From Vibrio vulnificus CMCP6 (GTDB lineage: Bacteria > Pseudomonadota > Gammaproteobacteria > Enterobacterales > Vibrionaceae): a DNA stretch of 32,000 nucleotides. Positions within the stretch are counted from its first letter, which is position 1, and the number at the start of each line of letters is the position of its first letter. A model generated the notes under the pieces. The model saw only the letters and a program-made list of their open reading frames with translations. It was not told the DNA's origin and did no database searches. A program made the translations under genes and the position numbers. This document shows, one piece after another, positions 1 through 32,000 of the stretch. The stretch covers positions 870,001 to 902,000 of the forward strand of contig NC_004460.2 in NCBI RefSeq assembly GCF_000039765.1. The letters run 5' to 3'.

Positions 1-185
1 CTCGCGACCAAAACGTGCTCTGCGGCCTGAGTGTATCCAGTGATATTGAGCAGGTTACTGATCAAGATACTAAATGCAGAAATCAACGAGATTGGTAATA
101 GCATGACAAATGTATTACATAACCCGTTTAAATAAGCATTGCTGGATAACGTTGTTAGAAGAGAAATTAAGGGTGATTTTTTCAT
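1..185 (-). CDS. PTS EIIC component (lactose/cellobiose family), N-terminal fragment running off the left edge
   Basis: Not in the ORF track because it is cut by the window edge. An ATG at 185..183 opens a frame to position 1: MKKSPLISLLTTLSSNAYLNGLCNTFVMLLPISLISAFSILISNLLNITGYTQAAEHVLVA. The segment YLNGLCNTFVMLLPISLISAFSILISN parallels the N-terminal motif of E. coli ChbC ([27 protein letters not shown], recalled from memory). There is no clear Shine-Dalgarno, so the start is uncertain. Confidence 0.4.
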   Translation of the reverse strand, partial: MKKSPLISLLTTLSSNAYLNGLCNTFVMLLPISLISAFSILISNLLNITGYTQAAEHVLVA

Positions 186-446
186 TAGACCAGATTATTC
201 CAAACACCAGGTCTTAAGGCATCTTTTCTTTATTTTTATAGAGAATTGAATTCCAAGACAAATTTAGAAGAATTAGCCACCTGAAATTCCATTTAAGTTC
301 AACTGAAAACAGTAGAAAGTTGATCGTTCAACTGAGGCAAAATACATTCATCACTATTATTTCAATCCTTGTTGTATTTATATATAAAATAAACAAAAGA
401 TAAATATGACAAGATGAACTATCATTCCAAATTATGACAACGCCAC

Positions 447-477
447 AATTAGGGGCGTGAACATTACGCCCCTAATT
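447..477 (-). terminator. Stem-loop downstream of the MscS-family gene (candidate terminator)
   Basis: Perfect 12-bp stem: aattaggggcgt (447..458) pairs with acgcccctaatt (466..477), with a 7-nt loop. It lies 44 nt past the stop at 521. There is no clean U-tract on the minus strand, so it may only be a stabilising hairpin. Confidence 0.35.
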
Positions 478-520
478 TGGCATCGTCCATTCAAGATTTC
501 AATCCTGACGATAGTGATTT

Positions 521-1366
521 TCAATTAATTGAACGAGGATAACATTCTTCATAGAGGGACATAAAATCTTGACGAATCAAGCTTTCAAGATGAACAGCCT
601 TTTCCGTAGGACAGAAAATCATAAAATTCACCACTTGCTCGCCTGCGGCTGCGCTCGTGATATGAATATGAGGCTCTGCTCCTGGCAAATCAACGCCAGC
701 GTGTTTTTCGATCATCGTATTATAACGTTTTGCAACGTCTAAAAAATAATGACAGTGTTCTTCGATTTTAATTTCTAAATCAGCCAGCAAAGGATAAAGA
801 TTCACAAAATCCGGCACCACAATTGAAAAATGATGGTACACATAACGCTTCATAAAATTGAGGTTTTTTACCGGATAAGTAAAAAACATGCTATTCGGCA
901 AGGTAATCGTCTTCCCTGTGTAATGATATTGCCCGTGATGCAAATCGATTTCTTGGATCACGGTCGCCATCATATTGTGATCTATCACTTCACCGGCAAT
1001 TTTTCCCACTTCAATCCAGTCGCCGACTCGGAAAGAGCGAGAACTGGCTCGCTGGATAGAACCGGTAAAACAGAGAATAATTTCTTTCGACGCCACCACA
1101 ATCGCAACGGCAATGGCGGTCACCGATAGCGCAAACTGGTTGATTTCCGATTGCCACAAAACAAACAGAATTAAGCTGGTGATGGCAAAGGCACCGTTTT
1201 TTGTCCGAGACATCCAACTGCGCTGCTTCTCGGTGATAAATGCCGCTTCCCCACGGATACGAGACAGCACTAACTGCCTAATCATGATAATGAACAGGAT
1301 GATCAGTGCGGTGAAAAAAAGCTTATGTTGAAGCAAGAAATCAATAACGAGCTGTAACTTTTGCAA
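521..1366 (-). CDS. Small-conductance mechanosensitive channel, MscS family
   Basis: 281-aa ORF with N-terminal TM helices followed by the MscS beta-domain pattern (FRVGDWIEVGKIAGEVIDHNMMATVIQE...TITLPNS). The size matches MscS-like proteins. Confidence 0.85.
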   Translation of the reverse strand: MQKLQLVIDFLLQHKLFFTALIILFIIMIRQLVLSRIRGEAAFITEKQRSWMSRTKNGAFAITSLILFVLWQSEINQFALSVTAIAVAIVVASKEIILCFTGSIQRASSRSFRVGDWIEVGKIAGEVIDHNMMATVIQEIDLHHGQYHYTGKTITLPNSMFFTYPVKNLNFMKRYVYHHFSIVVPDFVNLYPLLADLEIKIEEHCHYFLDVAKRYNTMIEKHAGVDLPGAEPHIHITSAAAGEQVVNFMIFCPTEKAVHLESLIRQDFMSLYEECYPRSIN

Positions 1367-1577
1367 CTTATGTCCTTAGATGTACTGCGATTCTGAGTTG
1401 GTGTCCAAGCGCCATCACTTTATAAAAAGCAAATCCAGAGCGCAATTTGCAGATGAAAAAACGTTAACCACTGGCGATTTCTAGCAAATATCACTCATTT
1501 ATAAGATAAGTAAGCGCAAAATAGAAAACACCTCAAGGGAAAGCTATGCGCCGTTTCCTCTGATTAACGTGAATGAT

Positions 1578-2045
1578 TTAACGGTATTTGGCTGAGGTAA
1601 TGAACTGACTGAAGGTTTCACACCAAACGATCGCCGTTGTGTAGTTTGCCACGTCAACATCACTTGGAATGGGCAGAATAAAGCGGTCAAATGTTTTGAC
1701 ATCTCCAACACGGACCAACTGCTCTTTGTTGGCTAAGAAGTCAGCTTCTGTCTCAATAAACGTTGGCGATAGATAAAGCTTATAGTCGGGACCTGGAGCG
1801 AGTTCACCCAAAAAAGCAATACTTTGCGCATCAATCACAAGCTTACCTTCTCCCCAATGTAAGAAATCGCTGTCAGCACGATCGCGGCTAAATTCCCCTT
1901 GATAACTTGGGGCAAGCATGACGCTTGCAACCGCCTGTTGAGAGGGGCTCGTAGGTTGAATCAAAATCGGCAGAAGATAAATCCCTAACCCAATACCACA
2001 AACCAACATCGCGATGTGAGAAATGATTAAAAGTCCGTATTTCAT
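1578..2045 (-). CDS. DM13 domain-containing membrane-anchored protein
   Basis: One N-terminal TM helix, then GEFSRDRADSDFLHWGEGKLVI...APGPDYKLYLS...ANYTTAIVWCETFSQFITSAKY, which is typical of the DM13 fold. The start was moved to ATG 2045 (MKYGLL...) because AGGAA lies upstream of it. The track start at 2078 has no RBS. Confidence 0.7.
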   Translation of the reverse strand: MKYGLLIISHIAMLVCGIGLGIYLLPILIQPTSPSQQAVASVMLAPSYQGEFSRDRADSDFLHWGEGKLVIDAQSIAFLGELAPGPDYKLYLSPTFIETEADFLANKEQLVRVGDVKTFDRFILPIPSDVDVANYTTAIVWCETFSQFITSAKYR

Positions 2046-2139
2046 GCTCTGTGTTCCTGTTTCTTTTTCTACCATCAACTTTTAACGTGCTTCAACGTGT
2101 AACGCTTGGCGAATCAAAGATTGTCGTGACGATGGGTGA

Positions 2140-2215
2140 TGTTGGTTTTAAATTGGGTGAATGAATAGAGAGTATATACCCAAGTGACTTCAAGATGCTG
2201 GGATCTAGGCGGTAT
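2140..2215. repeat. ERIC-like intergenic repeat, copy A
   Basis: Contains atatacccaagtgacttcaaga (2174..2195), which is identical to 13444..13465. Weaker similarity continues for about 20 nt (gctgggatctag versus gcaggattcag). The upstream ttggttttaaattgggtgaat resembles the other arm of copy B. Outer boundaries are approximate. Confidence 0.5.
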
Positions 2216-2243
2216 CATCAACATCAAATCAATACACATCAAG

Positions 2244-2278
2244 AGAAAGAAAAGTCCGAAGGTTATCACCCTCGGACT
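2244..2278 (-). terminator. Rho-independent terminator of the NlpE-like gene
   Basis: On the minus strand, agtccgaggg / ccttcggact form a stem (2253..2262 with 2270..2278) and a 7-nt loop, followed by TTTTCTTTCTC. It lies 52 nt after the stop at 2330. Confidence 0.7.
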
Positions 2279-2329
2279 AGATTAGAGCATTCAACATAGG
2301 TCCTAATGGGGGATCAGGTACACTTTTGC

Positions 2330-2836
2330 TTATTGCTTTTTAAGACGGTAGAAGTCGGCCAAATCACCCGTGATCTTCTGACCGTTGATGTCGAGCATCA
2401 TCAGCACATTTTCGCCAACGAAGTATTGGTTCAGTGACCCCTCTCCTTCCAATGTCACCACACTGCCACTCTCGTCCCAGTTAAAGTGGCCTTCAGACTT
2501 GAACGTACCATCTTGTTTGCCTTGATAAGTTTCTTCTAAAACGTAACTGCCATCGTTGTTCAATGTTAAGGTCACATCGATACCGCTGCAATCGGCGCAA
2601 GGTAGAGTACCAGTATACGTACCATTCCAGTCCAATGCATTTTTCGCATTGTGCGCACTATCGACAAACGTTTCAGTGGTCACAACATCCGTATCTGCAG
2701 ATTGGTTTGGCTCCACCACGACAACAGCTTGTGTCTCTTCGCTAGGCGTGGCTGCAGGGGCTTGTACTTGCTTGTCATCTTGGCAGCCCGCTAAAAGAAT
2801 CACCACACCACCTAACGCTAACATTGTCTTTTTCAT
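2330..2836 (-). CDS. Lipoprotein with NlpE (CutF) N-terminal domain
   Basis: Lipobox signal peptide MKKTMLALGGVVILLAGC, plus the NlpE N-domain signature YTGTLPCADCSGIDVTLTLNNDGSY. Confidence 0.75.
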   Translation of the reverse strand: MKKTMLALGGVVILLAGCQDDKQVQAPAATPSEETQAVVVVEPNQSADTDVVTTETFVDSAHNAKNALDWNGTYTGTLPCADCSGIDVTLTLNNDGSYVLEETYQGKQDGTFKSEGHFNWDESGSVVTLEGEGSLNQYFVGENVLMMLDINGQKITGDLADFYRLKKQ

Positions 2837-3015
2837 TTGATATTCTCCATATCCATCACTGTCACTCTATAGTAGCGAGCCTTTCAATTTTCACGTCAAT
2901 AGAAAGTCATGCTGTGATCGTTTCCGGTTAGAAATTCTCTGTAATGTCAATATTGTGTTGTCAAGAAAACGCCAACTGCTCACACCAGTAGGAGACACTA
3001 CTAAAGCGATTAAAT

Positions 3016-3053
3016 AGTGAACAATAATTTAACAAACTAAATTTTTATACATT
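3016..3053 (+). promoter_or_regulatory. Putative tandem ARG boxes (ArgR operator) upstream of artP
   Basis: Two 18-mers start 20 bp apart: AGTGAACAATAATTTAAC (3016..3033) and ACTAAATTTTTATACATT (3036..3053). Each matches about 12/14 core positions of TGAAT-W4-ATTCA. E. coli art genes are ArgR-regulated. Confidence 0.4.
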
Positions 3054-3057
3054 TTTA

Positions 3058-3085
3058 TTGCATAGATCAGCAAAAATGCTAGCAT
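3058..3085 (+). promoter_or_regulatory. Candidate sigma70 promoter of artPIQM
   Basis: TTGCAT (3058..3063), a 16-nt spacer, then an extended -10 TGcTAGCAT (3077..3085). It lies immediately downstream of the ARG boxes. Confidence 0.3.
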
Positions 3086-3118
3086 AAGCCAAAATGACAA
3101 CCGATGCAGATTAGTAGC

Positions 3119-3847
3119 ATGTCTATTCAAGTAAAAAGCGTTAATAAATCTTATGGTTCCAACCAAATTTTGCACAACATTAGCTTTGAGTGTGCGAAAG
3201 GCGAAACATTGGTTTTACTTGGCCCAAGCGGTGCGGGTAAGAGTTCTCTACTGCGTGTGTTGAACTTACTTGAATCCGCTGACAACGGCCAACTGACCAT
3301 CGCGAATCAAGCCTTTGATTTTGCTTCTTCTCCAAGTGAAGCCGATGGCCTGCTGCTGCGTCGAAAAGTCGGCATGGTGTTTCAACAATACAACCTCTGG
3401 CCACATCTCACTGTGATTGAGAACCTGATTGAAGCGCCGATACGAGTACTGGGCGTCGCTAAAGCAGAGGCGATTGAGCAAGCAAGAGAAATTTTGGCGA
3501 CCTTGCAGCTAGCGGATAAAGCGGATGCATGGCCGTTGCAACTTTCTGGTGGCCAACAGCAGCGTGTTGCTATCGCGAGAGCATTAATGATGAAACCGGA
3601 AGTGCTGCTTTTTGATGAGCCTACCGCCGCTTTGGATCCTGAAATCACGAATCAAGTCGTGAAGATCATTTCAGGCCTGAGTGATACTGGCATCACCCAA
3701 GTTGTCGTTACTCACGAAGTCGATTTCGCTAAGAAAATCGCTAGCCATGTCCTTTATCTCGAAAAAGGTCATATCGTTGAGCACGGCACCAAACAAGCTT
3801 TCAGCGAACCGCAAACCCGCGCGTTTGCCGAATATTTAAAACACTAA
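3119..3847 (+). CDS. artP: Arginine ABC transporter ATP-binding protein ArtP
   Basis: Near-collinear with E. coli ArtP. It has MSIQ... at the start, Walker [10 protein letters not shown], the signature [15 protein letters not shown], Walker B LLLFDEPT, and the C-terminal [15 protein letters not shown]. The start was set at 3119 (MSIQ) by homology rather than at the track ATG 3104. Confidence 0.9.
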
Positions 3848-3970
3848 CAACCCATCCAATCGGTTTAGTTTGATGGCGACAAATCGCGCCAAACCTGAAC
3901 AGAACGGAAATGACGATAAGCTGACTGTTCGTCTTTGACGTCAGCGCACAGATAGACACGGAGTATTGCA

Positions 3971-4702
3971 ATGAAAAAAATTTTACTGGCGTCCCTTATC
4001 GGCCTTGTTTCTGCCAATGCAGCAGCGCAACAAGAGATTAAATTTGCGATGGAAGCCACCTACGCACCATTCGAATACATGGATGAGAATAATCAAATCC
4101 AAGGTTTCGACGTCGATTTAGCGAACGCACTTTGTCAGCAACTGGACGCAAGCTGTTCCTTCCATAACCAAGCCTTCGACAGCTTGATTCCTGCTCTGAA
4201 ATTCAAACGTTATGATGCAGCAATCTCAGCAATGGACATTACCGATGCACGTTTAGAACAAGTGGCTTTTAGCGATGCGTACTACGACAACTCAGCGGCT
4301 TTCGTGTCATTTGCAGGCAAGGTCGCCGACCAAGCAGCACTGAAAGGCAAACGTGTGGGCGTACAAAATGGCTCTACTCACCAAAGCTTTTTGCTAGAAC
4401 AAATGACTGGCGTTACTGCCGTACCATACGCAAGCTATCAAGATGCGTTTCTTGATATGAAAAATGGCCGTATCGATTCCGTGTTTGGTGATACTGCTGT
4501 TGTGGCAGAATGGTTCAAGAAAGAAAACAATCTCGCTTATGTCGGCGAGCACGTCACCAACGCACAATACTTTGGTAATGGCTTTGGTATCGCGGTCAAC
4601 AAAGACAACCAAGCCTTGGTCGACCAACTGAATGCCGCTCTAAAAGCGGTAAAAGCAAACGGCGAATACCAAGCAATCTTCAATAAGTACTTCGGTAACT
4701 AA
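3971..4702 (+). CDS. artI: Arginine-binding periplasmic protein (ArtI/ArtJ)
   Basis: Signal peptide, then [33 protein letters not shown]...[11 protein letters not shown]...GVQNGSTHQ...[10 protein letters not shown]. This is strong collinear similarity to E. coli ArtI/ArtJ. Confidence 0.9.
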
Positions 4703-4703
4703 T

Positions 4704-5393
4704 ATGGCATTAACGGGTTACTCTCTTTCTCTCGTCCAAGCAAGCTGGATGACCATCCAGCTTGCGCTGGTCAGCTTAGCCGTCGGTTTAGTGTTAGCGG
4801 TTGTTTTCGCTGGTGGCGAGATGACTCGCCACCGATTAGTGAAATGGCCAACTACTGCGCTGGTGACGGTGCTACGCGGCTTGCCTGAGCTTTTGGTGGT
4901 GCTGTTCATCTACTTTGGCTCAACACAAGTTCTGTTTCTACTGACTGGCGATTTTATCGAGGTAAGCCCGTTTCTTTCTGGTGTGATTGCCCTTTCTTTG
5001 ATTTTTGCTTCTTACGCTTCTCAGACCATTCGCGGCGCATTGAAAGCCGTTAATAAAGGCCAACGTGAAGCGGCCAGTGCTCTAGGCATGAGTAAAAGTC
5101 GTACTTTTTTTAGAATTGTGTTACCCCAAGCGGTGCGCCATGCGCTGCCAGGACTCACCAACCAATGGTTGGTGTTATTGAAAGACACGGCGTTGGTGTC
5201 ATTAATCGGCGTGACGGATCTTCTCAAACAAGCGCAACTGACGTCGGCGGCCACTCATGAAGCGTTTACTTGGTATGCCACCGCTGCGGCCATTTACTTA
5301 GTCATCACGCTTGTAACCCAGCGCGCAGTAAAAATCATCGATGCCAAATTTTCCGCACAAGGATTGAGTCTTGATCAAGGAGCCAAAGCATGA
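4704..5393 (+). CDS. artQ: Arginine ABC transporter permease ArtQ
   Basis: 229-aa polytopic protein with an EAA-type loop ([22 protein letters not shown]). Its position after artI matches the operon order. Confidence 0.9.
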
Positions 5394-6058
5394 AAGAACA
5401 ACATCTCTGGCAACTGTTAGAAGGCTTAGTCACCAGCCTTGAGCTGACAGCGGTTTCACTGTTGGTGGGCTGTATTTTATCGTTACTGATGACCGCGACG
5501 CTTATTCTACGCACGCCACTTTTACACTGGTTCAGTCGCGGTGTGATCACCTTGTTCACCGGCACGCCACTGCTCGTGCAGATTTTCCTGATCTATTACG
5601 GCCCAGGCCAGTTTGACGCCATTCGCGACAGCTTTGTTTGGCAATGGCTAAGCCAGCCTTGGTTTTGTGCCATGCTAGCACTGGCTCTAAACACGGCCGC
5701 ATACAGCACCCAATTGTTCAAAGGCGCATTCAACGCGATTCCATCAGGGCAGTGGCAAGCTTGTCGCGCGCTTGGGATGAACAAATTAGTGACATTGAAG
5801 GTGTTGCTACCTTACGCACTGCGCCGCGCCGTACCGGCTTATTCCAACGAAGTCATTTTGGTGTTCAAAGGTACCTCGTTAGCGAGCACCATCACCATCA
5901 TGGATCTGATGGGATACGCGCAACGCATTAATGCGCAAACTTACGATACCTTGACGGTATTTGGTGTGGCCGGTGCTTTTTATCTCACCATCAACGCCAT
6001 CATGACGCTGATTTTCCGCCAGGTAGAGAAAAAAGCGCTCGCGTTTGAAGCACACTGA
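5390..6058 (+). CDS. artM: Arginine ABC transporter permease ArtM
   Basis: 222-aa permease with the loop [25 protein letters not shown]. It overlaps artQ by 4 nt (ATGA), which suggests translational coupling. Confidence 0.9.
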
Positions 6059-6081
6059 AAAGCCTATCTTGCATCACATTT

Positions 6082-6114
6082 CGGCCGAAAAATTTCCATC
6101 TTTTCGGCCGTTTA
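6082..6114 (+). terminator. Rho-independent terminator of the art operon
   Basis: Perfect 10-bp stem: cggccgaaaa (6082..6091) pairs with ttttcggccg (6101..6110), with a 9-nt loop followed by ttta. It lies 24 nt after the artM stop. Confidence 0.6.
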
Positions 6115-6241
6115 GCCGCTAAATGTTCTATTCGGTCGCTTTTTTGACGACAACTAGCCGCGTTCTCACTTTTCCCCTCTTCGTTGCCTATCTTTTGCTC
6201 TAAAGTAATGCTATCGCAATGCCAATTTTTTAGGAGAAGAG

Positions 6242-6802
6242 ATGGGAAAACAGTATTTGGAGTTAATGCCACAACATATCGACTTTATTCAACAGCAAAA
6301 GATTTTCTTCGTCGCAACCGCCGCGGAAACAGGCAGCGTCAATCTCTCCCCAAAAGGAGGAGACTCGCTAAGAGTTATCGACCATAAAACCATTGTTTGG
6401 CAAAACTTAACGGGCAGTGGCAACGAGTCCGCGGCTCATACGATTAAAAATCCACGCATGACTCTCATGTGGTGTGCGTTTGAAGGCGCACCTGTGATTC
6501 TTCGCACTTACGGCAACGCCACCGTACTTCATCAAACTGACCCACTATGGCAAAAGTACCTTGCCCTTTTCCCAGCCAGCGTCGCTACGCGGCAACTGTT
6601 TGTGTTGGACATCAACCTAGTGCAATCCTCTTGTGGAATGTCGGTTCCATTGTTTGAGTATCAAGGTGATCGAGACGAACTGGCAGCATGGTCAGAGAAA
6701 CAAGGCAAAGAAGGCATTGAGGCCTATTGGCGCAAGAAAAATCAGCAAAGTATTGATGGTTTTGAAACGGAAATAATCATTCGCACGGGTATCGAGAATT
6801 GA
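6242..6802 (+). CDS. Pyridoxamine 5'-phosphate oxidase family (FMN-binding split-barrel) protein
   Basis: 186 aa. It contains FFVATAAETGSVNLSPKGG...NLTGSGNESAAHTIKNPRMTLMWCAF, typical of PNPOx-like proteins. An AGGAGAAGAG RBS lies upstream. Confidence 0.7.
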   Translation: MGKQYLELMPQHIDFIQQQKIFFVATAAETGSVNLSPKGGDSLRVIDHKTIVWQNLTGSGNESAAHTIKNPRMTLMWCAFEGAPVILRTYGNATVLHQTDPLWQKYLALFPASVATRQLFVLDINLVQSSCGMSVPLFEYQGDRDELAAWSEKQGKEGIEAYWRKKNQQSIDGFETEIIIRTGIEN

Positions 6803-6834
6803 TAAAAAAAGCCACCACTTTTCAGTGGTGGCTT
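6802..6834. terminator. Bidirectional terminator between convergent genes
   Basis: 11-bp stem: aagccaccact (6809..6819) pairs with agtggtggctt (6824..6834), with a 4-nt loop. An A7 run on the plus side gives a U-tract for the minus-strand chitinase transcript. Confidence 0.7.
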
Positions 6835-6860
6835 CGCTTGTCGACATGATTCGGTCGCAA

Positions 6861-9800
6861 TTATCGAGGATCAAGACCCAGCTTTTGCAGTACCAGTTTG
6901 AAGTTCTCGCGGCGTTCTTTCACGTTGTGAACATCACCTGTCGAACAGGTCAAATCCGGACAACCACGGTTAACGATACCTGAGACGTCATCGATAAATT
7001 GAGAGCCTTGCAGACCGCTGTCCACGTACTTCTTCAACTCATTGTAGTAGTTCCAATCCGCGTATTGACCACCTTCATCGTTGTAGGCTTGTACTGAGGT
7101 TACCCAGTAGAAAAGACCTGCGATCCACTTGATCTCTTTATTCTCTTCCGAGCTACAAATCAGACCTGGGTTAGAACAGAAATCCAATTCTGCGTAGAGT
7201 GGGTTCTCTGGTGGTGCTTCTACCGTGACACCGTCAATCGTTTTACCAATGGTTGATGGGTCAACGTGCGAGCGACCTAGGTAGTGGTTAAGCGTACCGA
7301 AGTTCTGACGACCTGTGGTTTGGATAACACCACGACCCCACCAGCCACAGCCTTCTACGCTTTCTTGGCTGCTGCCGTCCCAAATGAACTTACCGGCTTT
7401 CTGACCAACATAAGTCTTACATTCGTCGCGTTCCCACACTTGTTTTGACGTATCCACGTTTTCAGGAACATCGTTACAGTGACCGTTGTTGGTCCAACGA
7501 CCTGCCGCACCGTTCACCAATAAACCACGCTCTTCCAGCACGGCATCAGGCGCTGCAAAGACAGGAGCGGGTGCGCCATACCATTTCGCATGCGTCAGAG
7601 CACTCACTTCCATCTTGTCATCGCGAGGACAAGAGTACGCATGATCCAGACCAGAGACTGGGTTGACACCGTAATCTGCGTATTTCTGACCAAGTTGACC
7701 ACAGCTGGCGGTCATTGGGTAATCCGTTGGCGCGCCGTATTTCACTTCAGACCAGTTGTTTTCATCACAGGCGTTGTAACGAATCGTCTCTTGCATACTT
7801 TGTGCAAGGAACGCAGCAATCGCAACTTTCGCGTATTTGATGTTGGTCGCGTCATCGACTTCGTCGTCCATCAGCCAGAACTTGTTACCCGCCACACCAA
7901 TGTTGTGCATTGCGTTCAAGCCATCGAGGAAGTCGTTCCACTTGTACACCGTTGACGGAACCCACTGAGACTGTGGCGTTTCGTATAGGAAAGCTTCGTT
8001 GTTCATTACACTCTCAGCGTTGGCTAACTCTTGGTTTAACGCTTCAATGCGAGTCAATGAACCTTTCTCTAACTCTTCACCCACGTAGTACAGTGGCACT
8101 TTCGCCGTTTGATACAGTTCAATCTTGCTGGTGAGTGCAGGTGAGTCTTGATCAAACATCAGTGCAAACACGTTACTGTAAGCCGCTTTACGAATTTGCT
8201 GCTCACTTTGTGTATTGCCCATGAAGTAGTTCGCAGTTTGCTCTGTCGGCATGTTCGCGAGCATTGCCGGTGCTTCAACGTAATCTGTGACCTGTTTGAC
8301 GAACTCAAGCGCGTGATGCCACTGCGCGCTGGTTAGCGCCGCTGTCTCGCTCGACTTAGTAAACGCGACAAAGTCCGCTTTGTTTGCAGAATCCACTTTG
8401 TAAAGCTCGAAGCTATCCAGCAAATCCGCAGAGAAGACCGACGCTTCATCCCATACCGATTGACGGCCAGAATGCGTATCGTACGCGAACTCACCAATGC
8501 TCAATGACCAACCAAACGTCGCTTGTGGTGCAAGTGTCGTGAAGATCAAGTTGTGCGCATGCGCCCAGCCTTTCACATCGTCACTCAGTGCGTTGATCGC
8601 ATCAATATCAATACGGCTGCCCGTGATATCAATGGCGTTCGTCAGGGCTTGTTTAACCGCAACGGAACCAAACGACGCACCTTTGTCTCGCGTGGCAAGA
8701 TCCAAAACATCCGATTGAATCACGATAGATGCTGAGCCTGCGTTCTCGGCCTGCTCTAGGACAGAGACAAACGAACGAGTCAGTTGCTCTACGTCTGTTA
8801 ATGCATCACTGCTGCTTGCTGCAATAGTTAGCGTGCTTGGAGCTTGAGTGGATGGGCTCGCCACTACGAATGTGTTTGGCCAGCCAGCCACTTCTAGACG
8901 CACTGGGTCCATTGGGTTGCGCAATGATAGTGCAGGCGCAGTACCCGGCTCTGTACCGTCACAGTTTAGGTGCAATGACCACGAGCTATCACTGCCAGGA
9001 ACAGATTGCGTCCAGTAAACCGCTGAGTAAGCAATGTTTTTGTGCACCATAATGTCACCGCCAGTCGCGTGATCACCACGAGTCCAATCTGGGTACACGT
9101 TGAAATCGGCACACAACCCACCGGTTGGCGGAGGGGTCGGTGTTTCTACTTTTTCAACGGTGATGCTAACACGAGCGGTTGATGTGAGGTTTTGCGCATC
9201 GGTGGCCACCGCTTCAAGCGTGACATCACCAACTTGAGATGCCGTCCAGTTGCACGAGTATTGACTTTCCGTCGACGCGTTAAACTCACAAATTTGCTGG
9301 TTGTTTGCTGTTACGATAACGTGCGATAAGTCATCATCAGCGTCCGTTGCGCGAACGGTGATCGCAACGGTGTTACCGTCTTCAAACTTAGAGCCATTCG
9401 CTGGCGAAATAAAGCTCACTTCCGGGCTTACAAAGCTTGGCTCATCTTGAACAGAAACCGCAATGCTGCGCTGCTCAACCATTTGGTTATCCTGGCCTAG
9501 CACCACCACTTTGAGGGTTGCGTTACCCACTTCGCTCGGCGTCCAAGCGTACCAGTACGTCGTTTGGGTTGGAGTGATACTACGTTGACCTAGCTTGCGG
9601 TCGTTTGCCCAAAACTCAAGAGTGGAAATCAAATCACCGTCAACACGCGCTTGGATTGTTGTCGCCTGATCAACGGTAAGGGTTTGACCTTGTGTTGGCG
9701 CCACAAATGTCAATTCACGCACGACAGGATCGAGCGGTGGCTCAACCTGCTTCTCTTTGACCGTAATACTGACGGCTTGCTCTTGTGTTAGACCAGAGTG

Positions 9801-10478
9801 ACTTTCCACCATCGCTTTAATCGTGTGTGGTCCCACACCAGCTGACAGCCAATTTGCTTGGAAAGGTGCTTGTGTTACGCGTGCGACTTGTGTGTTGTCG
9901 ACAAAGAAAGTCACCGCTTTAACAGTGGTGTTGGTTGCGGTTACGTTTGCAAGCATGGTAACCGCTTGGCCTTCTTCAAACTCCGCGCCATTCATTGGTG
10001 AGGCGATTTTCAGAGAAAGTTCTGGATCCCCCACTTCATCGTCAGCAATCAAGCGAATCGTATCTTGTAGCAGAGTCATATCCAGCACACCGCTCACCCC
10101 CAGCGTTAGCTCAATGCGCTGACCAGCAGGTAGTTGAGATTTCACCCAGCTTCCGTTATCAAAAGCCAAAGCCAGCGTGTTTTTGAACACATTACCTTGC
10201 GCATTGCTACTGAAACTCATATTTGGGTAGCTGATTCCAGCCGCTGACCAAGAAGGCGCGGACATCGTGAGATTTGAATCAAATACTATTTTGGCATCGC
10301 GTAATTCAATCGCTTTCGATCCTGTATTGGTGAGGCTCACCTTGTATGTGTTCCACCATTGGCTTTCAGAACCAACAATTGAAATTTCGCTATTTACTGC
10401 CGCCTGAGCGACAGGAAAAGCCATACTCACTGCGAGCGCAAGGACAGTAGGCACTAACCTTAGAGCTTTATTATTCAT
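6861..10478 (-). CDS. Large secreted modular chitinase, GH19 catalytic domain at the C-terminus
   Basis: Signal peptide MNNKALRLVPTVLALAVSMAFPVAQA. Three tandem Ig-like modules of about 90 aa follow (SPMNGAEFEEGQAV..., APTQGQTLTVDQAT..., SPANGSKFEDGNTV...). Next is a CBM5/12-like chitin-binding motif (YPDWTRGDHATGGDIMVHKNIAYSAVYWTQ). The C-terminus has GH19 motifs (AAFLAQSMQETIRY, CGWWGRGVIQTTGRQNFG, WIAGLFYWV). Confidence 0.85.
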   Translation of the reverse strand: MNNKALRLVPTVLALAVSMAFPVAQAAVNSEISIVGSESQWWNTYKVSLTNTGSKAIELRDAKIVFDSNLTMSAPSWSAAGISYPNMSFSSNAQGNVFKNTLALAFDNGSWVKSQLPAGQRIELTLGVSGVLDMTLLQDTIRLIADDEVGDPELSLKIASPMNGAEFEEGQAVTMLANVTATNTTVKAVTFFVDNTQVARVTQAPFQANWLSAGVGPHTIKAMVESHSGLTQEQAVSITVKEKQVEPPLDPVVRELTFVAPTQGQTLTVDQATTIQARVDGDLISTLEFWANDRKLGQRSITPTQTTYWYAWTPSEVGNATLKVVVLGQDNQMVEQRSIAVSVQDEPSFVSPEVSFISPANGSKFEDGNTVAITVRATDADDDLSHVIVTANNQQICEFNASTESQYSCNWTASQVGDVTLEAVATDAQNLTSTARVSITVEKVETPTPPPTGGLCADFNVYPDWTRGDHATGGDIMVHKNIAYSAVYWTQSVPGSDSSWSLHLNCDGTEPGTAPALSLRNPMDPVRLEVAGWPNTFVVASPSTQAPSTLTIAASSSDALTDVEQLTRSFVSVLEQAENAGSASIVIQSDVLDLATRDKGASFGSVAVKQALTNAIDITGSRIDIDAINALSDDVKGWAHAHNLIFTTLAPQATFGWSLSIGEFAYDTHSGRQSVWDEASVFSADLLDSFELYKVDSANKADFVAFTKSSETAALTSAQWHHALEFVKQVTDYVEAPAMLANMPTEQTANYFMGNTQSEQQIRKAAYSNVFALMFDQDSPALTSKIELYQTAKVPLYYVGEELEKGSLTRIEALNQELANAESVMNNEAFLYETPQSQWVPSTVYKWNDFLDGLNAMHNIGVAGNKFWLMDDEVDDATNIKYAKVAIAAFLAQSMQETIRYNACDENNWSEVKYGAPTDYPMTASCGQLGQKYADYGVNPVSGLDHAYSCPRDDKMEVSALTHAKWYGAPAPVFAAPDAVLEERGLLVNGAAGRWTNNGHCNDVPENVDTSKQVWERDECKTYVGQKAGKFIWDGSSQESVEGCGWWGRGVIQTTGRQNFGTLNHYLGRSHVDPSTIGKTIDGVTVEAPPENPLYAELDFCSNPGLICSSEENKEIKWIAGLFYWVTSVQAYNDEGGQYADWNYYNELKKYVDSGLQGSQFIDDVSGIVNRGCPDLTCSTGDVHNVKERRENFKLVLQKLGLDPR

Positions 10479-10557
10479 AATTGGACAACTTTTTTATTGA
10501 AGAAAAATTTGAATCTTCATTATATGAACCTGCAAAAGAAATAAGGCACGTGACGCA

Positions 10558-10799
10558 TGTAACAAAATGTTTCTTAAAATACACATTTTAATCGAACGTA
10601 TTTCATCAAGGCTTTTTCATCAAATTCACCACAAAAAATTAAACTTAGAGATTGCTTCCTATAAATTGAATGAATTGATGGTCAATTAAAAATAATTTAA
10701 TTCAAAACGATAACGAAAAATAGACAAAGAAATGCAACGTAAGAATATTCCCACACTGTTATTTTTCATTTTAAAATCACAAAGAAACATTTTGTTACA
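10558..10799. repeat. 18-bp perfect inverted repeat pair bracketing 206 bp of AT-rich DNA
   Basis: tgtaacaaaatgtttctt (10558..10575) is the exact reverse complement of aagaaacattttgttaca (10782..10799). Each arm contains the near-palindrome GTAACA-N3-TGTTTC. Confidence 0.6.
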
Positions 10800-11006
10800 A
10801 GATGAGCAAATTGCAATCATTGATGATCAACTTGATTGACCACCATTCTGATAATCGCAGCCAATACTGTTTATAACTCACTATTTTTAGAGCATTTATT
10901 CTTGATGGATAACAGGGAAAAGCCGAGCCAATCGGCAATAAAGAGATGCGGCCCTTCCCTCCCTCTCACACTCATAACTCAAGAAGGAGGAAGGAGCAAA
11001 GAGGCG

Positions 11007-13184
11007 TTAAACGACACTCGATGTTTCAAATTCTCGCAAGACTTGCGCTAATGGTTGTGGCTTATAAACACCAAAACCTTGTGCATAAGTAATATGCCAT
11101 TGTTTAAGCATCTCAATGTGCTGTTCACTTTCGACAAATTCTGCCACGGTTTCCAAGCCAATATCATTGGCGACATTGCTTATCGACTCAACAATTAATC
11201 TGTCGGTTTCATTGGTCGGTAGATCTTTTATAAACTCCCCGTCTATTTTGACAATATCAAGAGGTAGACGTCTTAAATAAGCAAAGCTCGCGTAACCAGT
11301 ACCAAAATCGTCCAACGCAATTTTACACCCCGCAGCGCGCAGCACTTTGAGTGTTTCAATCGCCTGCTCTTCATTTTGCAGTGCGGAGGACTCGGTCACT
11401 TCAAAACATATTTTATCTAGGGGCACTTGGTACTGATGGGCTTTTTCGATAATCCACGTACTCAAACCTGCCATTGCCAGTGAGCGAGCGGTTAAGTTCA
11501 CCGCACATTTTTCCACACGGCACCAATTGCGCACTTGCTCATTCAATAAACGAAAAGTCTGCTCCACCACCCACTGATCTAACTGCACTTCTAACCCAAA
11601 CTGATTAATCAAAGGAAAGAACTCTGATGGCAGCAAACGGCTGTCCTGCGACGTTTTCACTCGTGTTAGCACTTCAAAGCTTAATTGCTGAGAACTTGGG
11701 TCTGCCAATTTCATGTAGCGCTGACAATAAAGTTCAAACTCGTTATTTTTAAATACGCGTTGAATGTAGGCGAGTTTGTCGATCTGAGATTCTGCAATCG
11801 CCTCCCCATCAATCCAATTCACTTGTTGATTGCTGCCTTGGTGCTCGCACAGATGCGAGACGACATCGGTCAAGTCTTCTCCGTGTTTTACCACCACACA
11901 ATGCAGTGTCGGAGAAACCAGTGAGATTGACGTCCCTCGCCAATAAAACTGGAAATTGTCGAGCCGCTGAGCCATTTCCGCCACAAACGGCTTCATTCGT
12001 TCATCACCTTCAATAAACCCCAATACGCCGGTCGAAAATGGAGGGCGATAACACTTGGCGTTCTCATCTTGGTTTCGATTGACGAATTGATAAATCTGGC
12101 CAATCAGCTGCGCTTTACCATCGTGTCCTAACTCACTTAAACGAGACAAGGTTGGCGACAAATCGAGATAAATCAACACGGCTTTGGGAATCGTCGTGAG
12201 GTCTTCCTCAAGCTGAGAGAGGTTAAACAACCCTGTGTAAGGGTCGATTCGCTCTGCGCGAATCTGCTGTTGTGCCAGCTCATAATGCTTTATCGCGTAC
12301 CCACCAACAAAATAGCCCAATACCGTGACAACATTTAAAATCAACAATAAGCCGAAAAACTGCTCGTCCAGTATTTGATAGGTGTTCACCCGATTAAGGC
12401 TGTCATTCGCCATCACCAGGATGGTTAACGTTCCCATAAAAAGCGGGCGAACCAAACCGTGCTTGCCAAAGCCAACAATCACCAGCACCAACAAGACAAA
12501 GCAGGAAGAATAGAGCGCAAAGGAGCTAGGATGTTGGATCGCGACGGCCATCAATGAAAAACAGCACAGCAGCCACAACCAGTATGAAGGCGATGTTTTC
12601 GAAGAGCGTCGTAGCAACTTATCGAGAATCAGATATTCATGCCGCTCATTTTTGAGCAGCATGGCAAGCAAAATCACCAACGCTGGTGTCACCGTTAGCT
12701 GGGTCAGCGCACTGCCTAACACCGAATAAAGCAAGAACTCGCGCGTCATATGCAGCTGTTCAGTCAAAGCACTGATGACACTGATCATCAACGTACTCAT
12801 CAATGGGTAGAACAAGCCAAACGTCACCGCATAAGCCAGCAGTCGCTTCATGGCCGAATCGCCTTCGAGACGTTTTTCTATTTGGATGAACAGCAGCGCA
12901 GTGGCAACTGGCAAAAGTGGCAACAACAGCGCGTACAAGAGTGCCACTTCGAATGGCCGACCAACGTGCAAATAATAACTTAAGAAAGCGAGAACAATCG
13001 GCAGCAGTACTTTAAGATGAAACACCAATACAGCCGAAATCACGACAGACGCAACGACAGAAATCAACTGATACTGTTCATGATGAATAGAGAATTGGCT
13101 TGACGTCCAAAATGCCAGCAGGACAGCAAAGTAAGCGGCCACACCAATCCCAATATTGGGCAGTTTTACTATTTTTGGTTGCAT
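11007..13184 (-). CDS. Integral-membrane c-di-GMP phosphodiesterase (degenerate GGDEF + EAL)
   Basis: About 300 aa of multi-pass membrane domain. A GGDEF-fold start follows (DPYTGLFN), but the signature position reads STGVLGF rather than GGDEF. The EAL domain has EVLTR, EVTES, DDFGTGYASFAYLRRLPLDIVKIDGEFI, EFVES and QGF. Confidence 0.85.
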   Translation of the reverse strand: MQPKIVKLPNIGIGVAAYFAVLLAFWTSSQFSIHHEQYQLISVVASVVISAVLVFHLKVLLPIVLAFLSYYLHVGRPFEVALLYALLLPLLPVATALLFIQIEKRLEGDSAMKRLLAYAVTFGLFYPLMSTLMISVISALTEQLHMTREFLLYSVLGSALTQLTVTPALVILLAMLLKNERHEYLILDKLLRRSSKTSPSYWLWLLCCFSLMAVAIQHPSSFALYSSCFVLLVLVIVGFGKHGLVRPLFMGTLTILVMANDSLNRVNTYQILDEQFFGLLLILNVVTVLGYFVGGYAIKHYELAQQQIRAERIDPYTGLFNLSQLEEDLTTIPKAVLIYLDLSPTLSRLSELGHDGKAQLIGQIYQFVNRNQDENAKCYRPPFSTGVLGFIEGDERMKPFVAEMAQRLDNFQFYWRGTSISLVSPTLHCVVVKHGEDLTDVVSHLCEHQGSNQQVNWIDGEAIAESQIDKLAYIQRVFKNNEFELYCQRYMKLADPSSQQLSFEVLTRVKTSQDSRLLPSEFFPLINQFGLEVQLDQWVVEQTFRLLNEQVRNWCRVEKCAVNLTARSLAMAGLSTWIIEKAHQYQVPLDKICFEVTESSALQNEEQAIETLKVLRAAGCKIALDDFGTGYASFAYLRRLPLDIVKIDGEFIKDLPTNETDRLIVESISNVANDIGLETVAEFVESEQHIEMLKQWHITYAQGFGVYKPQPLAQVLREFETSSVV

Positions 13185-13443
13185 GATTTAGCCTCTTATG
13201 AATGCTTACACATGATAACCAAGTTGAACTGCAACTACCACGTTATAAATAAGAACTCTATTTACAAAACCAAATCAAGCGCTGAGTTTATAGTTTATCG
13301 CAAGGTGATCATCCTCTGATGCAACAAGGATGTTGCACAAAACGTGTATTGCATGAAGTACGTCGAAAGGCTTGCTCAAAAGTCGCCTCTCCCTCTGCCG
13401 TCACCTTTACCTGACACATTGCTAGACCATACTGATTCGGACC

Positions 13444-13512
13444 ATATACCCAAGTGACTTCAAGAGGCAGGATTCAGATCTTAACTCACACATTGAGGTT
13501 ATTTGGGTATAT
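13444..13512. repeat. ERIC-like imperfect palindromic intergenic repeat, copy B
   Basis: The arm atatacccaagtgacttcaaga pairs imperfectly with cattgaggttatttgggtatat, and the terminal 10 nt (ATATACCCAA/TTGGGTATAT) are exact. The first 22 nt are identical to 2174..2195. Confidence 0.55.
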
Positions 13513-13531
13513 CAGCAGCCAAGGAAAGGAC

Positions 13532-14617
13532 ATGTTTTATCGACTCATATGCAGCTTAGCGCTAGGACTTTGCACCGCAAGCGCACTCGCACAATCACTG
13601 CCTGCCACTAACCACAATCTCACCTTTGAAGGGCGAAACAGCAAAAATTATCAAGACGGTTCCGTTGCGATCAATTGGCCAGGCTCAACGCTGAAAACAC
13701 GCTTCATCGGCAGCCACTTTGGCCTCACCATGCAAGGGAATGGCGACTATTTTGATGTATTGGTTGACGGTAAGCTAAGCAAAACACTCATGACGCAACC
13801 CAATGGCGTGACGGAAACCTTCGTGCTCTTTACATCGGAAAGCACGCAAAATGTGTTGATCGAAGTGGTTAAACGAACGGAAAACTACGCCAGTATGAGC
13901 CGTTTTCTCTCGGTTGAACACAACGGTTCAATAGACGGTGTGTGGGGACACAAGCCGCATATTCTCTTTATTGGTGATTCCATCAGCGCTGGCTTTGGCA
14001 GTGAATCAGAGAAAAGGGAATGTACATGGGAAGAAATCTACGCTACCTCCAATGCGCGTTTGGCTTTCCCTTACCAAACGGGCCAGCAGCTCAACACAAC
14101 CATTACTCAAGTGTCGTTCTCTGGGTTAGGGTTAATTCGTAACTGGGGTGGAAACCAACCACACCATAACCTCACCACCTACACAGACAAAGTAGCCGCA
14201 GTCTATGGTCTAACACTCGATTATGAAGACAAGTTTCCCAATCTGATTGTGGTGGAAGTGGGCACCAACGATTTTAGTACCGATCCACAAGCCCATGAAC
14301 CTTGGAGCAACATTGAAGAGGTCAAACAAGCGTGGACCGAACGTATGGTGGAATATGTGAGTGAATTGAAACACCGCTATCATGAGGTGCCGATCATTCT
14401 CATGCCGCGTCCTGCATATCCGTATGACTACATTATTCCTGCAACTCAGGACGCCATAGAAACCTTGGCACAGCAAGAGATCCATCAGGTCTATAGCCAT
14501 ACCTTTGTTTCACCCCTTGAAGGCTGTATCTGGCACCCTACTGCGCAAGAACACCGTGAGATTGCCACGCAACTTTCGCAGTTTATTCGTCAGCAAGCGC
14601 TTTTGACGACCCCATAA
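13532..14617 (+). CDS. Secreted SGNH/GDSL hydrolase, CE2-like acetylesterase
   Basis: The start was moved to ATG 13532 (AAGGAAAGGA RBS; signal peptide MFYRLICSLALGLCTASALA). An N-terminal beta-sandwich-like region precedes SGNH blocks FIGDSISAGFG, GTNDF and CIWHP. The block V Asp is absent, as in the Ser-His dyad CE2 esterases. Confidence 0.7.
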   Translation: MFYRLICSLALGLCTASALAQSLPATNHNLTFEGRNSKNYQDGSVAINWPGSTLKTRFIGSHFGLTMQGNGDYFDVLVDGKLSKTLMTQPNGVTETFVLFTSESTQNVLIEVVKRTENYASMSRFLSVEHNGSIDGVWGHKPHILFIGDSISAGFGSESEKRECTWEEIYATSNARLAFPYQTGQQLNTTITQVSFSGLGLIRNWGGNQPHHNLTTYTDKVAAVYGLTLDYEDKFPNLIVVEVGTNDFSTDPQAHEPWSNIEEVKQAWTERMVEYVSELKHRYHEVPIILMPRPAYPYDYIIPATQDAIETLAQQEIHQVYSHTFVSPLEGCIWHPTAQEHREIATQLSQFIRQQALLTTP

Positions 14618-14634
14618 TACTAACGGATAAATCG

Positions 14635-14669
14635 ACGCTCACAGCCGCGACACATGTGGTTGTGAGCGT
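14635..14669. terminator. Hairpin between convergent genes (candidate terminator)
   Basis: acgctcaca (14635..14643) pairs with tgtgagcgt (14661..14669), with a 17-nt loop. There is no strong U-tract. Confidence 0.35.
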
Positions 14670-14706
14670 ACTGCACGCCTCCCCACCAGCGTGCCGAATC
14701 GAGAAT

Positions 14707-15474
14707 TTACTTTTCCATCAAAGCAGCGAAGTAGTCGTCAATTAGCTGGAAGTAACTGCCATCTTGTTTCATCTTGAGCAGCTCCAAGTCAAAGCGCTGG
14801 CACAGTTCACTATGCTGATTTTGCTTGGAAAACGCGATGTAGCTGAGGGTGGTTTGCATCGGCGGCATCAAAATCTCAAGTTGTTGCGATAGCCCCAAAG
14901 AGGCAATCACGCTTCGCGCACCAAACTCATTAGACACCCACAAATCGACACGACCTGCACTGAGCATCAGCGCACACTGCTCAGCGGAATTTTGCCGAAT
15001 CACCGATTTAAACTGATTGGTATTGATCGCGTCATCCATGATCGCCCCATAGCTGACCTTGTTCACCACACACAATGTCCGTTGTTTGAAGGCTCTTTGC
15101 TCAATTTGGCTAGCGTCAACAGGCCCATTGTCCATCTGAATTAAACTGATATTTTGCCTGAACAGCACTTGTTCACTGAAATCAGCAAAACGTTCCCTCT
15201 GCTCGGTTTTAAAAATAGTAAAAATCGCATCTGCTTGGCCCGATTCAATATAATTCAATGCTCTTGCCCAAGGCAGTACGGTTATTTTTATCGGCTGTTG
15301 CAGTTTAGCAAAGACATGTTCCACCAAAGTCACTGCAACGCCCGAAACCACATCGTCTCGTGTTTCTATGTATGGCGGGTATTCTAGTGTGACGATTTCT
15401 AACACTCGCTTTTCATTCGCCATCGCGCCAAACGATAACCACACCAAGATGAACAATAGGAATTTATTTTTCAC
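14707..15474 (-). CDS. Periplasmic solute-binding protein, family 3 (orphan, no adjacent permease/ATPase)
   Basis: Signal peptide MKNKFLLFILVWLSFGAMA, then YPPYIE...LPWARALNYIESGQADAIF, typical of PBPb/SBP_bac_3 proteins. Confidence 0.75.
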   Translation of the reverse strand: MKNKFLLFILVWLSFGAMANEKRVLEIVTLEYPPYIETRDDVVSGVAVTLVEHVFAKLQQPIKITVLPWARALNYIESGQADAIFTIFKTEQRERFADFSEQVLFRQNISLIQMDNGPVDASQIEQRAFKQRTLCVVNKVSYGAIMDDAINTNQFKSVIRQNSAEQCALMLSAGRVDLWVSNEFGARSVIASLGLSQQLEILMPPMQTTLSYIAFSKQNQHSELCQRFDLELLKMKQDGSYFQLIDDYFAALMEK

Positions 15475-15563
15475 GATGATCTCCCTACATCGGATTTACC
15501 TATACCAACAATATATACAATCGATTTTATTGTTGCGTAATACCCAATTAATCTGTGGACATT

Positions 15564-15633
15564 GCCGGAGCAACATTGCGCATTGTTAGTCGTGCTTGTC
15601 CGAAAACCCGTTGCTCCGGCTTTTTTATCTTTT
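15564..15633 (+). terminator. Orphan intrinsic-terminator-like structure on the plus strand
   Basis: 11-bp GC-rich stem: gccggagcaac (15564..15574) pairs with gttgctccggc (15610..15620), followed by ttttttatctttt. No annotated plus-strand gene lies upstream of it. Confidence 0.5.
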
Positions 15634-15866
15634 CGTTATTACAGGAGTACTAAGATGAACTTCTTTCAACTATTTGATACTGAAGAACTGTTTATTTTTT
15701 ATGGTTGAGCCAAAAAATAAACCAATGAAACAGGTTTAGCGCTAACCCTTTGTTTCGTCATGCACAAAAATAAACACAACTCAAATCACAAAAACAAGTC
15801 AATTTGATTATTATTTAATCAATTACTACTTTTCTATTATTAACGCCCAAAAGAAGAGTAGTTGCA

Positions 15867-17402
15867 GTGAAAAGTTTAAAAGTCGTCTTTCTGCTTCAAG
15901 TCATATTAGCAGTGACATTGGTGTTACTTGTTTCCGCTTTCATCAAGTATCAAGATTTTAAGCAAAGCCTCACCGCCGATCTGCATACTAGTGTACAGAA
16001 CACCAGCCAGCGCATGTCCGTCAGCTTACCTAGAGCGGTATGGGATTTTGACCTCGACACGGCGCGCACTGCCATTTCTGCTGAACTCAATCTTCCTGAA
16101 ATTTCGGCGATTCAATTGACCGATACCCAAGGGGCAGAACTGCTGTTTTTGAGATTAGAGGGGCAAGGGGAAAATAAAAAACTCACCGATGTTAAAAACA
16201 AAGAACGCTATTCCGATCAACAAAGCTTGTCACGTGAGTTGACCTTTCTCGATTATGGCGAAGAAAAGCCTGTCGGTACGGTGAAAGTCTTTTTTGACAC
16301 GGCAATTTTGGAACAAAAACTGCGTGAGTCCCTCTTGCTCAACATCATTGAGCTCGTCGTTTTAGATCTGATCATTTCCATCGTCATTGTCGCGGTACTC
16401 GCGACCACAGTGCTACGGCCAATTCGTCAGTTGACGGAGGTCATTCAAGCCCTCTCTTCTGGAGATGGCGATTTATCCAACAAGCTCGCACCAGCCCGTT
16501 TCAAAGAGTTTGATGACATTACCGATGGCATCAACACCTTCACCGAATCGCTTCGCGTGATTGTGCAAGACGTCAGTTTGTCATCGGTGACGTTGGAAGA
16601 AAAAGCCCGCGCCAACGGCACAGCAGCCAGAGCCAATGCCGACAAGCTTGACCAACAACGTCACCAGCTTACGACCGTCGCCGCCGCTGCGACAGAACTA
16701 AACCATTCAGTCTCTATCGTTGCCGATACTGCGGCGCAAACCGCGGACCAAGCCCACACCGCGACCGATCTTACTCACAGCGTTAATGAGGCGATCGAAA
16801 AATCTGCCAGCGAAATTGTCAACATGCGTGAAGAAATGGATCACGTGAATCAAGAAATGCACATTCTTGTCGGAGAAGGTGACAAGATCACCACCGTCCT
16901 CAATGTCATCAACGACATTTCTGAGCAGACCAACCTGCTGGCGCTCAATGCGGCAATTGAAGCAGCCCGAGCCGGTGAACAGGGCCGTGGCTTCGCGGTG
17001 GTCGCAGATGAAGTGCGTAATTTGGCCGTGAAAACCAGTCAATCCACCGAACAGATCCAAAAGAACATTGTTGCTTTGGGCAACGCCACCAACTCGGTAG
17101 AACAAGAGCTGAGCCGTATCGCCTCGTTGCTGGAAAAGACCGCCAGTCGTGTGAGTGAATCGCAACACTCCGTAAATCAAGTACAGGAGTTGATCAGCAT
17201 TATCTCGGATCGCAATGGGCAAATATCCCAAGCCACAGAGGAACAAAGGCAAGCCGTGGAAGAGATCAGCCAAGCGATTGTCGAAGCGTCTGAAGCCTCC
17301 AATGATGTTTCCTCTGGTGCGGTCCAAACCGCGCAACGAACAGAAGAGGTGCTCAGCCTGAGTAAAAACATCGCACAGCACATGAAAAAATTCAGAACCT
17401 AG
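15867..17402 (+). CDS. Methyl-accepting chemotaxis protein
   Basis: GTG start. TM1, a periplasmic region of about 130 aa, TM2 and HAMP. The signalling domain has the highly conserved [32 protein letters not shown]. Confidence 0.9.
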
Positions 17403-17475
17403 CTCATGGATGGCTGTGGTACATCCTCAGCCCCAAAACAACAGGCCAGATAGGATAAACCAAAGAGGATACCTC

Positions 17476-18204
17476 ATGAATAAGCTCTTATTTGTTGTGA
17501 CAACTCTATTGCTTTCTTTTTTGAGTCACGCAGCAACCATTACCGCCGCCCAAGATCCTTGGGCTCCGTTTGTGCAACAAAACAACGCCAACCCAGGTAT
17601 TTCGGTGGAAATTGTTATCGAAGCCTTTAAAACACAAGGGCACGATGTGGATTTTAAAATCATGCCGTGGACCAGAGCCTTGAATGAGGTCAAAGACGGG
17701 CGAGTTGATGTCCTTGTCGCCACTTGGTTTACCCAAGAGCGCACCTCATACCTCAACTACAGTCAGCCCTATCTGGAAAATTCACTCAAGTTTATCAAAC
17801 GAAGTGGTGATGGATTTGAATACAATGGTATGGACAGTTTAAGCGGCAAAAACGTTGGTATTATTCGCAACTACGGTTATGGGGACGAATTCTTAAAAGC
17901 CACCAATTTCAACAAACCCGAAGCGAACGACTTGGTGGCAAACGCCAAAAAACTGCTGGCCAAACGCATTGATTTGACCTTGGAAGATGAACTGGTGGCT
18001 AAAGCCACTCTGTCCGGTGCGGGAATGAAATTAAGTGATTTTGACTTTACCAATAACGCCCTTTCCGTCAATCCATTACACGTCACATCAGGTTTAGCCA
18101 ATGCCAAAAATGGTGAGATTATTGAGGCATTTAATAAGGGGCTTGCGGAGATCAAAGCAAACGGCACCTTCGACAAAATCTTGATGAAATACGGCATCAA
18201 ATAA
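17476..18204 (+). CDS. Periplasmic solute-binding protein, family 3 (orphan), probably co-transcribed with the MCP
   Basis: The start was moved to ATG 17476 (AAGAGGA RBS; signal peptide MNKLLFVVTTLLLSFLSHA). It contains MPWTRALNEVKDGRVDVLVATWF. It begins 74 nt after the MCP stop with no terminator in between. Confidence 0.8.
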   Translation: MNKLLFVVTTLLLSFLSHAATITAAQDPWAPFVQQNNANPGISVEIVIEAFKTQGHDVDFKIMPWTRALNEVKDGRVDVLVATWFTQERTSYLNYSQPYLENSLKFIKRSGDGFEYNGMDSLSGKNVGIIRNYGYGDEFLKATNFNKPEANDLVANAKKLLAKRIDLTLEDELVAKATLSGAGMKLSDFDFTNNALSVNPLHVTSGLANAKNGEIIEAFNKGLAEIKANGTFDKILMKYGIK

Positions 18205-18240
18205 CTCGCCTTTCCCTCTAACAAACACTAACCAAATACA

Positions 18241-18266
18241 AACAGCCCAGATCACTCTGGGCTGTT
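18241..18266. terminator. Bidirectional terminator between the SBP gene and phoX
   Basis: aacagcccaga (18241..18251) pairs with tctgggctgtt (18256..18266), with a 4-nt loop, between convergent stops at 18204 and 18293. Confidence 0.6.
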
Positions 18267-18292
18267 ATTGAGCTTCTCAGTAAAGCTCACGT

Positions 18293-20335
18293 TTATAGCG
18301 CGATCTCACCACCGTCTTCGCGACGAATCACCACCGTCGCTGCGCGTGGGCGCACTGTCATACCTGCTGGCGTTTCTTCAGCCGCATTATCGCTGTATGG
18401 CCAATTGCCTGGATGTTGGATATTCACAAACAGCGATTTGTAATCTGGACTGATGGCAAAGCCGGTCACTTCACAACCATTCGGTCCAACAAAGAAACGT
18501 TTCAATTGCGCTTGGTTAGACGCATTGACTTGGGTTTGCGCACCCGTTTCATCCACCATGCGTGAAGGCACCACCGCCAACATTTGATCGTTGGTATAAC
18601 TGGTCACTTCACCCGCGCCGTTGTCCGTTTGAATCCACAAGATCCCGCGGCCGTCAAACGCCAAACCATCAGGGCTGGCGAACTGGTTCAAATCGGTTAA
18701 CCCAGAACGGTTTGTCTCTGCATCGCCGTTCGCTGGTGAGCCGAAGACAAAGATATCCCAACTAAATTCTGTGGCACTCGCCCCTTCATCCCAACGAATC
18801 ACATGACCAAACTTGTTGTTTAGGCGTGGGTTGGCTGGGTTCGCTTCGGTACGTTTGCTGTTGTTGGTCAGCGTGAGGTATGCCGTACCCGTAAATGGAT
18901 CTACCGTGCACCACTCAGGTCTATCCATTGGCGTAGCACCAACCAGATCTGCCGCACCCGCGGTGTTTAAAATAATGTCCGCCAGCGTTGAAAAATGGTC
19001 GGCCAAAGTACCGCCAGAGGTGGTCGCACTGCTTAAAGTGAGTGGCAACCAAGAGCCACTGCCATCTTCATTAAAACGCGCGACATACAAGGTACCTTCG
19101 TCCATGTACTTGTCACCCGTCGCTAAACGGTGGCTTGGGTTGGCATCGTTCGCATCCCACAATGCTTTTGATTCAAACTTGTAGAGGTATTCAAAACGAG
19201 AATCGTGGCCGGAATAAAACACCACTGGTTTGCCCGCAACAAGCTTGCCAAAAGTACACCCTTCATGGCGAAAACGGCCTAGTGCCGTGCGTTTTTTCGC
19301 GCGTGAATTGGCCGTGTAAGGGTCAATTTCCACAATATAGCCGTGACCATTGGCTTCATTGCGATAATCATCTTGCGCAGAGGCGCCCGTTGGCAACAAG
19401 TTGAATCGAGTGAACTCGTCTAGACGTTCTTCTGTGTGGCCTGCCAACGTTTCCCATGCATAACGAGTGGTGCCTGAACCATCAATGCCAATGCGCTTTT
19501 GATCTTCGGTTTGCGTTCCAGTGTGAATGAAATAGCCCGGCCAGTTTTCTTCACACGTAAGGTACGTGCCCCAAGGAGTATAACCGTTACCGCAGTTGTT
19601 CAGTGTGCCACGCGCCTGACTGCCATCGGGTGAAAAACGGGTAACCAGGTGAGAGGAATAGGCCATTGGGCCTGAGATATCCATGACTGTTGCGCCGGTA
19701 TAACGGCGATTCAATGGATCACTGTCGACCATTTTCCACACATCATTGTCGAGTTGGATTCGAACCACTGAGACCCCGTGAGCATTGATCTCTTTACGTA
19801 CTTCATCAACAACAGTACGCACACCGTTAAGCACCGTCGGACCCGCTGGATGCAAAGCCGCAAGATCGATGTACTCGTGGTTCACGCACAGTAAACCATC
19901 GTTTGGATTGCCATTGATAGGGAAGAAATGCATGCCATCATGGTGCATGCCCAATGCATTGAGTTGGTCTTCTGCGGTGTTGCTGCCATCCGCTTTCCAC
20001 GCGCTGGCATTGCCATTTAAAGGCGTACCCCATGGCACCAACACTTGTGCTTTGTAGCCATTTGGAACGCTCACGGCATCGGTGAGTGATCCGGCAATAG
20101 AGTCAAAATTCAGAACAGCTTGAGATTGAGAACCAGAAGTACCACCTGCGACACTTCCGCTGTTTGAAGAGCTGTTGCAACCGGCGAGGCCAAATGCGCC
20201 AAAGGCCGTCATAGCGCTAATGCCTAAACCACCTTTCAAAATGTTGCGACGGGATAAACTCGCTTCTAACACCTCCTCAAAAGGTTTGTTTTTGCTTTTG
20301 TTGTAGCGAGTCGCGTCGAAGGTTTCCTTACTCAT
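18293..20335 (-). CDS. phoX: Tat-exported alkaline phosphatase PhoX (DUF839 beta-propeller)
   Basis: Twin-arginine signal SRRNILKGGLGISAMTAFGAFGLAGC. 680 aa, with PhoX-type blocks (GMHHDGMHFF, CVNHEY, NCGNGYTPWGTYLTCEEN, RPEW, PDGLAFD). Confidence 0.85.
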   Translation of the reverse strand: MSKETFDATRYNKSKNKPFEEVLEASLSRRNILKGGLGISAMTAFGAFGLAGCNSSSNSGSVAGGTSGSQSQAVLNFDSIAGSLTDAVSVPNGYKAQVLVPWGTPLNGNASAWKADGSNTAEDQLNALGMHHDGMHFFPINGNPNDGLLCVNHEYIDLAALHPAGPTVLNGVRTVVDEVRKEINAHGVSVVRIQLDNDVWKMVDSDPLNRRYTGATVMDISGPMAYSSHLVTRFSPDGSQARGTLNNCGNGYTPWGTYLTCEENWPGYFIHTGTQTEDQKRIGIDGSGTTRYAWETLAGHTEERLDEFTRFNLLPTGASAQDDYRNEANGHGYIVEIDPYTANSRAKKRTALGRFRHEGCTFGKLVAGKPVVFYSGHDSRFEYLYKFESKALWDANDANPSHRLATGDKYMDEGTLYVARFNEDGSGSWLPLTLSSATTSGGTLADHFSTLADIILNTAGAADLVGATPMDRPEWCTVDPFTGTAYLTLTNNSKRTEANPANPRLNNKFGHVIRWDEGASATEFSWDIFVFGSPANGDAETNRSGLTDLNQFASPDGLAFDGRGILWIQTDNGAGEVTSYTNDQMLAVVPSRMVDETGAQTQVNASNQAQLKRFFVGPNGCEVTGFAISPDYKSLFVNIQHPGNWPYSDNAAEETPAGMTVRPRAATVVIRREDGGEIAL

Positions 20336-20622
20336 GATGTTTATCTCTTGGGTTAATGAAGTTGAGCGCGACCCAAGATAGGCTAGAAAAATGACAAAAC
20401 AGGTCTATCTTTATGAATGTTTTGTTGTGTTTGTGTTGTCAGTTGGTCAATTCATTGAATATTGACTCAATTGTATTTGGTTTCATGGGCAATCAAGAGT
20501 ATAAAGAGCTCGCCTATGCTTGAGATCGTCATCTTTTAAGTCTAGAACTTCCCCCTAGAGTTGCTGAGTGAAACGCAACACAAGCAAGCACATTTTAGTC
20601 AATACAAAATCGAGAGAAGACC

Positions 20623-20961
20623 ATGAAACTAGATAAAGTGGAAAACAAAAATCGCCGCCTACGTAAAAAACTCTTTTTAGGTGAATTCGCTATTCTCGGT
20701 TTCGAGATCAGCTGTGAAACCGATATTCACGACTTTGATCGTTACGACGTGTTCGTTGATGACTTCATTGATTTTATTGACGCAAAAGGCCTATGTTTTG
20801 GCGGTGGCGGTCTTGAGCACTTTGAAGGTTTCATCTGTGCGAAAGAGCGTTACGAAAGCGCGACTGAAGAACAGCGCGCAGCAGTCGTAGAATGGCTGAA
20901 CGCACGTGCAGAAGTGAAATCTGTATTGGTAAGTGACCTAGCAGATGCGAACTACTTATAA
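20623..20961 (+). CDS. yggL: YggL family (DUF469) 50S ribosome-binding protein
   Basis: 112 aa. NRRLRKKLFLGEFAILGFEISCE...GLCFGGGG...EGFIC matches the YggL pattern. Confidence 0.8.
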   Translation: MKLDKVENKNRRLRKKLFLGEFAILGFEISCETDIHDFDRYDVFVDDFIDFIDAKGLCFGGGGLEHFEGFICAKERYESATEEQRAAVVEWLNARAEVKSVLVSDLADANYL

Positions 20962-20980
20962 TTCGCAGCGGAATGAAGAA

Positions 20981-21008
20981 ACGGCCCATCATGGGCCGTT
21001 TTTGTTTT
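20981..21008 (+). terminator. Rho-independent terminator of yggL
   Basis: acggccc (20981..20987) pairs with gggccgt (20993..20999), followed by ttttgtttt. It ends 3 nt before the convergent PPTase stop codon. Confidence 0.8.
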
Positions 21009-21011
21009 GGC

Positions 21012-21707
21012 TTAAAGTGTTTGATCGTTTTCACTCACTAGGGTGACCACACTGTCATCATGCAGATGAAAAAAAGCCGTAAACCGCTGCTGAAGCATGT
21101 TTTGCTCTGCCCCTCGACAAAGACATAACGCCAGCTTACCGCGATGAAGATCCACCTCCTCTACGTAGGAATGGGAGAACTCCAAGTAACGACCGACGGT
21201 CGGGTAAATCGCTTTAAATAAGCTTTCTTTGGCAGAAAAAACCAAGGACACTAAACGATGGATTGGCCAATCCGTCGCTGCTACCAAAGCCCGCTCTTGT
21301 GGTGTCACCAAAATCAGCGGCATGATTTCCTTCGCAGCACGTTCACTGACAAATTTCTCCATATCAACACCAAGTTTTGCATGTTCATGCATTTTACTAA
21401 CCACGCAAATCGCAGTGTGATCGGTATGCGATATACTACCAAGCCATCCTGACGGCCATTGTGGCGCTCGGTGCTCCCCCACACAGACGTGATATGAAGG
21501 ACTTTTAAGCGCCACTAACGCATCACGCGCAACCACGCGCCCAGCAACAAACTCCGCCCGACGCTTGCAGCTTGCTTGCTGAAGTGAATCTGGCACCGCG
21601 ATCTGCCACGCTTGCGCACTGTTGGGCTCAAAGCTAGACGCATCAAACTGACGCTGCCAAACCGTGTGCCCACCTAAGCTCAACGTGGTGGGGTCTGAGA
21701 GCCGCAT
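21012..21707 (-). CDS. 4'-phosphopantetheinyl transferase, EntD/VibD type
   Basis: 231 aa. FVAGRVVARDAL, GSISHTDHTAICVV, LGVDMEK and FSAKESLFKA are the Sfp/EntD motifs. The ATG lies 4 nt after the upstream NRPS stop. Confidence 0.85.
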   Translation of the reverse strand: MRLSDPTTLSLGGHTVWQRQFDASSFEPNSAQAWQIAVPDSLQQASCKRRAEFVAGRVVARDALVALKSPSYHVCVGEHRAPQWPSGWLGSISHTDHTAICVVSKMHEHAKLGVDMEKFVSERAAKEIMPLILVTPQERALVAATDWPIHRLVSLVFSAKESLFKAIYPTVGRYLEFSHSYVEEVDLHRGKLALCLCRGAEQNMLQQRFTAFFHLHDDSVVTLVSENDQTL

Positions 21708-21711
21708 CGGT

Positions 21712-24700
21712 TTACGCGCCTTCGTGTGCCAGACAGGCCGTTGCTTCTAGCGCCGCCACTTGTTCTTGTAGCTGAGCCAAATCCTGATCTTGCGCGACGC
21801 AACCAGCGAACACCTCAAACAAGCGACGATTGACGTCCGAAAGCAGTGTCACTTGAGCTGGACTGTAATTTTTGTTCATGTAACTCATCATCACGCGCAG
21901 AGTTTGCTCGCCATCAATGCTCTCTTCCATGACTTCAAACTGCAGCCCCAAACCCGATTCACTTTTGTCTGGATCAACTTGCTGGAAGCGGACACGCTCG
22001 TTTTCAGACAGTTCAAACGCACCATGAAACTTGTTCTTGGCGTGCAATTGAATGAAGACTTCAAACATGTGTCCTTCGGTGTCGTGGTCAACCCCTTTTA
22101 AGCCCTCTTCAATCAAATCGATAGGAATATCCGTGTAGGCCATGGATTCATTGATGCTGTTTTTTACCTGCTCAATCAACTGCCAGATGGATTTGACCCC
22201 GGCGAAATCAACCAATTGCACGCCTAGCGTAGTGAAATACCCGACCGTATCAAAGTAGTCTGCGTCCAAACGGCCAGCAGCGGGTGTGCCGACGATCAGT
22301 TTTTCAGGCGCACCAAGTAAGCGTAATGAAGCGGCAATAGCGGCATACACCACGTTGAACAGCGACGCACTGCGCGCTTTAGCCAAAGCATACAGCTGGC
22401 TGCTGACTCGCTGCGGAATTTTGATTTCTACCCAACCGCCTTCACCACATTCGACCTGTTGTTCAACACTTAACGGATGATGAGCGGGAAAAATCGGCTC
22501 CGCCCAAGGCAGCCCTTCAAATTTGTTCAGCCAGTAGGATAAATGCGCTTGGTTAACATCGGAGGCACGTTGTTTTCTGGCGAATTCATGGAACGGTCGT
22601 GGCTGCATGTGCCACAGCGGTTCGTGACCTTGAACATAACATCGATAGGCCAGCGCCAGTTCATCCATCATGGTATTTAACGACCACTCATCCAGTACGA
22701 TGTGATGGAACAACAGAGACAAGTACTGTGCTCCGTCAGCATCGTCCGTCACAAACCTCAGCCGCAATGGCAATTCGTTGTCCAGATCAAACGCGTACTC
22801 GGCTTCTTGCGCTAGAAGGTCGCTAACCGACAATCCTCCATTTTGCTGCGAGGTCCAAAACCATTGATACTCTGTCAGTTTTTCTACCGGAATCACTTGC
22901 TGATATGGCTGGTTGTCTTCGGTGGAAAACCGCGTACGCAGCCCAGTGTGGCGCAGCAAAATCTCATGGAAAGCCCGGCCAAATGCCGCTTCATCAACAC
23001 GATCCAAAAACTTCAGTGCAAACGGCAAATTGAAGATATTGTTGAGACCAACGCTGGCGTATTTGCTCATCGCTTTCCACAATGAATGTTGCGCCAATGA
23101 CAAAGGTGCTCTGTCCAATGCGATGGGATTGTGTTGCGATTGTGCAGTTGCCTTGGCTTCGCAGTGAGACGGCTGATGCACGACCGCCTGTTGCACTTTC
23201 GCCTGTTGCACTTTCGCCTGTCGAGCCAACTGTTTCGCACTCGGGAAGCTGAACATGTCGTTGATGTGGATTTCTATGCCATGATCCGATAGCAGTCGAC
23301 CAATTACTCTGGTCGCGATGAGGGAGTGGCCACCAAAATCAAAAAAGTCATCGTCTGCTGTCATCGTTTGGTTCGCAAGTGCCGTTCGAAACTCTGCCAG
23401 GATCGCCGCTTCCACCGCCGCTTGTGTTTGTTCATGAGTTTGGCTCGTGGTGTCACTGACGTTTGCTGGCTCGCGGTTGTCAGACTCATGCAAATGCAAC
23501 GAGCTAGCGGCTTTGCCTCCAATCTGGGCGACAAACTGCTCAAGCATAAAGGCACCAATGTATGGCGATGCGCCAGCGGCCAGTGTCAGTTCCAGCACCA
23601 ATGCTCCCTGACAGTTAAGGCCAACACCTAACGTTACCGCAAATTTGGGATGTGCCGCGGCAAACAAAGATTTTTCGGCGTTGACCTGATCCAATTGCAG
23701 ATGCACCGAAGGATCCACCAGCCAAGTAACAAGGGCAGCCTCTTGTTGACCATGATAGGAGGCCGCATAATGCTCGCGGCTTTGGTTGAGCTGCGCCAGT
23801 ATTTCCGCACTGTTACGCTCAATCGGGGCGGATACATGAGGAACCTTGATCGCAATTAACCCTGTTTCAATCATCGCCCCATTAAGCTCAAACGCTCGAC
23901 GTTCCACATCATAAGGCAGATATAAGTCGCACTGATCAGTGTTGGCGTTGACCGCTAAATAGCGAGCAAACAGTGCGGCAATGACGGAAAGCACCTCTTT
24001 TTTATTCGGTTGAGACAACCCATAGTCATCCAGCACACTGCCTTGCAAAGAAACACGATACTTACGAGCAAGCATCGGGTGCTCGGGTGAATCCTTTGGC
24101 GTCGCTGGCCAACTTTGCTCGACCACAAGTTCAGGCTGCGCACTTTGCAGCCATGCAAAGCAAGTATTGCCGATATCACTTTGAGGTGTGAGGGGCGTAT
24201 AGCCGATATGAGCGCTTTGGCCCGGTGAAGCCCCTTCCCAATCGCGTTTCAACGACGGCTGGTTGTAGCGCACACTCAAACGCTGAAACACACTTTGCCA
24301 ATCCATTCGCTCACTGAGGATCTGGTGCGTCACGACGCCAAGCACGACGCCGTCAATGTCACCGCTGTACAAGACAAATCGAATCGGCGCATCGTCATCT
24401 AGGGCTATAGGTTGGTTTTGCAACGCCATTAAATACTGCATCGCCTGCTCGAGTGAAACGACTTGTTCGATATCAACACGGAGTAAACTCGCGTCAACCC
24501 CTTGCTTAGTCAGACCTAACGCATCATTAAACAGGTAGCGCTGATTGAATATGGGAAAATCTTGCGACAACTGAGAAAGCGCAGCCACCAATTTACCCAT
24601 GTTCACTTCACCAGTCAGATGGTAAGCGGAAGCATACTGGTTACGCCCATCACCATGTTGTTGATGATACAGCCAAACTCGTTGCTCAAACTCGCTCACA

Positions 24701-24780
24701 CCAAGCGATGGTTCAATGGTTTGTTGTAGGATACCGTCTCGATGGGCTTCCAGCTTGGAAACATCCAGGTTAAGCGTCAT
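21712..24780 (-). CDS. NRPS, C(degenerate)-PCP-C, equivalent to the C-terminal half of VibF
   Basis: The first condensation-like domain has HQILSERMD where HHxxxDG is expected. The carrier motif is FFDFGGHSLIATRV. The second C domain has HHIVLDEWS. The start was set at ATG 24780 (MTLNLDV...), which is preceded by GGAGAAAGGA. The track start at 24804 has no RBS. Confidence 0.85.
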   Translation of the reverse strand: MTLNLDVSKLEAHRDGILQQTIEPSLGVSEFEQRVWLYHQQHGDGRNQYASAYHLTGEVNMGKLVAALSQLSQDFPIFNQRYLFNDALGLTKQGVDASLLRVDIEQVVSLEQAMQYLMALQNQPIALDDDAPIRFVLYSGDIDGVVLGVVTHQILSERMDWQSVFQRLSVRYNQPSLKRDWEGASPGQSAHIGYTPLTPQSDIGNTCFAWLQSAQPELVVEQSWPATPKDSPEHPMLARKYRVSLQGSVLDDYGLSQPNKKEVLSVIAALFARYLAVNANTDQCDLYLPYDVERRAFELNGAMIETGLIAIKVPHVSAPIERNSAEILAQLNQSREHYAASYHGQQEAALVTWLVDPSVHLQLDQVNAEKSLFAAAHPKFAVTLGVGLNCQGALVLELTLAAGASPYIGAFMLEQFVAQIGGKAASSLHLHESDNREPANVSDTTSQTHEQTQAAVEAAILAEFRTALANQTMTADDDFFDFGGHSLIATRVIGRLLSDHGIEIHINDMFSFPSAKQLARQAKVQQAKVQQAVVHQPSHCEAKATAQSQHNPIALDRAPLSLAQHSLWKAMSKYASVGLNNIFNLPFALKFLDRVDEAAFGRAFHEILLRHTGLRTRFSTEDNQPYQQVIPVEKLTEYQWFWTSQQNGGLSVSDLLAQEAEYAFDLDNELPLRLRFVTDDADGAQYLSLLFHHIVLDEWSLNTMMDELALAYRCYVQGHEPLWHMQPRPFHEFARKQRASDVNQAHLSYWLNKFEGLPWAEPIFPAHHPLSVEQQVECGEGGWVEIKIPQRVSSQLYALAKARSASLFNVVYAAIAASLRLLGAPEKLIVGTPAAGRLDADYFDTVGYFTTLGVQLVDFAGVKSIWQLIEQVKNSINESMAYTDIPIDLIEEGLKGVDHDTEGHMFEVFIQLHAKNKFHGAFELSENERVRFQQVDPDKSESGLGLQFEVMEESIDGEQTLRVMMSYMNKNYSPAQVTLLSDVNRRLFEVFAGCVAQDQDLAQLQEQVAALEATACLAHEGA
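23186..23221. repeat. 15-bp in-frame tandem repeat (2.4 copies) inside the NRPS
   Basis: gcctgttgcactttc occurs twice exactly (23186..23200 and 23201..23215), followed by the partial gcctgt. It encodes QAKVQQAKVQQA in the linker after the PCP domain. Confidence 0.85.
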
Positions 24781-24849
24781 ATTCCTTTCTCCAAAAGGCG
24801 CCATTGCGCCATTTCACGGCGATAAAATCGGTTAATAAATTAGGGCTGG

Positions 24850-27800
24850 CTATGCGAGTAAAGCCGCAACCTGTTGCGCAGATTGACAGCGAACCAACTG
24901 CGAGGCGCTCAACTGGCTAGCAAAGCGTTGATTCAAAAGTGAAGCAATGCTGACAAGGTGAGATGGAAGTAATCCCCTCGACAAAAATGCCAACTCTTGC
25001 GCATCATCGAAGACCTCATCTGTCGCGATCACTTGGCGATAAATCTGTTCAATCTGTGCAAGTAGAGTTGGCTTCAGCACTTCCCCTTTTTCACGCTCGG
25101 CATGTGTTCCGGATTCGCTCGGCAGTAAGGAGGCAACCACTCGCGCTTGACACTGCTTTCTATCCACTTTGCCATTGGCGGAAAGAGGCAAAATGGTCAT
25201 CGGCATAAAGTGGGTTGGGATGTGCGATTGAGGCAAACATTGCTGAGCAAACTGGCGCAGTTGCTGAGCAGTCAGCGGCTTATCTGAATTCAGAGTAAAG
25301 AGCGCCGCCAAAGCACTGTCCCCATTGCCATCGAGATAATCGACGACAACCGCATTGGCGATCAAAGGATGCTTCAACAGCTCTTTTTCGATATCCGGCA
25401 AAGAGACTCGCACCCCACGAACTTTGACGTAACCATTCACTCGGCTAGCAAAAATGATGTTGCCATCTTGTCGGTAGTAACCTTGGTCACCGGTTCGAAA
25501 CGCGCGTACAGGCTCGCCACGATCATCATTGATGGTGACAAAATCCGTCTGCTTCAGCTCACCATTCTCTAAATAGCCTTGTGCTAAGTTGACCCCGACG
25601 GTGTAAATGCGCCCGACCACCCCTTGAGGCACATGCTGCTGCCTCTCATCCAAAATGAAATAGCGATTCCCGGGCAGTGGCCGTCCATAAGGAATGGTCG
25701 ACACATCCGCATCCGTCAGCTCATGCCAAATACTCCAAATGGTGGTTTCTGTCGGTCCGCCAAGCGAAATCAAACGGATCGAACTCTCCAGTGCGCGCAG
25801 TTGAGCAATGGTCGCAGGCTTAATGTAGTCGCCCCCTTGGGCAACCAAACGCAACGATTGCAGTTGCGAGCCTTGCGTGCAAGAAAGCAGCATTTCCAAA
25901 ATCGCTGGCACCGACACCCAAATCGTCACCTTATGCTGCTCAATCAATTGGTTCCATTTCAGCGCATCTTTTTCACCATCGGCTCCTGGAAGCACCAGCG
26001 TCGCCCCGGAGCTAAAAGCCGCAAACACGTCAAACACCGACATATCGTGGTGATACGGTGTCACGGACATGATCACATCCTGCGACGAAATCGACCACTC
26101 ACGGCAGGTTTGACCAATGACATTGGACGTCGCTTGATTATTGACCACCACGCATTTCGGTTTGCCAGTGGTGCCCGAGGTATACAGATAGTAGGCCGTT
26201 TGGGTGCTTTGACTTAAGCACGATAACTGTTCATCACTCGGCAACGGAGCCTCACTTGCGATGGGGCTGAGGAGCTCTGAGAAGGCAACCGACGCCACAA
26301 CGTCACCGTGTTGCGTGACCACCAGTTCTGCATTGCAATTACTGAGCAGATAAGCCAAACGGTCATGAGGTGAGGATGCATCAATGGGCACCCATACCAT
26401 GCCCGACAGTGAGCATGCCAACGTCATCACCAAGTGCTCCACACTTCGTGGAAGACAGATAGCCACCACACTGCCTTGTTGCAACCCTCTGACATTAAGC
26501 TGGCCTATCACACAAGCGACTTTCGAGCCCAATTCTGCATACGAGACCGTGTTTTCACCACAAATGATCGCCGTTTTTTCATTGGCTTCATCAAACAGTT
26601 GACGCGCAATGTGCGACAAGAAATCCGAAGGGTCACGCTGAGTTTCATCGCTATTGAGGCGATAGTGGGAAAGATCAAGAAAAGACGATGACGGTAAGAG
26701 TCCTTGCTGGGATTCAGACAGTTGTTGCAACAACGTTTTGAGCGCATTAAGAATATCGCACACAACGTTTGTCTCCAGCGCATCCACCGCGTAATCGAAG
26801 CTGACGATGAGATTTTTCTGCTCATCGTACGTCAGTCGAATGTCCAATGCCATTTGCGGTGTCTGAGTCACCCCAGAAAAGAGCGCCACATCGTCGGTTT
26901 CTTTGAGCGTCTGCCACGATAAGCCATTAGTGATCACCACGGGCAATGCTAATGCGGGTGAAGAGCCATTCATCAATAGGCGGTTTACGTCCACCCCCGA
27001 GAAATCGAGGTGTTCCAGCGCTTCAAGCATATCCGATTGCAAATCAAGAGCTTGACTCAGCACAGAGGCGTCCGATTTTTCATGCTCCAAAATCACAAAA
27101 GTCGATTCATTGCCCGCCAACTCATCTTGCTGCGGTATCACCACCGGAAAACCAATTCGCATACCATTTTCGGTTGTCCAGCAGGCCAACACTTGTACGA
27201 TGGCGGCGGTCAACAATGAGTTGACGAACAAACCATTTTCCGCCCCAAGCAGGGTCAGTTGTTGCAGCTCAGCACGGCGAATTTGCAAGCTTTCTCGCGC
27301 ATAACGAGAAGTGCGGATGGTCTCCAGCGGTTGTTTCCAAGGCAATGCCGGGGGCAAGCAGTCACGATGCAATTTTTCTTGCCAATAGCGTTCGTCTTGC
27401 GCTCGTTTCGCCGTATCGATGACGGGCCCTTGACGCTTTGGTGAGCGAGGGGGCAGCAAATCTTGAATGCCATCTTCTTGCTGACCAAGCAGCGTTGCGA
27501 GAATGATCGAATGACTGCGCCCATCAACAATCAGGGCATCAAAACTGGTGAAAATAATGGTGTTTATTCGACTGGCGTACTCTGGGGGCAATTGAACGAC
27601 ACACACCTCCCAAGGCGAACCGCTTAAATCGTGCATTTTATGGCGATAGTGCTCGCGAAGTGGCTCCACCGCTAAAAGTGCTTTTTCACGAGAAAGATGC
27701 TGAAAATCAAACGTTTTTAAATTGAGTTCAATGATGGGAGAAACAAACTGCAGCAATTTATCTTGGTCGATGTGCGTCCTCAACGCCGGGAGCTGTTCAA

Positions 27801-29379
27801 CCAAGCGGGTGAGATTTTCTCGCACCGTCTCGGTTGCTAAATTGCCGCGATATTCGCGAAACTCATGCATCGCAACGCCACCTAAGGCAATTTGAGTTGA
27901 ACGCCCTAACAAATACGATTTCTGCAAGTTGCTCAATGGTGTCGCCGCTATATTTTTCGACTCGGATTGCCCCAATGCCGCGTCTAGCTGTTCGAGCGTC
28001 TGATGCATGATTTGTGGGAACGTCGCAAGGCGGCGAATCAACGCAACGTAATGAGCAAACATGGACTCAATCACCTCTTGCTCCAAAAGATCCGAACGAA
28101 TATCCCAGTTAGCTAAAATGCCGCCATAAGCAGGGGCAATCTGCGCATCTAGCGTGACTTGTGCTCCTTGCGAAATCACCCAATTCATCCGGCCTAAACT
28201 GTCCGTCACTTGCTGAGAAAAGAGCTCACCACCGTCGATATCCATACCGGAAGTAAACACCACGGGCGAGCGTTGCACCTGACCCGCCAAGCGTGACAAA
28301 TCACGCATCACCTGCACACCTGAGTATGTTTCATGACTCAGCAACAGGTTCAGTTGGTTCGCCACTTGGCGGCAATGCGACAGCAGCGTCTGCGTTTTGT
28401 CAACGTGAGCACTGAAGATCAGTAGGTTGGAAAAATCGCCCACAGCCTGCTCTATCTGGGGATCATAAATACCACGATGAAAAGTCGGGACATTTAATCG
28501 GAAACGATGTTCACGCGCACCAGTGGCGATCACTTGCGAAAACAGAGCAAGAAATAGCTGTGTTAACGTGAGATGGTGCTCTTTCGCCAACGCCTCTAAC
28601 GCAACACGCTCTTGATGGGTAAACTGATGCGCCAAGCGCTGAGTTTGTGGACGAGCTTCGTTATCCTGGTGGGACAAATAGGGCAAGGGAGGCTCAGGGG
28701 GCAATGATGATAGACGCGCTTGCCACCACTGTTTATCGCTGGCCTTGCGCTGCGCTAAATAGCGATCCGCTTGCTGATGGTCAAGGTAATGAAAATAGGT
28801 TATCTGAGGCTCTTCGCTCATGACTAAATCGGATTCTTGTGCAGACAGGTAAAGTCGCGCTAACTCTTCGACCACAATTCGGAAACTCTGCGCATCGCAC
28901 GCAATCATATCCGCATCAATGTGCAATCGATGCTCATTATTGGCGAGCAAGGTCACACTGATCTCGATGGGGCTGCTTTGATTCAAATCCAAGATTTGGT
29001 GGCTCATTCGCTCTCGCTTGTTATGCAAGAACTGCTCGACCTCTGGTTTGGAATAGCGCGCAATGTCTTCCACCGTTAGTTGGTGACAAGCAGATAGAGG
29101 GAGAATGTGTTGTTGCCCCTCGGCAGTGATCGCTAACCGTAACATGGGATGCTTCGCATACAGTGCCCGCACCGCCATTGATAACGCTTCACGATTTAAA
29201 TCTCGTCCATCGAACTCGGCATAGAGATGGGCAGCCAAGCCTTCCATCGCATTGCCTTTTTGCCTTCCTAACCAATAAGCGGCCTGCATTGCCGTCATTT
29301 CTTTCATGTTAAAATCCAAACATAGTCCATTCACTTCGCCTGTCGGTCTGTCGTCTGTCGGCGCACAATTTGATAGCAT
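24850..29379 (-). CDS. NRPS, Cy-Cy-A plus a carrier-like tail, equivalent to the N-terminal half of VibF
   Basis: Two cyclization domains (MQAAYWLGRQ...IDADMIACDAQS and LQKSYLLGRS...FDALIVDGRS, both DxxxxD). Adenylation cores are LYTSGTTGKPK, GGPTETT, FRTGDQGY, VKVRGVRV and NGKVDRK. The start is uncertain. The track start at 29418 translates the Fur box (MIMIIINV). I prefer ATG 29379 (GGGTGG upstream), and ATG 29307 (MKEMTAMQ) is the alternative. Confidence 0.85.
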   Translation of the reverse strand: MLSNCAPTDDRPTGEVNGLCLDFNMKEMTAMQAAYWLGRQKGNAMEGLAAHLYAEFDGRDLNREALSMAVRALYAKHPMLRLAITAEGQQHILPLSACHQLTVEDIARYSKPEVEQFLHNKRERMSHQILDLNQSSPIEISVTLLANNEHRLHIDADMIACDAQSFRIVVEELARLYLSAQESDLVMSEEPQITYFHYLDHQQADRYLAQRKASDKQWWQARLSSLPPEPPLPYLSHQDNEARPQTQRLAHQFTHQERVALEALAKEHHLTLTQLFLALFSQVIATGAREHRFRLNVPTFHRGIYDPQIEQAVGDFSNLLIFSAHVDKTQTLLSHCRQVANQLNLLLSHETYSGVQVMRDLSRLAGQVQRSPVVFTSGMDIDGGELFSQQVTDSLGRMNWVISQGAQVTLDAQIAPAYGGILANWDIRSDLLEQEVIESMFAHYVALIRRLATFPQIMHQTLEQLDAALGQSESKNIAATPLSNLQKSYLLGRSTQIALGGVAMHEFREYRGNLATETVRENLTRLVEQLPALRTHIDQDKLLQFVSPIIELNLKTFDFQHLSREKALLAVEPLREHYRHKMHDLSGSPWEVCVVQLPPEYASRINTIIFTSFDALIVDGRSHSIILATLLGQQEDGIQDLLPPRSPKRQGPVIDTAKRAQDERYWQEKLHRDCLPPALPWKQPLETIRTSRYARESLQIRRAELQQLTLLGAENGLFVNSLLTAAIVQVLACWTTENGMRIGFPVVIPQQDELAGNESTFVILEHEKSDASVLSQALDLQSDMLEALEHLDFSGVDVNRLLMNGSSPALALPVVITNGLSWQTLKETDDVALFSGVTQTPQMALDIRLTYDEQKNLIVSFDYAVDALETNVVCDILNALKTLLQQLSESQQGLLPSSSFLDLSHYRLNSDETQRDPSDFLSHIARQLFDEANEKTAIICGENTVSYAELGSKVACVIGQLNVRGLQQGSVVAICLPRSVEHLVMTLACSLSGMVWVPIDASSPHDRLAYLLSNCNAELVVTQHGDVVASVAFSELLSPIASEAPLPSDEQLSCLSQSTQTAYYLYTSGTTGKPKCVVVNNQATSNVIGQTCREWSISSQDVIMSVTPYHHDMSVFDVFAAFSSGATLVLPGADGEKDALKWNQLIEQHKVTIWVSVPAILEMLLSCTQGSQLQSLRLVAQGGDYIKPATIAQLRALESSIRLISLGGPTETTIWSIWHELTDADVSTIPYGRPLPGNRYFILDERQQHVPQGVVGRIYTVGVNLAQGYLENGELKQTDFVTINDDRGEPVRAFRTGDQGYYRQDGNIIFASRVNGYVKVRGVRVSLPDIEKELLKHPLIANAVVVDYLDGNGDSALAALFTLNSDKPLTAQQLRQFAQQCLPQSHIPTHFMPMTILPLSANGKVDRKQCQARVVASLLPSESGTHAEREKGEVLKPTLLAQIEQIYRQVIATDEVFDDAQELAFLSRGLLPSHLVSIASLLNQRFASQLSASQLVRCQSAQQVAALLA

Positions 29380-29397
29380 TTCGCCACCCAAATTTAC

Positions 29398-29429
29398 ATT
29401 AATAATAATCATTATCATTTACATGTAAA
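29398..29429 (-). promoter_or_regulatory. Fur box overlapping the predicted promoter of the NRPS-PPTase operon
   Basis: ATTAATAATAATCATTATC (29398..29416) matches 16/19 of GATAATGATAATCATTATC. On the minus strand, TTTACA (29429..29424), a 16-nt spacer and TATTAT (29407..29402) form a candidate promoter whose -10 lies inside the box. Confidence 0.7.
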
Positions 29430-29529
29430 GTAATTAAAATGCCAAACAACGAGGCTTGTAGTGAAAGAATGTCAGTTCATCTTGTTGATTTTACTGGTTA
29501 GCATAGGGTGACTTGAGCAAGATTTCGGC

Positions 29530-29559
29530 TTGACATATCGATTCCTCTTTCTTAATAAT
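29530..29559 (+). promoter_or_regulatory. Candidate sigma70 promoter of the DAHP synthase gene
   Basis: Perfect TTGACA (29530..29535), a 17-nt spacer, then TAATAA(T) (29553..29559). The Fur box lies just downstream. Confidence 0.4.
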
Positions 29560-29567
29560 TCCGACAT

Positions 29568-29590
29568 TAACGATAATAATTATCATTAAC
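29568..29590 (+). promoter_or_regulatory. Fur box upstream of the DAHP synthase gene
   Basis: GATAATAATTATCATTAAC (29572..29590) matches 16/19 of the Fur consensus. The 22-mer at 29568..29589 is the exact reverse complement of 31829..31850. Confidence 0.7.
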
Positions 29591-29637
29591 ATTATTTATT
29601 TTTACAACTCAGTTACCGATATGGCTCAGGGGGAAAC

Positions 29638-30708
29638 ATGCCTACGCTCAGCAAATTGATTCACTCCACTCCTTGTGGAACACTCCCTTCTGTGGAAGAG
29701 ATCATTCAACACGCCTCACTGGACGAAGAGAGCGAAGCGTTTATCCGACAACGTCGCCAAGACATCACTCGAATTCTGAATGGCCAAGACCCTCGATTAC
29801 TGGTGATCATCGGCCCATGTTCAATTCACGACCCGCAAGCAGGCCTAGAATATGCGCAGAAACTGGCCAACATTCAGCATCAGCATGAAAAGCAACTTCT
29901 GATTGTGATGCGAACTTACTTTGAAAAACCGCGCACACGCGCAGGATGGAAAGGGCTGATCGTCGATCCCGATCTCGATAACAGCCACGACATTAATAAA
30001 GGTCTGCGGCTTGCTCGACAATTCTTACAGCAAGTCATCAAGCTTGGCCTTGCGACGGCAACCGAGTATTTAGACACCACGACTTACCCCTATATTTCTG
30101 ACCTCATTTGCTGGGGTGCCATTGGCGCGAGGACAACTGAATCTCAAATTCACCGTCAAATGGCCTCGGCGCTTCCCTGTCCTATTGGTTTCAAAAACGG
30201 GACCGACGGCAATGTTGATATTGCTATCGACGCGATACACGCGGCAAACTCACCCCATCTCATCTGTGTGCCAGGATTTGGGGCACGTACTCTCACAGCC
30301 ATCAGTCATGGTAACCCCAATGGCCATATCATTTTGCGAGGTGGCAAAACGCCAAACTACACCACCGAGCATGTTTGCCAAATCAGCCAACAACTGGAAG
30401 CCAACGATCTTAACCCGCGCCTGATCATTGATTGCAGCCATGGCAATAGCCTGAAAGTGGCAAAGAACCAACTCGATGTGGCGAGAAACATCGCCTGTCA
30501 GTTGATCGAAGGAGAAAAATGCATTGCAGGCGTGATGGCGGAGAGCTTCTTGGTAGCAGGCGCGCAAAAGATCACCGATCGTCCGTTGGTCAAAGGCATG
30601 TCGATTACTGATGAATGTTTGGGGTGGGAAGAGACGGAAAGTATTCTCAATATTTTTGCGGAAGCGGTGAATGTCGTGATGACGGAGCGCTTTTCCACCG
30701 TTGCCTAA
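29638..30708 (+). CDS. 3-deoxy-7-phosphoheptulonate (DAHP) synthase, class I AroG/F/H type
   Basis: 356 aa, collinear with E. coli AroG: LLVIIGPCSIHDP, MRTYFEKPRTRAGWKGLIVDPD, WGAIGARTTESQIHRQMAS, GFKNGTDG, IILRGG, IDCSHGNS, GVMAESFLV, GMSITDECLGWEETE. A GGGGGA RBS lies upstream. Confidence 0.9.
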   Translation: MPTLSKLIHSTPCGTLPSVEEIIQHASLDEESEAFIRQRRQDITRILNGQDPRLLVIIGPCSIHDPQAGLEYAQKLANIQHQHEKQLLIVMRTYFEKPRTRAGWKGLIVDPDLDNSHDINKGLRLARQFLQQVIKLGLATATEYLDTTTYPYISDLICWGAIGARTTESQIHRQMASALPCPIGFKNGTDGNVDIAIDAIHAANSPHLICVPGFGARTLTAISHGNPNGHIILRGGKTPNYTTEHVCQISQQLEANDLNPRLIIDCSHGNSLKVAKNQLDVARNIACQLIEGEKCIAGVMAESFLVAGAQKITDRPLVKGMSITDECLGWEETESILNIFAEAVNVVMTERFSTVA

Positions 30709-30717
30709 ATCACCAGT

Positions 30718-30766
30718 GGGACTAGGGACTAGGGACTAGGGACTAGGGACTAGGGACTAGGGACTA
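30718..30766. repeat. Tandem heptamer (GGGACTA) x7
   Basis: Seven exact units counted directly. The block starts 10 nt after the DAHP synthase stop. Confidence 0.95.
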
Positions 30767-30767
30767 G

Positions 30768-30807
30768 CAAACTAGAAAACTAGAAAACTAGAAAACTAGA
30801 AAACTAG
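30768..30807. repeat. Tandem octamer (AAAACTAG) x5, first unit CAAACTAG
   Basis: Counted directly. It is contiguous with the heptamer block. Confidence 0.95.
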
Positions 30808-30883
30808 CAACCTAGCAACCTAGCAACCTAGCAACCTAGCAACCTAGCAACCTAGCAACCTAGCAACCTAGCAACCTAGCAAG
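30808..30883. repeat. Tandem octamer (CAACCTAG) x9 plus a partial unit
   Basis: Nine exact units (30808..30879) followed by caag. Confidence 0.95.
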
Positions 30884-30891
30884 CATATCAA

Positions 30892-30926
30892 AGGAATGGT
30901 TACCATCCACCATTCCTCTTCTTTTG
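30892..30926 (+). terminator. Rho-independent terminator downstream of the repeat array
   Basis: aggaatggt (30892..30900) pairs with accattcct (30909..30917), with an 8-nt loop, followed by cttcttttgcttc. This places the whole repeat array inside the DAHP synthase 3' UTR. Confidence 0.6.
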
Positions 30927-30939
30927 CTTCAGCAAGTTA

Positions 30940-31728
30940 TTAATTATCCAATGTCGCACCACCGTCAACTCTGAGATCGTGCAAGGTAATGTGCCCTGCG
31001 TGCTCGGAAAGTAAAAACAGTACCGACCGTGCGATGTCTTGTGGCTCAGCCATTTTTCTTAACGGAATCCCCAAACGAAATTGCTCTAAATTCCCTGCAA
31101 TGACTTGAGGTTCACCGTATTCTTCCGACCACAATTGCATCTGCATGTCTGTGCGTGTTGAACCGGGGCTGACAATATTGCAGCGTACTCCATATTCCGC
31201 CAACTCCATTCCCATCGATTTAACCAGCATGTGCAACGCCGCCTTAGATGCCCCATAAGCCCCCATATTTGGACGAGGTGTATTGGCCGCATTAGAACCG
31301 ACAATCACCATACTGCCTGAGCGTCGTGCTTTCATTCCTTCTGCCAAGGCCTGCATCACCGCCAAGGTACCAAACGTGTTCACATTGAAAGTGTGCTCAA
31401 TTTGCGCCAGAGGCATGCTCGTAATGGAGCCAAGATGCAATACGCCGGCACAACATACGAGGTGATCAAACTGGCCATGTTGTTCAATCATTTGCGCCAC
31501 ACGACGAGCAACAGACTCCGGCTGAGAAAGATCCAAGTGATAGCAAAATAACTGCTCGCGATAGCGGTTCTTCAATGCGTCACTGTCTGTCTTGAGTCGC
31601 ACTTCATCGATGTCCGTGGCGACCACTCGAGCCCCCGCTTCAAGTAGATGCTGCATCACACTGAAACCAATACCTTTCGCCGCACCAGTCAGAAAAACAG
31701 TTTGTTTTTCAAGAAATTGGTTAAACAT
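30940..31728 (-). CDS. vibA: 2,3-dihydro-2,3-dihydroxybenzoate dehydrogenase (EntA/VibA/DhbA family SDR)
   Basis: 262 aa. It has the SDR motif TGAAKGIG, the catalytic YGASKAAL, and a C-terminal half that closely parallels E. coli EntA (GVRCNIVSPGSTRTDMQ...FRLGIPLRKMAEPQDIA...HITLHDLRVDGGATL). Confidence 0.9.
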   Translation of the reverse strand: MFNQFLEKQTVFLTGAAKGIGFSVMQHLLEAGARVVATDIDEVRLKTDSDALKNRYREQLFCYHLDLSQPESVARRVAQMIEQHGQFDHLVCCAGVLHLGSITSMPLAQIEHTFNVNTFGTLAVMQALAEGMKARRSGSMVIVGSNAANTPRPNMGAYGASKAALHMLVKSMGMELAEYGVRCNIVSPGSTRTDMQMQLWSEEYGEPQVIAGNLEQFRLGIPLRKMAEPQDIARSVLFLLSEHAGHITLHDLRVDGGATLDN

Positions 31729-31827
31729 AAAAACGTTATCTCTTTAATCTGTGTTCACTTATCCCGTCATGGATATCTGCACCCATGCTATAAATTCGTG
31801 ATTTAATGCACAAAAACAAACTTAGAT

Positions 31828-31850
31828 ATTAATGATAATTATTATCGTTA
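31828..31850 (-). promoter_or_regulatory. Fur box upstream of the EntA/VibA gene
   Basis: The minus-strand reading GATAATAATTATCATTAAT matches 15/19 of the Fur consensus. It lies about 100 nt upstream of the ATG at 31728. The 22-nt core is identical to the DAHP synthase operator in the same gene-relative orientation. Confidence 0.7.
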
Positions 31851-32000
31851 GCATTTAAATCGTGATAACTGTAATCTTACTCCACTGAATAAGCAACCTA
31901 TACCCAACCGATGACATTGCAGGCCAGACAAACATGCCGACTCACAAACATAACGAGTCTATGGCATTGAGATCAGTCCGTCGCCACCACCGCAAAGTTG

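Follow-up and report, generated by a model that had tools for sequence, protein, structure and literature searches.

"The window" here means the whole 32,000-nt stretch of Vibrio vulnificus CMCP6 DNA that was analysed. Its feature of interest is a short array of tandem repeats that lies where two genes converge, flanked on each side by a stop codon. The plus-strand gene (29638-30708) encodes a DAHP synthase of 356 aa that is AroH-like (Pfam PF00793, E 1e-79) and scores highest in NCBIfam with the Trp-sensitive AroH model (471.8 bits; cut-off 463). Its 99%-identity protein cluster bears the name Vibrio vulnificus; its 90%-identity cluster holds 337 sequences, and 39 of the 40 members that were read are named, the name being again Vibrio vulnificus. 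The minus-strand gene (30940-31728) encodes a VibA/EntA-like 2,3-dihydro-2,3-dihydroxybenzoate dehydrogenase (Pfam adh_short; NCBIfam TIGR04316 at 368.8 bits, above the cut-off of 300). An NRPS and a phosphopantetheinyl transferase are parts of a catechol-siderophore cluster, which in related loci is completed by an isochorismate synthase and a DHB-AMP ligase just past the window edge. The genes are laid out as in the vulnibactin cluster described for VV2_0828-VV2_0844 (PMC3900857). There the dehydrogenase is VV2_0834, to which the dehydrogenase gene of the window corresponds in function and position, and the DAHP synthase gene would accordingly be the neighbour of VV2_0834 in that cluster.

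Four genes of the vulnibactin cluster that have been tested are under iron and Fur control (PMC3900857). A Fur-box-like site in the DAHP-synthase promoter region (29572-29590) matches GATAATGATAATCATTATC at 17 of 19 positions and is overlapped by further matches of 14-16/19; similar sites lie at 29398-29422 and 31825-31852, and both divergent promoter regions carry such sites. A promoter-like TTGACA-18-AATAAT is found at 29530-29559. An earlier description of this DNA, made from the letters alone (the sequence-only reading), had called the mRNA Fur-regulated. The 17/19 box, together with the published control of the neighbouring genes (PMC3900857), is consistent with that: Fur regulation is well founded for the cluster, and we infer it for the DAHP-synthase gene.

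The array itself (30718-30883) reads (GGGACTA)7-G-(CAAACTAG)1(AAAACTAG)4-(CAACCTAG)9-CAAG, whether it is read directly, by TRF or by regex parse. Block 1, (GGGACTA)7, occupies 30718-30766 on the plus strand; it is a G3N4 heptamer whose G-rich strand is the sense strand, and the G at 30767 finishes its final CTAG. Block 2 (30768-30807) consists of one CAAACTAG followed by four AAAACTAG, and block 3 (30808-30879) of nine CAACCTAG, ending in the partial unit CAAG (30880-30883), all in the same plus-strand sense. TRF resolves two periods: 7, with 7.1 copies at 100% match (30718-30767), and 8, with 14.9 copies at 97% match (30764-30882). The array is 166 nt long and contains no degenerate unit (regex parse). 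Of the 66 CTAGs in the window, 21 fall in it; throughout blocks 2 and 3 their spacing is exactly 8 bp, and in block 1 the period is 7 bp. Three blocks, 166 bp, 21 CTAGs and no degenerate units are also what the sequence-only reading had reported, and the match is exact. Short units placed head to tail with near-perfect identity are the mark of a VNTR; the units are contiguous, with none of the unique spacers that separate the repeats of a CRISPR array. The array had been described as non-coding as well, and no ORF of at least 20 aa crosses it on either strand. An Rfam scan of 29300-32000 at E<=1 returned no match in the array; its single hit is a chance-level tmRNA fragment outside it (8.9 bits, E 0.92).

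A 9-nt spacer, ATCACCAGT (30709-30717, plus strand), separates the DAHP-synthase stop codon from the array and contains no terminator. A terminator-like hairpin, AGGAATGG...CCATTCCT, lies on the plus strand 8 nt beyond the array (30892-30917, with its tail extending to 30927): its stem has 9 bp, of which 4 are GC pairs, and its T-rich tail is CTTCTTTTGC. All resolved V. vulnificus alleles have this hairpin. Because this sole terminator-like hairpin lies 3' of the array, it is reasonable to place the array, as the sequence-only reading did, most likely within the 3' UTR of the DAHP-synthase mRNA. (A weaker terminator reading exists for the minus strand at 30908-30894.)

How constant is the array from strain to strain? 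Exact look-up of the window's DAHP-synthase protein and of five V. vulnificus variants of it retrieved 38 further loci from public assemblies. The array is fully resolved in 25 of the resulting 39 V. vulnificus loci (the window included); in 10 the contig ends inside it and in 4 it contains N gaps, short reads being unable to span such repeats. The 25 resolved arrays comprise 24 distinct sequences, with 3-15 copies of GGGACTA, 0-14 of CAAACTAG, 0-13 of AAAACTAG and 0-12 of CAACCTAG, counts that come mostly from short-read draft assemblies, in which errors are possible, and that are less trustworthy when taken as exact. Total length ranges from 88 to 210 nt and the number of CTAGs from 10 to 25. 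Alleles differ by whole units or by single-base variants of a unit, and by nothing else; block 2 or block 3 is wholly missing from some of them (block 3 from two). The array was retained in every one of the 39 loci (complete loss: 0/39), with never fewer than 10 CTAGs, and a divergent haplotype has it too; selection could explain this persistence, and so could purely mutational persistence.

The pace of change can be judged against the flanking DNA. Six strain pairs have 0 SNPs in 5,071 bp of flank, and in all six the array differs: the window, for example, has copy numbers (7,1,4,9) and its SNP-free partner, locus L001, has (7,1,4,4). Change in the array thus outpaces the gain of a single substitution in 5 kb of flank, and whole-unit differences in copy number among close isolates, set in conserved flanks, are again what characterizes a VNTR. 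Ongoing slippage had been proposed on the strength of the perfect identity of the units, with invariance of copy number across isolates named as the observation that would overturn it. Copy number varies, 24 of 25 resolved alleles differing and doing so by whole units even between strains with identical 5-kb flanks, and the proposal is supported.

Superimposed on the rapid variation in copy number is a slower one in the kind of unit. Unit composition tracks lineage (lineages being distinguished by their DAHP-synthase protein variant); copy numbers vary inside lineages. In strains of protein variant P0124 the CAAACTAG block is expanded, CAACCTAG is nearly absent and the last partial unit shows a G-to-C change. 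Strains with P0001, together with L002 (which has the window's protein variant), carry CAAACCAG-GAAACTAG and AAGACTAG variants, and P0121 strains have no AAAACTAG at all. A divergent haplotype (L143-L146) contains 62 nt of unique sequence between spacer and array, has no block 2, and begins its array 71 nt from the stop codon. More generally, the minor unit variants AAGACTAG, TAACCTAG, GAAACTAG, CAAACCAG and CAACCCAG mark particular lineages. The single CAAACTAG of the window is informative in this respect: it is one substitution away from AAAACTAG and one from CAACCTAG, and it reaches 14 copies in one lineage. The blocks are thus steps in one series of mutations, any unit type being expandable, and the number of expandable types is shown to be at least four, not three. 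The conjecture that one repeat had evolved stepwise into the others is upheld by the intermediate position of CAAACTAG, by its own expansion, and by the lineage-marking variants. One can think of the locus as carrying two clocks, a fast one of copy number and a slow one of unit type that keeps time with lineage.

The siderophore cluster can be compared with its counterparts in other vibrios. The order NRPS / DAHP synthase / convergent SDR dehydrogenase / isochorismate synthase is shared by five further Vibrio species: Vibrio sp. SCSIO 43132 (DAHP synthase 74% identical, convergent spacer 104 nt), vnigr-6D03 (70%, 190 nt), V. splendidus (69%, 46 nt), V. fluvialis (65%, 84 nt) and V. cidicii (61%, 44 nt). 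None of the five has a tandem repeat in the convergent spacer, which in each is 44-190 nt long and contains a single hairpin. The array is therefore a V. vulnificus-specific addition and not a conserved part of the pathway.

With good confidence, then, we regard the array as a slippage-driven, lineage-specific compound VNTR, hypermutable and minisatellite-like, that the DAHP-synthase transcript carries passively at its 3' end. Slipped-strand mispairing would add and remove whole copies much more often than point mutations arise; rare substitutions inside a unit would create new unit types, which could then expand into blocks of their own. It is such expansion of mutated units that would leave several blocks sharing an A/C-CTAG core. 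Most likely a passenger in the untranslated 3' part of the DAHP-synthase mRNA, the array would have no sequence-specific, conserved job: it is probably not a working part of the cell.

The alternative that holds up best against this, though we consider it unlikely, is that the array is a functional 3'-UTR module, acting through a quadruplex formed by block 1, or a ladder hairpin between blocks 1 and 3, or a C/A-rich loading site for Rho. Changes in copy number would then heritably tune the formation or the stability of the mRNA 3' end, and hence the supply of vulnibactin precursor; this tuning is equally doubtful. The argument for it begins with precedent. Heptamer repeats capable of forming G-quadruplexes, GGGAATC and GGGGA(C/T)T, occur dispersed through the genomes of Xanthomonas and Nostoc (Rehm et al. 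2015, PMC4692102), where they obey a placement rule: they lie just after stop codons, on the sense strand (PMC4692102). Block 1 likewise belongs to the widespread class of stop-proximal G3N4 heptamers, its G-rich strand in the sense strand and its first nucleotide following the 9-nt spacer, and at least four G-tracts at a 7-nt period are present in 24 of the 25 resolved alleles. It differs from the Xanthomonas and Nostoc repeats in its unit (GGGACTA conforms to neither GGGNATC nor GGGGA(C/T)T), in being followed by blocks 2 and 3, which are not G-rich, and in that the quadruplex here is a predicted one.

Does the rule hold for GGGACTA in other genomes? A scan of metagenome contigs for (GGGACTA)4 found at least 120 arrays, of which 93 among the matches listed were evaluable. 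None of the arrays of four or more units among those matches lies inside an ORF. In 59 of the 93, the stop codon of a same-strand ORF falls between -14 and +50 nt on the 5' side of the G-rich strand (median 5 nt), and in 11 of these 59 the first TAG of the array is itself the stop codon. The mirror orientation is found in only 16 of the 93 (binomial p ~7e-10). (A technical note: the minimum ORF length was 100 aa, and the result holds when it is raised to 150 or 200 aa; the calling of ORFs is crude, yet symmetric between the strands.) Leading-strand G excess combined with gene co-orientation may contribute to the strand bias. The excess hints that the class of stop-proximal G-rich heptamers may not be neutral, and it extends the still unexplained stop-codon rule to a new unit, GGGACTA.

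Against a function of this kind stand, besides the absence of the array from the five related species that share the operon layout, the array's own alleles. One of them has only three G-tracts, two lack block 3, and the divergent haplotype places its array 71 nt from the stop codon. For the Xanthomonas and Nostoc heptamers too, Rehm et al. identified no regulatory role (PMC4692102).

Predicted folding adds less than appears at first sight. The array folds to -77.8 kcal/mol on the plus strand (z -5.7 against shuffles) and to -104.7 kcal/mol on the minus strand (z -7.8), stabilities that would at face value speak for a structural module. CTAG is self-complementary, however, and any array of CTAGs will fold on itself; for this reason the z-scores are no evidence of selection. 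In the predicted ladder the CUAGG of block 1 pairs with the CCUAG of block 3, and block 2 forms the apex; the rungs measure 5-6 bp, and an inverted-repeat finder with a minimum length of 10 reported none. As a conserved structure the ladder hairpin was rejected: its arms vary independently, the copy numbers of blocks 1 and 3 being uncorrelated (Spearman -0.19, p 0.36), block 3 is dispensable, and predicted stability spreads about twofold across alleles, from -0.20 to -0.43 kcal/mol/nt. Ladder hairpins of this sort could nonetheless help slippage along. Block 1 folded alone by a G4-aware method gives -14.9 as against -13.2 kcal/mol and is, on paper, quadruplex-capable; in the full array the same kind of calculation lets the hairpin ladder win over the quadruplex. 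Only the placement rule, then, favours a functional module, and it leaves that reading improbable.

In its boldest form the functional reading makes the array a heritable 3'-UTR "rheostat", in which quadruplex or ladder, possibly with entry of Rho, would set how much DAHP-synthase mRNA survives. This is a long shot, less probable again than a functional module in general. If it held, clones of V. vulnificus would come through slippage to have unequal supplies of vulnibactin precursor, and the strand-biased, stop-hugging (GGGACTA)n arrays would mark an unrecognised class of 3'-end regulatory repeats.

The CTAG in every unit invites a different thought, namely that the array offers a lattice of sites to a DNA-binding protein that recognises CTAG, such as a TrpR-like repressor, serving as decoy or distal operator; the sequence-only reading had also floated an array of sites for a CTAG-recognising factor. 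TrpR, which controls aroH in E. coli, occupies CTAG centres in tandem at a spacing of 8 bp. The array resembles TrpR tandem operators in having a CTAG every 8 bp (exactly so in blocks 2 and 3) and in adjoining an AroH-like gene, the one whose best-scoring subfamily is the Trp-sensitive AroH. CTAG is, furthermore, retained in all expanded unit types; the tally of about 6 spacer variants against 2 CTAG-to-CCAG variants among the V. vulnificus units is too small to tell constraint on CTAG from neutrality. Other bacteria have comparable arrays: when bacterial genomes, one per species, were scanned for runs of five CTAGs 8 nt apart, at least 120 loci matched, and period-8 arrays with an invariant CTAG and differing spacers make up 43 of the 120 matches listed. 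Perfect AAAACTAG arrays occur also in V. maerlii, Aliiroseovarius and Thalassobius, a AAGACTAG array in Vibrionales SWAT-3, and GGGACTAG arrays in cyanobacteria, all among the matches listed; the 13 period-8 CTAG loci that were inspected among these matches are intergenic without exception.

The resemblance to an operator is formal. A TrpR-type tandem operator is at odds with the flanks of the CTAGs: the units present ACTAGG, ACTAGA, ACTAGC and CCTAGC and never the palindromic ACTAGT. It is at odds also with the 7-bp period of block 1 and with the location of the array 3' of both genes, away from the promoter region (29400-29637), which contains Fur boxes and no CTAG. Site number is unconstrained, ranging from 10 to 25 with no block required, and the related species do without the array altogether. 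A control in viral contigs, as distinct from bacterial genomes, reran the CTAG scan pattern with other tetramers of identical composition: period-8 arrays numbered 45 for CTAG, 55 for GATC, 63 for GTAC, 45 for CATG and at least 120 for CTGA/TCAG. CTAG is thus no commoner as the core of octamer arrays in these contigs than GATC, GTAC or CATG, and the notion that it is a special core was dropped; arrays with variable spacers are known for GATC and GTAC too. Absence from five relatives, dispensability of every block, flanks that are not palindromic, and no enrichment in viral contigs together tell against the CTAG-recognising factor, and a binding lattice strikes us as very improbable. Common descent of the units adequately explains why each has its CTAG.

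The rarity of the tetramer elsewhere needs a qualification as well. Outside the array, CTAG occurs 45 times in 31.8 kb of the window (~1.4 per kb), so that ~0.23 would be expected per 166 nt. It had been said to be under-represented, and relative to base composition that is correct: observed/expected in the window outside the array is 0.37, the second lowest value of any palindromic tetramer. Relative to the trinucleotide (Markov) expectation the same count gives 1.07, and here the claim fails. The depletion is real but comes down to that of the CTA, TAG and TA components of the word.

That the polymorphism is largely an artefact of short-read assembly, the true array being much less variable, is suggested by the contig ends or N gaps in the array at 14 of the 39 loci, with which assemblers evidently struggle, and is just as hard to believe as the lattice: the resolved arrays, at 88-210 nt, are short enough for reads of 150-300 nt, alleles differ in which units they contain as well as in how many, unit composition tracks lineages defined by protein, and the L003 and L009 assemblies have the identical allele, so that the process is not random noise.

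A passive, compound VNTR, the reading that we prefer, has ample company. VNTRs are well known in vibrios and already serve for typing both V. vulnificus (PMC2815951) and V. cholerae, and in kind the array is ordinary. The nearest relative in appearance is the V. cholerae MLVA locus VC0437, whose motif is listed as "gacccta" (PMC6905556), as the sequence-only reading had correctly remembered. Its reverse complement, in tandem, is GGGTCTA, one base away from GGGACTA and likewise with a CTAG in each unit. Like the array it is a Vibrio heptamer VNTR, and it owes its use in typing to the variation in copy number between closely related isolates. It is built from one type of unit; the V. vulnificus array is compound, and has four types that can expand and periods of both 7 and 8. 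VC0437 is presumably a different chromosomal locus and not orthologous to the array. Within V. vulnificus, SSR typing relies on 12 SSR loci (Broza et al. 2007) with 2-34 alleles per locus (PMC2815951). These loci display the same phenomenon in the same species; the array is an unusually rich example of it and may already be among the 12.

Farther afield, the compound structure has a counterpart in a Phormidium locus (L066) in which ACTGGGG, GGAGATAA and (GGGGACTA)14 stand side by side, several unit types in one array as in V. vulnificus. Cyanobacterial STRR heptamers and the compound arrays of cyanobacteria are intergenic, with heptamer or octamer units and often more than one unit type next to each other. 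STRRs occur as a family across the whole genome of their hosts; the V. vulnificus array is known here from a single locus. The phase-variable contingency loci of Haemophilus and Neisseria share what would be the mechanism, slippage with heritable and reversible changes of length. Their SSRs sit in promoters or 5' coding regions, where the gain or loss of a unit switches promoter or reading frame; the array lies 3' of both neighbouring genes and outside any promoter or frame, and therefore cannot act as an on/off switch of the contingency type. Were it to act on mRNA 3' ends, quantitative variation driven by a repeat would here arise from a 3' UTR and not from a promoter or reading frame, which would be unusual.

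The array has its uses even as a passenger. With 24 alleles in 25 resolved strains it makes a highly informative marker for V. vulnificus at one locus. Short-read assemblies repeatedly break in it, inside a virulence-associated siderophore cluster, and it offers a clean natural example of one short repeat spawning daughter repeats. A small heptamer near the NRPS start (29336-29360) was considered as a possible second VNTR and proved nearly invariant, with one haplotype distinguished by a 7-nt indel.

Phased CTAG arrays elsewhere among bacteria are frequently not simple repeats: in 43 of the 120 matches listed by a scan of bacterial genome contigs (one genome per species) for five CTAGs at 8-nt spacing, the tetranucleotide recurs unchanged at 8-nt intervals but the 4-nt spacer differs from one interval to the next. 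Five CTAGs phased in this way would be expected by chance less than once across the whole genome collection. Examples among the genome-contig matches are L024 (3972-4411; 55 CTAGs split over three runs), L104 (2975-3066; 12 CTAGs with 9 distinct spacers), L092 (203-286) and L099 (41-108). AATT, GATT/AATC and AAGC/GCTT are frequent spacers, and all eight of the variable-spacer arrays whose flanks were inspected are intergenic. Among the matches listed, those with titles come mostly from rumen or gut Bacteroidales, Paludibacteraceae, and Lentisphaeria/Kiritimatiellae MAGs. This architecture is not peculiar to CTAG, since viral contigs have variable spacers in 17 of 55 GATC and 20 of 63 GTAC period-8 arrays.

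The heptamer of block 1 also has a wide distribution: arrays of at least four GGGACTA units are frequent among environmental contigs, with at least 120 such matches (L483-L602; median GC 0.61 among the matches listed). Their placement is strongly strand-biased; among the matches listed, 59 have the G-rich strand as sense directly after a stop codon, against 16 in the mirror orientation. In the former group stop and array lie a median of 5 nt apart, and for 11 arrays the first TAG serves as the stop codon itself.

Within V. vulnificus, the 5' edge of the array (window 30709-30718) exists in two forms. In four loci (L143-L146, at approximately 4072-4140) a unique 62-nt segment, which contains a small GATAGA repeat, separates the stop-proximal spacer from the heptamer block. 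Judged from this comparison of sequences, the common haplotype, to which the window belongs, looks like the product of a microhomology deletion at GTGGG that would have moved the array beside the stop. Unit variants that lose CTAG are confined to two in the V. vulnificus arrays, each a change to CCAG: one in block 2 (L002, L131 and L132), the other in block 3 (L144). In one lineage the change, one of few events in all, generates CCAGG, the Dcm/Vsr target context.

Short-read assemblies of V. vulnificus frequently fail at the array (the equivalent of window 30718-30883): 10 contigs end within it and four loci have N gaps there (together L010, L131, L133, L134, L137, L143, L145, L146, L155, L156 and L162-L165), and the vulnibactin cluster is therefore often broken here into separate contigs.

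The NRPS ORF, as annotated, contains in its 5' end a short, imperfect repeat of heptamers (29336-29360), for which TRF gives the plus-strand consensus TCGTCTG; read along the NRPS sense strand, the unit is CGACAGA-like. Two of 38 V. vulnificus loci share a haplotype in which a single 7-nt unit of this repeat is missing. Gene callers disagree on NRPS length across strains (1485, 1489, 1509 or 1520 aa), which suggests that the true start lies downstream of this repeat.

A second, simpler length polymorphism occupies the same intergenic gap as the array: at 30937-30950, immediately 3' of the stop codon of the dehydrogenase gene, a 17-nt duplication (TTATTAATTATCC plus CAGC or CGGC) is present in many V. 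vulnificus strains and missing from the window.
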